Below are positions 1 to 64,000 of a stretch of 64,000 nt of DNA, piece after piece. Location: the NCBI GenBank assembly GCA_965214705.1, contig OZ243972.1:96001-160000 (forward strand), in the 5' to 3' direction. Source of the stretch: Alphaproteobacteria bacterium. Lineage in GTDB: Bacteria; Pseudomonadota; Alphaproteobacteria; UBA828. How positions within the stretch are numbered: the first letter of the stretch is position 1; the number at the start of each line of letters is the position of its first letter. The notes under the pieces were generated by a model. The model saw only the letters and a list, made by a program, of their open reading frames with translations. It had not been told where the DNA came from and did not search any database. The position numbers were made by a program, and so were the translations under genes.

Positions 1-274
1 TGAACACCGCCGGCACCTGGAACTTGCGACCGATCCCGTGCTTCACGATCCGGTGCTCCGGCAGGCCCGTGATTTCGCGCCCCTGGAACATGATCTTGCC
101 CGCCGTCACCTTCTGACGGCCGGTGATCAGGTCCATCGTCGTGGTTTTGCCCGCACCGTTCGGCCCCAGCAGGCAGCGCAGCTCGCCCTCATCGACCTGG
201 AAGCTGAATTCGTCGACGACCTTGTACTCGTCGTAGGCCTTGGTCACCTCCGTGACTTCCAGAATCGCGCTCAC
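1..274 (-). CDS. urtD: ABC transporter ATP-binding subunit, UrtD/LivG-like (runs off the window edge)
   Basis: Manual translation from GTG at 274 gives MSAILEVTEVTKAYDEYKVVDEFSFQVDEGELRCLLGPNGAGKTT, which contains Walker A. GGAGG RBS; follows urtC. Confidence 0.75.
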   Translation of the reverse strand, partial: MSAILEVTEVTKAYDEYKVVDEFSFQVDEGELRCLLGPNGAGKTTTMDLITGRQKVTAGKIMFQGREITGLPEHRIVKHGIGRKFQVPAVF

Positions 275-286
275 GCCCGCGTCCTC

Positions 287-1438
287 CTAGTCCGACGCCC
301 GCCGGGGGCCGAGGGTCGGCTGAACCGGCGCGCTGCCGCGATAAGGAACGAGGCCGATGATCATTTCGAACAAGCCAGCAATTCCCTTCGGCAGGAAGCG
401 GACGACGACGATGAAGATCGTGCCGAGGATCACGAACCAAGCGGCCTGGAACTCGTCGCCCACGTAGCTCTGGATGGTGTTGATGAAGATGGCGCCGAAG
501 ATCGCGCCGAACAGCGAGAGCCTGCCGCCGACGGCGGCCCAGATCACCATGGTGATGCTGAAGAAGATCTCCAGCGACGTCGGCGAGACGTACTGGACGA
601 TCATCACCCAGACGATGCCCGCGATCGCGGCGATGAGGCCGGAGATCGTGAACACCGTCACCTGATAGAAGGCGACGTTGTAGCCGAGGAAACGCGCTCG
701 TTCGGGGTCGTCGCGTATCGCCTGAATTATGGTGCCGAATTTGCTCGCAAGCAGTGCCTTGGTCCCGAGCGTCAGCGCGGCCAGAACACCGAGCGCCACC
801 CAGTAGATCATGCTGCTGTAGGGGTCCACATCGACGCCGAACGCCTGGAACGAACTGGGCGGCGAGATACCGTTGAAGCCCGCCGTGAAAGGCTGCATGT
901 CGTAGGCCATATTGTACCAGGCGCCGAGCATGGCGAGCGTCATGATGGCGACGAAGGCGCCGGCCAGGCGCGCCTGGAACATCAGGAAGCCGAAGATGAT
1001 GAAGAAGAGCGTCGGGATTCCGAGCGCCAGGATCAGCCCGACTTCGGTATGCCAGAAGGGCTCCCAGACCGTGGGCAGCTCCTCCAGCTCGTTGGTCAGC
1101 ATGAAGCTCGGGATCGGGTCGTATTCCGGATCCTGGTACTGCATCTGCATGGTGGCGCCCATGCCGTAGGCCGCCATGCCGAAGGCGATTCCCTGGCCCA
1201 GGCTGAGGATGCCGCCAAAGCCCCACACCAGGCTCACCGAAAGCGCCAGCATGCCGAAGACGCCGTAGCGCGCGAACTGGTTGAGCGCGAAGGGGTCGTC
1301 GCCCATGAACACGGGGATGGTGGCGAGCGCGCCGAAGGCGACGACGTACATCGCCCACTGCGCGCGCTTGTCGTGATAGAGGTTCTGCCGCTGCCCCGTT
1401 GGCTCCAGTTTCAACCTTTCCAACAACATGACGTTCAC
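287..1438 (-). CDS. urtC: Urea/amide ABC transporter permease, UrtC/LivM-like
   Basis: Hydrophobic protein with LSVSLVWGFGGILSLGQG, AIRDDPERARFLGYN and VIWAAVGGR motifs. The start may be ATG 1429. Confidence 0.8.
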   Translation of the reverse strand: MNVMLLERLKLEPTGQRQNLYHDKRAQWAMYVVAFGALATIPVFMGDDPFALNQFARYGVFGMLALSVSLVWGFGGILSLGQGIAFGMAAYGMGATMQMQYQDPEYDPIPSFMLTNELEELPTVWEPFWHTEVGLILALGIPTLFFIIFGFLMFQARLAGAFVAIMTLAMLGAWYNMAYDMQPFTAGFNGISPPSSFQAFGVDVDPYSSMIYWVALGVLAALTLGTKALLASKFGTIIQAIRDDPERARFLGYNVAFYQVTVFTISGLIAAIAGIVWVMIVQYVSPTSLEIFFSITMVIWAAVGGRLSLFGAIFGAIFINTIQSYVGDEFQAAWFVILGTIFIVVVRFLPKGIAGLFEMIIGLVPYRGSAPVQPTLGPRRASD

Positions 1439-1444
1439 CCTGCC

Positions 1445-2347
1445 CTAGCGCCGCGCCATGCTCGGCGCAAAGATCCCCTGCGGACGGAAGCGCAGGAAGA
1501 TCACGATCAGGATGAACAGCACGAAGCGGGCGAAGGTGTCGTTCGTGAAGTAGGAGAAGATTGAGAACATCTCGCCCATGATGCCGGCTGTCGCCAGGCT
1601 GCCGAATAGCTCGCCGCCGCCCGTCACCACCACCAGGAAGGCCTCGACCACGTAGCCCAGCCCCATGTCCGGGAAGATCGTCTTCAGGCCCGCGAACATG
1701 GAGCCCGAGATTCCCGCGAGGCCCGCCCCATAGGCGAAGGTGAGGCCGTACACCCGGCTCGAATTGATGCCGAACGACGCCGCCATCTGCGGGTTCTGCA
1801 TGACGGCGCGAACCTGGATGCCGATATTGGTCTTGAACAGGATCGCCCACGTCATGGCGACCAGCGCCAGTGCCGCGAAGAAGATGAAGATCCTGATCCA
1901 CGGCACGTGGACGAAGTCGATCGTCATCACGCTGGTCAGCCAATCGGGTACCTCGACGTATTGCGGCTCGCCGCCGAAGATCAGCCGGATGCTCTGGATG
2001 AAGACCAAGGATACGCCCCATGTCGCGAGGAGCGTGTCCAATGGTCGGTCGTACAAGTGTCGTATGAGGCCCCGTTCGACCAGCCATCCGATGAAGCCGA
2101 CAAGCACGAAGGAGATCGGCAGGCAGAGCAGCCAGGGGAACCCGCCGAAATACTGCATCATCCAGGTGAAGTAGGCCCCCAGCATGATGAACTCGCCATG
2201 GGCCATGTTGATGACGCCCATGGTGCCGTAAATGATGGTCAGGCCCAGCGCCGCGACCAGCCAGATGCTGGCCAGGCTGAGCCCGATAATCAGCGCATTA
2301 ATGAACGGTTCTGCGGCGAAGGGTGTCCAGAAATCGTGGACGCTCAT
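1445..2347 (-). CDS. urtB: Urea/amide ABC transporter permease, UrtB/LivH-like
   Basis: ALGLTIIYGTMGVINMAHGEFIMLGAY and RPLDTLLATWGVSL are typical UrtB motifs. Confidence 0.85.
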   Translation of the reverse strand: MSVHDFWTPFAAEPFINALIIGLSLASIWLVAALGLTIIYGTMGVINMAHGEFIMLGAYFTWMMQYFGGFPWLLCLPISFVLVGFIGWLVERGLIRHLYDRPLDTLLATWGVSLVFIQSIRLIFGGEPQYVEVPDWLTSVMTIDFVHVPWIRIFIFFAALALVAMTWAILFKTNIGIQVRAVMQNPQMAASFGINSSRVYGLTFAYGAGLAGISGSMFAGLKTIFPDMGLGYVVEAFLVVVTGGGELFGSLATAGIMGEMFSIFSYFTNDTFARFVLFILIVIFLRFRPQGIFAPSMARR

Positions 2348-2454
2348 GAATTGAGTCTCGCCTCTCTCCCTGTTGCGGTCCTGCCGGCAGTGGCCCGCGG
2401 GTGCGTGCCCGTGAAGTCAGCCGGCCGCCGCCTTCCTCCCCCGCCGGGGAACGA

Positions 2455-2483
2455 CGGGGCGGAGGAAATGCCCCTCCGCCCCG
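2455..2483 (-). terminator. GC-rich hairpin after the substrate-binding gene (terminator or mRNA stabiliser)
   Basis: CGGGGCGGAGG-aaatgcc-CCTCCGCCCCG, a perfect 11-bp stem with no clear U-tract. Confidence 0.45.
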
Positions 2484-2507
2484 ACACTACCAGATCGAAC
2501 AGGTCTC

Positions 2508-3851
2508 TTACAGAACGTCCTTCTGAACAGTCCCGTCGGGCCGGTGCAGGCCGTCGGCCTTGCAGACACCGCGCTCGGGATAGATCGCGAAGGGATCCGG
2601 CCCGACGTGCTCGTCGGCCTGGCGCACGATGGTGAACTGACCGTCTGCACCGCACTGGCCGATCTTGGGCTTGAGCCAGATGTTGAAGTTGTCCGGATCG
2701 ATCCAGACCTTGCCCTCCGGGCTCTCCTCGTCGCTGAGCGTCACCGGGCCCTGGTCGCGCCAGTTACCGCTGACGTCGCGGATCATGCGCGGCGTGATGG
2801 CTTCCCAGTCGCCGCCGGTCTCCTCGAGGGCGCGCTCGACACCCTTCTTCCACACGTAGATCCCGAGATAGGTCTCTTCCATGTTGTAGTGGGTGACGCC
2901 CCCGCCGCCGTACTGGCTCGAGAGATAACCCTCCACGAACTTCTCGTTGGTCGGGTTCTGCAGGGTCTGGAAGTAAGGCGCAGACAGGAAGTGACCGGCG
3001 CCGGCCTCGTTGCCCATGGCGCGGGTCTCGATCTCACCGGTGGTAAGCGATGCGATCGGCGTCTTGTCGGACTTGAAGCCCTCTTGCAGGAACTGCCGGT
3101 GCAGCGCGATATCGGAGTCGCCAACCACCGTCGACATGATCCAGTCCGGCTGCTGCTGGCGGATCTTGTTGAAGACCGGTGCGAACTCGGAGCCGCCGAG
3201 GGGGATGTAGTCCTCGCCCAGCACCTCGCCGCCGGCCCGCTCCAGCCAGACCTTGACGTTCTTGTTGGACTCTTTCGGCCAGATGTAGTTGGAGCCGACC
3301 AGATAGGTCTTGGGGCCGAAGTTCTCCACCATGAACGGAACCAGGTCATACGAGTGCTGATTGGCGAGCGGCCCGGTGTTGATGATGTTCTGCATGCACT
3401 CCCGGCCTTCGTAGCAGGTCGGGTAGTAGTAGAGGTGGTCCCACTTCATCACGATCGGCATGACCGCACGCCGGCTCGCCGAGGTGTAGCTGCCGTGGAC
3501 CGAAACCACGCGGTCGCGGAGAATGAGCTGCGTGATCTTCTCCGAGTAGACCTTGATGTCGGACTTGGCGTCGACCACCACCGGCTCGACCATCTTGCCG
3601 GCGATGCCGCCTGCCGCGTTGATCTCGTCGACCGCGTAGAGCGAGACCTGGGTCGAATCGTTCTCGACAACCGAGAGGTTGCCGGTCTGCGACCAGAGCA
3701 TGCCGACCTTGATGGGCTCGTCTTCGTAGATCCAGGGCTTCGCGCCCCAGGCCTGCCCAAAGTCCTTGATGTAGATGTGGGGGAATGCAGCCGCGACACC
3801 GGCAGTTCCCGCCAACGCTCCCTTGAGGATGGTACGTCGGTTGACACGCAT
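2508..3851 (-). CDS. Periplasmic substrate-binding protein, UrtA/AmiC/FmdD family, with Tat signal
   Basis: N-terminal NRRTILKG twin-arginine motif; GSYTSASRRAVMP, YYPTCYEG and LVGSNYIWPKESN. First gene of the urt-like operon. Confidence 0.85.
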   Translation of the reverse strand: MRVNRRTILKGALAGTAGVAAAFPHIYIKDFGQAWGAKPWIYEDEPIKVGMLWSQTGNLSVVENDSTQVSLYAVDEINAAGGIAGKMVEPVVVDAKSDIKVYSEKITQLILRDRVVSVHGSYTSASRRAVMPIVMKWDHLYYYPTCYEGRECMQNIINTGPLANQHSYDLVPFMVENFGPKTYLVGSNYIWPKESNKNVKVWLERAGGEVLGEDYIPLGGSEFAPVFNKIRQQQPDWIMSTVVGDSDIALHRQFLQEGFKSDKTPIASLTTGEIETRAMGNEAGAGHFLSAPYFQTLQNPTNEKFVEGYLSSQYGGGGVTHYNMEETYLGIYVWKKGVERALEETGGDWEAITPRMIRDVSGNWRDQGPVTLSDEESPEGKVWIDPDNFNIWLKPKIGQCGADGQFTIVRQADEHVGPDPFAIYPERGVCKADGLHRPDGTVQKDVL

Positions 3852-3947
3852 AGTAGAACTCTCCCTTGGTTTCTCCCGATGCTCTCACCCCGAGGGGCAG
3901 CGCACGGACCGCCGCCGCTGTGACGACAGGATGTGTCCGTATCCGCG

Positions 3948-3977
3948 ATAGTCTCTCCCGTTGAACGATAATGTCAA
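3948..3977 (-). promoter_or_regulatory. Putative sigma70 promoter of the urt-like operon
   Basis: Minus-strand TTGACA at 3977-3972, then a weak -10 (GAGACT/GACTAT) after 16-18 nt. Confidence 0.4.
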
Positions 3978-4131
3978 CAGAGTGACAAGCCATTCACGAC
4001 ATTTACGAAATTCGGGTTACTCGGCTACGAAATTCGTAGCCGGCCCCAAGTCTACGGACGGTTGCGTTCTACCCCCTCAATTGGAATCATTGGCTCCAGC
4101 CGGCCACGGCGGCGACGAGAGGAGCAGGGCC

Positions 4132-4263
4132 ATGAACCCGAAAGCCAAGCGCATTCTTCAGCTCTGCGCCGACAACGTGTTCTGGGTTTTCCTGGCCCTG
4201 ATGATCATCCTCGGCTCCGCCATGGAAACGCCGATGATCAACGTTGGCCTGACCGCCCGCTGA
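4132..4263 (+). CDS. Putative 43-aa small membrane protein
   Basis: GAGAGGAG RBS before the ATG; MNPKAKRILQLCADNVFWVFLALMIILGSAMETPMINVGLTAR has one hydrophobic helix. Confidence 0.5.
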   Translation: MNPKAKRILQLCADNVFWVFLALMIILGSAMETPMINVGLTAR

Positions 4264-4351
4264 GCGCAGCACGCGTCGGCAGGACCAAGGGCCGGAGCAG
4301 CGCCACGCGAACAGAAAAGCGCCCCATCGTCCGCACTCGACGGCGGACACG

Positions 4352-5623
4352 ATGAACCGACGGGCGAGACGACGGCAGTCGCGGCAGTCGGCGGCCGGCC
4401 CCCGCGCGGGCGACAAGGGTGTCGCGCACGGGGACGTCCTCGCCCGCGCCGCGCGCCACATGAAGGAAGGCCGCCCACAGAGGGCGGACCAGCTCCTCTC
4501 GAAGCTGCTGGCGGGGGATGGGGCGGCCGATCCCAGCGTCCTCCACTATGCCGGCGTCGCCCGCTACCGCTGCAGCCGCTTCGACGAGGCCGCCGCGCTG
4601 CTGCGCCAAGCGACCGAGGCGGCGCCCACCTATGCGGAGGCGCACAACAGCTTCGGCATCCTCCTGCTCGAGACCGGACAGACCGCCGAGGCCCGAGACG
4701 TGCTGGAGCGCGCCGTCGCGCTCCGACCCGACTACGCCAACGCCCATACCAATCTCGGTAATGCGCTAAGCGAGTCCGGCATGGGCGAAGAGGCGGTGGC
4801 GGCCTACCGCAAGGCCATCGCCCTCGACCCCTACGACCTGCAGGCGCATCACCGGCTCGCGCGGACCCATCTCGCCCTCGGCGCGGTGGATCGCGCCCTG
4901 GCCGCCTGCACCACCGCACTCGCCATTGACCCCTTCTGCCAGAACGCGCTGGCAACCCACGCGCTCGCTGAGCAGATCGGGGGCGATTGCGACGCCGGCA
5001 GCAAGCTCTACGATTTCGACCGCTTCATCACCCGGATTTCCCTCACGCCGCCACCCGGCAGCGGCGACATCGAGACATTCAACGAAGCGCTGGCAACCGC
5101 CGTTCGCGAGGCGCCCTCCCTGGTCTGGGAGCCGCCCAACCGCGTGACCCGCAACGGCGCGGTGACCCAGGACATGCTGGCTGCGCCGAGCCCACCCATC
5201 CGCAGCCTGGAGCGCGCACTGCGCGCCGCCATCGACGCCTACAAGGAGACGCTGACGGCAGACCCGGAGAGCCCCTTTCTCGCCCGTATCCCCCGGCGCT
5301 ATCGCCTCACGCTGATCGCCTCGATCCTCACGGCCGGCGGGCGTCACCCGCCGCATATTCACGAGAGCGCATGGCTGAGCGGGGTCTATTACGTCGCGGT
5401 GCCGCCACAGATCGGTGCCGAGAGCGAAGACCACGGCGGTTGGCTCGAGTTCGGCCGTCCCGACCACGACCTGCCCGAAGGCAGCACGTTCCGTTGCGTC
5501 AGCCTCCCACCGCGCGCCGGCACCGCGCTGCTCTTCCCGTCTTACATCTTTCACGGGACGCTGCCCTTCGACGGACCGGGCGAGCGCATCGGCATCGCCT
5601 TCGACGCCTACCCCGAGCCGTGA
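4352..5623 (+). CDS. TPR-repeat protein with C-terminal putative 2OG-Fe(II) oxygenase domain
   Basis: TPR-like repeats (YAEAHNSFG, YANAHTNLGNAL); C-terminal HPPHIH..WLSGVYY..FPSYIFHGT..RIGIAFD. Confidence 0.8.
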   Translation: MNRRARRRQSRQSAAGPRAGDKGVAHGDVLARAARHMKEGRPQRADQLLSKLLAGDGAADPSVLHYAGVARYRCSRFDEAAALLRQATEAAPTYAEAHNSFGILLLETGQTAEARDVLERAVALRPDYANAHTNLGNALSESGMGEEAVAAYRKAIALDPYDLQAHHRLARTHLALGAVDRALAACTTALAIDPFCQNALATHALAEQIGGDCDAGSKLYDFDRFITRISLTPPPGSGDIETFNEALATAVREAPSLVWEPPNRVTRNGAVTQDMLAAPSPPIRSLERALRAAIDAYKETLTADPESPFLARIPRRYRLTLIASILTAGGRHPPHIHESAWLSGVYYVAVPPQIGAESEDHGGWLEFGRPDHDLPEGSTFRCVSLPPRAGTALLFPSYIFHGTLPFDGPGERIGIAFDAYPEP

Positions 5624-5761
5624 GGCCGCGGTGGATGCCCACCTCGGCCGGCAGCGCCCACACCGCATGGCGTTTCGTCGAGAACCGGCTATAACACGGG
5701 GCGAATCGGCCGGGCGGTGCCGCCCGATGCCGGTGGTGGAGCGAGCGGGCTTCTGACCTCC

Positions 5762-6820
5762 ATGACGGATTCCACCGACTTCAAGGCGCTCATCGGGCGT
5801 GTCGCGACCGGCGCGTCGCTCACGGTCGACGAATCGCGCGCCGCCTTCGACGCGATGATGGAAGGCGCGGTGACGCCAGCGCAGATGGGCGGCTTCCTCA
5901 TGGCGTTGCGGGTGCGGGGCGAAACGGTGGACGAGATCACCGGCGGCGCACAGGCCATGCGCGCCCGCGCGCTCAGCATCGACGCGCCGGAGGGCGCCAT
6001 CGACACCTGCGGCACCGGCGGCGATGCGAAGGGTACCTTCAACATCTCGACCGCCGCAGCGCTGGTCGCCGCGGGCTGTGGCGTGCCCGTCGCCAAGCAC
6101 GGCAACCGGGCGCTCTCCTCGCGCTCAGGCTCGGCCGACCTGCTCGCCGCCCTAGGCGTGACCATCGACGCCAACATGGCGCTGGTCCGGGATGCCTTGT
6201 GGGAGGCCAACATCGGCTTCCTCATGGCGCCCCGGCACCACGGCGCCATGCGCCACGTCGGGCCCACTCGCGTCGAGCTCGGCACGCGCACCGTCTTTAA
6301 CTTGCTGGGCCCGCTCTCGAACCCGGCCGGTGCCAAGCGCCAGGTGATCGGCGTGTTCGACCCCAAGTGGGCGCGTCCGATGGCCGAGGTATTGCGGAAT
6401 CTCGGCTCCGAGCGTGTCTGGGTCGTCCACGGCAGCGACGGCACGGACGAACTCACCACCACCGGCCCGTCCACCGTGGTCGAGCTCGACGGCAGCGCGA
6501 TCCGCCGCTTCGAGGTCGCGCCCGAAGACGCCGGCTTACAACGGGCTGCGCCCGACGACCTGAAGGGCGGCGATCCGGAGACCAATGCCGGCATCGTTCG
6601 CGGCGTGCTCGCCGGCGAACCCGGCGCCGCACGCGATATCGTGCTGCTCAATGCCGCCGCTGCGCTCGTCGTCGCCGGGCGCGCGGACAACTTGCGGGAG
6701 GGAGTGCGCACGGCCGCAGAGGCGGTCGACGGCGGCAGGGCCCAGGCCGCACTCGACCGGCTCGTCGAGATCAGCGGCCGGGGCACGCCCGCCAAGGCTC
6801 AGGGCGGCATCGGCCGATGA
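5762..6820 (+). CDS. trpD: Anthranilate phosphoribosyltransferase
   Basis: [16 protein letters not shown] and [15 protein letters not shown] motifs; ATG at 5762. Confidence 0.95.
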
Positions 6821-7647
6821 GCGACGTTCTCGCGAAGATCTGCGATGACAAGCGGCATCACGTCGCCGCCCGCAAGCGGGCCGTCTCCCAGGCGGCGCTT
6901 GCCGATCGGGCGCTCGCCGTCGAACCACCGCGCGGCTTCGCCCGGGCGCTCGCCGCGGTCGCCGACACTGGGCGGCCGGCGCTCATCGCCGAGCTCAAGA
7001 AGGTATCGCCGAGCAAGGGCTTGATCCGCGCCGACTTCGACCCGCCCGCTCTGGCCACCGCTTACGCTGCCGGCGGCGCGGCCTGCCTCTCGGTGCTGAC
7101 GGACAGGGACTACTTCCAGGGCGAGGACCGGTTTCTCACGGAGGCGCATGCGGCGGTCTCGCTCCCCGTGCTGCGCAAGGATTTCATGCTCGACCCCTAT
7201 CAAGTGGTCGAAGCGCGGGCGCAGGGCGCGGACTGCATCCTGCTCATCATGGCCGCCCTGGAAGACGGCCAGGCCGCCGAGCTCGCGGCGGCGGCGGCGG
7301 AGCTCGGCATGGACACGCTGGTAGAGGTCCACGACGAGCCCGAGCTCTCTCGGGCGCTCCGGCTCAAGGCTTCCCTGCTCGGCATCAACAACCGCAACCT
7401 GAAGACCCTCGAGGTCGATCTCGCCACTACCGAGCGCCTCGCACCGCTCGCGGTCGACGGGCCGCCCATCGTCTGCGAGAGCGGCCTGCACGGCCCCGAC
7501 GACATCGCGCGCATGGCGGCGCTCGGCGTGCACCGGTTTTTGGTTGGCGAATCGCTCATGCGGCAGACCGATGTTGCGGCGGCCACGGCAGCGTTGCTCG
7601 CGCCTGTCTCCGGCGCTGCATCGGGCGCAAGAGCGGCAGAGGCCTGA
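6817..7647 (+). CDS. trpC: Indole-3-glycerol phosphate synthase
   Basis: [22 protein letters not shown] and GINNRNL motifs; ATGA overlap with trpD. Confidence 0.95.
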
Positions 7648-7650
7648 GCG

Positions 7651-8127
7651 ATGGCGCGGCTCACTCACATCGACGAAGAGGGCAAGGCGCGCATGGTGGA
7701 CGTGACCGAGAAGGAGGTCACCGAGCGCCGGGCCACGGCACGGGCGCGGGTACTGATGAAGCCCGAGACCGTGCGCCTGATCGCGGAAGGCGGCGTCGCC
7801 AAGGGCGACGTGCTGGGCGTCGCCCGCCTGGCCGGCATCATGGCCGCCAAGCGCACCGCCGATCTGATCCCGCTCTGCCATCCGCTCGCGCTCAGCGCCG
7901 TCGACGTGACGCTCGCCTGCGACGAGGCGGAAGGTGCCGTCGATATCGAGGCCAGCTGCCGCACCACCGCGCGTACCGGAGTCGAGATGGAGGCGCTGAC
8001 CGCCGCGAGCGTCGCCGCACTCACCGTCTACGACATGTGCAAGGCCGCGGATCGCGGCATGCGCATCACCGACGTGCGGCTCACCCACAAGACGGGCGGC
8101 CGGTCCGGCGAATTCAAGGCGCCCTGA
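7651..8127 (+). CDS. moaC: Cyclic pyranopterin monophosphate synthase
   Basis: [15 protein letters not shown] and YDMCKA motifs. Confidence 0.95.
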
Positions 8128-8130
8128 GCG

Positions 8131-9348
8131 ATGATTCCGGTCGCAGAGGCCGTCGCCCGCATCACCGCCGCATTTTCGCCGCTGCCGGCGGAGACCGTGC
8201 CGCTCGCCACAGCCCACGGCCGCGTGCTGGCAGCGGATGTCGTCGCTCGCCTCACGCAGCCGCCCTTCGCCGTCTCGGCGATGGATGGCTACGCGGCGCG
8301 CGCCGCCGACGTGGCGGACCCGCCCGTCACACTGCGCCAGATCGGCAGCGCGCCGGCCGGCGCGCGCTTCGAGGGCACGGTCGGCCCCGGCGAGACCGTG
8401 CGAATCTTCACCGGCGCCCCGGTGCCGGACGGCGCCGACACCATCGTAATTCAGGAGAACACCGAGGCCGACGGCGATGCCATCGCCGTACGCGCGGGCG
8501 CGCCGGCGGGCCGCTACATCCGCCCGGCAGGGCTCGACTTTCGCGCGGGCGAGGTGGGAGTCCCGGCAGGACGGCGGCTGGATGCGCGCGCCATCGGGCT
8601 CGCCGCCGCCATGAACCAGCCGTGGCTCACGGTCCGCCGCAAGCCGCGCATCGCGCTGCTGGCCACCGGCGACGAGATCGTCATGCCGGGCGAGCCGCTG
8701 GGCGCCAACCAGATCGTGAGCTCCAACACCCACGCGCTCAGGGCCGTGGTGGAAGGCTGCGGCGGCGAGGCCATCGATCTCGGCATCGCCCGCGACGACG
8801 AGGAGTCCCTCGTGCGCCTTGCCGCCGGCGCGCGCGGCGCCGACCTCCTGATTACCACCGGCGGCGCCTCGGTGGGCGAGCACGACCTGATCCGCGATGC
8901 GCTCAAGGACGAAGGGCTGGCCCTCGACTTCTGGAAGATCGCCATGCGGCCCGGCAAGCCGCTGATGTTCGGCACCATCGGCCGCACCCACTTGCTCGGC
9001 CTGCCGGGCAACCCGGTCTCGTCGCTGGTCTGCGCGCTGATCTTCCTGCGGCCCGCAATGGCGCGCATGCTCGGCACCGACCAGGGCGCCCAACCCATGG
9101 TTGAGCAGGCAAGCCTCGGCGCCGACGTGAGGGAGAACGACGAGCGGGAAGACTATCTGCGCGCGACGCTCAGCCGCGATGAGAACGGCGCGCTCATCGC
9201 CACACCGTTCGCAAAGCAGGACAGCTCCATGCTCTCGCTGCTGGTGCAGGCGCAGTGCCTCGTGGTCCGGCCGCCCCACGCGCCGGCGGCCGCGCAAGGC
9301 ACGGCGGTGGAGATCATCCCCCTCGAAGGCGGACCACCGGCCCTTTAG
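8131..9348 (+). CDS. moeA: Molybdopterin molybdotransferase
   Basis: SAMDGYA, RIFTGAPVP, TTGGASVG, MRPGKP and LPGNPVS motifs. Confidence 0.95.
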   Translation: MIPVAEAVARITAAFSPLPAETVPLATAHGRVLAADVVARLTQPPFAVSAMDGYAARAADVADPPVTLRQIGSAPAGARFEGTVGPGETVRIFTGAPVPDGADTIVIQENTEADGDAIAVRAGAPAGRYIRPAGLDFRAGEVGVPAGRRLDARAIGLAAAMNQPWLTVRRKPRIALLATGDEIVMPGEPLGANQIVSSNTHALRAVVEGCGGEAIDLGIARDDEESLVRLAAGARGADLLITTGGASVGEHDLIRDALKDEGLALDFWKIAMRPGKPLMFGTIGRTHLLGLPGNPVSSLVCALIFLRPAMARMLGTDQGAQPMVEQASLGADVRENDEREDYLRATLSRDENGALIATPFAKQDSSMLSLLVQAQCLVVRPPHAPAAAQGTAVEIIPLEGGPPAL

Positions 9349-9354
9349 CCGCCC

Positions 9355-9966
9355 TTACCCGCCGAGCGGTGCCTGTGGAATAAGCCCGCCGATGCCGGCG
9401 ATTCCGACCGCACCGCTGCCCCGCAACAGGCGCGCACGGGCGCCGTCGATGCCGCCGAGGGCATAGACCGGGAGCGGGCTCGCCTGCGTCAACGCCACGA
9501 AGCGGCGGAGGCCGAGGGCGCGGGCATCCGGGTGGCTCGCGGTGGTGAAGACCGGGGCAAGCAGCACCGCGTCCGCGCCGCAAGCCGCAGCCGTGCGCAA
9601 CGCCGCAGGGGAATGGACGGCGGCGGTGACCAGCCATTCCTGCTGCCAGCGCACCGCACCCGCCCGGCGAATCGCGCGCTCCGGCAGATGCACCCCAGCC
9701 GCGCCGACGCGCCGCGCGAGCACAGGGTCTTCCCCCACCAGCAGGACCAGCCCGCGCCGGTGCGCAATGACGGCCAATTGGCGGGCGAGCGCCGCGCGCT
9801 CCGGCACGCCGTAGTGGCGCAGAATGATGGCGCTCCCCGCCGGCAGCGCGCGAGCTGCCGGGAGCGGATCGGCGAGCCGCGCCTCGTCGGTCATCAGGAT
9901 GAGCGCCGGCAACGGGCTCCCCGCCGCTTGTTTGAGACCGGCCGCGGCCTCTGCTAGCGTTCCCAT
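9355..9966 (-). CDS. Thiamine phosphate synthase / TenI-family protein
   Basis: GVHLPE, APVFTTASHP and YALGGID motifs of the ThiE/TenI fold. Confidence 0.75.
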   Translation of the reverse strand: MGTLAEAAAGLKQAAGSPLPALILMTDEARLADPLPAARALPAGSAIILRHYGVPERAALARQLAVIAHRRGLVLLVGEDPVLARRVGAAGVHLPERAIRRAGAVRWQQEWLVTAAVHSPAALRTAAACGADAVLLAPVFTTASHPDARALGLRRFVALTQASPLPVYALGGIDGARARLLRGSGAVGIAGIGGLIPQAPLGG

Positions 9967-9988
9967 CGCTCGCTCAACTCAGGCGCCC

Positions 9989-10702
9989 ATGGCCCACGCA
10001 TCTCCCGCTCCCGTCGAAGACGACCCGCAGGCCGTCGATGTCGCGGCCAATCTGGCCGTCGTTACCGCCGAGGTCCAGGACGCGGCGCGCGCCGCCGGAC
10101 GCGACGCGCGCGAGATTACGCTGATCGCCGTCTCCAAGGGACACCCCCCGAGCCGCATCCTGCCCGTGCTCGCCGCCGGCCACGCGACCTTCGGCGAGAA
10201 CAGGGTGCAGGAGGCGAGCCGGAAGTGGCAGGCGCTTCGCGCCGAATGGCCTAGTGCGGTGCTTCACTACATCGGCGCGCTGCAGACCAACAAGGCGCGG
10301 GACGCCGTGGCGGTCGCCGATGCCATCCACGCGATCGACCGGCCGAAGCTGGCTGCAGCGCTCGCCCGCGAGATGGACCGCCAGGGGAAGCGCCCGGACT
10401 GCTTCATTCAGGTCAACACCGGTGCCGAGCCGCAGAAAGCCGGCGTGCTGCCGGATAGCCTCGATGCACTGCTCGCCCAGTGCCAAAGCGATCTGATGCT
10501 GCCGGTGGTCGGGCTCATGTGCATCCCGCCCGCCGCCGAGGACCCTGCCCCCCATTTCACATTGCTAAGGGAGCTGGCCGCACGCCACGGGCTCCGCAAG
10601 CTCAGCATGGGCATGTCGGCCGATTACCGCACCGCGATCGCGCTTGGCGCCACCCACGTCAGGATCGGCACCGCGATCTTCGGTGCCCGGCCCGCGCCCT
10701 AG
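9989..10702 (+). CDS. yggS: PLP homeostasis protein (YggS family)
   Basis: LIAVSK, FGENRVQE, IGALQTNK, LSMGMSAD and VRIGTAIFG motifs; ATG at 9989. Confidence 0.92.
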   Translation: MAHASPAPVEDDPQAVDVAANLAVVTAEVQDAARAAGRDAREITLIAVSKGHPPSRILPVLAAGHATFGENRVQEASRKWQALRAEWPSAVLHYIGALQTNKARDAVAVADAIHAIDRPKLAAALAREMDRQGKRPDCFIQVNTGAEPQKAGVLPDSLDALLAQCQSDLMLPVVGLMCIPPAAEDPAPHFTLLRELAARHGLRKLSMGMSADYRTAIALGATHVRIGTAIFGARPAP

Positions 10703-10790
10703 CCCGAACTACGATGCGTCCGGCTCGCCGGGGAGCCTGGGAGATGAGAGGCGACCGCCGGCGCCCTTGGCAGGGGCTTCGCCCTCCTCA

Positions 10791-10926
10791 GAGCGCGTCC
10801 GTCTTTGACGGACGCGCGACAGGCCGCGACTGCGGCCCGCCGCTCCTGCGGCGCCATCGCGCGCCCGCGCGCGTGGACGCGCGACGCGGAGGCGTCGGCC
10901 GTAGGCCGGCTGCCGTGAGCGATAAA
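10791..10926. repeat. Multi-hairpin intergenic repeat, family B copy 1
   Basis: Aligns with 51781-51898; four GC stems, ending TGAGCGATAAA. Confidence 0.85.
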
Positions 10927-10968
10927 TTTCTAGAGCGTTTCAGCGTAAAGCGGAAACGCTCTAGAAAT
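10926..10968. repeat. Perfect 16-bp inverted repeat overlapping the livF stop (terminator or tiny TA-flanked element)
   Basis: ATTTCTAGAGCGTTTC-11 nt-GAAACGCTCTAGAAAT. Confidence 0.75.
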
Positions 10969-11695
10969 GCACCTCCTCGCGTTCGGCGGCTTCTTCGAAG
11001 CCGAAGTAAGCGCGCTCAAGCTCCTCGTCGGTGAGCTCGTTGCTCCGCCCCGTGAGCTCGATCTGTCCGCTGCGCAGCACATAGACCCGGTCGGCGTTCT
11101 CCAGCGCGCGGTGGGTGCTCTGCTCCACCACCAGCAGCGTGTTGCCGGCCTCACGCAAGGATTGGAGGATCTCGTAGACCTTGTCGACGATGAGCGGGCC
11201 GAGGCCGAGCGAGGGCTCGTCCACCAGGATGATCTTGGGCGCCGTCATCAGCGCGCGTCCGATCACGAGCTGCTGCTGCTCCCCGCCCGAGAGCTTGCCA
11301 CCTGGCGTCGACAAGCGATCGCGCATGAAGGGGAAGTAGGAGAGCACGCGCTCGAAGTCCTCCTCGATCTGCTTCTTGTCGGAGCGCATGTCGGTGCCGA
11401 GGCGGATGTTCTCCTCCACCGTGAGCCGGGTGAAGACGTGGCGGCCCTCGGGCACGAAGGAGACCCCGAGGCGCGCGATGTTCTCCGGCCCCTTGCCCAC
11501 GATCACCTCGTCGTTGAGCCGCACTGTGCCCTCGGTAGGGGTCAGCGCGCCCGCGATGGTCATGAGCGTGGTCGACTTGCCGGCGCCGTTCGGCCCGACC
11601 AGGGTCACGATCTCGCCCTCGTCCACGGTGAGGCTGACGCCCCGCACCGCCGGGATGCGGCCGTAACTCACGCTGATGTTGTCGACCTCAAGCAT
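10961..11695 (-). CDS. Branched-chain amino-acid-type ABC ATP-binding protein (LivF-like)
   Basis: GPNGAGKST, VPEGRHVF, LSGGEQQ and DEPSLGL motifs. Confidence 0.9.
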   Translation of the reverse strand: MLEVDNISVSYGRIPAVRGVSLTVDEGEIVTLVGPNGAGKSTTLMTIAGALTPTEGTVRLNDEVIVGKGPENIARLGVSFVPEGRHVFTRLTVEENIRLGTDMRSDKKQIEEDFERVLSYFPFMRDRLSTPGGKLSGGEQQQLVIGRALMTAPKIILVDEPSLGLGPLIVDKVYEILQSLREAGNTLLVVEQSTHRALENADRVYVLRSGQIELTGRSNELTDEELERAYFGFEEAAEREEVHF

Positions 11696-13493
11696 CGTCC
11701 CGCTCCGACCGCGTGCCGAGGTAGGCGCGGATCACTTCAGGATTGGCCTGAATCTCCTGCGGCGTCCCTTCGCCGATGGTCCGCCCGCTGTCGATCACGT
11801 GGATGCGATCGCAGACTCCCATGATCACGCGCATGTTGTGCTCGATCAACAATACGCCGCAGCCGAAATCGCCGGGAATGCGCGAGATCAGCGCCATCAG
11901 GTCGTCGCACTCGGCGTCGCTCATGCCGGCGGCGGGCTCGTCCAGAAGAACGAAATGCGGCGCCATCGCCAGCGCGCGGCCGATGCCGACCCGGCGCTCG
12001 TCGCCGTAGGGCAAGGTATCCGCGTGATCGTAGGCCTTATCAGTGAAGTTCATCCACTCCAGGATCGCGCGCGCGCGCCGCGACGCCTCGCGCCGGCTGA
12101 GGCCGGTGCCGACCGCGGCGGCCTCCAGGTTCTCGATCACCAGCATGTCGGGGTAGAGCCGCACCGCCTGGAAGGTCCGTGCGAGCCCGCGGCGGCCGAT
12201 CCGGTGCGGCGGCATACCTGTCACGTCGACGCCGGCGAGCACGACCCTGCCATGCGTCGGTTTCTGGAAGCCGGTCAGCACGTTCACCAGCGTCGTCTTG
12301 CCGGCGCCGTTGGGACCGATCAGCCCGAATATCTCGTGCCGACCCATCGACACCGTGACTTCGTCGACGGCCGCCAGGCCCTCGAAGTTGACCGAGATGT
12401 CGTGCGCCTCCAGCCGCTCCTCCACGTCGCCGCCCGCCGCCACGATCGCGGGCGCCGCTGCCGCTTCCTTTCGCACCGGTGCCGCCGCAACCTGGCGGGC
12501 GAAGGGCCAGGGGATTTCACGTCCCTTCGCGATGCCGCGCGGGCGGAGGATTAGGATGGTCAGCATCAGGAGCGCGATGACGAGCTGGCTCAGCCCGTAT
12601 TGCTCGATGACGACCTCGATCTGGCGCAGCACCTCCTGCAGAGCCGAGACCACGATCACGCCCACCACGGCGCCCGTCAGGCTCCGCTGGCCGCCGATCA
12701 TCAGCATGGCGAGCGCGATGAAGGTGGGGCCCAGCCAGAAGCCGCGCACCACGATGGAGCCCACGTAGTGGGCCTGCAGCACCCCGCCCAGTCCCATGAA
12801 GAAGCCGCTCAGCACGAAGGCGATAAGCCGCTGGGTGGGCACGTTGATGCCGACGGCGCGCGCCGCCGCCTCGTTTTCGCGCGAGGCGCGGAGCGCGAGG
12901 CCGAAGCGGGACTTCTGATAGATCGTGGCGACCAGCAGCGCGACCCCGGCCCAGGCGAGCGCCACCCGGAAGTTGACGTAGATGGGAATGCCTACCAGCG
13001 TGCTCGCGCCGAAGGTCCAGGAATCCCAGTTGGAGTAGAGCGTGTAGAAGATCATCAGCACCGCGAAGGTGCCGATGCTGGCGGCGATGCCGCTCAATCG
13101 CATCAATGGGATGCCGACGACGAGAGCGACGAGCGCAGCCAGCAGCGAGGAGATGATCGCCGACGGCAGCAGCGGCAGCGTGTTCTCGGCCAGGAATGTG
13201 GGGAGGTCGAGCGCAAAGCTCTTCTTGAACGGCGACATGGTGAACCAGGCGACCGCATAGGCGCCGATCAGCGCGAAAGCCATGTGGCCGAAGGCCAGCA
13301 CACCGGAATTGCCGATGAAGATGTAGAGGCCGATCACCATGACGGTGTTGATGAGCGCGACCGTGAGCGTGCGCTCGATGACCTTGTCGCCGGTCCCCCA
13401 AATGATCAGGGAGAGCACGAGGAGGCCCAAGCCGAGAGTCCCAGGCTCCCACAAGTAACGACCAACAGCAGCGGGGCGAATTTCACGAAGCAC
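11688..13493 (-). CDS. Fused LivM-like permease and LivG-like ATPase
   Basis: N-terminal permease (SGVLAFGHMAF, RASRENEAAA) followed by an ABC domain (GPNGAGKTT, LPYGDERR, IEHNMR). Confidence 0.88.
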   Translation of the reverse strand: MLREIRPAAVGRYLWEPGTLGLGLLVLSLIIWGTGDKVIERTLTVALINTVMVIGLYIFIGNSGVLAFGHMAFALIGAYAVAWFTMSPFKKSFALDLPTFLAENTLPLLPSAIISSLLAALVALVVGIPLMRLSGIAASIGTFAVLMIFYTLYSNWDSWTFGASTLVGIPIYVNFRVALAWAGVALLVATIYQKSRFGLALRASRENEAAARAVGINVPTQRLIAFVLSGFFMGLGGVLQAHYVGSIVVRGFWLGPTFIALAMLMIGGQRSLTGAVVGVIVVSALQEVLRQIEVVIEQYGLSQLVIALLMLTILILRPRGIAKGREIPWPFARQVAAAPVRKEAAAAPAIVAAGGDVEERLEAHDISVNFEGLAAVDEVTVSMGRHEIFGLIGPNGAGKTTLVNVLTGFQKPTHGRVVLAGVDVTGMPPHRIGRRGLARTFQAVRLYPDMLVIENLEAAAVGTGLSRREASRRARAILEWMNFTDKAYDHADTLPYGDERRVGIGRALAMAPHFVLLDEPAAGMSDAECDDLMALISRIPGDFGCGVLLIEHNMRVIMGVCDRIHVIDSGRTIGEGTPQEIQANPEVIRAYLGTRSERDDA

Positions 13494-13495
13494 GG

Positions 13496-14410
13496 TCAGA
13501 TCCGTTCCTCGACCGCCTTCACCTTGACGATGCCGCCGGGCCTGAGCAGGAGGATGACCAGGATGAGCCCGTAGACCCAGGCATCCCGGTTGAGCCGCAT
13601 TTCGAGCGGCAGCACGATCTGGAAGAAGACGCTGGCGACGCCAACCACGAAGCCGCCGACCACCGCGCCCGTCAGGCTGCCCATGCCGCCGACGACCGTG
13701 CCGACGAACGCGGCGAGCACCAGCGGCACACCCATGTCGAACTTCAGCACGCCGTTCTGCACGACGAAGAGCAGCGAGACCACGGCCGCGAGAAGACCCG
13801 AGATCGCGAAGGCCGCGGCAATCACCCGGTTGGCGCGCACGCCCAGGAAGCGCGCCATCATGAAGTCCTCGGACGCAGCCCGCATCTGGCGCCCGATCGC
13901 CGTGCGCTTGAGGAAGGCGACGAGCAGCAGCAGCAGCGCCGCGGTCGCAGCGATCATCACGATTTGCAGGCGCGGCAGGCGAATGTCGCCGAGCAGGAAG
14001 GGATCGGTCAGCACCGGCCAGAGATCCACACCCTTGGGCCGGCCCTCATAGATGAGCAACACCAGGTTCTGGAGAAAGAAGCTGAGCGCGAAGGAGGCGA
14101 TCAGCAGCACCGAGGGGTCAGCATCGCGGAGCGGCCTGAACGCCAGCCGCTCGCAGGCGACGGCGAAGATGATGACGATGAGAATGATCGCCGCCACCAC
14201 CGCCGCCGGATGCCAGGCGCCGATGAAGAGCTGCGGCGCCACGGCGGCGGACGGCACGATGAGCGCGTAGGCACCGATCATGATCAAGTCGCCATGGGCG
14301 AAGTTGATCAGGCGCATGATGCCGAAGATCAGCCCGATGCCGAGGGAGGTGAGCGCGAACAGGCTCCCCAGGCTCAGAGCGTCGATGATGTTCTGAACGA
14401 CCGCTTGCAC
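13496..14410 (-). CDS. LivH-like ABC permease
   Basis: IGLIFGIMRLINFAHG and VVGGMGSLTGAVVGG motifs. Confidence 0.88.
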   Translation of the reverse strand: MQAVVQNIIDALSLGSLFALTSLGIGLIFGIMRLINFAHGDLIMIGAYALIVPSAAVAPQLFIGAWHPAAVVAAIILIVIIFAVACERLAFRPLRDADPSVLLIASFALSFFLQNLVLLIYEGRPKGVDLWPVLTDPFLLGDIRLPRLQIVMIAATAALLLLLVAFLKRTAIGRQMRAASEDFMMARFLGVRANRVIAAAFAISGLLAAVVSLLFVVQNGVLKFDMGVPLVLAAFVGTVVGGMGSLTGAVVGGFVVGVASVFFQIVLPLEMRLNRDAWVYGLILVILLLRPGGIVKVKAVEERI

Positions 14411-14482
14411 CGAAGAAGGCCCCTCGAACGACTGGCGGTGTCAGGCGGCGGCCGTCGGCCGCGGCGCCGCGACCGGGAAAAC

Positions 14483-14520
14483 GGGGGCGGCCCGCGAGAC
14501 TGGGTTTCGCGGACCGCCCA
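14483..14520 (-). terminator. Hairpin downstream of the LivK-like gene
   Basis: Imperfect stem GGCGG-CCCGCGAGAC/GTTTCGCGGA-CCGCC, followed on the minus strand by a short T-run. Confidence 0.4.
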
Positions 14521-14532
14521 CCGGGTCTGTGC

Positions 14533-15735
14533 CTACTTGAAGATGAGCTGAAGCGGCGGCGGCTCCGGCAACTGGATCAGGTCGACGAAGTAACCCTTGC
14601 CGTCCTTGATCCCGATGATCGCCTGGGGCCGCTCGAGGTTGATGTGCAGGTCCTCGGTGAACGTGGTGGGACCCACCAGCAGCGGCTCCTTGTCGAACTT
14701 GTTGAGCTCGGCCAGCACCGCGTCGCTGTCGATGGTGCCCGCCCGATCGATGGCGATGGCGAGCGCCTGGATGATGCTGTAGCCCGAGAGGGCGAACGAA
14801 CAGCACACCCGCTCGCCGTGCACTTCCTCGTAGCGGTCGAAGAACTCGTTGACCCGGGGCCGAGGATCGTCGCCGAACACCGAGCCGTAAGTGCCGGTGT
14901 AGTGGTCATTGAGGTTGCCGATGGCCTCGGTCCAGTAGTCGCCGTCCATCGAATCGCCGCCCGAGATCGGCGTGTCGATGCCGGCCGCTCTGATCTGGCG
15001 GATCGCGGCGTTCGCGCCGGCTCCGTAGGAGCAGACGTGGAGCAGGTCAGGCTCGCCCTTCTCCTCCGCCACCTGCTTGAAACGTGTGATCTGCGAGGCG
15101 ATGGACGCATCATCCTGCTTGAAGGTGTCCTCACCCAGCATGACGCCGCCCAGCTTCTCGAAGCGTGTCTTGAAGCCGGCGCAGATCGCTTTGTCGTACT
15201 CGATCGAGGTATCGAGCAGGCTGTAGGCGGTCTTCCAGCCCTTGTTGTTCCACGCCCACTCCGCAATCACCGCGCCGCTGGTGAGCGACGAGTTGGACAT
15301 GGTGAAGGCGTAGGGGCCGATGCCCTGCACGCCCATCTTCGCGTCGGAGGCGCAGAGCGAGATGACCACCATCTCGTTGCTGTTCGCCACCGTCGCGGCG
15401 GCGGCGCCCATGTCGTAGTCGCACGAGACGATCATGAAGTTGGCGCCGTCGGCGATCACCTCCTGCCCGGCCCGCGCGCCTTCCGCCGCCTCCGACTTGG
15501 TGTCGGACTGGGTGAAGGTGAAATTGCGGCCGCCGAGCACGCCGCCGGCTTCGTTGATGTCGTTGATCGCCATCTTCGCCGAGCGCGACGGCGGGCCATC
15601 GTATTGGTTCATCCAGCCGCTGAGCGCGATGGCGAAGCCGATGACGATATCGTCGTCGGCAGCCTGGCTCGGCGTAGCGACGCCAAATGATAGGGCAAGC
15701 GCGGCCGCGCCTGCCAGCAGTGTCAGTTTCCGCAT
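14533..15735 (-). CDS. LivK-type periplasmic substrate-binding protein
   Basis: Sec signal peptide; AINDINEAGGVLGG motif; heads the Liv-like operon. Confidence 0.85.
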   Translation of the reverse strand: MRKLTLLAGAAALALSFGVATPSQAADDDIVIGFAIALSGWMNQYDGPPSRSAKMAINDINEAGGVLGGRNFTFTQSDTKSEAAEGARAGQEVIADGANFMIVSCDYDMGAAAATVANSNEMVVISLCASDAKMGVQGIGPYAFTMSNSSLTSGAVIAEWAWNNKGWKTAYSLLDTSIEYDKAICAGFKTRFEKLGGVMLGEDTFKQDDASIASQITRFKQVAEEKGEPDLLHVCSYGAGANAAIRQIRAAGIDTPISGGDSMDGDYWTEAIGNLNDHYTGTYGSVFGDDPRPRVNEFFDRYEEVHGERVCCSFALSGYSIIQALAIAIDRAGTIDSDAVLAELNKFDKEPLLVGPTTFTEDLHINLERPQAIIGIKDGKGYFVDLIQLPEPPPLQLIFK

Positions 15736-15840
15736 CGTGGTTCCCTCCCTGTGCGGCCGGACGTTGGTCTTCTACAGCGCCGTCATCCGACGGCAGTGCG
15801 ATATCCGCCGGCAACTCTAGGCGGAATGTGCGGCGGGAGT

Positions 15841-16947
15841 CTACCGAGCCACCTGACCCCCGGCGGCGGCAATGTCGGCAAACGCGGGCATGACCTCCCC
15901 AGCAAGCGCGCGCATGGAATCGCGCCACCCTTCCATGTCTTCCAGGTGGTCGTAGGAGATCACCAACAGGGTGCCGAACCCGCCCGAGGCCTCCAACATG
16001 GCGGCGACCTTGCGCTCCACGGTGCGCGGACTGCCCACCGCCATGCAGTGCTCGGCGATGTACTCGACCGTGACGTCGGAATCGGCCACGTCGGGGTGGT
16101 GCTTGCAGGCCGAGAGCATGCCGATGTGCTTGAGCACGGGCAGCCAGAAGCTGCGGTAATGCGCACCGATGGCGCCGTTGACCACCTTGTCCCACGCCTC
16201 GGCGTCGGTCTCAGCCACGTAGATGTCCCGCCCGATGCGCCAGGCAGAGCGGTCCGGGTTGCGGCCGGCCTCCGCCGCGCCGCGCTCGACCGAGGCCCAG
16301 TGCCCGGCGAGGTAGGCGTTGCTGTAGCTCAGGCTGAGCGGAATGAAGCCGCGGCGGCCGGCGAGCACCAGCGTGGGCGAATCCGGGCTGAAGCCGGCGA
16401 TCGCGATCTGCGGGTGCGGCTTGGTGAATGTGCCGATGTGGTACCCGTAGTTCCCATCGAGCACGCCCTCCGGCCGGCGCGCGGTCCAGTACTTGCCGCA
16501 ATACTCGAAGGGGCCGTCGCTCTCCCAGAAGCGCATCATGATGTCGAGGGATTCCTCGGTCATCTCGCGGTTCTGGCCGGCGAACCCATCGATGTCGAAC
16601 ATCAGCCAGTCGGTCGGAATTCCGCTTGAGCCCACCCCGATGTAGCAGCGCCCACGCCCGATATGGTCGAGCCAGGCGATCCGGTGCGCCAGTTCGGCCG
16701 GGTGGTGGAAGGGCAGCATGTAGCCGCCCGGCGAGACCCGGATGCGTTCGGTGCGCAGCAGCGCCTGGGCGACCAGCAGGTCGGGCGCGGGGCAAGGCTC
16801 TGTCGGCACCGTGTAGTGGCAGCCGATCCATGCCTCGGCGAAGCCGATGCGGTCGAGGAAGGCGAGCGTGTCGAGATCGTGCTCGTGGCCCTCGCCGAAG
16901 TCGCGGCCCGGCGGGTGGTTGGGCATCATGAACGCGCCAACATCCAT
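15841..16947 (-). CDS. Luciferase-like (LLM) flavin-dependent monooxygenase
   Basis: GFAEAWIGCH, LPFHHPAELAHRIAWLDH and VGSPRTV motifs. Confidence 0.85.
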   Translation of the reverse strand: MDVGAFMMPNHPPGRDFGEGHEHDLDTLAFLDRIGFAEAWIGCHYTVPTEPCPAPDLLVAQALLRTERIRVSPGGYMLPFHHPAELAHRIAWLDHIGRGRCYIGVGSSGIPTDWLMFDIDGFAGQNREMTEESLDIMMRFWESDGPFEYCGKYWTARRPEGVLDGNYGYHIGTFTKPHPQIAIAGFSPDSPTLVLAGRRGFIPLSLSYSNAYLAGHWASVERGAAEAGRNPDRSAWRIGRDIYVAETDAEAWDKVVNGAIGAHYRSFWLPVLKHIGMLSACKHHPDVADSDVTVEYIAEHCMAVGSPRTVERKVAAMLEASGGFGTLLVISYDHLEDMEGWRDSMRALAGEVMPAFADIAAAGGQVAR

Positions 16948-16994
16948 GGCTCTCCTCCATCCGTTGGCGCTCGCCGGCCGGCGCGGCGGCGGTG

Positions 16995-17756
16995 TTAGAA
17001 CTGCACGCGCTTGGTGAGCCCGCCGTCGACGATCAGGTTGGCGCCCGTGGTGAAGCTCGAGACCGGGCTCGCGAGGAAGGCGACCGCATCAGCGACCTCC
17101 TCTGGCGTGCCCATCCGGCCGGTGGGGTTGAGCGCGAGCGCAGCATTGTAGCGCTCCGGATTCTCCCGCTGACGCTGGCCCCAAACGCCGTCCTCGAAAT
17201 AGATCGTGCCCGGCGAGACGCAGTTCACGCGGATGCCGCGCTCTGCGAGCACGGTGGCCAGATTGGAGGTGTAGTTGATCAGGGCGGCCTTGATCGAGTT
17301 GTATGGTCTGACCCCGCCAAAGCTCTCGACGCCCGCCGTGCTCGATACGGTGACGATCGCCGCAGCCTCCGATTGCTCCAGGTGCGGCATGGCTGCCTCG
17401 ATCGTGCGCACGGTGCCGAGCATGTCGACCTCGAGCGCGGCCCGCCAGGAGTCTTCGTCCGGCGCTCCGGCGATCGCGCTCACGTTGGCGACCACGACAT
17501 CGATGCCACCGAGCTGCTGCGCCATCGCCGCGGTCCATTGCCGCACGGCGTCGCCGTCCGCGACGTCGCAGGCGGTTCCGATGACATTGAGGCCCTCTCC
17601 CGCGAACGCCGCCAGCACGGCCTCAAGCTTGACGCCGCCGCGGGCGCAGATGCCGACCCCGCAGCCCTCCAGCGCGAGCCTGCGCGCGATCGCGTGGCCG
17701 ATCCCCCGCGTGCCGCCGGTTACGATGGCCTTCTTGCCGTCGAGCTTGAGGTCCAT
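16995..17756 (-). CDS. Short-chain dehydrogenase/reductase
   Basis: TGGTRGIG, YNSIK (YxxxK), IRVNCVSPG and VDGG motifs. Confidence 0.9.
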   Translation of the reverse strand: MDLKLDGKKAIVTGGTRGIGHAIARRLALEGCGVGICARGGVKLEAVLAAFAGEGLNVIGTACDVADGDAVRQWTAAMAQQLGGIDVVVANVSAIAGAPDEDSWRAALEVDMLGTVRTIEAAMPHLEQSEAAAIVTVSSTAGVESFGGVRPYNSIKAALINYTSNLATVLAERGIRVNCVSPGTIYFEDGVWGQRQRENPERYNAALALNPTGRMGTPEEVADAVAFLASPVSSFTTGANLIVDGGLTKRVQF

Positions 17757-17831
17757 GTCCTCGACCCTGCGTATGTCCGGTTTGGAGTGTCGGACGCCCG
17801 CACGCGCTTGTCCAGCCGGCGCCGAGCGGTA

Positions 17832-18011
17832 TTACGATGAAGCAGGCAACAGTTCCCGGTAGACGTCGAGGGTCGCGCTGCACATCCCTTCGAGCATGAA
17901 ATTGCGGCGCACGTAGGCCTGGCCCGCCGCGGCCGTGCTCTCTCGCTCGGCCGCGCCTGCCCTTAGCGCCTCTCCTATCGCGTCCGCCAGCGCACCCGCA
18001 TCGCCCGGCGG
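17832..18011 (-). pseudogene. C-terminal remnant of a family-4 glycosyltransferase
   Basis: Manual translation gives PPGDAGALADAIGEALRAGAAERESTAAAGQAYVRRNFMLEGMCSATLDVYRELLPASS*, a typical GT4 tail. It is preceded by an in-frame TAG and has no start codon. Confidence 0.7.
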
Positions 18012-18041
18012 CTAGGGAGAAAATATAAGCGTCAAGGGGCC

Positions 18042-18098
18042 TTGACCGCCGGTGCGACTCGATTATATTGCGATGCAACATAATGCTGCGCTGCAATA
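18042..18098 (+). promoter_or_regulatory. Phasin promoter with two PhaR-like boxes
   Basis: TTGACC-16 nt-TATATT; TGCGATGCA (18069-18077) and TGCGCTGCA (18087-18095) match the TGCRNYGCA PhaR-type motif. Confidence 0.6.
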
Positions 18099-18162
18099 TG
18101 AACAGGCATCATAGAGCGGTGCGCATCGTCAGGAACAACCGCAAAACGATAGGGTGAACGCG

Positions 18163-18576
18163 ATGACCACCAAGACCGACGCCGCGAGCAAGGCCGCTGC
18201 CAACTCCAAGACCGCCTGGAATGGCGCATTCTCCTTCGACACCATGGCCGATGAGGGCCGTGCGAGCCTCGACAGCTTCGTCCAGGCCTCGACAATCGCG
18301 GCCAAGGGCTATGGCGCCATCGGCAGCGCCTGGTTCGGCTTCGCCAAGGAGGCGATGGCTGCCCAGACCGACGCCGCCGAGGCGCTGATGGGTGCGCGTA
18401 GCTGGGCCGAGCTAACCGAGGCCCAGACCGGCGCTGCGAAGGGCGCGTTCGAGCGCACGATGGCTGCGGGCAACCGCATCGCCGACATGACGGTCAAGAC
18501 GACCGGCGACGCCATGGAGCCGATCCGCGCACGCGCCGAGGACCTGGTCGAGCGCTACGGCAAGCCCGCCGCCTAA
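18163..18576 (+). CDS. Phasin (PHA granule-associated protein)
   Basis: Ala-rich helical protein with ALMGARSWAELTEAQ and AMEPIRAR phasin-like segments; PhaR-like boxes upstream. Alternative start GTG 18154. Confidence 0.8.
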   Translation: MTTKTDAASKAAANSKTAWNGAFSFDTMADEGRASLDSFVQASTIAAKGYGAIGSAWFGFAKEAMAAQTDAAEALMGARSWAELTEAQTGAAKGAFERTMAAGNRIADMTVKTTGDAMEPIRARAEDLVERYGKPAA

Positions 18577-18632
18577 CGGGGCCGGACACTCGCTACGGAG
18601 GGCCTGGGACCGCACGGTTCCGGGCCCTTCGC

Positions 18633-19286
18633 TTATGGGCCTAGCGCCGGGTTGATGAGGGTATCGTCAGGCGCCGCCGCATCGATGACGCAGCGCTCGT
18701 CCACGACCGATATGCGGCGCTCGGCGATGAGACGCACGGCGAGCGGCAGGCAGCGATGCTCCTCGCGCAGGACGCGGGCCGCAAGGCTCTCCGCCGTGTC
18801 CTCGGGCAGGACCGGCACGGCCGCCTGAACGATGATCGGCCCGCTGTCCACGTCGGGCCGGACGAAGTGGACCGTGCATCCAGCGAATCGAACCCCAGCC
18901 TCGATGGCCCTAGCGTGGGTATCGAGCCCCTTGAAGGCGGGCAGCAGCGAAGGGTGGATGTTGATCAGCCGGTCGCGCCAGCGCTCGACGAAATCCGTCG
19001 TGAGCACGCGCATGAATCCGGCGAGACAGACCAGCTCGACACCGCTCGCCTCAAGCGCCTCGGTCAGCGCCTGCTCGAAGGCCTCACGGGATTCATACTC
19101 CCGGTGGTCGATCACGCGATGGGGCAGGCTCGCATGTTCGGCGCGCGCGAGACCGAAGGCGTCGGACCGGTTGGAGAGCACCAGCACGATCTCGCTCTCG
19201 GCGTCCGCGCGGGTACAATCGTCGATGAGGGCCTGCAAATTGGTCCCACTGCCCGAGATCAGGACGCCCACCTTGAGCCGCGCCAT
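18633..19286 (-). CDS. purN: Phosphoribosylglycinamide formyltransferase
   Basis: VLISGSGTNLQAL, LAGFMRVL, NIHPSLLP and GCTVHFV motifs; ATG at 19286. Confidence 0.95.
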   Translation of the reverse strand: MARLKVGVLISGSGTNLQALIDDCTRADAESEIVLVLSNRSDAFGLARAEHASLPHRVIDHREYESREAFEQALTEALEASGVELVCLAGFMRVLTTDFVERWRDRLINIHPSLLPAFKGLDTHARAIEAGVRFAGCTVHFVRPDVDSGPIIVQAAVPVLPEDTAESLAARVLREEHRCLPLAVRLIAERRISVVDERCVIDAAAPDDTLINPALGP

Positions 19287-19412
19287 GTGGTCCCCCGCCG
19301 TCTTCCGGCCGCTGCCGGTCGCTTGGCTGCGGGCGCCATGATACCCTGCCACTCGGGTTTCGGTCGCCGCCGGCCCCGAAACGTGACACCAGTGAGTATT
19401 CCGGGCTCGATC

Positions 19413-20594
19413 ATGTGTGGACCGGCTCGCATCGCGCTCATGTGCGCGCTGGCGCTGCTCCTCGCTTGCGGCGCCACGCGGGCGGACTCGGTGTTCACCG
19501 TCGCGCACGTTCCCGTCGACGCCGAAGCCGCATCGGCAGCGGAGGCGCGCGAGCTCGCCATCGCCGCCGGCCAGCGCGCCGCGTTGGACACTCTCTTGCG
19601 TCGGCTCACGGTCATGGGAACGGACCTGCCCCCACCGCCCGACAACATTATTGCGACGATGGTGGCAGGCTTCGCCATCGACCGCGAGCTGGTCTCGACC
19701 ACCCGCTACCGCGCGTCGCTGACCGTGGACTTCGATCCGGCCGAGGTGCGCCGCCTGCTGCGCGAGAACGGCATCGCGTACGCCGAGACCCTGAGCAAGC
19801 CAGTGCTGGTGGTGGCGGTTCAGCGCGACCCCGGCGGTATCCTGCTGTGGGAGGACGGCAATCGCTGGCGCCGGGCGTGGGAGGAGCGCCCGCCGCACGG
19901 CGGCCTGGTGCCGATCCTTCTGCCGCTCGGCGATGTCATCGATCTCGGCACGGTGGACGCCGCGCGGGCGTTGGCGTCGGATGCCGAAGCGCTCACCGCG
20001 CTCGCCGCGCTCTACGGCACCAGCGAAGTCGCGGTCGCCGTCGCCGGCCTTGCCGGCTCCGCTGCCGTGGCAAAACCGTCTGCGCCTGCGGCGGAGAACG
20101 CTAGCGGCGATGCCCCGGCCGCGGGCCGCGCCCTCACGCTCTCGCTGCTCAGGATCGCGGCCGAAGAGAGCCGGGCCGTCCAGAAAACACTGATCGGCCG
20201 CGAGGGGGAGAGCGAACGGGCGCTGCTCAAGCGCGGCACCGACAGAGTCATCACCCTGCTGGAGGATGACTGGAAGGCCGCCAACCTGATTCGCTACGAC
20301 GAGCAGCGGGTGCTCCGGGCGAGGGTGCCGATCGCGAGCCTCGGCGAATGGGTGTCGATCCAGCGGCGCCTCGCGACGCTTGCCATGGTCGCATCGGTCG
20401 AGATCGACTCGCTCTCGCGGAGCGAAGGCAGGCTCACCCTCCACTATCATGGTACGGAGGACCAGCTCCGCCTTGCCCTCGGCCAGGACGACCTCGATCT
20501 CGCGCCCGAGGAAGATGGCTGGTGGCTGCGTGGTCGCGCCACATCCCCGGAGCCGGTGGAACCCGACACGCCCGTTCCGGATGAGGGCGAGTGA
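19413..20594 (+). CDS. DUF2066-family exported protein
   Basis: Signal peptide, then VFTVAHVPVDAEAASAAEARELAI; conserved position divergent from pur and upstream of hdaA. Confidence 0.75.
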   Translation: MCGPARIALMCALALLLACGATRADSVFTVAHVPVDAEAASAAEARELAIAAGQRAALDTLLRRLTVMGTDLPPPPDNIIATMVAGFAIDRELVSTTRYRASLTVDFDPAEVRRLLRENGIAYAETLSKPVLVVAVQRDPGGILLWEDGNRWRRAWEERPPHGGLVPILLPLGDVIDLGTVDAARALASDAEALTALAALYGTSEVAVAVAGLAGSAAVAKPSAPAAENASGDAPAAGRALTLSLLRIAAEESRAVQKTLIGREGESERALLKRGTDRVITLLEDDWKAANLIRYDEQRVLRARVPIASLGEWVSIQRRLATLAMVASVEIDSLSRSEGRLTLHYHGTEDQLRLALGQDDLDLAPEEDGWWLRGRATSPEPVEPDTPVPDEGE

Positions 20595-21307
20595 GGCACC
20601 GGATCATGGCCAAGGCGGACCTCGGGCGGCAGCGCACCTTCGACTGGGGCGTCCGACCGGCGCTTGGGCGGGAGGATTTTATGGTCGCGCCTTGCAACGA
20701 GGAGGCGGTCGCCTGGCTCGACCGCTGGCCGGACTGGCCGGGCCCCGCGCTCGTGATCCACGGTCCGCCGGGCTCGGGCAAGAGCCATCTCGCCGAGGTG
20801 TGGCGCAGGCCGACCGGCGCAGAAATCGTCCCGGCAGCCCGCCTTGCCGACGTCGTGCCCGATACCGGAAAAGTGCCGGCGCTGGTCATCGACGGGCTCG
20901 GCGGGCCGATCGACGAGCGCGCCCTCCTGCATACCTACAACGCTGTTGCCGAGCGGGGCGGCCATCTGCTGCTCACCGCCTCGGCCCCGCCGGCACGCTG
21001 GCCGCTCGCGCTCCCCGATCTCGCCTCCCGATTGAGGCTCGCCCCAGCGGTGGCGCTCGGCCTGCCGGACGATGCGCTGCTCGCAGCCCTCATGCTCAAG
21101 CTCTTCGGCGACCGGCAGATCACGGTGGCGCCCGAGGTGCCGGCCTATATCGTGCCCCGAATCGAGCGCACATTCGAGGCTGTGGCCCGCCTCGTCGAGC
21201 GCCTTGACCGCGCGGCGCTTGCCGAGGGCAGAGCGGTCACCGTGCCGCTCGTGCGCGCGGTGCTTGCGCTGGACGAAGGCGGAACCGAAGACCCGCAGCG
21301 CTTTTGA
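20591..21307 (+). CDS. hdaA: DnaA regulatory inactivator HdaA
   Basis: Clamp-binding-like QRTFDW, GPPGSGKSHL, LPDLASRL and RIERTF motifs. Confidence 0.85.
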   Translation: MRHRIMAKADLGRQRTFDWGVRPALGREDFMVAPCNEEAVAWLDRWPDWPGPALVIHGPPGSGKSHLAEVWRRPTGAEIVPAARLADVVPDTGKVPALVIDGLGGPIDERALLHTYNAVAERGGHLLLTASAPPARWPLALPDLASRLRLAPAVALGLPDDALLAALMLKLFGDRQITVAPEVPAYIVPRIERTFEAVARLVERLDRAALAEGRAVTVPLVRAVLALDEGGTEDPQRF

Positions 21308-21412
21308 TCTGCGGGACCGCCCCAGCCGGCGTATTTTTGTCACGCCACGGCAATGACCGTATTGTAAGAAGCTGCGAATCAAACCAAGTAGAGGGGACGC
21401 GGGAGCAGCCGA

Positions 21413-23575
21413 ATGGCGAGAGCCAAGCGGGCCACTGAGGCGCAAAGCTTCGCGCCGGCCGACAAGTTCATCAACCGTGAGCTGAGCTGGCTCGCCTTTA
21501 ACGAGCGGGTGATGGAAGAGGCCGAGAACCTCGACCATCCCGTGCTCGAGCGCCTGCGCTTCCTCTCGATTTCGGGATCGAACCTCGACGAGTTCTACAT
21601 GGTCCGCGTGGCCGGCCTGCACGGCCAGGTCGAGGCGGGCATCCTCGAATCGTCCCAGGACGGTCTGAGCCCCATTGCACAAATCCGCGCCGTCAACGAG
21701 CGCGCCAACGCGCTGATGGCGCAGCAGCAGGAGCGCTGGCTCGAACTCCGGGCGGAGCTGGCCGATGCGGGCATCGCAATCCTCTCGGCCGACCGGCTCA
21801 GGGAGGACGAACGGCGCTGGCTTGACGGCTACTTCATCGACCGCCTCTTCCCGGTGCTGACTCCCCTGGCCATCGATCCGGCGCACCCGTTCCCGTTCAT
21901 CCCGAATCTCGGCTTCAGCCTGGCACTGGAGCTGGTCGAGAAGGGCACCCGGCGCCTGGTCCCTTCGCTCGTGCGCGTCCCGAGCCAGTTGGAGCGCTTC
22001 ATCCGCCTGCCCGAGGGCGAGCGGGGCGAAATCCGCTTCATCGCGCTGGAGGACGTGGTGGAGCTCTACCTCGACCGGCTGTTCCCCGGTTTCGCCCCGA
22101 GCGCGGTGGGGCGCTTCCGGGTGGTCCGGGACAGCGACATCGAGTTGGAGGAAGAGGCCGAGGACCTGGTGCGCTCGTTCGAGAGCGCGCTCAAGCGGCG
22201 CCGGCGCGGCAGCGTCATCCGGCTTGAGGTGGACTCCACAATGCCCTTGAGCATGCTGGACTTCCTCGCCGACCAGCTTCACGTCGACCGGCGCGACGTG
22301 GTCAAGGTCGAAGGGATTCTGGGGCTTGCGGACACGGCCATGCTCATCAAGTGCGGCCGGGCCGACCTCGAGTTCACGCCCTACCGCGCGCGCTTCCCGG
22401 AGCGAATCAGGGACTTTGGCGGCGATTGCTTCGCCGCGATCAAGGCCAAGGACATCGTCGTCCACCACCCCTACGAGAGCTTCGACGTCGTCGTCCAGTT
22501 CCTGCGCCAGGCAGCGCGGGACCCGGACGTGATCGCGATCAAGCAGACGCTCTACCGCACCAGCAACGATTCGCCCATCGTCAACGCGCTGATCGAGGCG
22601 GCGGAGGCAGGCAAGTCGGTCACCGCGCTGGTCGAGCTCAAGGCGCGCTTCGATGAAGCCGCGAACATCCGTTGGGCGCGCGACCTGGAGCGCGCCGGCG
22701 CCCAGGTGGTCTACGGCTTCATGGACCTCAAGACCCACGCCAAGGCCTCGCTGGTGGCCCGCCGCGAGGCTGACGGCCTGCGCAGCTACGTGCACTACGG
22801 CACCGGCAACTATCACCCGATCACCGCCGCGATCTACACAGACCTTTCGTTCTTCACCTGCGATCCGGCGCTCTGCCGCGACGCGGCGCTGCTCTTCAAT
22901 TACCTGACGGGGGGAGCCGCACCCGAGCGCTACGAGAAGATTGCGGTGGCGCCGCTCGGCTTGCGTACTGCGATCGATGAGTTGATCGAAGAGGAGATCG
23001 CCCATGCCCACGCCGGCCGGCCGGCGGCGATCTGGTTGAAGCTCAACTCCCTGGTCGACCCCGACGTGATCGAGGCGCTCTATGCCGCCGCCGCTGCCGG
23101 AGTCTCCATCGATATGGTGGTGCGCGGCATCTGCTGCCTGAGGCCGGGCGTGCCGGGCCTCTCGGAGAACATCCGGGTGAAGAGCATCGTCGGACGCTTC
23201 CTCGAACACTCCCGAATCATGTGCTTCGGCGCAGGCCACGGCCTGCCGTCGCCCCAGGCCAAGGTGTACATCTCGTCCGCCGACTGGATGGGGCGCAATC
23301 TGGACCGACGAGTGGAAATGATGGTGCCGATCGAGAACCCGACGGTACACGAGCAGATTCTCGATCAAATCATGACCGCGAACTTCAGGGACAACGAACA
23401 AAGCTGGACGCTGGACGCTGACGGCGCCTTCTCTCGCTTGGCGCCCGACGGCGAGCCCTTCAACGCCCATCGCTTCTTCATGACCAACCCGTCGCTCTCC
23501 GGGCGCGGCACGGCACGGCGCGAGCCGCGGCTTGCGGTCGCAGGCGACGACGGCGGCGAACCGCACGACGGGTGA
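21413..23575 (+). CDS. ppk1: Polyphosphate kinase 1
   Basis: [30 protein letters not shown] and [10 protein letters not shown] motifs. Confidence 0.96.
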
Positions 23576-25122
23576 CGGAGCAGCTGGCGGAGACCCGCCT
23601 CGTGGCCGACGCGGCGACGCTTCCGGTCGGAGACGAGCGTCTCCCCGCCGCGGCCGCGGTGGATGCGCCTTACGGCGTGCTCGATGTCGGCTCCAACTCG
23701 ATTCGCCTCGTGGTGTTCGAGGGGCTCACGCGGGCGCCGGCACCGGTCTTCAATGAGCGTGAGCTGTGCGGTCTCGGCGCGACCCTGGCCGAGACCGGGA
23801 CGCTCGCGCCGGACGCGGTGGAGCCCGCGCTCGATGCCCTGCGCCGCTTCGCCGCCGCAGCGGAGGCACTCGGCGTCGGCCCGCTCGACGCGGTGACCAC
23901 GGCGGCGGTCCGCGAAGCCAGCGACGGCGAACGGTTCCGCAAGGCGGTGAGCCGCGAGACCGGCTTCTCGCTCCGCGTCCTCTCGGGCGAGGAGGAGGCC
24001 CGCTACGCCGCGCTCGGCGTGGTTTCGGCCTTCCCCGGTGCGAACGGGCTGATGGCGGACCTGGGCGGCGGCAGCCTTGAGCTGGTTCGCCTGGAGCACG
24101 GGCGGCTCGCCGAGCACGCGACGCTGCCTTTGGGCGTGCTCCGTCTGGGCAGCCTGCCGCCAAGCCGCCGCGCCGCGCTGGCGGCCGAGCGGCTCAAGGC
24201 GCTGCCCTGGCTCGATCGGGTGCGGGGCGCGCCGGTCTATCTCGTGGGCGGTGCGTGGCGGGCGCTGGCCCGTCTCCGCATGGCTTCCGAGCGGCACCCC
24301 ATCCCGGTCGTGCATCACTACCGCATGACGCCGGCCGAGGGGCGGGAGGCCACCAAGGAGCTCGCTGCCGTCGATCCCGCCACGCTGCGACCGGGGCCGG
24401 AGGGAATGTTGCCCCGGCGGCTCGCGACCGTGCCGAGCGGCGCGTCTGCGCTCAAGGCGTTGCTGAAGGTCGCCGCGCCGGGCGAGGTCCTGTTCTCCGC
24501 CTTCGGCCTGCGCGAGGGCCTGCTGTTCGACAGGCTGCCCGCAGCGGTGCGGACGCAGGATCCCCTGCACGATGCCTGCCGTTCGATCGCCCGGCGGGAC
24601 GGCCGCTCGCTGGTCTATGCCGAGGCCCTCGCTTCCTGGCTGGGCCGCTCGACGCTCCCGGCGCTCGCCCGGCATCGGGAGATGCTGCCTGCGGCGGCGT
24701 TTCTCTCCGAGATCGCCTGGCGTCAGCATCCCGACCTGCGCGCGGCCGATGCGTTCGCGCGGATCTCGCGCGCCCCCTTCGTCGGTATCGATCACGCGGG
24801 CCGCGTGTTCCTGGCGCTCGCGGTGGCCACCCGCTACAAGTCGCGCCTTCCGGTCGCGGCAAGCCGGACGGTGAACCGGCTGTTGCCGCCGCCGGTGCGC
24901 GCCGAGGCCCGGGCGCTCGGGCTTGCGCTCAGGCTGGCGGAGCGGCTCTCCATCGGGGAGCCGGCGGTGCTCGACGGCTCCCAGGTCGCGGCCGAGGACG
25001 GACATCTGGTGCTGCGGCTCGCGCCCGAGCACCGGCCGCTCGCGTCGGGCAAGGCGCGCACGGCGGCAGACGCGCTCGCGCGCGCGCTCGGCAGCAAGCT
25101 CTCCTTCGAGACCAACGCCTAA
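23572..25122 (+). CDS. ppx: Ppx/GppA exopolyphosphatase
   Basis: [24 protein letters not shown] and FGLREG motifs. Confidence 0.93.
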
Positions 25123-25197
25123 CCCGCGTTTCTCGCCAGGGTCGCGTCCCACGCGGCCTCGCCCGTTCCCCGGTGGGACAGGCAAACAATAATTTCA

Positions 25198-25381
25198 TGC
25201 GGGACGAGCCGGGATCATGCGGGATTCCCGGCGACAACCGCTCGCCGAGATGGTGTTCGATGGGACAGCAGCCGGGCACATCCAACTTGCTGTCCACACC
25301 TGCCACGACCCGCCCGCGCCTGCTCATCATGGCGCCATCGTGACGCGCCCGCCGCGCGCCGTGCAGCGCACCATGGTCCGG
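25198..25381. mobile_element. Miniature gene-less relative of the DUF3486 locus
   Basis: Carries 10-bp-phased units TGCGGGACGA/GCCGGGATCA/TGCGGGATTC and the 21-mer GTGCAGCGCACCATGGTCCGG, shared (20/21) with 28724-28744. Confidence 0.55.
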
Positions 25382-25478
25382 AGCGTCGGGCGTGCCCGGT
25401 CGCTGTCCCGAGCGCTCTCAGGTGAGGTGGTCTTGCGCGCGCTCTCGCGCTATGAGGAGTCTTGCGGCTGGCGCATGT

Positions 25479-25563
25479 GCGGGCGTGGCGGAAGTGGTAG
25501 ACGCGCGGGTCTCAAAAACCCGTTCCTTCGGGAGTGTGAGTTCGAGTCTCACCGCCCGCACCA
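25479..25563 (+). tRNA. tRNA-Leu(CAA)
   Basis: GCGGGCG acceptor stem, anticodon arm CGGGT-CTCAAAA-ACCCG, long variable arm, GTTCGAG T-loop, encoded CCA. Confidence 0.95.
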
Positions 25564-25569
25564 GCCGAC

Positions 25570-26877
25570 TTAACAATCCAACGTATTGCTGCGCTCCCAG
25601 TCGGAGATCGTGCCGGCGTATTCGTTCCACTCGTTGGTCTTGAGCTTGACGTAGCTCTTGACGAAGCTCTCGCCGAAGCCCGCGCGCAGCACCTTGTCCT
25701 TCTCGAACAGCCGGAGCGCGTCCAGCAGATTGAGCGGCAGCTTGCGCGCGCCGCGCAGCTTGTGGCCCTCGGCATAGAGGTTGAGGTCGGTGCGCTGGCC
25801 TGGGTCGAGCTGGTTCTCGATGCCGTCGAGCCCGGCGACGACCACGCCCGCCTGCAGCAGGTAGGGGTTGGACGCGCCGTCCATCAGCCGCAGCTCGAAG
25901 CGCCCCGCGTCCGGGATGCGCACCATGGTCGAGCGGTTGTTGCCGCCGTAGGCCACCTGGTTGGGCGACCACGTGGCGCCCGAGAGCGTGACCGGCGCGT
26001 TGATCCGCTTGTAGCTGTTCACGGTCGGGTTCCAGATCGCGCAGAGGGCCGGCGCCCGCTGCAGGACGCCGCCCAGGAACTGGTAGCCCAGCTTGGAGAT
26101 GCCGAGCTCGCCCTTGGCGTCGTGGAACAGGTTCTTCTTGCCGGAGTTGTTCCAGACCGAGACATGGGCGTGGCAGCCGTTGCCCGTGAGGTTGGAGAAG
26201 GGCTTCGGCATGAAGGTCGCGCGCAGCCCGTGCTTCTCGGCCAGCGACTTCACCATGTACTTGAAGAAGACGTGGCGGTCGGCGGTGACCAGCGCGTCGT
26301 CGTAGTCCCAGTTCATCTCGAACTGGCCGTTCGCGTCCTCGTGGTCGTTCTGATAGGGCCCCCAGCCGAGGCTCAGCATGGCGTCGCAGATCTCGGAGAC
26401 CACGTCGTAGCGGCGCATGAGCGCCGCCTGGTCGTAGCAGGGCTTGGCCTGGGTATCGAGCGGGTCGGAGATCGCGGTGCCGTCCGCGCTCACGATGAAG
26501 TATTCCGCCTCGACCCCGGTCTTGACCCGGTAGCCCTGCTTCTTTGCCTCGGCCAGCTTGCTCTTGAGCTTGAGCCGGGGCGTGTCGGGCATGGGCTCGT
26601 CGTTCATCCAGCAATCGCCGGCGAGCCAGCCGACCTCGGGCTTCCACGGCAGCTGGATCAGGCTCGCGGGATCGGGCTTCACCAGCATGTCGGGCTCGGC
26701 CGGCGTCGAATCGAGCCAGGCGGCGAAGGCGGCGAAGCCCGCGCCGTCCTCCTGCATGCCAGCGATCGCCTCGGCCGGCACGAGCTTGGCCCGCAGCACC
26801 CCGAACAGGTCCACGAAGCTGATCAGGAAATAGCGAATCTTCTTCTGTTTCGCGGCCTGAGCCAGGTCCACGGCCAT
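25570..26877 (-). CDS. glnT: Type III glutamate-ammonia ligase (GlnT / gamma-glutamylmethylamide synthetase-like)
   Basis: RYFLISFVDLFGVLRAKLVP, KPCYDQAALMRRY, DHEDANGQFEMNW and FMPKPF motifs; ATG at 26877. Confidence 0.88.
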   Translation of the reverse strand: MAVDLAQAAKQKKIRYFLISFVDLFGVLRAKLVPAEAIAGMQEDGAGFAAFAAWLDSTPAEPDMLVKPDPASLIQLPWKPEVGWLAGDCWMNDEPMPDTPRLKLKSKLAEAKKQGYRVKTGVEAEYFIVSADGTAISDPLDTQAKPCYDQAALMRRYDVVSEICDAMLSLGWGPYQNDHEDANGQFEMNWDYDDALVTADRHVFFKYMVKSLAEKHGLRATFMPKPFSNLTGNGCHAHVSVWNNSGKKNLFHDAKGELGISKLGYQFLGGVLQRAPALCAIWNPTVNSYKRINAPVTLSGATWSPNQVAYGGNNRSTMVRIPDAGRFELRLMDGASNPYLLQAGVVVAGLDGIENQLDPGQRTDLNLYAEGHKLRGARKLPLNLLDALRLFEKDKVLRAGFGESFVKSYVKLKTNEWNEYAGTISDWERSNTLDC

Positions 26878-26918
26878 CAATCCATACTCCCTTGTCTCGG
26901 ATTCGGGCGGGCGGGCCG

Positions 26919-27629
26919 CTACCAGGGCAGCTCCCTGCCGTCGTACTGATAGAAGCAGCCGGTCTGGCCGCTGCCGTAATTCGCCACCACCTGGCGGATG
27001 CCGGCGATGCTCTGCTCCTTGTTGACAGGGGCCTCGGGCCCGCCCATGTCCGTGCTCACCCAGCCGGGATGGACCGCGATGGTGCGCACCCCGCGCGGTG
27101 CGAGATCGATGGAGAGCCCTTTCACCACCAGATTGAGCGCCGCCTTGCTGGAGCGGTAGGGATAGAGGCCGCCGTCGGCGAGCTCGGTGATGCAGCCCAT
27201 GTACGTGGACATGAAGAACATCAGCTTCATGTCGCTCGCCGCGACGTGATCGACGAAGGCCTCGGCAACCCGGAGCGGCGCCATGGTGTTGATCTCGTGC
27301 AGCTGCATCCAGGCTTCGTAGTCGACCGAGCCGAAGGCGCCCGGCCCCATTGAGTCGATCGTGCAGCCCAGCAGGCCCGCGTTGTTGACCAGCATGTCGA
27401 TGGCCGTGCCGCGAAGCTCGTCCGCCAGCGCCTCGATCTGCGCGGGCTTGCCCACGTCGAGGGTGTGCAGCGTGATCGCGCCGTCCGACTGAGCGGCGAG
27501 CGCGGCGAGATCGGTGGCCGTCTCGGGCGCGCGGCAGCAGGCGTAGATGCGCCAGCCGTCGTCCAGGAATTGGCGCACCATTTCGAGGCCGAGCCCTCTG
27601 TTCGCACCGGTGACCAGCATCGACGGCAT
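26919..27629 (-). CDS. SDR oxidoreductase (C-factor/CsgA-like)
   Basis: TGANRGLG, NNAG, YRSSKAALN and HPGWVSTDMGG motifs. Confidence 0.9.
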   Translation of the reverse strand: MPSMLVTGANRGLGLEMVRQFLDDGWRIYACCRAPETATDLAALAAQSDGAITLHTLDVGKPAQIEALADELRGTAIDMLVNNAGLLGCTIDSMGPGAFGSVDYEAWMQLHEINTMAPLRVAEAFVDHVAASDMKLMFFMSTYMGCITELADGGLYPYRSSKAALNLVVKGLSIDLAPRGVRTIAVHPGWVSTDMGGPEAPVNKEQSIAGIRQVVANYGSGQTGCFYQYDGRELPW

Positions 27630-27732
27630 GGCTCAATCCCTCCCTTGTCCCTGAGCGGCGGCAGAATAGCGGACCCCGCCCCGCCGACAAGAGCGAAGCC
27701 TTGCGGGTGCAGCCTTACGGGCGAAGCCCCAC

Positions 27733-27874
27733 CGCGCGCGGCAGCGGACACGGAGTTTGCCACAATGGGGACCGGGCTGCGCAGCAGCCCGGAGCGCGCG
27801 ACCGCGCGCCGCGCCGAAGGCACGTAAGCCAAGCGAACGGAGTTCGCGCCCGGCGACTGAGGGGAATCAATAAA
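27733..27874. repeat. Multi-hairpin repeat, family A copy 1 (3' side of the DUF3486 gene)
   Basis: Aligns in direct orientation with 28820-28960. Confidence 0.85.
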
Positions 27875-27885
27875 GCACCCGCGCC

Positions 27886-28692
27886 TCACTCCGGCCCGAG
27901 TGACAGGATCGATGTGGGGCTGGTGCGAAACACCCGCGGAGCGATTTCCGTCCAGGATTCATAGCGATGATCCGGGCTCAAGTGGGATTCGCCGGGATCA
28001 GGTGGGATTGCGTGAGATTCGTCGGGATTGACCGGGACTGCGGGGAACTCTGCGGGATTCCACGGGTCCACCGGCACCGACGTGACGGTGCGGGGAGCAG
28101 GCGGGGGCGGCGGGGGCCTGCCCTCCACCTCCGCGCGGATGATGGCGACCGCCTCCGGCGAGAGCCCGCCCTGATCCTTGGGCTGGCCGGCGCGTGCCGC
28201 CTTCTTCGCCGCCCGCTCCCGGTCTTTGCGGAGCTTGTCGGTGCCTTCGATGCGCTTGAGGGTGAGGGCGAGGCGGGCGAGCTCCTCCGTCGACACGGGC
28301 TCTTCCCGCGCGCTGAGACGAGCCATGGTGGCGAGCGCCATCGTCCGCAGGGTCTCGATCAGGATGAGTCCCGCCTGGCCCTCCGGCCGTTCGCCCAGCG
28401 CGTCCACCCACGCCTTGATGGTGCGGTCGGTCTCCTGCTGCTGGCGGATCAGGTCGCGCTCGTTCTTGGCGTAGCGGCCGACGGCCGAGCGCGAGCATGT
28501 CTCGCCCTCGGCCCGGATGCGGGCGGTGATCTGGTCGATGGTGGCGCCGTCCGCGATGGCCTGATCGACGGCCTCGCGCAGCTTGGCCGGCAGGCGGTCG
28601 ATGGAGGAGCGGCCGAACGTCCCGGCCGTTGTGCTCTTGGGGGGTTCAATTTGCATGGCGTGGCTGTGCTCGCGGGTGGTGTTGTGGCTCAT
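27886..28692 (-). CDS. DUF3486 / phage Mu gp27-family protein (probable terminase small-subunit homolog) with Pro-rich C-terminal extension
   Basis: RSSIDRLPAKLREAVD...ATIDQI...SRSAVGRY and C-terminal GLSPEAVAIIRAEVEG are characteristic of Mu gp27-like proteins. Alternative ATG 28656. Confidence 0.8.
   Translation of the reverse strand: MSHNTTREHSHAMQIEPPKSTTAGTFGRSSIDRLPAKLREAVDQAIADGATIDQITARIRAEGETCSRSAVGRYAKNERDLIRQQQETDRTIKAWVDALGERPEGQAGLILIETLRTMALATMARLSAREEPVSTEELARLALTLKRIEGTDKLRKDRERAAKKAARAGQPKDQGGLSPEAVAIIRAEVEGRPPPPPPAPRTVTSVPVDPWNPAEFPAVPVNPDESHAIPPDPGESHLSPDHRYESWTEIAPRVFRTSPTSILSLGPE
27951..28070. repeat. 10-bp-period tandem array (consensus nnnGGGATTn) inside the DUF3486 gene 3' end
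   Basis: Consecutive decamers: tccaggattc atagcgatga tccgggctca agtgggattc gccgggatca ggtgggattg cgtgagattc gtcgggattg accgggactg cggggaactc tgcgggattc cacgggtcca. Confidence 0.9.
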
Positions 28693-28768
28693 CCGGCGAT
28701 GCTGCCCCACGCCGCCCCTCCCTGTGCACCGCACCATGGTCCGGTTTCTCTCCCCGGCAGCCAACGAA

Positions 28769-29056
28769 GCGTTTGCCCTGATGGGACCGGGCCGCGCAGC
28801 GGCCCGGTCGGCGCGACAGCGCCGCGCGGAAACAGACAGAGTGTTTGCCATGTGTGGAGCCAGGCTGCGGAGCAGCCTGGAGCGCACGACCGCGCGCCGC
28901 GCCGAAGGCGCGTAGGCAAGCGAACGGAGTGAGCGCCCGCCGTTGAGGGAAACGAAAAAGTGCGAGCGCCCGGCAATTGAGGGAAATGATTAGGTCAGGT
29001 CCGGAGCGCGCGACCGCGCGCCGCGCGCGCCTGGCGTCTGAGGGAAATGAATAAAC
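28769..29056. repeat. Cluster of family A repeats: full copy ~28820-28960 plus partial copies ~28769-28816, ~28961-28990 and ~29001-29056
   Basis: Recurrent GTTTGCC..hairpin, GGAGCGCRCGACCGCGCGCCGCGC and TGAGGGAAA motifs. Confidence 0.85.
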
Positions 29057-29105
29057 TAGCGCGCGCCGCCCGGCTTGCCTATGGTGCGGAATCGGTTCGC
29101 CGAGA

Positions 29106-29182
<77 letters not shown>

Positions 29183-29433
29183 TCCTACCGTCACCTTCTC
29201 CATGCTGCCGCTGGCGCCGTGCGCTCGATGACGCGGCGGCCTCGGCCATCCTGGCGGTCATTGAGGGCGTCGGGCGGGACGACCAGCGGCATCGACGCCG
29301 GCGCTACGCGCGCACGGCCTAGTGAGTGCTTGCCATCCTTCGGCACTCGCACTTGACAACGGTCCCACCACCGCAGCTAGAAGACGGGTTCCCACCACTT
29401 CCACCTGAACGCTGACCCCCAGACCATCTTCAA

Positions 29434-29494
29434 GTGCAACGGCTAGCGCAGGTGCAGGCAGCGCAACCGCGTCGCGTGGCGCCAGCTGTTAGAC
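29434..29494 (+). other. Degenerate attC-like (integron cassette recombination) site
   Basis: GTGCAAC...GTTAGAC ends with an imperfect stem AACGGCTAGCGC/GCGCCAGCTGTT; 61 bp long, 38 bp before a low-GC ORF. Confidence 0.35.
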
Positions 29495-29532
29495 AGACGA
29501 GGGCGGCGGAATGATAAGACAAGGTCACTGGA

Positions 29533-30282
29533 ATGAATCAAGTGCCCCCATCAATCCATGAAACCGCCTTTGACTGCCCTCACTGTGGGGCGTTTGCGCA
29601 GCAGTCTTGGTTTTCGCTCACAGCGAACACAGAATACATTAGAGACAGACTTCCCATTGATGTCAGAGAATATGTTTTTCCTAATGCGGTTAATAATCAG
29701 CCGGCAATTCGCGATGCCGTTTTGGAGGGGTTTCCCGCTCTAAATCCTGTACGGAGCCAACCGGCATCTGCAACATTGTATTGTGTGTTTATTTCTAGTT
29801 GTTTTCGTTGCAAGAAAGTCGCAATTTGGATAGGCGACAACCTGATCTATCCGCAGAGCCGTGTGGCTCCTCCTGCAAACCCTGACCTCACAGGTGAAAT
29901 CCGTGAAGACTACGACGAAGCCAGTAGTATTTTGGATTTATCACCTAGAGGGGCGGCGGCACTTCTTCGACTCTCTATTCAAAAACTCTGTAAAGAACTC
30001 GGGCAGCCAGGAAATAACATTAACGACGACATCGCGGCGCTGGTTTCAGCGGGTTTGAGCCAACAGATCCAGCGGGCCCTGGATACGGTACGAGTCATCG
30101 GAAACAATGCCGTCCATCCGGGTCAGATTGATCTTCGCGATGATAGGGCAACTGCGCTCAGTTTGTTCACATTTGTTAACCTGATCGTAGACAAGATGAT
30201 ATCCGAGCCTAAGCGTGTCGCAGAAGCTTATAATAACTTGCCTGAAAGTGCGCGAGACGCAATCAAGGAACGTGATGCGTGA
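29533..30282 (+). CDS. DUF4145 (HEPN-like) protein with N-terminal Zn-ribbon cysteines; low-GC, probably acquired
   Basis: CPHCG and CFRCKK; DYDEASSILDLSPRGAAALLRL; RVIGNNAVHP (R-x6-H). Visibly AT-richer than its flanks. Confidence 0.8.
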   Translation: MNQVPPSIHETAFDCPHCGAFAQQSWFSLTANTEYIRDRLPIDVREYVFPNAVNNQPAIRDAVLEGFPALNPVRSQPASATLYCVFISSCFRCKKVAIWIGDNLIYPQSRVAPPANPDLTGEIREDYDEASSILDLSPRGAAALLRLSIQKLCKELGQPGNNINDDIAALVSAGLSQQIQRALDTVRVIGNNAVHPGQIDLRDDRATALSLFTFVNLIVDKMISEPKRVAEAYNNLPESARDAIKERDA

Positions 30283-30473
30283 TGGTTCGGGGTCCCCTTT
30301 CTTCGCGCATGTGTATGGGCCGCCGAGGGCCGGGCTGTGTATTGCTGCGCCGGTTGGCGTTGCGTTTGATGCTGTAACGCCAGACTCCTAGTGTCCTGTT
30401 CGAAAATTTCTGTTCATATGTACGGTAACCTCAACCCGTCATGGCCGGGTATGACGGCGTATGGAAGGAGGCC

Positions 30474-30971
30474 CTACGTCGTTTGGCCGATCTCGTCGAG
30501 GCGCTCTTGCAGCGCGAGCCGGCCGATGCTGGTGAGCGGCAGGCTGGTGAAGATCGAGATGCGCGCATAGAGCATTCGGTGGGTCTCAGAGAACGCGTAG
30601 CGGATCTCCGCGTCCGTGCCGCCTGCCGCGGCGGGGTCGGGCACGCCCCAGTGAGCACTCATCGGCTGGCCGGGCCAGACGGGGCAGACCTCGGCGGCGG
30701 CGTTGTCGCAGACCGTGAAGACGAAATCCAGGTGCGCCGCGTCCGGGCCCGCAAACTCGTCCCAGCTCTTCGACCGCGCCCAGTCGGTCCCGTAATTCAG
30801 GTTCTTGAGCAGGTCAAGCGCGAAGGCGTGCACGGCGCCCGTGGGCCGGGAGCCGGCGGAAGCGGCCTTGAAGCGGCCCTGGCCCACCCGGTTCAGAATC
30901 GCCTCCGCCAGGATCGAGCGGGCGGAGTTGCCGGTACAGAGAAACAGCACGTTGTAGACCCGGTCGGACAT
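30474..30971 (-). CDS. arsC: Arsenate reductase, LMW-PTP family
   Basis: FLCTGNSARSILAE, FTVCDNAA and HWGVPDP motifs; ATG at 30971. Confidence 0.88.
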   Translation of the reverse strand: MSDRVYNVLFLCTGNSARSILAEAILNRVGQGRFKAASAGSRPTGAVHAFALDLLKNLNYGTDWARSKSWDEFAGPDAAHLDFVFTVCDNAAAEVCPVWPGQPMSAHWGVPDPAAAGGTDAEIRYAFSETHRMLYARISIFTSLPLTSIGRLALQERLDEIGQTT

Positions 30972-31124
30972 GTCTTCCCCCTGGCTCAAGGCCGCCCGCG
31001 GCGCGCGCAAGCCACGCAGTCTGCGCCACGCTGCAGCAAGACTGCCCCATTCGTGTGACGGTTCGATGAACCTTCCGAGACGTGCCCGCACGGAGGTGGC
31101 GTTTCGCGCCCGCGTGCGTTAGCG

Positions 31125-31312
31125 TGGGCCGGTCACGCAGCGTGGGAAGCCGGTGACGCCTGCCCTCAGTGAGGCGCGGGCCAGTCCGGCGCTGCCCCCG
31201 CAACTGTAAGCGGCGAGACGGACCCCGTGCGCAATTGCGCGGGCCACTGATCCGCAAGGATCGGGAAGGCCGGGCCCCGTCGACGACCCCGAGCCAGGAG
31301 ACCGGCTGCGCG
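31125..31312 (+). ncRNA. Cobalamin riboswitch
   Basis: GGGAAgccGGTG..AgTCCggcgCTGCCCCCGCAACTGTAA..GCCACTG..GGGAAGG..GAGCCAGGAGACCGGC (B12 box) directly upstream of the cob operon. Confidence 0.93.
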
Positions 31313-31343
31313 GCAGGGCTGCAACGTCCTCGGAGGGAGGATC

Positions 31344-31883
31344 ATGGCGGGTCTCGATCAGGCGCCTCCCCCGGCGCGCATCACCCTCGTTCTCGGCGGC
31401 GCCCGCTCGGGCAAGAGCGCCCATGCGGAGGCGCTGCTGGACGACTGCGCGGGCCCCCGGCTCTACATCGCCACCGCGGAAGCGCGCGATGCCGAGATGG
31501 AGGCGCGGATCGCGGCGCACCGCGCCCGGCGCGGGCCCGGCTGGCGCACGGTCGAGGCGCCGCTCGCGCTGGCAGAGACGCTGGAGGCCGAGAGCCGCCC
31601 CGGCTCGGCCCTGCTGGTGGACTGCCTCACCCTCTGGCTCAGCAACATCATGGAGGCCGGCCGCGACATCGCCGCCGAGACCCAGCGCCTCGTCGCCTGC
31701 CTCGGCCGGCTGGAGGGGCGCACGGTGCTGGTCTCCAACGAGGTGGGCCTCGGCATCGTGCCGGAGAACGCGGCGGCCCGCGCCTTCCGCGACCACGCCG
31801 GGCGGCTCAACCAGGCCGTGGCCCATGCCGCCGGGCGGGTGGTCTTCGTCGCCGCCGGCCTGCCCATGACGCTGAAGCCGTGA
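31344..31883 (+). CDS. cobU: Adenosylcobinamide kinase / phosphate guanylyltransferase (CobU/CobP)
   Basis: GGARSGKS, DCLTLWLSN and VSNEVGLGIVP motifs. Confidence 0.93.
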   Translation: MAGLDQAPPPARITLVLGGARSGKSAHAEALLDDCAGPRLYIATAEARDAEMEARIAAHRARRGPGWRTVEAPLALAETLEAESRPGSALLVDCLTLWLSNIMEAGRDIAAETQRLVACLGRLEGRTVLVSNEVGLGIVPENAAARAFRDHAGRLNQAVAHAAGRVVFVAAGLPMTLKP

Positions 31884-31890
31884 GAGCGTC

Positions 31891-32808
31891 GTGAGCGCCC
31901 CCCGCATCGCCTCGCTGGTGCCGAGCGCGACCGAGATCGTCGCGGCGCTGGGCTGTGCCGAGAGCATCGTCGCCCGCAGCCACGAGTGCGACTGGCCGCC
32001 GCAGGTCGCGCAGGCGCCCGCCTGCACCCGCGCGCGCATCGACGCGTGCCAGCCGAGCGGCGCGATCCACGAGGAGGTGGGCAAGCTGCTCGCCGCGGCG
32101 CTCAGCCTCTACGACCTCGACACCGAGGTGCTGCGTGCTGCGCGGCCGAGCCACATCGTCACGCAAGACCAGTGCGACGTCTGCGCCGTGGGGCTCTCCG
32201 AGGTCGAGGCCGCAGCCGCAGAGTTCCTGGAGGCGCCGGTGCAGATCGTCTCGCTCGCGCCGATGCGCCTCGGCGACGTGTGGGACGACATCGGCCGGGT
32301 CGGCGACGCCCTCGGGGTCGATGCGGCGCCGGCCCGCGAGGGCTTGCTTGCGCGCGTGGCGGCGATCGCCGAGCGCGCCAAGACGCTTCCGCCCAAGCGC
32401 GTCCTTACGGTCGAGTGGAGCGACCCGCCGATGACCGCCGGCAACTGGGTGCCGGAGCTGGTCGCGCTCGCGGGCGGGATCGACACCCTGGGCGCGGACG
32501 GCAGCCACTCGCCGCACATCACCGTCGACGCGGTGGCCGCAGCCGACCCCGACGCCATCGTGCTCATGCCCTGCGGCTACGACCTGCCGCGCACGGTGGA
32601 CGACGGCCGCGCCCTGCTCGCCGACCCCGCCTGGGGCGGCTTGCGCGCAGCACAGGCCGGCGCGGTCTACGCCACCGACGGCAACGCCTACTTCAACCGG
32701 CCGGGGCCACGGCTGGTCGAATCCCTCGAAATCCTGGCCGAAAACATCCACCCGGCGCACTTCGGCTTCGGCCACGAGGGCGCCGGGTGGTGCCGCCTAG
32801 ACGCGTGA
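31891..32808 (+). CDS. BtuF-like cobalamin-binding protein
   Basis: RIASLVPSATEIV, SHECDWP, VTQDQCDVC and YFNRPGPRL motifs. Confidence 0.75.
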   Translation: MSAPRIASLVPSATEIVAALGCAESIVARSHECDWPPQVAQAPACTRARIDACQPSGAIHEEVGKLLAAALSLYDLDTEVLRAARPSHIVTQDQCDVCAVGLSEVEAAAAEFLEAPVQIVSLAPMRLGDVWDDIGRVGDALGVDAAPAREGLLARVAAIAERAKTLPPKRVLTVEWSDPPMTAGNWVPELVALAGGIDTLGADGSHSPHITVDAVAAADPDAIVLMPCGYDLPRTVDDGRALLADPAWGGLRAAQAGAVYATDGNAYFNRPGPRLVESLEILAENIHPAHFGFGHEGAGWCRLDA

Positions 32809-32814
32809 GGAACG

Positions 32815-33849
32815 ATGCAGGACCAGAAGATACCCGCGACCGTGATCACCGGCTTCCTCGGCGCCGGCAAGACCAGTCTCATCCGCCACGCGCTCGGCGA
32901 AGCGAACGGGCGCCGCATCGCGCTCATCATCAACGAGTTCGGCGATCTCGGCATCGACCAGGAGGTGCTGGAGGGATGCGGCGACGAGGCCTGCGACGAA
33001 GTCGATATCGTCGAGCTTGCCAACGGCTGCATCTGCTGCACCGTGGCCGACGACTTCGCGCCGGCGATCGAGGCGCTGCTCGCTCGTGAGCCCGCGCCCG
33101 AGCACATCCTGATCGAGACCTCGGGCCTCGCGCTGCCCAAGCCGCTCGTCGCCGCCTTCAACTGGCCCGAGATCCGCACCCGGCTCACGGTGGACGGCGT
33201 GGTCGCGGTGGTGGACGGCCCGGCGCTGGCGGACGGCCGCTTCGCCGACGACGAGGACGCGCTGCAGGCCCAGCGGGAGGCCGACGATGCCCTCGATCAT
33301 GAATCGCCGCTGGCCGAGGTGTTCGAGGACCAGATCGGCTGCGCCGACATGGTGATCCTCAACAAGGCCGACCTGCTGGCCGCGAACGGCGCCGCGCAAG
33401 GCAAGGCACGCATGGAGCCGCACCTCCGGCCCGGCGCGCGCGTGGTCGAGGCGGCGCACGGTCGCGTGCCGCCGGACCTGCTGTTGGGCCTCGATGCCGC
33501 GGCGGAAGACGATCTCGCCAGCCGCCGCTCGCACCATGACGGCCTCGACGAGCCCCACGACCACGACGAGTTCGAGAGCTTCGTGATGGCGCTCGGCACC
33601 ATCGACGACCCCGCCGCCTTCGCGGCCGGGCTCAGCATCGCCGCGGATGCTTACGGCCTGCTGCGCGCCAAGGGCTTCCTCGACGTTGCGGGCAAGCGGC
33701 GGCGGCTGGTGGTGCAGGCGGTCGGCACCCGCGTGGACCGCCATTTCGACCGCGACTGGCGCCCGGACGAGGCACGCGAGGGCCGCCTGGTGGTGATCGG
33801 CCTCGCGCCGCTCGACCGGGCGGCCGTCGAAGCCGCGATCCGCGGCTAA
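32815..33849 (+). CDS. cobW: Cobalamin biosynthesis GTPase
   Basis: TGFLGAGKT, NGCICCTV, ETSGLA and a His-rich insert. Confidence 0.93.
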   Translation: MQDQKIPATVITGFLGAGKTSLIRHALGEANGRRIALIINEFGDLGIDQEVLEGCGDEACDEVDIVELANGCICCTVADDFAPAIEALLAREPAPEHILIETSGLALPKPLVAAFNWPEIRTRLTVDGVVAVVDGPALADGRFADDEDALQAQREADDALDHESPLAEVFEDQIGCADMVILNKADLLAANGAAQGKARMEPHLRPGARVVEAAHGRVPPDLLLGLDAAAEDDLASRRSHHDGLDEPHDHDEFESFVMALGTIDDPAAFAAGLSIAADAYGLLRAKGFLDVAGKRRRLVVQAVGTRVDRHFDRDWRPDEAREGRLVVIGLAPLDRAAVEAAIRG

Positions 33850-33863
33850 GGGGAGCCCCGGCC

Positions 33864-36800
33864 TTGCACCTGCTCGCGGCGCAGCCCGGCGCCATCGAGG
33901 ATGGCGGGGAGGCGGTGGACCTCGGCCAGTCGCCGGGAGACATCGTGCTGCTGTCCGCCGCCGATACCGAGCTCGCCTGCTTCGCCCAGGCGCAGACGAG
34001 GCTGGGCGCGGGCGCGCCGACGCTTCGCCTCGCCAACCTGATACAGCTCGGCCACAACCTTTCGGTCGACCGCTACGCCGACCACGTGATCGCGGGCGCG
34101 CGCCTCGTGATCGTGCGGCTTCTCGGCGGCGAGAGCTACTGGCCCTACGGCGTCGAGCGACTGACCGCCGTCTGTACCGAGCGCGGCATCCCCGTCGCCT
34201 GGCTGCCGGGAGACGACAAGCCGGACGCCGGGCTCGCCACCCGCAGCACGCTCGCGGCCGACGCGGCGGAGACGCTCTGGCGCTACTGCACCCAGGGCGG
34301 CATAGACAATGCCGCGGACGCGCTGCGCTACGCCGCCACGCTGATCGGCCACGAGGCGGCGTGGCGCCCGCCCCGGCCGGTGCCCCGCGCGGGCCTCTAC
34401 TGGCCGGGCGAAGGCATCCTCGCCCTCGAAGACGTCATGGCCCGCTGGCGCGCCGGCAGGCCCCGCGCGGCCGTGGTCTTCTATCGGGCGCTGTTGCAGG
34501 CCGGCTCGCTCGCACCCGTGGATGCGCTGGTGGCGGCGCTGCGGGAGGAAGGGCTCGACCCGCTGCCCGTCTTCGTCACCAGCCTGCGCGATGCGCCGGC
34601 GGCGGAGCTGATCGGCACGCTCATGCGCACGACCCAGCCCGATATCGTCCTCAACGCCACGGGCTTCGCGGTCTCCCGGCCCGGTGCGCCGCAGGAGACG
34701 CCCTTCGCCGAAGCCGGCGTGCCGGTGCTGCAGGCGATTTTTGCGGGCGCCACCGAGCGGCAGTGGGCCGAGGCCACGCGCGGCCTCTCGCCCCGCGACA
34801 TCGCCATGAACGTGGCCCTGCCCGAGGTGGACGGGCGCATCTTGACCCGCGCGGTCGCCTTCAAGACCGAGGCCCGCTTCGACGAGGCCACGCAGGCGCC
34901 CATCGTGGTGTCGGAGGCGAACGAGGACCGCTGCCGTTTCGTGGCCGCCCTTACTGCCGCCTGGGTGCGTCTCGCGCGCACGGCACCGGCGGAGCGCCGC
35001 ATCGCCCTGGTGCTCGCCAACTACCCCAACCGCGACGGGCGCATCGGCAACGGCGTCGGCCTCGACACGCCGGCGAGCACGGTACGGATCATGCAGGCTC
35101 TCGCCGATGCCGGCTACCGGCTGGAGAACCCGCCAACGGACGGCGCCGCGCTGATGGCGAGGCTCCAGGCCGGCCCCACCAATGCTGCCGACGCAGCATC
35201 ACGCCCGGCCGAGGCCACACTCTCCCTCGCCGATTACGCCCGCTTCTTCGCCGCCCTGCCTGAACCCGTGCAGGCAACCGTCTCCGAGCGCTGGGGCGCG
35301 CCGGAGGACGACCCCTTCTTCCGTCCGGCCGAAGAGAGCTTCGCGCTTTCTGTCGTCCGCTTCGGCAATGTCGTGGTCGCGGTCCAGCCGGCGCGCGGCT
35401 ACAACATCGACCCCGAGAAAAGCTACCACGACCCCGACCTGCCGCCGCCGCACGGCTACCTCGCCTTCTACGCCTGGCTGCGCATGGGCCTCGACGCCCA
35501 CGCGGTGGTCCACGTGGGCAAGCATGGCAACGTGGAATGGCTGCCGGGCAAGGCGTTGGCGCTCTCCGCCGAGTGCTTCCCGGAGGCCGCGCTCGGGTCG
35601 CTCCCGCACGTCTATCCCTTCATCGTGAACGACCCCGGCGAAGGCAGCCAGGCCAAGCGGCGCGCCGCCGCCGTCATCGTCGATCACCTGACGCCGCCGC
35701 TCACCCGCGCCGGCAGCCACGGCGCGCTGGAGGAGCTGGAGCGGCTGGTCGACGAGTTCTTCGACGCCGCATCGGTCGATCCGCGCCGGTGTGTGCCGCT
35801 CAGCGCGCGCATCCTGGAGCTTGCCGCGTCTGCCGGGCTCGACCAGGATTGCGGCATCCAGGCCACCGACGGCAGCGACGACGCGCTCCGCAAGCTCGAT
35901 GGCTATCTCTGCGAAATCAAGGAGATGCAGATCCGCGACGGGCTCCATGTCTTCGGCGAGGCGCCGGCGCCCGAGCGCCGCATCGAGCTGCTGCGGGCCA
36001 TGGCGCGGAGCGTGCGCGGCCCCGGCGCCGGCGAGGCTTCGTTGCTGCGCGCGCTCGCCGACGATCTCGCCCTCGGCATCGATCCCCTCTCTGCCCCGCT
36101 TGGCGCGCCCTGGCAGGGCCCCCGGCCCGCAGCGCTCGCCAACGGCGCGTCCTGGCGCAGCACCGGGGACACGGTGGAGCGGCTGGAGACCCTCGCCGCC
36201 AGCCTGATCGCCGGCACGTACCGTTTGCCCGCGGAATGGGCTGCCAGTGCCGCCGTGCTGCACGAAGTCGCCGAGACCATCGGCCCTGCGCTCGACGCCA
36301 GCGCGGACGCCGAGACCGCCGGACTGCTCGCGGCCCTCGACGGCCGCTTCGTCGCACCGGGCGCTGCCGGCGCGCCCACGCGCGGCCGGCCGGACGTGCT
36401 GCCCACGGGCCGGAACTTCTACTCGGTGGACACGCGCCAGGTGCCCACCGCCGCCGCCTGGCAGCTCGGCTGGCAATCGGCGCAGCTTCTGGTCGAGCAC
36501 TACGCCCAGACCCACGGCGACTGGCCGCACGCGATGGCGCTCAGCGCCTGGGGCACGTCCAACATGCGGACGGGCGGGGACGACATCGCCCAGGCGCTCG
36601 CGCTGATTGGCGCGCGACCCCGCTGGGAGGGGCCGTCCGGCCGCGTCACCGGCTTCGAGATCATGCCGCTCGGCCTGCTCGACCGGCCGCGCGTGGACGT
36701 AACGCTCCGGGTCTCGGGCTTCTTCCGCGATGCCTTCCCCGGCCTGATCGACCTCTTCGACTCGGCCGTGCGCGCGGTCGCCGCGCTCGACGAGGAACCG

Positions 36801-37604
36801 GACGACAACCCGCTCGCCGCCAAGGTCGCCGCCGACGCCGCAACGCTCGCCGGCAACGGCACATCCCAGGAGCGCGCCCGGCGCCTCGCCTCCTACCGGG
36901 TCTTCGGCTCGAAGCCAGGCGCCTACGGTGCCGGCCTGCAGGCGCTGATCGACGAGCGCGGCTGGGCCGACGCGAGCGATTTCGCCGCCGCCTACGTCGC
37001 CTGGGGCGGCTGGGCCTACGGCGCGGGCGAAGGGGGTGCTGCCGAGCACAAGCTCTTCGAGCGCCGGCTCGGTGCGGTCGAGGCGGTGGTGCAGAACCAG
37101 GACAACCGCGAGCACGACCTCTTGGACAGCGACGACTACTACCAGTTCGAGGGCGGCCTCGCGGCGGCGGTGACGGTCCACGCCGGCCGCGCGCCCGCGC
37201 TCTACCACAACGACCATTCGGTGCCCGACACCCCGCGCATCCGCACGCTGGCCGACGAGCTCGGCCGCGTGGTCCGCGCGCGGGTGACCAACCCCAAGTG
37301 GATCCAGGGCGTCATGCGCCACGGCTACAAGGGCGCGTTCGAGATCGCGGCGACGGTGGACTACCTCTTCGCCTTCGCCGCCACCACCGGCGTGGTGAAG
37401 GACCACCACTTCGACGCGGTGTTCGACGCCTACGTGGCGGACGACGATGTGCGGGACTTCATGGCCGACGCCAACCCGGCGGCGCTGCGCGAGCTCGCCG
37501 AGCGGCTGCTGGAGGCGCAGGAGCGGAGCCTCTGGCGGCCCCGCGCGAACCACGCCCACGCGCTGCTCGCGGCACTACGCGACGGCAGGCAGGAGGCGCT
37601 CTGA
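33864..37604 (+). CDS. cobN: Cobaltochelatase large subunit
   Basis: 1246 aa; [22 protein letters not shown] and NPKWIQG motifs. Confidence 0.95.
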
Positions 37605-38227
37605 TGGCGCGCAAGACCGAGACCGAGGCCGAGCTCGACCAGCGCCATGCCGAGAAGATGCGCAAGCGCAAGGCCGCGCGCGAGCGCATGCTGGCCACCA
37701 AGACCATCGAGAAGGGCCTGCTCATCGTCCACACCGGCAAGGGCAAGGGCAAGTCCACCGCCGCCTTCGGCCTCGCGGCCCGCGCCATCGGCAACGGCAT
37801 GAAGGTGGGCATCGTGCAGTTCGTGAAGGGCAAGTGGGCGACCGGCGAGCGCGCGGTGCTGGAGCGCTTCCCCGACCTCGTCACCGTGCGCGTGATGGGC
37901 GAGGGCTTCACCTGGGACACGCAGGACCGCCAGCGCGACCTCGCCGCCGCGCGCAACGCGTGGGAGGCGGCCAAGGAGTTCCTGGCCGACCCCTCCTACC
38001 GTCTCGTGGTGCTCGACGAGCTCAACATCGTGCTGCGCTACGACTACCTCGACCTCGACGACGTGCTCGCAGGGCTCGCCGCGCGCAATCCCGGCCAGCA
38101 CGTCGTGGTCACCGGCCGCAACGCCAAGCCCGCGCTGATCGAGATGGCCGACCTCGTGACCGAGATGACCGAGATCAAGCATCCCTTCCGCGCCGGCGTG
38201 AAGGCGCAGGTGGGCATCGAGTTCTGA
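37604..38227 (+). CDS. cobO: Cob(I)yrinic acid a,c-diamide adenosyltransferase
   Basis: [19 protein letters not shown] and VTGRNA motifs; TGATG overlap with cobN. Confidence 0.95.
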
Positions 38228-39723
38228 TGGCACGCGCCGCCTCACAGGGCCCCCCGGCCCTGATGTTTCAGGGCACCGGCTCCAACGTCGGCAAGTCCCT
38301 GCTGGTGGCAGGCCTCTGCCGCGCCTATGCCGCGCGCGGGCTTCGCGTGCGCCCCTTCAAGCCGCAGAACATGTCCAACAACGCCGCGGTCGCGGGCGAC
38401 GGGCGCGAGATCGGCCGCGCCCAGGCGCTGCAGGCCCGCGCCGCCGGCATCGAGCCTTGCGCCGACATGAACCCCGTGCTGCTCAAGCCCGAGAGCGAGC
38501 ACGGCGCTCAGGTGGTGGTGCAGGGCAGCGTGACCGGCACCGCCGACGCGCGCGGCTACCACGCGCTCAAGGCCGAGCTGATGCCGCCCGTGCTGGAGAG
38601 TTTCGGACGCCTAGGCCAGGACGCCGACCTGATCCTGGTGGAAGGCGCGGGCAGCCCGGCCGAGGTCAACCTGCGCGAGAACGACATCGCCAACATGGGT
38701 TTCGCCCTGGCAGCGGGCGTGCCGGTCGCGCTGGTGGGCGATGTGGACCGGGGCGGCGTGATCGCGAGCCTGGTCGGCACCTGGGCGCTGCTGCCGGCGC
38801 CCGAGCGCGCGCTGACCAGGGGCTTCGTCATCAACAAGTTCCGGGGCGATGCCACGCTCTTCGACGACGCCAACGCGATCATTGAGCGGAAGACCGGGTG
38901 GGCCGCATTGGGTCTCGTGCCCTGGTTCGACGGCGCCCGGCTGCTGCCGGCTGAGGACAGCGTCAGCCTCGATTCCACGCCGGCCATAGCCGCAGCCGCC
39001 TCCGGCCGCGCCATCAAGATCGCCGTGCCCCGCCTGCCGCGAATCTCCAACACCGACGATCTCGACCCGCTCCGCGCCGAGCCCGATACGGTGCTCGACA
39101 TCGTGCCGCCGGGTCGCGCGCTGCCGGGAGATGCCGACCTCGTGCTGCTGCCGGGCAGCAAGGCGACCCGCAGCGACCTGGAGGCGCTTCGCGCCGAGGG
39201 CTGGGCGCTCGACATCGCCGCGCACGTGCGGCGCGGCGGCTGGGTGGTGGGCCTCTGCGGCGGCTACCAGATGCTGGGCCAGCGCGTCGCAGATCCCGCC
39301 GGCATCGAAGGGCCGCCCGGCGAGACGCCGGGTCTCGGCCTGCTCGATGTCGAGACGGTGATGAGCGCGGCCAAGCGCCTCGTCCGTGCCTCCGGCCATG
39401 CCAGCGATGGCGGCGAGGCGGTCGCGGGCTACGAGATGCACATGGGGGAGACCACGGGGCCCGACACCGCGCGCCCGCTGGTCCGCCTGGAAAGCGGCCC
39501 CGACGGCGCGCGGGCGGCAAACGGCCGGGTCATGGGCTGCTACCTGCACGGCCTCTTCGCTGCCGACGGATTTCGGCGCGCCTTCCGCGGCCGGCTGCGG
39601 CGGCGGGAGAGCGCCGGCATCGCCTACGATGCCCTGGTGGAGGAGACCCTGGACTCTCTCGGCGCCCATCTCGAGGCCCATCTCGACCTCGACCGCCTGC
39701 TGGAGCTGGCCCGTGCGCGCTGA
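38227..39723 (+). CDS. cobQ: Cobyric acid synthase
   Basis: [40 protein letters not shown] and YLHG motifs. Confidence 0.95.
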
Positions 39724-39730
39724 CCCTGGG

Positions 39731-40729
39731 CTACGCCGCGCCGAGCGCCATGCTGGCGGCGATGGCGGCGGTCAGCACCGCCACCAGCGCGCACGCCACC
39801 GCGAACACCCGTACCGTGCGCCTGAGATCGGCCGCCGTCGCCTCCTTGCGGCCGTCGCCGAGCCAGGCTTCGTCGGCCGCCGTCTCGCCCTTGTACCGTC
39901 GCGGCCCCAGCAGGGCGAGGCCGAGCGCACCTGCCATCGCGGCTTCGGGCCAGCCGGCGTTGGGCGAGCTGTGCCTGGGCGCGTCGCGCAGCATGGTGCG
40001 CCACGCCCGGCGCGGCGCGGCGCCGGGGACGACGAGCGCGGCGGCTGCCACCAGCCCGCCCGAAATCCGCGCCGGCAGCCAGTTCACCGCATCGTCGAGG
40101 CGCGCCGCCGCACGGCCGAAGGCGTGATGGCGGGGCGAGCGGTGGCCGATCATGCTGTCCATGGTGTTGATGGCCTTGTAGGCGAGCAGCCCCGGCAGGC
40201 CGAGCAGCAGGTACCAGAAGGCCGGTGCCACCACGCCGTCGGAATAGTTCTCGGCGCCACTCTCGATCGCCGCGCGGGCGATGGCGTGCTCGTCGAGGGC
40301 ATGAACCTCGCGGCCGACGATGTGACGCAGCTCGGCCTGCGCCGGCTCCACGCCCGCATCCAGCGCCCGTGCCACCCGCACCATGTGATCGGCCATAGTG
40401 CGCTGCGCGAGCAGGGTCGCGACCAGCGCAAGCTCGGCGAGCCAGCCCCAGGCGAGCATGGCCGCGTTGTGGGCGACGGCCCAGCCGGCGGCGGCGCTCG
40501 CGCCCACCACCAGCAACACCGCGACACCGCCCAGAATCACGCGGGCGCCCTCGCCCAGGCGCTCCCGGTTGAGGGTGCGGTCGAGCAGGCCGGTGAGCCA
40601 GCCCATCAGGCGCACCGGGTGTGGCAGCCAGCGCGGGTCACCGATCAGCGCATCGAGCGCGAGCGCGGCGAGAAGGATGAACGGCACCGCCTGGCCGATG
40701 GGCCAGTCGGGCGCGGCGAAGAGGAGCAT
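39731..40729 (-). CDS. cbiB: Adenosylcobinamide-phosphate synthase (CbiB/CobD)
   Basis: GDPRWLPHPV, ENYSDGVVAP, NTMDSMIGH and SPNAGWPE motifs. Confidence 0.93.
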   Translation of the reverse strand: MLLFAAPDWPIGQAVPFILLAALALDALIGDPRWLPHPVRLMGWLTGLLDRTLNRERLGEGARVILGGVAVLLVVGASAAAGWAVAHNAAMLAWGWLAELALVATLLAQRTMADHMVRVARALDAGVEPAQAELRHIVGREVHALDEHAIARAAIESGAENYSDGVVAPAFWYLLLGLPGLLAYKAINTMDSMIGHRSPRHHAFGRAAARLDDAVNWLPARISGGLVAAAALVVPGAAPRRAWRTMLRDAPRHSSPNAGWPEAAMAGALGLALLGPRRYKGETAADEAWLGDGRKEATAADLRRTVRVFAVACALVAVLTAAIAASMALGAA

Positions 40730-40785
40730 CGGTCCACAATGGAAAGGGCTGGCGTGCCGGTCAATGGACGGAATGGAGCGGGGCG

Positions 40786-41745
40786 ATGAGCGCGCCCGCG
40801 GTGCTGCTCTGCGGCCACGGCAGCCGCGACGACGCGGCGGTCGCCGAGTTCGAGCACCTCGCCGCCGTGATTGCCGCGCGCTTGCCGGATCGCCGGGTGA
40901 GCCACGGCTTCCTCGAATTCGCGCGGCCCACCATCGGCAGCACGCTGGCGGCGATGCGGGATTCCGGCGCCCGCGCCATCGACGCCGTGCCCGGCATGCT
41001 CTTCGCCGCCGGCCACGCCAAGAACGACATCCCCTCGGTGCTCAACGACTTCGCCGCCGCCAATCCGGAACTCGCGATCCGCTACGGACGCGATCTCGCG
41101 GTCGATCCGCTGCTGCTGCGGGCAGCGGCAGAGCGCATCGAGGCTGCCCAGCAGCCCGGCGACGCCCCACCCGCCGACAGCCTGCTGGTTGTGGTCGGGC
41201 GCGGCACCTCCGACCCCGACGCCAACAGCAACATCGCCAAGGTCACCCGCATGCTGTGGGAGGGTCTGGGCTTCGGCTGGGCGGAGACCTGCTACAGCGG
41301 CGTCACCACGCCTCTGGTCGGGCCCGCGCTGGAGCGGATCGCGGGCTTCGGCTTCCGCCGCATCGTGGTCTTCCCCTACTTCCTCTTCACCGGCGTGCTG
41401 GTGCGGCGCATCTACGACGCGGCGGATGCCGCGGCGCGCGCCCACCCGGAGATCGCCTTCCGCAAGGCCGCCTACCTCAACGACCACCCGCTGGTGGTGG
41501 ACGCCTTCCTCGCGCGCATCGCCGAGATCCCCGAAGGCGACAACCGCATGAACTGCCAGCTCTGCAAGTACCGCGAGCAGATCATCGGGCACGAGGCCGA
41601 CCTCGGCGCGCCCCAGGTGGGCCATCACCACCACGTCGAGGGCATCGGCACCGATGCGGACCACGCCGGCGGCCACGGGCACCATCACCACGGCCACCGC
41701 CACGATCACGGAACCGACGGACATGGCGGCCACAGCCACGGCTGA
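40786..41745 (+). CDS. cbiX: Sirohydrochlorin chelatase CbiX with MxCxxC motif and His-rich tail
   Basis: HGSRD, GFLEFARP, AGHAKND, PYFLFTG and MNCQLC motifs; poly-His C-terminus. Confidence 0.9.
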   Translation: MSAPAVLLCGHGSRDDAAVAEFEHLAAVIAARLPDRRVSHGFLEFARPTIGSTLAAMRDSGARAIDAVPGMLFAAGHAKNDIPSVLNDFAAANPELAIRYGRDLAVDPLLLRAAAERIEAAQQPGDAPPADSLLVVVGRGTSDPDANSNIAKVTRMLWEGLGFGWAETCYSGVTTPLVGPALERIAGFGFRRIVVFPYFLFTGVLVRRIYDAADAAARAHPEIAFRKAAYLNDHPLVVDAFLARIAEIPEGDNRMNCQLCKYREQIIGHEADLGAPQVGHHHHVEGIGTDADHAGGHGHHHHGHRHDHGTDGHGGHSHG

Positions 41746-42379
41746 CTATCTGCGCGACCCGGAGGGGATCACGCAGCGATCCTTCGCCATCATCCGGCGG
41801 GAGACCGATGTTGCCGGCCTGCCGGCGGATTTGGTGGATGTCGCCTACCGCATGGTGCACGCCTCGGGCATGACCGATCTGGTGGCGGACCTCGCCTTCT
41901 CGGCAGGCGTGGCGGGGAAGGCCCGCGGCGCGCTCTCCGCCGGCGCCCCCGTTCTGGCGGATTGCCAGATGGTGGCGTCAGGCATCTCCCGCCGCAGGCT
42001 CGCGGCGGGCAACGAGGTGATCTGCACCCTTGGCGTGCCGGGCCTCGCCGAACGCGCGGCGTCCGCGCAGACCACGCGCTCGGCGGCGGCGGTGGAGCTC
42101 TGGCGGCCGCACTTGGCCGGCGCGCTCTGCGTCATCGGCAACGCGCCCACCGCGCTCTTCCGCCTGCTGGAGCTTCTGGCCGAGGGCGCACCCCGGCCGG
42201 CGGCGATCGTCGCGACGCCTCCGGGCTTCGTGGGCGCGAGCGAAGCCAAGACGGCGCTGGCGGAGGGGCGCCAAGGCGTGCCCTTCCTCACCCTGCTGGG
42301 CCGGCGGGGCGGCAGCGCGGTCGCGGCAGCGGCGGTAAACGCACTCGCGGCACCGCCCGAGGCCGAGGGCACCCCATGA
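41723..42379 (+). CDS. cobH: Precorrin-8X methylmutase
   Basis: SFAIIR, GNAPTALF, PGFVGA and RRGGS motifs; ATG at 41723. Confidence 0.92.
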   Translation: MAATATADYLRDPEGITQRSFAIIRRETDVAGLPADLVDVAYRMVHASGMTDLVADLAFSAGVAGKARGALSAGAPVLADCQMVASGISRRRLAAGNEVICTLGVPGLAERAASAQTTRSAAAVELWRPHLAGALCVIGNAPTALFRLLELLAEGAPRPAAIVATPPGFVGASEAKTALAEGRQGVPFLTLLGRRGGSAVAAAAVNALAAPPEAEGTP

Positions 42380-43584
42380 GCGGCTGGCTCACGGTCGTCG
42401 GCCTCGGCGAGGACGGGCCGGACGCGCTCGCGCCCGCCGCCCGCGCGCTGATCGCGCAGGCGGAGGTGCTGGTCGGCGGCGAGCGGCATCTCGCCATGAT
42501 CCCGGACGGCACCGCACGCCGTCTCACCTGGCGGCGCCCGCTGACGGACACCATGGACGACATTCGCGCGGCGCACGGCCGGCGGGTCGTCGTGCTGGCG
42601 ACCGGCGATCCCTTCTGCTTCGGCATCGGCACCACGCTCCGCCGCGCCTTCCCCGACGAGGAGATCGTGACCATCCCGGCGCCGTCCGCCTTCAGCCTGG
42701 CCCGCGCCCGCCTCGGCTGGAGCGCCGACGAGACCGTGGGCGTGACCCTGCACGGCCGCCCGCTGGAGACCGTCCGCGCCCACCTCGCGCCGGGGCAGCG
42801 CCTGCTGGTGCTCTCCCACGACGGCGCGACGCCTGCGCAGGTCGCGGCGCAGCTCACCGCCGTCGGCTACGGCGCCAGCACGCTCACCGTCTTCGCCCAC
42901 ATGGGCGGGGCCGATGAAACCAGCATGAACGAGCGCGCCGACCGCTGGCGCGAAGCGCAGGTGCCGGACCTCAACACCATCGCCATCGAGTGCCGCGCCG
43001 AAGGCCGCGTGAAGCGCTTTCGCGGCGCGCCGGGCCTGCCCGACCGCGCGTTCGAGAACGACGGGCAGCTCACCAAGCGCGAGATTCGGGTGCAGACCGT
43101 GAGCGCGCTCGACCCGCGACCCGGTGCGCTGCTCTGGGACGTGGGCGCGGGCTCCGGCTCGGTGGCGATCGAATGGCTTCTGAGCGAGCGCACCGCGAAT
43201 GCCGTGGCGGTCGAGCGCGACGCGGAGCGCTGCGCCCGCATCGCCCGCAACGCAGCGGCCCTCGGCGTGCCGCGCCTCACGGTGCAGGAGGGCGCGGCGC
43301 CGGAGGCGCTGGAGCTCTTGCTGGTGCCCGACGCGGTCTTCATCGGCGGCGGGCTTGCCGTCGGCGGCCTGATCGAGACCTGCTGGGCGAGGCTCGCGCC
43401 CGGCGGCACACTTGTGGCCAACGCCGTCACTGTCGCCGGCGAAGCGGTCCTTGCCGACTGGTGCGCGCGCCACGACGGCATCATGGTCCGGCTCTCGGTC
43501 TCCCGCGCCCGGCCCGTGGGCCGCCACCTCGCCTGGCGCCCACTGATGCCGGTCACCCAGCTCACGCTCGTCAAGGCACGATGA
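42376..43584 (+). CDS. cobL: Precorrin-6Y C5,15-methyltransferase (decarboxylating)
   Basis: LATGDPFCFGIG, GQLTKREIR and WDVGAGSGSV motifs. Confidence 0.93.
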   Translation: MSGWLTVVGLGEDGPDALAPAARALIAQAEVLVGGERHLAMIPDGTARRLTWRRPLTDTMDDIRAAHGRRVVVLATGDPFCFGIGTTLRRAFPDEEIVTIPAPSAFSLARARLGWSADETVGVTLHGRPLETVRAHLAPGQRLLVLSHDGATPAQVAAQLTAVGYGASTLTVFAHMGGADETSMNERADRWREAQVPDLNTIAIECRAEGRVKRFRGAPGLPDRAFENDGQLTKREIRVQTVSALDPRPGALLWDVGAGSGSVAIEWLLSERTANAVAVERDAERCARIARNAAALGVPRLTVQEGAAPEALELLLVPDAVFIGGGLAVGGLIETCWARLAPGGTLVANAVTVAGEAVLADWCARHDGIMVRLSVSRARPVGRHLAWRPLMPVTQLTLVKAR

Positions 43585-44282
43585 CCGGCCTGCTCAGCGG
43601 CATCGGCGTCGGCCCCGGCGACCCCGACCTGATCACGCTCAAGGCGCTGAAGGCGCTCCAGCGGGCTGCTGTGGTGGCCTACCCCGCACCGCCCGAGGGC
43701 GAGAGCCTCGCCCGCAGCATCGCCGCGCCCCATTTCCCCGGCGGGCAGGAGGAGATCGCCATCCGCATGCCGCTGGAACCCGGAAGCTTCCCGGCCGCCG
43801 AGGTCTACGAAGAGGCGGCGGCGACCCTCGGCGCGCGGCTCGATGCGGGCCGAGACATCGCCGTGCTCTGCGAGGGCGATCCCTTCGTCTACGGCTCCTT
43901 CCTCTACCTGTTCGAACGCTTGGCCCAACGCCACCGGGTGGAGGTGATCCCCGGCGTCTCCTCGCCCATGGCCTGCGCCGCCGCGCTCGGCCTGCCGCTC
44001 GCTGCACGCAACGACGTGCTGGCGGTGATCCCGGCGCCCCTCGACGACCAGCGCCTCACCGCCCAGCTCACCAACTGCGATGCGGCGGCCATCGTCAAGG
44101 TGGGTCGCCACCTGGAGAAGGTGCGCCGCGTGCTCGATGCACTCGGCCTGTTGGGGCATGCGCACTACGTCGAGCGCGCTTCCATGGTGGCGGAGCGCAT
44201 CCTGCCGCTGGCCGAGGTGGAGCCGCCGGCGCCCTACTTCTCCATGGTCATCGTCCACAAGCGGGGCGCGGCATGGCGTTGA
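43581..44282 (+). CDS. cobI: Precorrin-2 C20-methyltransferase
   Basis: GVGPGDPDLITLKA, EGDPFVYGSF and APYFS motifs. Confidence 0.92.
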   Translation: MTGLLSGIGVGPGDPDLITLKALKALQRAAVVAYPAPPEGESLARSIAAPHFPGGQEEIAIRMPLEPGSFPAAEVYEEAAATLGARLDAGRDIAVLCEGDPFVYGSFLYLFERLAQRHRVEVIPGVSSPMACAAALGLPLAARNDVLAVIPAPLDDQRLTAQLTNCDAAAIVKVGRHLEKVRRVLDALGLLGHAHYVERASMVAERILPLAEVEPPAPYFSMVIVHKRGAAWR

Positions 44283-46129
44283 ACGCCCCCGCCGTCGCGA
44301 TCCTGGATGCGCGCCAGGTCCCGCTCGCGCGCCGCATCGCGTCCGCGTTGCCCAATGCGGCGGTCCATGGTCCCGCGTCCCTGCGGGACGACGCCGATGT
44401 CGCCTACGAACGGCTCGCGCCCCATCTCGGGGCCCTGTTCCGGGCCGGCACGCCCATCGTCGGCGTGTGCGCCGCCGGCATCCTCATCCGCCTGCTCGGC
44501 CCCCATCTGGCGGACAAGGGCGCCGAGCCGCCGGTGCTCGCGGTCTCCGACGACGGGCGGAGCGTCGTGCCGCTGCTGGGCGGCCACCACGGAGCGAACC
44601 GGCTTGCCCGCGCCATTGCCGATGCCCTCGGCGCCCACGCTGCGATCACCACGGCGGGCGATGCGGCCCTGGGCTTCGCCCTCGACGCGCCGCCTGCGGG
44701 CTGGCGCCTCGCCGAAGGCGCGCGGGTGAAGGCGGTCACCGCCGCGCTGCTCGCCGGCGAGCCGGTGCGCCTCGTGACCGAGGCGGCGTCTGCCGACTGG
44801 CTCACCGCTGACGGCGCGCCGTTCGGGGATTGGGGCCGCCTCACTCTCCACGTCACCCATCGGAGCGTGGTTCCGGGGGACGACGCAGCCGATGTCACGC
44901 TGCATCCCGCGGTCCTGGCCCTCGGCCTCGGCTGCGAACGGGACTGCGCACCCGAAGAGCTTGTCCAGCTGGCTGAGCGCACGCTGGCCGCCGGCGGGCT
45001 CGCGCCCGAGGCGGTGGCCTGCGTCGCCTCCCTCGACCTGAAGGCGGACGAGCCGGCGGTGAATGCGGTCGCGGACTGGCTCGGCGTGCCGCTCCGCGTC
45101 TTCGATGCCGCGGCCTTGGAGCGCGAGACCCCGCGCCTCACGACACCGTCCGACGTGGTGTTTCGCGCGGTCGGCTGCCACGGCGTGGCGGAGGCCGCAG
45201 CACTCGCCTGCGCCGGTGCGGACGGCACCCTCGCCATGCCCAAGGCACGGAGCGCGCGCGGCACCTGCGCCATCGCCCGGGCGCCCGCGATCATCGAGCC
45301 GGAGCGCTGCGGGCGTGGACGCGGGCGGGTCACCGTCGTCGGCATCGGCCCCGGCGCGCGCGCGTGGCGAACTCCGGGGGCCGACGCCGCCATCGCCGGC
45401 GCCACCGACCTCGTGGGCTACGACCGTTATCTCGACCTGCTCGGCTCGCCGCCGCCGGGCTGCGCACGCCACGCCTACCCCATCGGCGCCGAGGAGGAGC
45501 GCTGCCGGACCGCCCTCGCGCTCGCAGCCGGAGGTCGTCGCGTCGCCCTGGTCTCCTCCGGCGATGCCGGGGTCTACGGCATGGCCTCGCTGCTCTTCGA
45601 GCTGCTGGACGGAGCGGCCGCCGAGCCCCGATGGCGCGGCATCGCGCTTGCGGTGGAGCCCGGCATCAGCGCGCTCCAAGCCGCCGCGGCGCGCGCTGGC
45701 GCGCCCATCGGCCACGATTTCTGTGCCATCTCCCTCTCCGACCTGCTGACGCCCTGGCCCGCGATCGCGCGCCGGCTGCGGGCCGCCGCCGCGGCCGACT
45801 TCGTGGTGGCGCTCTACAACCCCGCGTCGCAGAAACGCCGCGGCCGACTCGTGGAGGCCCGGAATATCCTCGCCGCCAATCGGCCGCTCGACTGCCCCGT
45901 GGTCGTTGCGCGCAATCTCGGACGTAAGGGCGAGCGAGTCGACGTCACCACCCTGGCCGGCCTCGATACCGACGCGGTCGACATGCTCACCGTCATCGTC
46001 GTCGGCAGCAGTCAGACCCGGCGGGTGGAGCGCGGCGGCCGGGCGTGGCTCTACACGCCGCGCGGCTACGCACCGGGCGGAGCCGAGACAGAGGACAGGT
46101 CGGCGCCTCGCGCGGCGGAGGGTGCGTGA
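44273..46129 (+). CDS. cobJ: CbiG-CobJ fusion (precorrin-3B C17-methyltransferase)
   Basis: N-terminal CbiG ([24 protein letters not shown]) and C-terminal CobJ ([31 protein letters not shown]). Confidence 0.9.
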
Positions 46130-46890
46130 CGGTCCACTTCATCGGCGCAGGCCCCGGTGCGCCGGACCTGATCACGGTGCGGGGGCTCACGTTGCTGCGC
46201 CGCTGCCCGGTGGTGCTCTACGCGGGCTCGCTGGTGCCGCCCATGATCCTCGAAGAAGCCCCGGCGGGTGCGCGCATCGTCGACACCGCACCCCTCGACC
46301 TCGACGCGATCATCGCCGAGATGCAGCAGGCAGAGGCAGAGGGCCACGAGGTTGCCCGGCTGCATTCCGGCGATCCCTCGCTCTACGGCGCCATCGCCGA
46401 GCAGATGCGCCGCCTCGACCACCTCGGCATTCCTTACGACGTGACCCCCGGCGTGCCCGCCTACGCGGCGGCGGCGGCGGCGCTCAAGCAGGAGCTCACG
46501 CTCCCCGGCATCGCCCAGACCGTGATTCTGACGCGGACCGCCGTGCGCGCGTCCTCCATGCCCGACGACGAGCAGCTGGAGACCCTCGCCGCAGCCGGCG
46601 GGACGCTGGCCATCCACCTCTCCATCAACAACCTCGCGAACGTGACCCGCGCGCTGATCCCCCATCGCGGGGCGGACTGCCCTACCATCGTCGCCTATCG
46701 CGTGAGCTGGCCGGATGAGCGGATCGTGCGCGGCACCCTCGGCACCATCCGGGACAAGGTGAAGGCGCTCGGCCTGACGCGGACCGCGCTGATCCTGGTG
46801 GGCCGGGCCCTGGACACACCCGACTTCGACGAGAGCCAGCTCTACGATCCCGCTCACCACCACGTGCTGCGCCCGCGGCGAAAGGCCTGA
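46126..46890 (+). CDS. cobM: Precorrin-4 C11-methyltransferase
   Basis: [24 protein letters not shown] and RLHSGDPS motifs; GTGA overlap. Confidence 0.93.
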
Positions 46891-47661
46891 CTACGCCTCC
46901 CCGAGGCGCTCTTCGATCCAGGCAAGCGCCTCCTCGACCGAGGAGGCGCACGGGCCGGGCGGGGGCGGCGGGCGGCGCACCATCACCACGGGCAGCCCGA
47001 GTGCCCGCGCCGCCGCGAGCTTGGCCGCTGTCGCCTCGCCGCCGCTCGCACGGGTGACCAGGCAATCGATGTTGTGGGCCTCGAGCAGCGCGCGCTCGTC
47101 TTCCTCCGCGAACGGCCCGCGCGCGCAGATCAGCCGGTGACGAGCCAGCGGGATCGGCTCTGCCGGCTCGTCCACCAGCCGCACCAGGAACCAGAGGTCG
47201 GCGCGGGCGGCGAAGGGCGCGAGCGAGCGCACGCCCACGGTGAGGAACACGCGTTTGGCTTCGACTGGAATCGCCGTCGCGGCCTCCTCCACCGTGGCGA
47301 CGTCGATCCAGCGATCGTCCGGCACGGGCTGCCAGGGTGGGCGCACCAGCACCAGGCGCTCTGTCCCCGCCTGCGCCGCCGCCTCGCACGCCTGGGCCGA
47401 GATTTGCGTGGCGTAGGGGTGGGTGGCGTCGATCAAGAGGCCGATCCGCTCGTCCCTGAGATAGGCGGCCAGGCCGTCCGCCCCGCCGAAGCCGCCGATA
47501 CGGACCTCGCCCGCCGGCAGGATCGGCGCGCGCGTGCGGCCGGCCAGCGCCGAAATCACCGTCAGCGACGGGCCGAAGCGCGCCTCAGCCGCCTCGGCCA
47601 GCGCGCGGCCCTCGGCGGTGCCGCCCAGGATCAGCAGCCGTTCAGGGGCCGGCGCGGCCAA
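46891..47661 (-). CDS. cobK: Precorrin-6A reductase
   Basis: LILGGTAEG, GGFGG, DATHPYA and RGPF motifs. Confidence 0.93.
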   Translation of the reverse strand: MAAPAPERLLILGGTAEGRALAEAAEARFGPSLTVISALAGRTRAPILPAGEVRIGGFGGADGLAAYLRDERIGLLIDATHPYATQISAQACEAAAQAGTERLVLVRPPWQPVPDDRWIDVATVEEAATAIPVEAKRVFLTVGVRSLAPFAARADLWFLVRLVDEPAEPIPLARHRLICARGPFAEEDERALLEAHNIDCLVTRASGGEATAAKLAAARALGLPVVMVRRPPPPPGPCASSVEEALAWIEERLGEA

Positions 47662-48742
47662 CGATGCTGCCCGTGCGGTCGACGATGAGCACGTCCACGC
47701 GGGGCGTGAGCCGAGCGCCTTCTAGCACGCCCTCGGCCACCGCGCGCGCCTCTGCGGCGATGGCATCGGCAAGCGGGAGGCCGGCCGCTGTCGCGATCTC
47801 CAGGATCGCCCCGGCCGAGCCGGCATCCTTGGCGTGCGCCAGCGTCTCCTCCGACGCCCCGAGGGTCGCCAGACGGCGGACGAGTCCCTTGCGGTCCACC
47901 GTGCTGCGCTGCGAATGCAGGTCCATGTGGCCGTCGGCGAGCTTGCTGATCTTGCCGAAGCCGCCGGCGATGGTGAGCCGCGGCACCGGCTTGCGCCGGA
48001 TCAGCTTCAGCGTGGCGCCGACGAAATCGCCCATGTCGATCAGCGCCGCCTCGTCCAGGCCGTAGAGCGCCTGCGCCGCTTGCTCCGAGACCCGGCCCGT
48101 CGCAGCCGCGAGGTTGGGGGCGCCAGCGGCGGCCGCCACGTCGATCCCCTGCCGGATCGAGGCGATCCACGCGGCGCAGGAGTAGGGCTTGACGATGCCG
48201 GACGTGCCGAGCACCGAGAGCCCGCCGACGATGCCGAGGCGGCCGTTCATCGTCTGCCGCGCGAGCCGGCGTCCATCCGGGATTGCGATGGCGACGGAGA
48301 CATCGGCAGGCCCGCCCAGCGCGGGCGCGAGGTTGCCCAGCATCTCCGCGATCATCTTGCGGGGCGCCGGGTTGATCGCGGGCTCGCCCACCGCGAGGCT
48401 GAGGCCCGGCCTGGTCACGATGCCGACGCCTTCGCCCGCGCGGAACACGATTCCTGCACCCGCCGGCGCGGTCCGTACCCAGGCTTCGACCAGCGCGCCA
48501 TGGGTCACGTCCGGGTCGTCGCCCGCATCCTTGCGCACGCCGGCGCGGCCGTGGCCCTCGCCGCGCTCGGCCACCACCAGAGGGAAGGAGGGTGCCTCGC
48601 CGCCCGGCAGCGTCACCGACACCGGGTCGGGGAAGCGCCCGGTGACCAGCGCCGTGTAGGCCGCGCGGGTCGCGGCCGCGGCGCAGGCGCCGGTGGTCCA
48701 GCCCGACCTCAGCTCGCCGGCTCTGCCCGATCGTTCCGTCAT
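47642..48742 (-). CDS. cbiD: Cobalt-precorrin-5B C1-methyltransferase
   Basis: GWTTGACA, KDAGDDPDVTHG and NGRLGIVGGLSVLGTSG motifs; ATG at 48742. Confidence 0.93.
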   Translation of the reverse strand: MTERSGRAGELRSGWTTGACAAAATRAAYTALVTGRFPDPVSVTLPGGEAPSFPLVVAERGEGHGRAGVRKDAGDDPDVTHGALVEAWVRTAPAGAGIVFRAGEGVGIVTRPGLSLAVGEPAINPAPRKMIAEMLGNLAPALGGPADVSVAIAIPDGRRLARQTMNGRLGIVGGLSVLGTSGIVKPYSCAAWIASIRQGIDVAAAAGAPNLAAATGRVSEQAAQALYGLDEAALIDMGDFVGATLKLIRRKPVPRLTIAGGFGKISKLADGHMDLHSQRSTVDRKGLVRRLATLGASEETLAHAKDAGSAGAILEIATAAGLPLADAIAAEARAVAEGVLEGARLTPRVDVLIVDRTGSIVGRAGP

Positions 48743-48782
48743 GCCGCCGGTTATACCGCGCGGGCCACGACCGTGGTGAGAA

Positions 48783-49667
48783 ATGCTGGCGAGCCGGTGT
48801 AGAGTGCGGCGATGGACGACGCTTTTCCGCCCCCCCCGCAGGCCCGCGCTGCCTGCCATCGAGCCCGGCTCCGTCTGGCTCGTCGGCGCAGGCCCCGGCG
48901 ATCCGGGTCTGCTCACGCTCCACGCCGCGAATGCGCTCGCGGTGGCCGATTGCGTGGTCTACGACGCCCTGGTCTCGCCCGAGATTCTGGCGCTGGCCCG
49001 GCCGGGCGCGGCACTCGAATACGCCGGCAAGCGGGGCGGCAAGCCATCGGCAAGCCAGCCCGACATCTGCGGCCGGCTGATACGCCTCGCCCGGCAGGGA
49101 CAGCGCGTGCTGCGCCTCAAGGGCGGCGATCCCTTCGTCTTCGGTCGGGGTGGGGAGGAGGCGCTGGCGCTCGCCGCAGCCCGCATCCCGTTTCGGCTCG
49201 TGCCGGGCGTCACTGCGGCCGCCGGCGGCCTGGCGGCGGCCGGCATTCCCATGACCCATCGCACCACCAATTCGGCGGTGACCCTGCTCACGGGCCACGA
49301 CGCGGCCGGCGGCGTGCCGGACGGGCTCGACTGGCAGGCCATCGCCCAAGGCGCGCCGGTGCTGATCTTCTACATGGCGCTCCGCCAGCTCGACGCGATT
49401 GCCGCGCGGCTCACCCGGAGCGGCCTCTCGGGCGAGACCCCGGTAGCGCTCATCAGCCATGCCACCACCGGGGCCGAGCGCGTGATCGAGGCCCCGCTGT
49501 CCGAGGCGGCGACGACGGCCGAGCGTGCAGGCATCGAGGCGCCCTGCCTCGTCGTCGTGGGCGACGTCGTGCGGCTCCGCCGGGCGCTGGACCCGGCGGC
49601 GACGGTGGAAGCGCGGGCCGAGGCGGCCGAGTCGCTTGCCCGGCACTGGCGCCGCGCCGCCGGTTGA
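48783..49667 (+). CDS. cobA: Uroporphyrinogen-III C-methyltransferase (start uncertain; possible frameshift in a C8 tract)
   Basis: VWLVGAGPGDPGLLT, RLKGGDPFVFGRGGEE and PGVTAA motifs. Confidence 0.9.
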   Translation: MLASRCRVRRWTTLFRPPRRPALPAIEPGSVWLVGAGPGDPGLLTLHAANALAVADCVVYDALVSPEILALARPGAALEYAGKRGGKPSASQPDICGRLIRLARQGQRVLRLKGGDPFVFGRGGEEALALAAARIPFRLVPGVTAAAGGLAAAGIPMTHRTTNSAVTLLTGHDAAGGVPDGLDWQAIAQGAPVLIFYMALRQLDAIAARLTRSGLSGETPVALISHATTGAERVIEAPLSEAATTAERAGIEAPCLVVVGDVVRLRRALDPAATVEARAEAAESLARHWRRAAG

Positions 49668-49760
49668 CGAGGAAGAGGCAAGACCGAATCCTTTTGCCGC
49701 GCAGGGCATGGCAGGGCTAGTCTGGCGCCCTGAAGACTCCCCGAACGCGCAAACCAGCTC

Positions 49761-50468
49761 ATGTGGAAGGAACTCGGCAAATTCGGCATGGGACCGCCGT
49801 CCGGCGGCGGCGGCGACCAGCAGCCCGGGCGTGGCGGCGGTAGGCAGTCGCCCCTGGGCCGCAACCCGTTGCTCTGGATCCTGATAATCGGCGCGATCCT
49901 GATCTACACGCAGATGGATGGCTCGGGCTCGATTTTCGGCCCCATGGATCAGAGCCACGTGTCCCGCATGGCGGTCTCGCCGGACCAGGTCGTCGGCGAT
50001 TTCGCGCTGGTCGACCACACCGGCACGCCGCGCACCGACGAAGACTTCCACGGCGCCTATTCGCTCTACTATTTCGGCTTCACCTGGTGCCCGGATGTCT
50101 GCCCGTCCGCCATGCTGGTCATGGCGCAGGTGGTCGAGGATCTGACGGCTCAGAACATGACGGTGCAGCCGATATTCGTCACCGTCGATCCCCAGCGCGA
50201 CACGGTGGAGAAGCTCGCCGCCTATGTCGCGCAGCTCCCCGGCCTGATCGGGCTCACCGGCTCGGACGTGCAGGTCGCGCAGGCGCTCCAGTCCTTCGGC
50301 ATCACCCGGCGCTCGCAGGCGGACGGGCCGGACGATACCAGTTATCAAGTCGACCATACGTCGCTGTTCTACCTGATGGGGCCGGACGGCACGTTCATCC
50401 AGCATTACCTGCCGACCCAGGGGCCCACGCAGATCGCTCTCGAAATCGAGCGCGAGCTCACGGGCTGA
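49761..50468 (+). CDS. SCO/SenC-family protein
   Basis: N-terminal TM helix; YFGFTWCPDVCP, VTVDPQRD and VDHT motifs. Confidence 0.9.
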   Translation: MWKELGKFGMGPPSGGGGDQQPGRGGGRQSPLGRNPLLWILIIGAILIYTQMDGSGSIFGPMDQSHVSRMAVSPDQVVGDFALVDHTGTPRTDEDFHGAYSLYYFGFTWCPDVCPSAMLVMAQVVEDLTAQNMTVQPIFVTVDPQRDTVEKLAAYVAQLPGLIGLTGSDVQVAQALQSFGITRRSQADGPDDTSYQVDHTSLFYLMGPDGTFIQHYLPTQGPTQIALEIERELTG

Positions 50469-50474
50469 GCGTCC

Positions 50475-51773
50475 GTGGCCTTGGGCGTCATCCTCGCCGC
50501 GCCGGCGTCGGGCAGCGGCAAGACCGTGCTGTGCGCGGGCCTCCTGGCGCAGTTTCGCGAAAGCGGCCGCGCCGTCCGCGCCTTCAAGGCAGGCCCTGAC
50601 TACATCGACCCCGGCTATCACCGGCTCGCCACTGGCCGCGACTGCGTCAATCTCGACCCCTGGGGGATGCGGCCCGAGACGCTGGCGCGCCGGCTGGCGG
50701 CGCTCTGCGCGGGCGCCGACCTGGTGATCGGCGAGGGCGCGATGGGCCTCTTCGACGGTGCCCGCGACGGCACCGGCTCCACCGCCGATCTCGCGGCCAG
50801 GCTGGGCCTGCCCGTGGTGCTTGTGGTGGACGCCCGCGGCCAAGGCGCCTCGGTGGCGGCGCTCGCGGAAGGCTTCGCGGGTCACCGCGCGGACGTGACG
50901 GTCTCCGGCGTCATCCTCAACCGGGTGGCGAGTGCGGCGCACGAGCGGTTGCTGCGGGATGCCCTCGACGCCCGCTCGGTCGCGGTGCTTGGCGCCGTGC
51001 CGCGAGACGAGGCACTGAGCCTGCCCTCGCGTCACCTCGGCCTTGTGCAGGCCTGCGAAAGCGAGAGGTCGTGGGTGGAGGACGCCACCGCGGTCGTCGC
51101 GCGCGCGGTGGATACCGAGGCACTTGCGGCCCTTGCCCGTCCGCTTCAGGCCACTCCAACGCAGCCGGGTGCGGCGATCCCGCCCTTGGGCCAACGGATT
51201 GCGGTGGCCAGCGATGCGGCGTTCGGCTTTTGCTACGACGCGCTGCTGGAGGATTGGCAAGCGGCCGGCGCGGCGGTCCTGCCATTCTCGCCGCTGGCGG
51301 ACGAGGCGCCCGATCCAGACGCCGACGCGGTCTACTTGCCGGGCGGCTATCCTGAGCTTCACGCTGGGCGCATTGCCGGTGCAGCGCGCTGTCTCGACGG
51401 GATACGGGTTGCGGCGGCGCGCGGCGCCGCTGTGTTTGGCGAATGCGGGGGCTACATGGTGCTGGGCCGGGGCCTGATCGACGCCGACGGCCGGCGCCAC
51501 GCCATGGCCGGCCTGCTGCCGCTGGAGACCAGCTTTCGCGAGCGCCGCCTTTCGCTCGGCTACCGCCACGCGCGCCTGACCGCCGCAGGCCCTCTCGGCG
51601 CGGCGGGGACCGGCTTTCGGGGTCACGAGTTCCACTATTGCAGCGTGGTCTCCGAAGAGGCGGACCGGCCGCTATTCGAGGCTCGCGATGCGGTCGGCGC
51701 GCAGCTCGGCCACGCCGGCATGAGCGTGGGAACGGTCTCCGGCTCCTTCATCCACCTGATCGATCGCGCTTGA
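50475..51773 (+). CDS. cobB: Cobyrinate/hydrogenobyrinate a,c-diamide synthase
   Basis: SGSGKT, KAGPDYIDP, SRHLGLV, ECGGYM and GHEFHY motifs. Confidence 0.94.
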   Translation: MALGVILAAPASGSGKTVLCAGLLAQFRESGRAVRAFKAGPDYIDPGYHRLATGRDCVNLDPWGMRPETLARRLAALCAGADLVIGEGAMGLFDGARDGTGSTADLAARLGLPVVLVVDARGQGASVAALAEGFAGHRADVTVSGVILNRVASAAHERLLRDALDARSVAVLGAVPRDEALSLPSRHLGLVQACESERSWVEDATAVVARAVDTEALAALARPLQATPTQPGAAIPPLGQRIAVASDAAFGFCYDALLEDWQAAGAAVLPFSPLADEAPDPDADAVYLPGGYPELHAGRIAGAARCLDGIRVAAARGAAVFGECGGYMVLGRGLIDADGRRHAMAGLLPLETSFRERRLSLGYRHARLTAAGPLGAAGTGFRGHEFHYCSVVSEEADRPLFEARDAVGAQLGHAGMSVGTVSGSFIHLIDRA

Positions 51774-51780
51774 GCGCTCG

Positions 51781-51898
51781 GAGCGAGCCCGTCTGTGACG
51801 GGCTCGCGACAGGCCGCGACCGCGGCCCGCCGCGAATGCGGCGCCATCGCGCGACTGCGCGCGTGGACGCGCGACGGCCGGCTGCCGTGAGCGAAAAA
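51781..51898. repeat. Multi-hairpin intergenic repeat, family B copy 2
   Basis: Aligns with 10791-10926 with compensatory stem changes. Confidence 0.85.
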
Positions 51899-51902
51899 AG
51901 GG

Positions 51903-53870
51903 CTACCGCAGCGCGTCTGTCATAAACGTGCGCCAGATTTCGGCCGGATAGCTGCCGCCGGTCACCTCGTCCATCGGGCTGCCGTCGTCGTTGCCGAGCC
52001 AGACGCCGGTCGTGAGCCCTTTGGCCCAGCCAACGAACCAGGCATCGCGGAACTTCTGGCTGGTCCCGGTCTTGCCATGGGCCGCCCCTAGACCTTGAGG
52101 CAGCCGGGCGGCGCGGCCGGTGCCCTCGGCCACGGCAGCGCCGAGCAGGTCGCGCATCGCGGCCACCGCCGGCCTCTCCGCCGCCCTGCCGGCACCCGAA
52201 CCTGCCCGGCTGTAGAGCACGTCGCCGGCGCGGTTGCGGATCTCCGCGATACCGTGGGGCAGCACCCGCGCACCGCCGTTGGCGAGCGCCACGTAGGCCG
52301 AGCTCAGCTCCAGCAGCGTCACCTCGCCGGTGCCGAGCGCGATGCTCGCATCGGCGGGGAGCGTGCTCTCGATGCCGAGCCTGCGCGCGGTCTCCCGGAT
52401 ACGCTTCACACCTGCCTTCAAGCCGACCCTCACCGCTACCGTGTTGATCGAGCGTGCAAAACCCTCCCGCACCGTCACCGGGCCCTGGTATTGGTCGTCG
52501 TAGTTGCGGGGCGACCAGCCGCCGACGGTGATGGGCGCGTCCTCGACCCGGTCGTCGGGCGCGAGCCCCGCCTCGATTCCTGCGAGATAGACCACCGTCT
52601 TGAAGGCCGAGCCCGGCTGGCGGTGCGCTTGCGTCGCCCGGTTGAACACGCTCTTCGCGTGGTCGCGCCCGCCCACCATGGCACGCACGGCGCCGGACTC
52701 GTCCAGTGCGACCAGGGCGCCCTGCCCGATCTTCCGGCTCTTGCCGGCGGCAGCCAGCGTCTCGGCGAGCGCGGCCTGTGCCGCCCGCTGGCGCGCGGGA
52801 TCGAGGGTCGTGAACACCCGGAGCGCCCCGTGGTCGCGCCCGACATAACCCGGCACCTGCTCGCGCACCCAATCGACGAAGTAGCCGGCGGATGAGCCGC
52901 TACGCGGGGTCACGGCGAGGGCCTTCACGCGCGCGCGCGCCGCTTCGCCGTCGTTCTCGCTGAGAAGGTCGGCGTCCACCATCGCATCGACGACGATGCC
53001 CGCACGCCTGCGCGCCAGCGCGAGGTCGTTGGCAGGGCTGAAGCGCGAGGGAGCCTTCAGCAGACCCGCGATCATGGCGGCCTGGGCCACGTCGACATCG
53101 CGGGCCGAACGGCCGAAATAGCGCCTGGCCGCCGCATCGACGCCGTAGGCGCCGGCGCCGAAATAGGCGCGATTGAGGTAGATCGTGAGAATTTCTTCTT
53201 TGGTGAACTCGCGTTCCAGCCAGAAGGCCAGCATCGCCTCCTGAATCTTGCGCCTGACGGTGCGTTCGGGCGAGAGGAACACCAGCTTCGCCACCTGTTG
53301 AGAGATCGTGCTGCCGCCAGCCACCACGCGGCCCTCTACCGCGTTCTGCCAGGCCGCGCGGATCACGCCGAAGGCGTCGATGCCGCCGTGGGTGTAGAAG
53401 CGGCGGTCCTCGATCGCGAGAACCGCCTGGGGCAGCACCGGCGCCATCTCCTGGACCGGCACCAGCTCGCCCCACATCTCGCCCACGGTGGCAATCTCGG
53501 AGCCGTCCGCCGCCAGCACCGTGATCGAGAGCGGAGTCTCGGGCCCCGTGAGGTGCTCGGTATCCGGCAGGTCGTGAGCGTAGTAGCCGACGAAGACCGC
53601 ACCAAGCACCACCAGCCAGAGGACGAAGACGGCGCTCCACTTGGCGATGCGCCAGCCAAGCCGCCGGCGCGGGGGCTTAGCCGGCCGGCGGGCTTTCGTG
53701 CCGCCCGATTTCGGTTTCTTAGGCGCCGCCCTGGGCGTTTTCGGCGCGGCCTTCGGCTTTTTGGGAGCCGCCTTGTCCTTGGCGCCGCTGGGCTTGGCGC
53801 GGGCCTGCGGGGGCTTCTTTGCCGGCTTGCGAGGCCGCTTCGGCGGCGGTGTGCGGCGGCGTGACGCCAT
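51903..53870 (-). CDS. Class A penicillin-binding protein (PBP1A family)
   Basis: EDRRFYTHGG, GSTISQQ, RKIQE, QPGSAFK, SIN and KTG motifs. Confidence 0.92.
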   Translation of the reverse strand: MASRRRTPPPKRPRKPAKKPPQARAKPSGAKDKAAPKKPKAAPKTPRAAPKKPKSGGTKARRPAKPPRRRLGWRIAKWSAVFVLWLVVLGAVFVGYYAHDLPDTEHLTGPETPLSITVLAADGSEIATVGEMWGELVPVQEMAPVLPQAVLAIEDRRFYTHGGIDAFGVIRAAWQNAVEGRVVAGGSTISQQVAKLVFLSPERTVRRKIQEAMLAFWLEREFTKEEILTIYLNRAYFGAGAYGVDAAARRYFGRSARDVDVAQAAMIAGLLKAPSRFSPANDLALARRRAGIVVDAMVDADLLSENDGEAARARVKALAVTPRSGSSAGYFVDWVREQVPGYVGRDHGALRVFTTLDPARQRAAQAALAETLAAAGKSRKIGQGALVALDESGAVRAMVGGRDHAKSVFNRATQAHRQPGSAFKTVVYLAGIEAGLAPDDRVEDAPITVGGWSPRNYDDQYQGPVTVREGFARSINTVAVRVGLKAGVKRIRETARRLGIESTLPADASIALGTGEVTLLELSSAYVALANGGARVLPHGIAEIRNRAGDVLYSRAGSGAGRAAERPAVAAMRDLLGAAVAEGTGRAARLPQGLGAAHGKTGTSQKFRDAWFVGWAKGLTTGVWLGNDDGSPMDEVTGGSYPAEIWRTFMTDALR

Positions 53871-53891
53871 CAGCCGGCAGGTAGCGGAGAG

Positions 53892-57538
<3,647 letters not shown>

Positions 57539-57541
57539 TTA

Positions 57542-57807
57542 GCCCGGCTTTCTCACCAAGGTCATGGTCTGCGCGGCACTGTCCGGCCGACAGGGCAGGA
57601 AAGGCGCGCAGCGCGATGCAGGGACATCGGGCGAGCGACTTGACGAACCCTGTCGCCCGGAGAGCGCCGCCCTTCGGGTCGCGCCCAGGCGCCCGCCCGC
57701 AGCGTCGCGGGCCTCAACCGTATTCCCCGATACGCTTTTCGGCCCGCTTCTTGCGGATCGAACACCTGGGAGCGACGCAGGCCGTGACATTGGTGAGAAA
57801 TCCGGGC
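57542..57807. mobile_element. 266-bp non-coding MITE with 32-bp terminal inverted repeats and TA target duplication
   Basis: Left end GCCCGGCTTTCTCACCAAGGTCATGGTCTGCG versus right-end reverse complement GCCCGGATTTCTCACCAATGTCACGGCCTGCG (28/32). TA at 57540-41 and 57808-09. Confidence 0.85.
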
Positions 57808-58934
57808 TAGACGCGGAGCGGCATGATGACGTGGAGCGAGCCGGAATCGCCGGTGTCCCGTACCAGTGACGGCGAGCCGGCATCGCCGAAGAAGAATCGA
57901 ATCGAATCGCTGTCGATCTGACTGGCGACGTCCAGCACGTAGCGCGCGTTGAGGCCGATATCGAGCGGCTCGGCGCCATAGTCGGCGTCGAGCTCCTCGG
58001 TCGCGGTTCCCGTGTCGGGACTGTTGGCCGAGAGCGTCACCGCGCCCGAGCGGATGGAGAGCTTGATGGCGTGGGAGCGGTCCGTGGAGATCGAGGAGAC
58101 CCGGTCCACGGCCTCGGCGAAGCTGCCGCTGGCTACCGTCATCACGTTCTGGTTGCCGCGCGGAATTACTCGCTCGTAGTCTGGGAACGAGCCGTCGATC
58201 AGCTTGGAGGTGAGCTGGGCCGCGCCGGCCTCGAAGCGGATCCTGGTCTCGGAGAGCGCGATCGACACCGGCTCGTCGCCGTCGTCGATCAGCTTGCGCA
58301 CTTCGGCCACGGTCTTGCGCGGCACGATCACGGCCGGCAGGTCCGCCGCCCCCTCGGGCAGCGCCACGTCGGCGCAGGAGAGCCGGTGGCCGTCGGTGGC
58401 GACGGCGCGCAGACGCGCGATACCCTCCTGGTCCTCGGCCTTATGAAGGTGGATGCCGTTGAGATAGTAGCGGGTTTCCTCGGTCGAGATGGCAAAGCGG
58501 GTCTTGTCGATCAGGCGCCGCAAGTGATCCGGCGGCAGCTCGAAGGAATACGGCAGATCGTCGTCGGCCATCACCGGAAACTCGGCGATGGGCAGGCACG
58601 AGAGACGGAAGCGCGAGCGCCCCGAGACCACGTCGAGCTGCCCGCCGTCGCTCCCGTCGAGAGTCATCGAGACCTGCGCACCGTCCGGCAGCTTGCGGAC
58701 GATGTCGTAGAGGGTGAGCGCGGTCGTGGTCACGGCGCCTTCCAGCTCGACGGCGGCCTCGGCCTCGTCGACGACGGCAAGGTCCATGTCGGTCGCGGTG
58801 AGCCGCAGGCGGTCGCCTCCCTGCGCATCGATGCGCACATTGGCAAGAATCGGGATCGTGTTGCGCCGCTCGACGACGCTTTGCACGTGCGCCAAGGAGC
58901 TCAGAAGCGTGGAGCGTTCGATCGTGAGTTTCAT
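57807..58934 (-). CDS. dnaN: DNA polymerase III beta clamp
   Basis: VERRNTIPIL, ETRYYLNG, ATDGHRL, FPDY and VIMPLRV motifs. Confidence 0.97.
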   Translation of the reverse strand: MKLTIERSTLLSSLAHVQSVVERRNTIPILANVRIDAQGGDRLRLTATDMDLAVVDEAEAAVELEGAVTTTALTLYDIVRKLPDGAQVSMTLDGSDGGQLDVVSGRSRFRLSCLPIAEFPVMADDDLPYSFELPPDHLRRLIDKTRFAISTEETRYYLNGIHLHKAEDQEGIARLRAVATDGHRLSCADVALPEGAADLPAVIVPRKTVAEVRKLIDDGDEPVSIALSETRIRFEAGAAQLTSKLIDGSFPDYERVIPRGNQNVMTVASGSFAEAVDRVSSISTDRSHAIKLSIRSGAVTLSANSPDTGTATEELDADYGAEPLDIGLNARYVLDVASQIDSDSIRFFFGDAGSPSLVRDTGDSGSLHVIMPLRV

Positions 58935-58973
58935 GCTCGCGGGAGGCCCTGAATCGTCGCCGAATCAGGGCGT

Positions 58974-58979
58974 ATTATA
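58974..58979 (-). promoter_or_regulatory. Putative -10 element of an internal dnaN promoter
   Basis: TATAAT on the minus strand 40 bp upstream of dnaN; no clear -35. Confidence 0.4.
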
Positions 58980-59076
58980 GCGGAGAAGTGGCGGATATCG
59001 CAGCCTTACCGGCGAATTATCGGCACGCGGGCGTTGTGCGCCAGCCCTTGCCGCGCACTCTCCCACGTATTCGCTG

Positions 59077-60489
59077 TCAGTCGGTCGGGTCTTCGAGGCT
59101 TCGCCGGAGGTGCTCCACGTCTTCGTCGAGGGCGGGGTCCTTGGGCCGCAGGTCCTCGATGCGGCGAATCGCGTAGAGAACCGTGGTGTGGTCGCGCTTG
59201 CCGAACTTGCGGCCGATCTCCGGCAGCGAGCGGGACGTAAGCTGCTTGGCAAGATACATCGCCACGTGGCGCGGCCTCACCACCGCCTGCGAGCGTCGGT
59301 TGGAGGAGAGCTCCGCCGGCTTGATGTTGTAGTGCGCGGCGACCCTGAGCTGGATATCCTCGATGGTGATCTTCTGCTCCTTCGCAACGAGTACGTCCCG
59401 CAGCACCCACTGGGTCGTCGGCAGCGTAATCGCACCGCCGAGCAGCGCGGCATGAGCGGCAATGCTGTGGAGCGCCATCTCCAGCTCGCGCGCGTTGGAG
59501 GTGATGTTCCGGGCCAGGAACTCCATCACCTCGCGCGGCGCGTCGGCAATGCCCAGCGGTCTTGCCTTTTCCCGCAGGATGCCGAGGCGGAGCTCGTAAT
59601 TGGCCGGCAGGATGTCGACCGCAAGGCCGCCTGCCAGACGGGACTTGAGCCGCTCCTCCATCCCGTCTAGCCGGGAGGGCGCGCGGTCGGCGGAGACCAC
59701 CACCTGGCAGCGATGGTCGAGCAACGCGTTGAGCGTGTGGAGAAATTCCTCTTGCGTACTGTCCTTGTCGCAAATGAACTGGATGTCGTCGATCAACAGC
59801 ATGTCGGCGGAACGCAGCCGCTCCTTGAACGCCACCGTGTCTTTCTGCCGGATTGCCTGAATGAACCGATACATGAACCGTTCAGCGGAGAGGTAGAGGA
59901 CGCGCCGGGACGGCTCGCGGCCGCGAATGCACCACGCAATGGCATGCAGAAGGTGGGTCTTGCCGTGCCCGACACCGCCATAAAGGTAGAGCGGGTTGAA
60001 CGGAAGATGGTCGATGCCGGCGACCTGCTGCGCGGCGGCATGGGCGAGTTCGTTGCTTTCGCCGACCACGAATTCTCGGAAGGTGAGGCGGTTGTTGAGC
60101 GGCGAGCCGAGGCCATCCAGCCGTTCGTCGTGCGCGCGCAGGCCCAGAGCGCCGTCGCGTCGCGCCTGCGGCCGCTCGCCTGCGGTGCGCGGCTTGCCGT
60201 CCGCATCCGGCGGCAGGCCATCATGAATGACGATGCGGGTGTCCTGGATGCCTGGGCGATGATCGGCCCAAAGCGCCGCGATGCGATCCGCATAGTGCGA
60301 TTCGATCCAGTCGCGCAGGAACCGCGTGGCAACGCCGAGGGTGACTTCCTCGCCGTCAACGTCGACCAAGGTGAGTGGCGCCAGCCAGCTCGCGAAGGTG
60401 GCCTCGCCCAATTCTGCGCGCAGCCTTGCCTGGATCCGGTCCCAGGCGTCATGTGCGTCTCGGGCCGGCGAGGGAGAGCAGTCGTTCAT
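59077..60489 (-). CDS. dnaA: Chromosomal replication initiator
   Basis: [28 protein letters not shown] and RDHTTV motifs. Confidence 0.96.
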
Positions 60490-60506
60490 GGCCGGTTCTC
60501 CCTCAG

Positions 60507-62448
60507 CCCATCTTTGCCACTTTTCGGTCCCGAAGGCCTGATTTTGGGTAGCCTTTGGGATCTAAGGCACTGATTTTGTTGGATTGTGTTTTGGGAAGTC
60601 CATTGTAGTGCCATAATCTTTGGTCTGTGGGCCGGCGCTCCTTGACAGTCCGCAAACTGTCCGTGACCCTGCCGCCATGTTCATTCGCAAAACCCTCACC
60701 GGTCGCGGAGACGGTGGCGAGCGCTATGCCACCTACCGCCTCGTGCGCAGCGAACGCATCGGCGGAAGGGTGCGCCAGGTCACGCTCCTCAATCTCGGCG
60801 CCGACTTCGGTGTGCCCGAGGAGCAATGGCGCGAATTGGCGCTTCTGATCGAAACCCTTCTCGCCGGCAGCGAGCCGCTGCTGGAGCCGGATGCCGCCTT
60901 GCGCCCCGTCGCCGAGGACGTCGTACGGCGGCTTCACGCCCGCGATCTCGGCGCGTCGCGGCCCGGGGACGAGAGCGACCTGGCCACGGTCCGTCTCGAT
61001 AGCCTCTCCCACGAACAGGTCCGCTCGGTGGGCTGCGAGCGCCTGGCTCTCGCCGCGCTTGACGACCTTCGCTTCATCGAGACGCTGGAGAGGCTGGGCG
61101 CAAGTGAGCGCGACGCACGCATCGCGGCGGCACTGGTGGTCGCGCGCATGATCCATCCCTCCAGCGAGCGCGAGGCCTTCCGCTGGCTGAGCGCGAACAG
61201 CGCGACCCTGGAGTTGCTCGATGTCGACAGCGGCAAGTCGCTCACGCTCAGCAAGCTCTACCGCATCGGCGACCTCTTGTGGCGTCACCGCGCGGCGCTT
61301 GAAGAGGCGCTGTGCGCCCGGGAGCGCGATCTCTTCGGCATCCCCGACACCATCGTCTTCTTCGACCTGACCAACACCCATATGACCGGACGGCCCAGCT
61401 CCGCGCTGGCCCGCTTCGGGCGCTCGAAGCAGAGGCGTGACGATTGTCCGATCGTGACCCTGGCCCTGTCGCTGAACCAGGCCGGCTTTCCGCAGCACAG
61501 CGAGATCCTGCCCGGCAACATCTCCGAGCCGGCCACTCTCGCCGACGCCATCGGGCGGCTGGAATGCCAAGCGCGCGGCAGCAACGCCCCCAGGCCCACG
61601 GTCATCATGGACGCCGGCATCTCCACCGAGGCCAACCTCGCCTGGCTGCGGGCGGGCGGCTATCACTGGATCACCGTTCGCCGCGGCGTCTCGGCGCCGC
61701 CCGGGCGCGAAGCCGATGCCGCCTTCGAAACCCGGGCCGGCCACGATGCCCGCGCCTGGCGTCTCGCGGCAGGGGACGACGAAGCGCACCTGTGCGTCTG
61801 GAGCCATGAGCGCCAGCAGAAGGACGAGGCCGTGCTCGCCCGTCAGCGTCACAACTTCGAGGACGCCCTGCGCGCCCTGCATGGCGGGCTGTCGAAGAAG
61901 AACCACATCAAGCAGTTCACCAAGGTGATGGAGAAGCTGGGCCGGCTGAAGGAAAGGTACAGGCGCGTCCACCGTCAGTACGACATCGAGGTCGAGCCCG
62001 GAGAGAAGGGGCGGGCCAGTGCGGTCCGCTGGAGGCGCAACGCTCTCCATGCCGAGCGCGACCGCCAAGCGGGCATCTATGTGCTGCGCACCAGCCACGT
62101 CGAGTGGGATCTTGAAACCGTGGTCCGAACCTACTGGAAGCTCACAGAGCTCGAGGCCACCTTCCGCAGCCTGAAATCCGAAATCGGCCTGCGCCCGGTC
62201 TGGCACTCCAAGACCTCGCGCATCGCCGCCCACCTGTTCATCGCCGTCCTCGCCTACCACGCGGTTCATCTGCTGCGAACCCGTCTGGCGGCGCACGGCT
62301 TGCATGACCGCTGGAGTACGATCCGCGACAAGCTCGCGGGCTGGGTGCGTCTCACCTCCACCATCCGGGAGGTGGACGGAAACCGCATCGTCATCCGCCA
62401 GGATGCTCAACCCGACGCCGAGGCGCGCGCCAAAATGGCAAAGATGGG
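60507..62448 (+). mobile_element. IS1634-family insertion sequence (1942 bp)
   Basis: TIRs CCCATCTTTGCCAcTTT / AAAaTGGCAAAGATGGG; flanking direct repeat TCAG (60503-06 and 62449-52). Confidence 0.88.
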
Positions 62449-62536
62449 TCAGCAGGTGACGGAACCCCTGCCAACACGGCACGTCGCGACGGCAGGCGAT
62501 CTCGAAGCGGATATAGCTAACTTGCTATCGCTATGA
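60677..62536 (+). CDS. IS1634-family DDE transposase (ORF reads through the right TIR)
   Basis: VFFDLTN, FGRSKQRRDDCP, VIMDAG and LEATFRSLKSEIGLRPVWH motifs; ATG at 60677. Confidence 0.88.
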   Translation: MFIRKTLTGRGDGGERYATYRLVRSERIGGRVRQVTLLNLGADFGVPEEQWRELALLIETLLAGSEPLLEPDAALRPVAEDVVRRLHARDLGASRPGDESDLATVRLDSLSHEQVRSVGCERLALAALDDLRFIETLERLGASERDARIAAALVVARMIHPSSEREAFRWLSANSATLELLDVDSGKSLTLSKLYRIGDLLWRHRAALEEALCARERDLFGIPDTIVFFDLTNTHMTGRPSSALARFGRSKQRRDDCPIVTLALSLNQAGFPQHSEILPGNISEPATLADAIGRLECQARGSNAPRPTVIMDAGISTEANLAWLRAGGYHWITVRRGVSAPPGREADAAFETRAGHDARAWRLAAGDDEAHLCVWSHERQQKDEAVLARQRHNFEDALRALHGGLSKKNHIKQFTKVMEKLGRLKERYRRVHRQYDIEVEPGEKGRASAVRWRRNALHAERDRQAGIYVLRTSHVEWDLETVVRTYWKLTELEATFRSLKSEIGLRPVWHSKTSRIAAHLFIAVLAYHAVHLLRTRLAAHGLHDRWSTIRDKLAGWVRLTSTIREVDGNRIVIRQDAQPDAEARAKMAKMGQQVTEPLPTRHVATAGDLEADIANLLSL

Positions 62537-62964
62537 CATAAGCGATATGTTCTATTTTTAGACTTGTTTGACCCCATGTCTGTTCTTGCATTGCGTCGCG
62601 CCTCTCGGTGCGGCGGTGGGTCTCCCTTCCCGGACAGGCCATGCCTGCCTCGCCGTCGTTAACGTCAGTGATTTTTGCTTTACATACCGCCGGCGCCTCC
62701 TCCGGGCGGTATGTGACGCTTAGGCTAAAGCGCGGAATCGAGGCTTGCAACGGGTCCGAAAGCGGAACCGTCGCAAAATCTGCGCGTCACATTTCCGTCG
62801 CAATCTTGGCTATGAGAGTGAAGGCAGGGAGCCAATCGTTTGGCGGCATAACCGGAATTCGGACGGCATGTTTCGCGGCGTCGGCATGGCCGAACCAATG
62901 GACGGACGAGCGGTCCCGCCGAGAGCGAAAATGAGAGCCGCCGCTGCTGCGGCGCAGGCCGTCT

Positions 62965-63234
62965 CTAGCTGTCGGAGAGCGCGCCCACGCGGCGTGCGAG
63001 CAGGGAGACCCGGCGCGCCGCGGTCCGCCGATGCAGCACCGCCTTTTGCGCGCCGCGCATGATCTCCGGCTGGGCCGCGCGCAGCGCTTCCTCTGCCTGG
63101 CGCTTGTCGCCGCTCGCAATCGCTTCCTCCACCCGGCGGATGAAGGTGCGAATGCGTGAAATCCGGCCGCGGTTGACTGCGACGCGGCGCTTGTTTTGCC
63201 GAACCCGCTTGCGGGCCTGGCGCGAATGAGCCAT
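62965..63234 (-). CDS. rpsT: 30S ribosomal protein S20
   Basis: [33 protein letters not shown]; lies upstream of dnaA as usual in alphaproteobacteria. Confidence 0.95.
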
Positions 63235-63263
63235 GGCGAGGATCTCTCTTGTGGTCGGGCGGC

Positions 63264-63291
63264 CTTATACCACGCCGGCCGCCCCGGTCAA
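63264..63291 (-). promoter_or_regulatory. Sigma70 promoter of rpsT
   Basis: TTGACC-16 nt-TATAAG with an extended -10 TG. Confidence 0.6.
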
Positions 63292-63340
63292 CGGCACCAT
63301 CGCCCCGGCACCGGCCGTTCCCAGTAACAATAGGGGCGTA

Positions 63341-63967
63341 TCAGGCGACAGGTCGGCGGGACAGATCGAGCGGAGCCGCATCGCGTGGAGGAGCTAACTC
63401 GAAACCTGGTCGCGAGGGTTCCACAAACGTAACCGACTCGTAGAAATCGTCCAAAGGAACGAATACGCCGTTCTCCTCCGCCCATCTGCGCATTCGTTGA
63501 TTGGTGGCGTGAGCCCAGGACAGAATTTCTACTCGCCAGCCGCGGCGGTGCATCCGTTCCAACGCACTATGAAAGCCCGCGCCGTCGAGATAACCAGCGC
63601 CGTCTCCAGTGAGCAGCACAGCAACTCCCGGGTCACCGTTGAAGTCCAGAGCGTCTTCCAACATCCGCAACTGTAGCACGCGGTCCGGCATTTCCTGTTC
63701 CCCACGGCCGGGATCGCCGCGGTCGAACAAGAAAATTTCTACACCACTGGCCTCCATGCGATTCCATAGCTGACGCATCTCCGGGGGCACAGAGCCGGCT
63801 GCGAGCGCCCTCTGCATGGGGCGATCGGCATGTGCCAAGCGCAGCATATTCTCGAAATGGATTCGTACGCGGTAACGAGCCGCAGGCCCCAATTCGCGTT
63901 CTGCGGCCAAGCGCTGGGCTTCAAGAAAGATATTTGAGTTGTCCCAGTAAACGAAGACGCGATCCAT
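63341..63967 (-). CDS. NYN-domain (PIN-like) protein
   Basis: VFVYWDNSNIF, EQEMPD, LLTGDG and GWRVEILSW motifs; lower GC than the core genes. Confidence 0.8.
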   Translation of the reverse strand: MDRVFVYWDNSNIFLEAQRLAAERELGPAARYRVRIHFENMLRLAHADRPMQRALAAGSVPPEMRQLWNRMEASGVEIFLFDRGDPGRGEQEMPDRVLQLRMLEDALDFNGDPGVAVLLTGDGAGYLDGAGFHSALERMHRRGWRVEILSWAHATNQRMRRWAEENGVFVPLDDFYESVTFVEPSRPGFELAPPRDAAPLDLSRRPVA

Positions 63968-64000
63968 GTCGCCCTCCGGACTTGAGCGGGCCCACGTCCT

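Follow-up and report, generated by a model that had tools for sequence, protein, structure and literature searches.

In one uncultured genus of Alphaproteobacteria, a homolog of the phage small terminase (TerS) is a multi-copy chromosomal unit with a promoter-like box and a helically phased array, and it is restricted to that genus. Small terminases are known as single genes in phages, satellites, and GTAs. The unit that we describe lies in a window of 64,000 nucleotides, by which we mean the whole stretch of DNA that was analysed (positions 96,001 to 160,000 of the forward strand of contig OZ243972.1, assembly GCA_965214705.1). Such units are about 0.8–1.2 kb long and have a single ORF. Each consists of a 21-mer box, a start codon 46–47 nt further on, the TerS-like gene, a 10-bp-phased array of 3–18 (A/T/G)TCCC units, and a variable tail. 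The genomes with units have also retained single-copy TerL and Mu-type portal genes for a long time, with no Mu or HK97 capsid gene found beside them. We propose that the units form a dispersed TerS plus pac-like system that derives from the packaging module of a Mu-like phage, and we give this reading a probability of about one half.

The ORF at 27886–28887 (minus strand) matches PF11985 (Phage_Mu_Gp27; E = 9.6e-25, 88.4 bits against a cut-off of 28). The match covers residues 19–179 of the 256-amino-acid form and profile positions 1–171 of 173. PHROG 426 ("terminase small subunit") also matches the gene (E = 5.8e-30). An earlier note on this DNA, written from the letters alone, had called the gene DUF3486-like, and the profile searches agree. 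The 268-amino-acid form begins at an ATG 47 nt past the core of the box, which puts the start at a fixed distance from the box; Table 1 lists two alternative starts. The AF2 model of the protein has an N-terminal HTH (residues 18–65, pLDDT above 90) followed by long helices, at 56–89, 95–116, and 123–156. In an alignment of 39 sequences, the columns for residues 163–180 are nearly invariant.

Structure comparisons speak neither for nor against a TerS fold. Foldseek against the PDB with the AF2 model gave nothing at E ≤ 0.001, and VIA-align wide gave generic helical hairpins only (Z up to 8.1); small terminases were absent from the results of both, a P74-26 TerS chain standing at E 1.5 in the former. 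A sequence profile search against the PDB gave nothing under E 0.085. Neither the PADLOC defence-system models nor NCBIfam had a family for the TerS-like protein, TerL, or the portal, and profile searches found no transposase or recombinase domain in the TerS-like ORF. The best identities were 36.5% in the plasmid collection and 37.6% in the phage collection, which leaves the protein with no close relative in either.

Table 1. Features of the TerS-like unit, its flanks, and a nearby gene-less miniature (window coordinates).
Feature	Position	Strand	Basis and remarks
Gene-less miniature between Ppx/GppA gene and tRNA-Leu	25175..25381	-	Box search, sequence
Family A repeat, downstream copy	27735..27875		G008/G005 comparison; resident solo, outside unit
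Variable 3' tail, "class I"	27886..27983	-	Common to 2/5 other close G000 copies; reading frame crosses by default
TerS-like (Mu gp27 / DUF3486) gene	27886..28692	-	PF11985, PHROG 426; 268 aa
Phased array, 8 units of 9–11 bp, each (A/T/G)TCCC-initial, one degenerate	27984..28058	-	Sequence, TRF; proposed pac-like binding site
Conserved C-terminal helix codons (GGLSPEAVAIIRAEVEGR)	28157..28210	-	Residues 163–180 of 256-aa form; predicted TerL contact
Alternative start, TerS-like gene	28656	-	256 aa, MQIEPP...
21-mer box CCGGACCATGGTGCGGTGCAC	28724..28744	-	Common to all close copies and gene-less miniatures; promoter-like
Alternative start, TerS-like gene	28737	-	283 aa, inside box; protein-database form
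Partial family A module (hairpin and GGCAAAC part), between upstream A and box	28783..28828		Family D1, alignment
Family A repeat, upstream copy	28823..28960		Repeat comparison; accompanies most units
Two extra 31-nt A-terminal modules (..GCCCGGC..TGAGGGAAATGA..)	28962..29053		Family D3

The 16-nt core of the box occurs 35 times in the genome, against 1.4–1.9 expected, and 28 of 32 copies fit a longer consensus that takes in a "CA..AT" hexamer and an ATG at +46/47. A scan of 27700–29100 for the sigma-70 consensus found no promoter; the conservation of the box suggests that it may act as one. We considered, and dropped, a hairpin in the stretch that separates box and start codon (alifold on 32 box regions gave a 4-pair stem, inside the box only). 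There is also a second class of box elements, with a different 3' repeat.

In the array, the motifs start on the minus strand at 28058, 28047, 28038, 28028, 28018 (a degenerate ATCTC), 28008, 27998, and 27988. TRF reports period 10 (score 34) and period 20 (score 62). The 10-bp spacing is specific: at least three ATCCC at exact 10-bp steps occur 5 times genome-wide, versus 0–1 times for control spacings of 7–15 bp. Among the close copies, 40 of 42 have at least three phased motifs, with 132 of 173 steps exactly 10 bp, and all have the box. Thus the phased array that the earlier note saw inside the gene is real, and so is its association with the upstream 21-mer in other orphan copies. In both array-bearing distant copies (from G003, with 54% amino acid identity), the array lies past the stop codon, so the array is a DNA element and not a coding artefact. 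Array and box keep fixed distances in copies down to that identity. Just past the array, an alignment of the six copies from the host genome diverges into three tail classes.

Some units lack the gene. Gene-less miniatures retain the box and the array; the one in the window, read from 25381 to 25175, has the box, an ATG 46 nt on, a spacer of about 100 nt, 3–4 (A/G)TCCC units in phase, and an AAATT..GTTTGCC tail that is conserved. In 9 relatives this site also has an element, whose array ranges from about 3 to about 20 units; 6 relatives have the site empty.

The genome that carries the window unit (G000) has 9 PF11985 matches, 8 of them over the cut-off. The family is found in 17 of 20 other genomes of the genus (1–15 matches each) and in 1 of 20 genomes outside it (one match). 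All 9 copies in G000 are orphans: 0/9 have a terminase or portal neighbour. Phage head, tail, terminase, and portal families were absent from the 91 neighbouring ORFs at the 8 other loci. In the window, none of the 36 ORFs apart from the TerS-like gene matched capsid, terminase, portal, integrase, or transposase families (E ≤ 1e-8), just as the earlier note had described a lone gene; 12 of the 36 had no family match at all. A tyrosine integrase adjoins 2 of the 8 other loci scanned in G000, and none is in the window. The units are intergenic, and the intergenic DNA that holds arrays and boxes adjoins housekeeping genes and tRNAs. The neighbours differ at all 9 loci, and no conserved target gene is adjacent. 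A single-copy, last remnant of a prophage with no conserved array, the alternative that the earlier note had set against its own idea, is excluded by multi-copy units and a conserved array.

The copies are maintained as intact reading frames. Of 52 domains, 51 have no stop codon, and dN/dS is below 1 in 27 of 27 pairs (0.28–0.91, mostly 0.3–0.5, in the 23 array-clade pairs). A dN/dS of 0.3–0.6 is relaxed for a strongly constrained protein. In the tree, the six copies of G009 form their own clade, as do the six of G008; nine copies of G004 and G013 make a joint lineage clade, and those of G000, G006, and G017 are mixed in one clade. Copies thus cluster by genome or lineage and not by site, despite sites that are common across genomes. 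Metatranscriptome contigs of relatives, from coral and sponge libraries, contain fragments that are 85–99% alike, although DNA carry-over is possible and contigs cannot show transcription. One of these contigs is missing 30 bp of the array.

At orthologous intergenic sites, some genomes have a unit and others have none. When relatives' copies were compared with G000, 9 mapped to occupied sites and 6 to clean empty sites; empty sites were among the things that the earlier note had proposed to look for. One insertion has a candidate target duplication of 7–8 bp with one mismatch, GGGTTAG(C) on the left vs. GGGCTA(A/G)C on the right. Inverted repeats were not noticed at the ends of the units. Among G000, G006, and G017 (dS of about 0.1), all examined sites are in common. 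The other junctions have diverged too far to be read. Some elements lie at synteny breaks: in G004, the sequences that flank L073 are inverted and separated by 21 kb, and in G006 and G017 the homology to L128 begins at the box. In the comparison of insertions between G004 and G013, the flanks were rearranged or unmatched, and two miniature loci fall, genus-wide, at synteny breaks or in variable content. At C3:2005k, six genomes share the same intergenic site, with junctions too diverged to read.

The surroundings of the window unit are another matter. The gene had been described as bracketed on both sides by direct hairpin repeats (family A) and as lying next to a tRNA. The repeats are real: 27735–27829 and 28823–28917 agree at 80% of 95 nt, blastn puts the likeness at about 82% over 133 nt, and the window contains two copies of a 30-mer core where 0 are expected. 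But they are not the unit's own brackets. Family A is found at 39 places genome-wide, 30 of them away from any PF11985 gene, and only the window unit, among the PF11985 loci of G000, has it on both sides. Its orientation at one site can be either, differing among species. In G008 and G005, the order is SDR gene, this A copy, and tRNA-Arg, and the TerS-like gene is absent; the G008 alignment continues through window position 27873 at 93% identity. On the SDR side, the A copy has a solo A of G008 as its ortholog and is therefore resident. These comparisons rule out family A as the terminal repeats of the unit and identify it as an independent dispersed repeat. An A copy does lie immediately upstream of the box at 6 of 9 PF11985 loci, and an A-type end begins 2 of 3 independent insertions. 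The tRNA-Arg is present (29106–29182, plus strand, beside the TerS-like gene; in 27000–30000, Rfam found nothing but this tRNA), but the adjacency is incidental. At the other 8 PF11985 loci of G000, 0/8 adjoin a tRNA (the nearest is a tRNA-Lys about 3 kb off, at L017), which rules out tRNA targeting of the units. What we found agrees in its anatomy with the earlier idea of a stand-alone TerS and pac-like module, spreading as one small unit, while the family A brackets and the tRNA neighbourhood that had been attached to this idea do not belong to it.

Elsewhere in G000 there is an orphan pair of TerL and a Mu-type portal (C3:1236981–1239770); the TerL gene occupies L037 16358–17770 on the minus strand. 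TerL at full length and the portal each aligned in 11 of the 12 relatives fetched. The dN/dS of TerL is 0.17–0.32 (10 pairs) and that of the portal 0.09–0.23 (11 pairs), out to dS of about 0.5; by these sequence comparisons, TerL and the portal are single-copy and under purifying selection in unit-carrying genomes. In a DNA search, the pair was lacking in G011, G015, and G016, which are also the three genomes where PF11985 is absent (a partial Portal_Mu match was seen in G015). This co-occurrence probably reflects one ancestral event and should not be taken as independent support. In G003, a PF11985 gene lies directly upstream of the orthologous TerL, and because of this arrangement we infer that the unit family originated in a Mu-like packaging module.

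No Mu or HK97 capsid gene came up: the families PF10124, PF04233, and PF05065 had 0 matches in G000 (98.5% complete), and no capsid, tail, or lysis cluster was found in the host genome. Mu-like prophages are present in G002 and G012. Six prophage-like regions of these two genomes have a TerL that is 47–69% identical to the orphan TerL, with no box or array within 14–20 kb, and a canonical TerS–TerL pair in G012 (L068) has neither box nor array. These regions lend no support to the hijacking or jamming of Mu-like packaging that the earlier note had suggested as possible. The array therefore does not visibly derive from a known pac site of a phage.

A model of the complex predicts that the C-terminal helix of the TerS-like protein contacts the N-terminus of TerL. 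TerL with the TerS-like protein has an ipSAE of 0.68, and the best of 3 controls has 0.01. Among solved complexes, 116 of 157 pass the mark used for such models, as do 2 of 215 mismatched pairs (rough counts, made with our own alignments). Contact agreement between runs was at least 38% and the partner pLDDT at least 55. In the model, residues 163–180 of the TerS-like protein face residues 24–35, 57–67, 95–106, and 121–124 of TerL. The pass may reflect likeness to solved terminase complexes. Passages of PMC9611059 describe the same pattern for lambda and P22, in which the C-terminus of TerS binds the N-terminus of TerL. They also place the pac site within or beside the TerS gene, and note that specific binding of TerS to pac in vitro is hard to demonstrate, even in model phages.

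We propose the following role for the units. The family would go back to a Mu-like phage's packaging module. Its TerS-like protein would oligomerise and read the phased array beside its own gene as a pac-like site; the arrays of the miniatures would be read in trans. The conserved TerL would be recruited via the C-terminal helix and would then cut the DNA, or begin translocation, at the array. Since no Mu or HK97 capsid gene was found, a Mu-like phage would have to supply the particles on infection. Either host DNA would then be packaged and transferred from many chromosomal starts, or the phage's packaging motor would be diverted. The link between TerS and array is drawn from their co-location and from analogy. 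A more specific form of our proposal, which we doubt, is a capsid-less packaging-initiation system spread over the chromosome, with procapsids of a Mu-like phage filled headful-wise with host DNA from the arrays. If that were true, the system would amount to a satellite scattered through the chromosome or to an incipient GTA, and host genes would be moved, the phage starved of capsids, or both.

We also considered that the units might be a selfish mosaic mobile element, with no host benefit and no packaging, which seems unlikely. In such an element, the box and array ends would be cis sites, the TerS-like HTH protein would be the end-binding factor, the RNase-H-like nuclease of the retained TerL may do the cutting, and the miniatures would be non-autonomous derivatives. 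This would account for gene-bearing and gene-less forms that have both ends in common, like autonomous element/MITE pairs, and it fits the discrete insertions with clean empty sites and one candidate target duplication, the variation in copy number among species (1–15), the units at synteny breaks (L073 and L128), and the relaxed dN/dS. However, the unit has no transposase or recombinase domain and terminal inverted repeats were not seen; the target duplication is a single event; and the identical sites throughout G000, G006, and G017 make no recent hopping visible. Purifying selection on the portal (dN/dS of 0.09–0.23) is left unexplained.

The near invariance of the predicted TerL-contact helix, which also scores as an interface, seems inconsistent with a domesticated DNA-binding family that has nothing to do with packaging. 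In that case, the HTH protein on its arrays would be a regulator or nucleoid organiser, the box would be its promoter, and TerL and the portal would be kept for other reasons. The HTH is indeed the most confident part of the model, arrays and boxes are intergenic near housekeeping genes and tRNAs, and the second box class with its different 3' repeat suggests a wider box-driven network. But a regulator seldom needs 6–15 near-identical paralogs, and neighbours that differ at 9/9 loci leave it with no conserved target gene; we consider this explanation quite improbable. Least probable, and disfavoured, is that the units are inert debris, that is, remnants of a decayed Mu-like prophage that were multiplied by segmental duplication or repeat recombination and are functionless now. 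The origin in a Mu-like packaging module is clear from G003, and these genomes are rich in dispersed repeats. Yet debris would not be expected to keep 51/52 domains intact with dN/dS below 1 in every pair, array and box at conserved distances down to 54% identity, or purifying selection on TerL and portal up to dS of about 0.5, and the duplicated segment is the unit alone, never with flanking phage genes.

The dispersed TerS and pac-like system that we favour resembles several known systems in part. Like the TerS of phage Mu (gp27), the unit's protein belongs to PF11985 (88 bits), has in its model an N-terminal HTH and then helices, and has a predicted TerL-binding segment at its C-terminus. 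In phages, Mu-type TerS has about 177–180 amino acids; its stop codon overlaps with the start codon of the gene behind it, which occupies the TerL position, and the portal comes after that (as in Chromohalobacter phage YPCBV-1 and G012 L068). In contrast, the unit's gene has no adjoining TerL or portal in G000, is multi-copy, has a box of its own, and precedes a phased array, and its protein has a low-complexity extension of 70–90 amino acids and a best match of 37.6% in a sequenced phage.

Satellites of the SaPI/PICI type use their own TerS to redirect the packaging of a helper. Similarly, a host-resident TerS homolog without its own capsid could package only in helper particles. Unlike SaPI/PICI, the unit is 1 kb instead of 5–15 kb, lacks an integrase, att sites, and replication or repressor genes, and has many copies per genome, with TerL and portal elsewhere as single genes. 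GTAs are domesticated phage systems that package host DNA, and they are not known to use sequence-specific start sites. They resemble the system described here in having vertically inherited phage packaging genes under purifying selection, whereas here no capsid, tail, or lysis cluster was found and specific arrays are conspicuous. Autonomous element/MITE pairs and REP-RAYT share gene-bearing and gene-less forms with common ends, intergenic dispersal, and a companion short repeat (here, family A), but in the unit neither a transposase fold nor inverted repeats at the ends were seen, and one of its ends is a tandem phased array.

The recognition sites of P22 (pac in gene 3) and SPP1 also lie within or beside the TerS gene, and in SPP1 multiple contact points flank the cut site, according to passages of PMC9611059. 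The unit arrays differ from these in being chromosomal, in numbering dozens, in having 3–18 decamers with a length that varies among species, and in having gene-less copies. Among the papers listed by literature searches, none described such orphan small-terminase units, and DUF3486 came up in a paper about a phage genome.

For annotation, our results imply that lone "DUF3486" genes in these lineages should not be called prophage remnants. Should the units be selfish, they would represent mobile DNA that is built from terminase parts and not from a transposase. If the arrays are packaging starts, they would provide a new route of high-frequency transfer of chromosomal DNA, or a new kind of interference with phage assembly. 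They would also be a natural repeat-based pac site, which could ease the study of how TerS recognizes DNA.

The minus-strand ORF at 27886-28887 matches PF11985 (Phage_Mu_Gp27; E = 9.6e-25, 88.4 bits, cut-off 28) and PHROG 426, "terminase small subunit" (E = 5.8e-30). Its TerS-like gene has three possible starts (see table). We prefer 28692, because 28 of the 32 copies of a conserved upstream box are followed by an ATG 46-47 nt further on. The AlphaFold model of the protein (mean pLDDT 66) has an HTH at residues 18-65 (pLDDT >90) and then long helices; a short helix at 167-178 is conserved, and the tail is disordered. None of the 36 called ORFs in the window matched phage, integrase or transposase families (E ≤ 1e-8), and 12 had no family match at all at this threshold; dnaA, dnaN and gyrB are present. 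Five long ORFs called by codon bias at 38-9297 lack Pfam matches at E ≤ 1e-8; either their frames were called wrongly or the genes may be of unfamiliar kinds. Past tRNA-Arg, in a stretch of lower G+C, the DUF4145 gene (a Pfam assignment) matches PD-T7-4, a single-gene anti-phage defence (E = 7.8e-80), and probably forms a small island beside this tRNA.

Features of the window and of its own genome, G000 (positions without a contig name are in the window; a miniature has the box and array but no gene)
Feature	Position	Strand	Remark
TerS-like gene, start option 1	28737	-	283 aa; protein-database form
TerS-like gene, start option 2	28692	-	268 aa
TerS-like gene, start option 3	28656	-	256 aa
Array unit starts	28058, 28047, 28038, 28028, 28018 (degenerate), 28008, 27998, 27988	-	sequence reading, TRF
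tRNA-Arg	29106-29182	+	neighbour of TerS-like gene
DUF4145 gene	29533-30282	+	neighbour of TerS-like gene
Type III-like glutamine synthetase; short-chain dehydrogenase (SDR)			neighbours of TerS-like gene
Miniature	25381-25175	-	between Ppx/GppA gene and tRNA-Leu
Orphan TerL-portal pair	G000 C3:1236981-1239770 (locus L037, 14981-17770)	-	no other phage genes
Second-class box elements, examples	G000 C1:986387, C1:1162307, C3:1029683, C3:1050374, C3:2775952, C3:2851323		

The earlier note had suggested that the gene might spread as a small unit. It is indeed multi-copy rather than a lone relic: G000 (three contigs, 67% G+C) has nine PF11985 matches, eight of them exceeding the cut-off, and five other copies share 80-91% DNA identity with the window's unit over 781-1165 bp. 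The other eight copies have 91 ORFs within 8 kb, none of them from a head, tail, terminase or portal family; they are surrounded by housekeeping genes, a few IS transposases and, at two loci, a tyrosine integrase. No tRNA lies beside the gene at any of these eight loci, so the adjacency to tRNA-Arg emphasized by the earlier note is not general. PF11985 matches occur in 17 of 20 other genomes of the genus (1-15 each) and in 1 of 20 genomes outside it. At E ≤ 0.001 there are 849 relatives in the protein database. Few are named, and those are "DUF3486 family protein" of MAGs, mostly with a Rhodospirillales label and once with a Deltaproteobacteria label. A scan of species genomes gave 30 loci, all in uncultured MAGs (labelled Alphaproteobacteria, Rhodospirillales, Defluviicoccus and, once, Vicinamibacteria).

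We derived the anatomy of the unit (box, TerS-like gene, array and tail, ~1 kb) from an alignment of six close copies and 43 copies of nine relatives. The box is a 21-mer, CCGGACCATGGTGCGGTGCAC, whose 16-nt core occurs 35 times in G000 (1.4-1.9 expected). Its consensus runs on to 'CA..AT', followed by ATG at +46/47, a layout that could be read as a leaderless gene behind a -35/-10 pair. A sigma-70 scan found no promoter at the box, and no conserved RNA hairpin emerged from the box regions.

The phased array described earlier is real: eight minus-strand units can be read. Three or more ATCCC motifs at exact 10-bp steps occur at just five sites in the 7.92 Mb of G000, and each control spacing from 7 to 15 bp except 10 gave 0-1 arrays. 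At least three phased motifs are present in 40 of the 42 copies having at least 60% identity, and 132 of the 173 array steps in such copies are exactly 10 bp. Two of ten more distant copies (both from the relative G003) have an array, in both cases past the stop codon. Because a 10-bp unit cannot repeat codons and the ORFs end variably within or beyond the array, the array is a DNA-level element, with the protein's C-terminal tail largely read-through. The unit's tail is variable too, with three classes within G000. In one RNA-library contig, precisely 30 bp of the window's array are missing, at 28001. Together with the length differences at one orthologous site given below, this shows the arrays behaving like variable-number tandem repeats.

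Three of the five strict arrays of G000 sit away from any PF11985 gene, and in two of these a box with its ATG is followed, after 100-150 nt of degenerate sequence, by the array. In total, 8-9 box copies of G000 outside PF11985 loci have phased motifs 100-260 nt downstream. The site of the window's miniature is occupied in nine relatives and empty (70-122 bp) in six; its array (25175-25230; loci L083-L098) has ~3 units in G000, ~13 in G013 and ~20 in G009. G000 also has a second class of box elements, with the same 21-mer and ATG and another 3' repeat (GGNCCACCTTGG-like DNA repeats), which translates as recurring ..GPPWA/TTLxHLGP... At C1:2166968 (+), a box precedes an internally deleted relic of a PF11985 clade that lacks arrays; its ORF fuses the start to the C-terminal third (..LALVMHRIEGAGKS..GGLPPEDVAIIRAEVEG..). 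At C3:2897529 (-), the box is followed by a 162-aa ORF, which may be another retained phage gene, and the DNA just past this box (C3:2897535-2896027) matches DNA 0.6-2.9 kb upstream of a TerS-TerL pair in G003.

Hairpin repeats of family A flank the window's gene, and both copies are real. The proposal that they bracket the unit fails, as 30 of the 39 places with family A in G000 are away from PF11985 genes. Between the SDR gene and tRNA-Arg, G002, G003 and G011 have no repeat (171-185 bp), G008, G005 and G009 have one A copy oriented as in the window, the single A copy of G004 and G013 points the other way, and G006 and G017 have the window's A-gene-A arrangement (this tally leaves out four further spacers of 547-884 bp). 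The G008 alignment spans the SDR-side copy (27735-27875), so that copy was resident and the other came with the unit. Inserted DNA starts with an A-type end in two of three independent insertions. Family A is therefore a separate repeat that often travels along with the unit, yet is no bracket.

Of 43 copies from relatives, nine could be placed by both flanks at occupied sites of G000 and six at cleanly empty ones. At one site, G004 and G013 have 870-1128 bp inserted between convergent genes relative to G000; the left edge is GGGTTAG(C) and the right edge GGGCTA(A/G)C, which may be a target duplication of 7-8 bp that differs at one position. At two other insertion junctions, 10-19 bp were replaced. 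G000, G006 and G017 share every examined site, which gives no hint that units moved recently. Rearrangement breakpoints coincide with elements at two loci: in G004 (C1:2316419-2339407), 21 kb separate the two flanks of a G013 unit (L073), which are also inverted, and at a G000 miniature (L128, C3:1887400-1889500) homology to G006 and G017 starts exactly at the box.

A tree of 51 PF11985 domains places the array-bearing copies together, in a group of 41. Here the six copies of G009 make up one clade and the six of G008 another, the nine of G004 and G013 belong to a joint lineage clade, and those of G000, G006 and G017 are mixed; even so, five of these clades have a copy at site C3:2005k. dS is 0.08-0.13 among G000 paralogs, versus 0.28-0.39 to same-site copies in G008, G009 and G005. 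This pattern suggests either gene conversion or turnover at preferred sites. Array-clade pairs (23) have dN/dS values of 0.28-0.91 and pairs of a non-array clade (4) values of 0.14-0.30, and 51 of 52 PF11985 domains have no stop codons.

G000 retains a single Mu-type portal gene (PF06074, E = 9e-88) with a 470-aa TerL (Terminase_6C) immediately upstream. On one side the pair has a pyruvate carboxylase/ParE region and on the other an unrelated gene; TerS is absent alongside, and a search of G000 for the Mu F, Mu gpT and HK97 capsid families found none. A ParE-family toxin ORF adjoins the pair, a 17-codon ORF between its two genes overlaps the portal start, and a box copy also lies between them. 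By DNA search, the pair occurs in most of the genus and was not found in G011, G015 and G016, the three genomes without PF11985; unlike this search, a family search gave a partial Portal_Mu match in G015. The two genes are separated in some genomes (G003, G018). dN/dS is 0.17-0.32 for TerL over 10 pairs (an eleventh, from G004, L119, was left out for an in-frame stop in the extracted sequence) and 0.09-0.23 for the portal over 11 pairs (dS up to 0.5); the pair is conserved under purifying selection in most of the genus. In G008, TerL (L127, C3:298900-308600) is split near residue 337 by ~5 kb of inserted DNA; together with the G004 stop, this may mean that the system is decaying in some lineages. 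In G003, a divergent PF11985 gene is still directly upstream of the orthologous TerL, which reveals the unit's origin.

We modeled a complex of the G000 TerL (12-row alignment) and the window's TerS-like protein (39-row alignment). The ipSAE was 0.68 (best of three controls, 0.01); the mark used had been passed by 116 of the 157 solved complexes and by 2 of the 215 mismatched pairs, rates that apply only roughly here, as custom alignments were used. Contact agreement between runs was at least 38%, and partner pLDDT at least 55. The modeled interface joins TerS-like residues 163-180, nearly invariant among copies, to TerL residues 24-35, 57-67, 95-106 and 121-124. The model supports, as a prediction, binding of TerL by the TerS-like protein; its pass may be due to resemblance to solved complexes. 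According to a review (PMC9611059), lambda and P22 have the same contact topology, and the P22 pac site is inside the TerS gene.

Several observations argue against simply reading the array as such a site. Mu-like prophages exist in the genus: three regions of G002 bear portals, and a G012 locus (L068) has the order lysozyme-like (SLT domain) gene, PF11985, TerL. Box and array are absent from L068 and from six prophage-like regions whose TerL is 47-69% identical to the orphan TerL. The closest sequenced phage TerS is 37.6% identical to the window's protein, and its gene overlaps the next one, leaving no space for an array. The array is thus either an innovation of the orphan clade or from an unsampled phage. 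We have high confidence that the TerS-array unit is real, conserved and multi-copy, that it stems from a Mu-like phage and has gene-less derivatives, and that its genomes keep a TerL and a portal. We put at about even odds that the unit acts as a pac-like recognition system, dispersed over the genome, that feeds the retained TerL. The outcome could be that host DNA is transferred, that phages are interfered with, or only that the element itself persists.

Follow-up and report, generated by a model that had tools for sequence, protein, structure and literature searches.

A 10-bp-phased GGGAT array in an orphan small-terminase-like gene: a candidate Mu-type packaging signal in a dispersed one-gene cassette

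Introduction

What is a strictly phased 10-bp GGGAT array doing inside the coding sequence of an orphan phage-like gene, and does it act as peptide or as DNA? The question was raised by the window, i.e. the whole 64,000-nucleotide (64-kb) stretch of alphaproteobacterial DNA analysed here, in which the gene and the array overlap as follows.

27886..28692, minus strand: orphan gene of 268 aa resembling the small subunit of terminase (TerS), with a PF11985 core at about 28620-28120 and a probable leaderless start at 28692
27953..28072, plus strand: GGGAT-core array of 12 decamers, matching the left-end (pac-region) repeats of Mu-like phages

Results and Discussion

An orphan TerS-like gene

The gene is located between a short-chain dehydrogenase gene and a tRNA-Arg gene, with REP-like direct repeats on both sides. 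The PF11985 core leads into a Pro-rich linker, after which come the array and, at the C-terminus, a conserved peptide of some 20 aa. The core matched PF11985 (DUF3486, Mu gp27) with 88.4 bits against a cut-off of 28, and the gene product matched phrog_426 with an E value of 5.8e-30. A protein search revealed 827 relatives; among the best 120, the array-derived peptide was present in 109 and the conserved C-terminal peptide in 103. No second Pfam domain or fusion was detected in the best 120 of 255 longer homologues. Small terminases typically combine an N-terminal helix-turn-helix with a helical oligomerisation core. The structure predicted for the product was all-helical, with three short and then three long helices (pLDDT 84), and the best viral fold match of the model was another DUF3486 protein. 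Neither profile nor fold comparison gave a PDB match at E<=0.001, thermophilic TerS entries appearing in the fold comparison only at E 2.3-3.2. In a quick tree, 12 proteins from cassettes of the kind described below formed one clade apart from 12 phage TerS proteins (SH-aLRT 97).

The decamer array keeps its spacing strictly

Read on the plus strand, the array points back into the terminase-like gene. The preliminary description had reported in-phase GGGAT decamers free of indels, together with the encoded peptide repeats PWNPAEFPAV/PVNPDESHAI/PPDPGESHLS. The peptides are correct, and the decamers were borne out as 12 units at 27953-28072 in a single register with zero indels. The spacing is thus strict and the sequence degenerate: GGGAT is exact in 5 of the 12 units, has one mismatch in another 5 and two mismatches in the remaining 2. 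Self-identity at lags 10, 20 and 30 was 0.51, 0.57 and 0.60, respectively, whereas lags other than multiples of 10 gave 0.17-0.36; at each of these three lags, the array was the top 100-bp stretch of the whole 64-kb window. An RNA or hairpin role was considered and rejected, as predicted folding was no better than that of shuffled sequences on either strand (z 0.54 and 0.99); a search for an RNA family in Rfam gave just two tRNAs and one sub-threshold overlap.

The 10-bp period is a property of the DNA

We recoded the array synonymously while keeping the peptide fixed. With either of two codon models, none of 20,000 draws reached the observed lag-10 and lag-20 values, so that the lag-10 autocorrelation exceeds its synonymous-codon controls, the comparison proposed at the outset. 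The lag-30 value was reached in 1,381 of 20,000 draws with host codon usage; the 30-bp component is therefore largely explained by the peptide. Codon usage was counted in the 37 intact ORFs among 49 copies (5 are cut by contig ends and 7 are broken), which are related, so that the counts are non-independent. Arrays contained 57 AAT and 11 AAC codons, as against 1 AAT and 29 AAC in the core; TTA occurred 12 times in arrays and not at all in the core; and A preceded Ile/Val-Pro in 32 of 48 array cases. The array codons thus run opposite to the bias of the terminase-like gene, the GC3 of which is 0.92.

Arrays were also found outside coding sequences. In four relatives with intact ORFs (L035, L036, L043 and L045) the stop codon lies upstream of the array. 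Gene-less arrays occur in L002, in L004, twice in L041, and in the window itself at 25200-25229, as part of the following feature.

25173..25381, minus strand: gene-less mini cassette, with a promoter-like dyad of the same kind as that ahead of the gene (25366-25381), a short spacer, three decamers at 25200-25229, an A/T tract and an outer motif

One relative, L037, has lost its array. Since synonymous sites favour the motif and relatives carry the array after the stop codon or without the gene, the array is, on sequence evidence, a DNA-level feature. The earlier suggestion that the constraint lies on the DNA is upheld by the codons opposing the GC3 bias of the gene and by these arrays beyond the stop or without a gene. 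The further suggestion that the Pro-rich tail is read-through into a cis site gains support from the four relatives ending upstream of the array, and no homologue was seen to keep the peptide repeat while losing the 10-bp phase through synonymous changes, the pattern named beforehand as speaking for selection on the protein. What did not stand is the view of the peptide repeat as a pure by-product. Among 20 read-through copies, 18 have an array span divisible by 3 (the exceptions being one doubtful anchor and one stop inside the array), and the tail peptide after the array has a dN/dS of about 0.3, as compared to about 0.44 in the core (pairwise, 18 copies). In the subfamily of the window, the ORF appears to have read through into the array, which now also preserves the frame for the conserved C-terminal peptide. 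Across copies, 139 unit spacings are of 10 bp, 17 of 9 bp and 15 of 11 bp; slips of 30 bp could also be favoured by the stronger similarity at 30 bp.

A non-coding array in L043 (about 1400-1480) keeps the 10-bp period with a changed core motif and adjoins the most diverged protein (39% identity). This pair of array and protein would provide a natural test of co-evolution between protein and site.

Similar units occur at the left ends of diverse Mu-like phages

Plain DNA similarity between the array and phage genomes gave 3 weak chance matches and was discarded, the likeness appearing only with a periodic matrix. Such a matrix was built solely from the 12 decamers of the window and run over 16 whole records of Mu-like phages, 14 with a PF11985 protein and 2 with DUF1804. 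The left end ranked first genome-wide in 7 of the 14 PF11985 phages (Mu, Vibrio 1.136.O, ZX4290, Kp4866-3, B3, BcepMu and MuM16-1). Its rank was second for Mae-JY22, fourth for AFS-2018a and tenth for JBD25, rising to second for JBD25 if a single poor unit was tolerated; the end positions of ZX4290 and Mae-JY22 were assigned after the first matrix results. The other 4 of the 14 records, YPCBV-1, RC1, HS6 and MuM16-2, gave no high-ranking end match. The HS6 record is apparently permuted and that of MuM16-2 has trimmed ends, whereas YPCBV-1 gave no such match though its TerS is among the closest. For the two DUF1804 phages, RcapMu and D3112, no end was among the ten best matches; close to the left end of D3112 there is a single GGGAT. 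Phage scores of 13-20 bits overlapped the maxima of shuffled genomes, and the signal lies in position: in the Mu-like records the top match recurs within the first 150 bp of one end and on one strand. In Mu, four units at nt 32-71 share the register of the window array. A generic lag-10 scan of one Mu-like phage picked similar units near its probable end. In the reverse direction, a matrix trained on 40 phage units ranked the window array first and the mini cassette second, and placed the best match behind the gene in 38 of 43 loci (5 loci cut by contig ends left out; L040 unconvincing), both results being partly circular. Left ends of PF11985 phages with 3-4 GGGAT-type units at 10-bp spacing were noted by position: 32-71 (L051), 39-78 (L053), 31-70 (L058), 44-83 (L060) and 45-84 (L061).

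The pac site of Mu, at the left end where packaging of Mu starts, was reportedly mapped to about nt 32-58 in work of 1985-1990. The phased GGGAT units at the left ends of PF11985 phages are put forward as a candidate for a general pac code, and the likeness of the array to such diverse left ends offers a concrete, testable recognition motif for Mu-type DNA packaging. A Mu-type left end also carries a terminal TG and the L1 transposase site, which lie about 30-45 nt out from the first unit. By eye, an A/T tract is seen at many copies of the array together with a conserved outer motif at a distance of about 25 nt, a pattern that is not clear in the full copy of the window. The accessible parts of PMC8601537, PMC4406740, PMC5977238, PMC2628397, PMC10052514, PMC9936078 and PMC5000459 give no pac sequence for Mu, and PMC9611059, in the portion available, describes the reading of pac DNA by TerS proteins as still unsettled. 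Because the array is tied to PF11985 in both phages and cassettes, we infer that TerS reads it.

A promoter-like dyad marks the 5' boundary

28729..28744, minus strand: 16-bp imperfect dyad forming a sharp 5' boundary of the cassette; candidate site for a Mor/C-family activator
28699..28704, minus strand: conserved hexamer, candidate -10 element, at -12 to -7 from the ATG

The dyad was present in 47 of 49 copies, with a spacer to the hexamer of 23 nt in 36 copies and 24 nt in 11, and the ATG followed exactly 6 nt after the hexamer in 42 of 46. With the ATG as +1, the dyad is centred at -44.5 in the window and at -43.5 in most copies; the C site of Mu is centred at -43.5 according to the accessible text of PMC2582627. 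The late promoters of RcapMu and RC1 have the same layout of dyad, hexamer and start, and no sigma-70 consensus site was found at the cassette promoter. A promoter matrix ranked the true late promoter first only in RcapMu (1 of 15 phages), with a score within background, so that the likeness is one of geometry more than of sequence. In L047 the cassette begins with the dyad directly after an upstream stop codon.

Dyads without a terminase gene behind them were seen at L006 10779, L010 10799, L027 10901 and L037 5487, some ahead of or opposite host genes. These could place host sequence under control of a phage activator.

The cassette is dispersed in many copies

Promoter, TerS gene and an array of 3-16 units travel together as a cassette of about 0.9 kb at dispersed chromosomal sites. 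A scan of GTDB representatives revealed at least 48 loci in 16 assemblies, 15 of them labelled Alphaproteobacteria; 9 assemblies have two to seven copies, and on one complete chromosome seven copies are distributed across 1.6 to 5.3 Mb. The locus counts are lower bounds, as a further diverged copy and gene-less copies are present in the flanks. The hosts are represented by metagenome-assembled genomes. Two Mu-like phages supplied seven queries, namely two large terminases, portal, gp26, transposase, capsid and Mor; none of these, the large terminases included, gave a match in the 48 loci with their 6-kb flanks or in the window. Nearest ORFs, of which 64 of 85 were scanned (the rest being mostly repeats of the same site), were mainly housekeeping genes and included 4 GIY-YIG genes, 6 of transposase type, 1 serine recombinase (adjoining L034 only) and 1 DruA. 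Carriage on plasmids was looked for and set aside, only 7 distant matches being found.

Sites are common to different species, with a flank identity of about 85-96%. The core genes, in contrast, cluster by genome (14 label changes vs 26.8 in shuffled data), and a tree with one clade per site was rejected for sites A and C and not rejected for site B (p 0.105). In some loci, L027 among them, an upstream flank from one site adjoins a downstream flank from another, suggesting that copies recombine with one another. At the one empty site, in L033 as compared to L031, neither terminal inverted repeats nor a target-site duplication were apparent by eye. Broken copies numbered 7 of 49, and the core dN/dS of about 0.44 corresponds to weak purifying selection.

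The mini cassette of the window lies between ppx and tRNA-Leu, and the orthologous site in L002 and L004 has one too. This conservation in two other genomes suggests that promoter and array persist even where the gene is missing. In L041 (about 10050-10830, minus strand) REP-like repeats come after a dyad promoter, along with two arrays that lack a gene; the same A/T tract and outer motif accompany each of these arrays. In the window, the REP-like repeats beside the full cassette are as follows.

27735..27872, minus strand: REP-like hairpin repeat downstream of the gene, a direct repeat of the upstream copy
28755..29055, minus strand: REP-like repeat cluster upstream of the promoter, its best copy (28823-28952) 82% identical to the downstream one

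In raw counts, such repeats cluster in the 500 bp upstream of the core start, with 31 of 32 co-oriented, and between 500 and 1000 bp downstream, where 15 of 15 are co-oriented. Several families of REP-like hairpins pile up beside cassettes, in the flanks of many loci.

A proposed helper-dependent packaging cassette

We favour, with moderate confidence, the reading that the array is a pac-like signal of Mu type within a helper-dependent cassette that would redirect the headful packaging of a Mu-like phage to the chromosome. A Mor/C-family activator of the putative Mu-like helper would bind the dyad and turn the gene on late in infection. TerS of the cassette, or of the helper, would then bind the phased repeats on one face of the helix and recruit the large terminase of the helper; the link of a phased array to oligomer binding or wrapping, already proposed in the preliminary description, is likewise what we infer. 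The available part of PMC5557969 describes for Mu a first cut in host DNA outside one end, after which a headful is packaged. By analogy with the left end of Mu, the cut would fall outside the array and the headful would run through the terS gene into the flanking chromosome. Capsids would be diverted from the phage, and host DNA would be transduced with the cassette at its end. A transduced cassette may recombine with resident copies, giving homogenised copies and reshuffled flanks; homogenisation could be accounted for by the orientation, as the headful would include the terS gene itself.

If true, no smaller element that hijacks packaging would be known so far, and uncultured Alphaproteobacteria would have a way to trade chromosomal DNA, or to hold Mu-like phages in check, that requires neither satellites nor a gene-transfer-agent cluster. 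A broader claim, which we put forward tentatively as possible, is that one-gene, integrase-free, dispersed promoter-TerS-pac units form a new class that turns any infecting or induced Mu-like phage into a machine for lateral transduction or gene transfer of the chromosome, is spread and homogenised by the resulting particles, and reveals a 10-bp-phased GGGAT pac code common to the Mu gp27 family. All the components are familiar from phages, and the novelty lies in how they are assembled, in how many copies they occur and how they have spread. The literature searched contained no account of a cassette of this kind, and older Mu papers, mostly outside it, may already note the left-end repeats of Mu.

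Alternative explanations

The cassettes might instead be packaging start points for domesticated parts of a gene transfer agent, with a Mu-derived capsid, large terminase and activator cluster located elsewhere in the host. Seven copies spread over 1.6 to 5.3 Mb of one complete chromosome, sites common to several species and the conservation of gene-less copies with promoter and array would all fit. Such a system, however, needs no redundant TerS gene at every site; many copies decay; and the orientation is unbiased relative to replication, no strand bias being found from the GC skew of flanks (18 of 33). We regard this explanation as unlikely.

Just as unlikely, in our judgement, is a role in anti-phage defence, in which the promoter would serve as a sensor of a Mu-like activator and the extended TerS would poison the phage terminase or titrate it away, the arrays acting as decoys and any gene transfer being incidental. 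A phage-type promoter without an activator gene and an added C-terminal tail kept in frame speak for it, and in other phages the C-termini of TerS contact TerL, as the available portion of PMC9611059 reports. The deep relatives L035, L043 and L045, however, have a protein of normal length, the neighbours are mostly housekeeping genes, and the copies homogenise as a transferred element would.

Somewhat more doubtful is an inert relic, i.e. a deleted Mu-like prophage that left behind promoter, gp27 and left end, copied passively with the REP-like repeats, the array being a bending or transposase-related signal of the left end. Copies do lie in intergenic hot spots that are rich in repeats and contain GIY-YIG and IS genes, pseudogenes are frequent and dN/dS is high, and many arrays are preceded by an A/T tract that resembles the end of the L1 transposase site. 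Passive copying sits poorly with dyad, spacer, hexamer and start being conserved even where protein identity drops to 39%, and with a 10-bp period that outlives turnover of the motif in L043; moreover, the two transposable phages with another TerS family have no array.

Hardly credible, finally, is a 10-residue Pro-rich linker with an accidental 10-bp period: the frame is kept in 18 of 20 copies and lag 30 is strongest, but 0 of 20,000 synonymous recodings reach lag 10 or lag 20, and arrays outside ORFs and without a gene contradict it.

Comparison with known systems

The packaging modules of Mu, B3 and BcepMu share with the cassette the protein family (PF11985, phrog_426), the phased GGGAT units and the late-promoter geometry. 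In Mu-like phages, gp27 belongs to the late operon, where it immediately precedes the large terminase, and the genome end has 3-4 units, whereas the cassette fuses promoter, gene and 3-16 units in less than 1 kb with no other phage gene. Satellites of the SaPI/PICI type redirect packaging with a TerS and pac of their own. For the PLE satellite, mimicry of pac is described in the accessible part of 10.1101/2024.04.22.590561. The logic proposed here is alike in being helper-triggered, with the parts that give packaging specificity supplied or mimicked. Unlike these satellites, the cassette has no integrase, replication module or single att site; it is one gene bounded by host genes (64 of 85 nearest ORFs scanned), occurs in many dispersed copies, is made of Mu-type parts and would move the chromosome rather than an excised element.

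The pseudo-pac sites of generalized transduction by P22 are likewise chromosomal, pac-like starts for packaging of host DNA (PMC10996546, as far as available), but the cassette arrays, rather than being chance look-alikes, show conservation and amplification and come with a TerS gene and a promoter of their own. In gene transfer agents such as RcGTA, a host-encoded small terminase could similarly drive packaging of host DNA (PMC6854486, in part); the cassette differs in having no structural cluster nearby, in being multi-copy and in its specific cis array. Mini-Mu, from the accessible part of PMC10052514, is also an internally deleted Mu-like unit with a left-end-like sequence. The cassette, in contrast, has no second end and no transposase (no MuA match in the 48 loci and the window), and its 5' boundary is the promoter dyad.

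Further observations on individual loci

A copy in a bin labelled Acidobacteriota (L025, 6001-6399) is 95% identical to copies in an alphaproteobacterial bin, reflecting either cross-phylum transfer or mis-binning of the 7-kb contig. At L028, L034 and L042, three to four copies are grouped close to AAA_25 genes and a serine recombinase, perhaps within an integrated element. The array of 16 units in L028 contains recent 30-bp duplications. In the window, a low-GC DUF4145 gene (29533-30282) lies just downstream of tRNA-Arg; it is absent at the orthologous sites compared and is likely a recent insertion.
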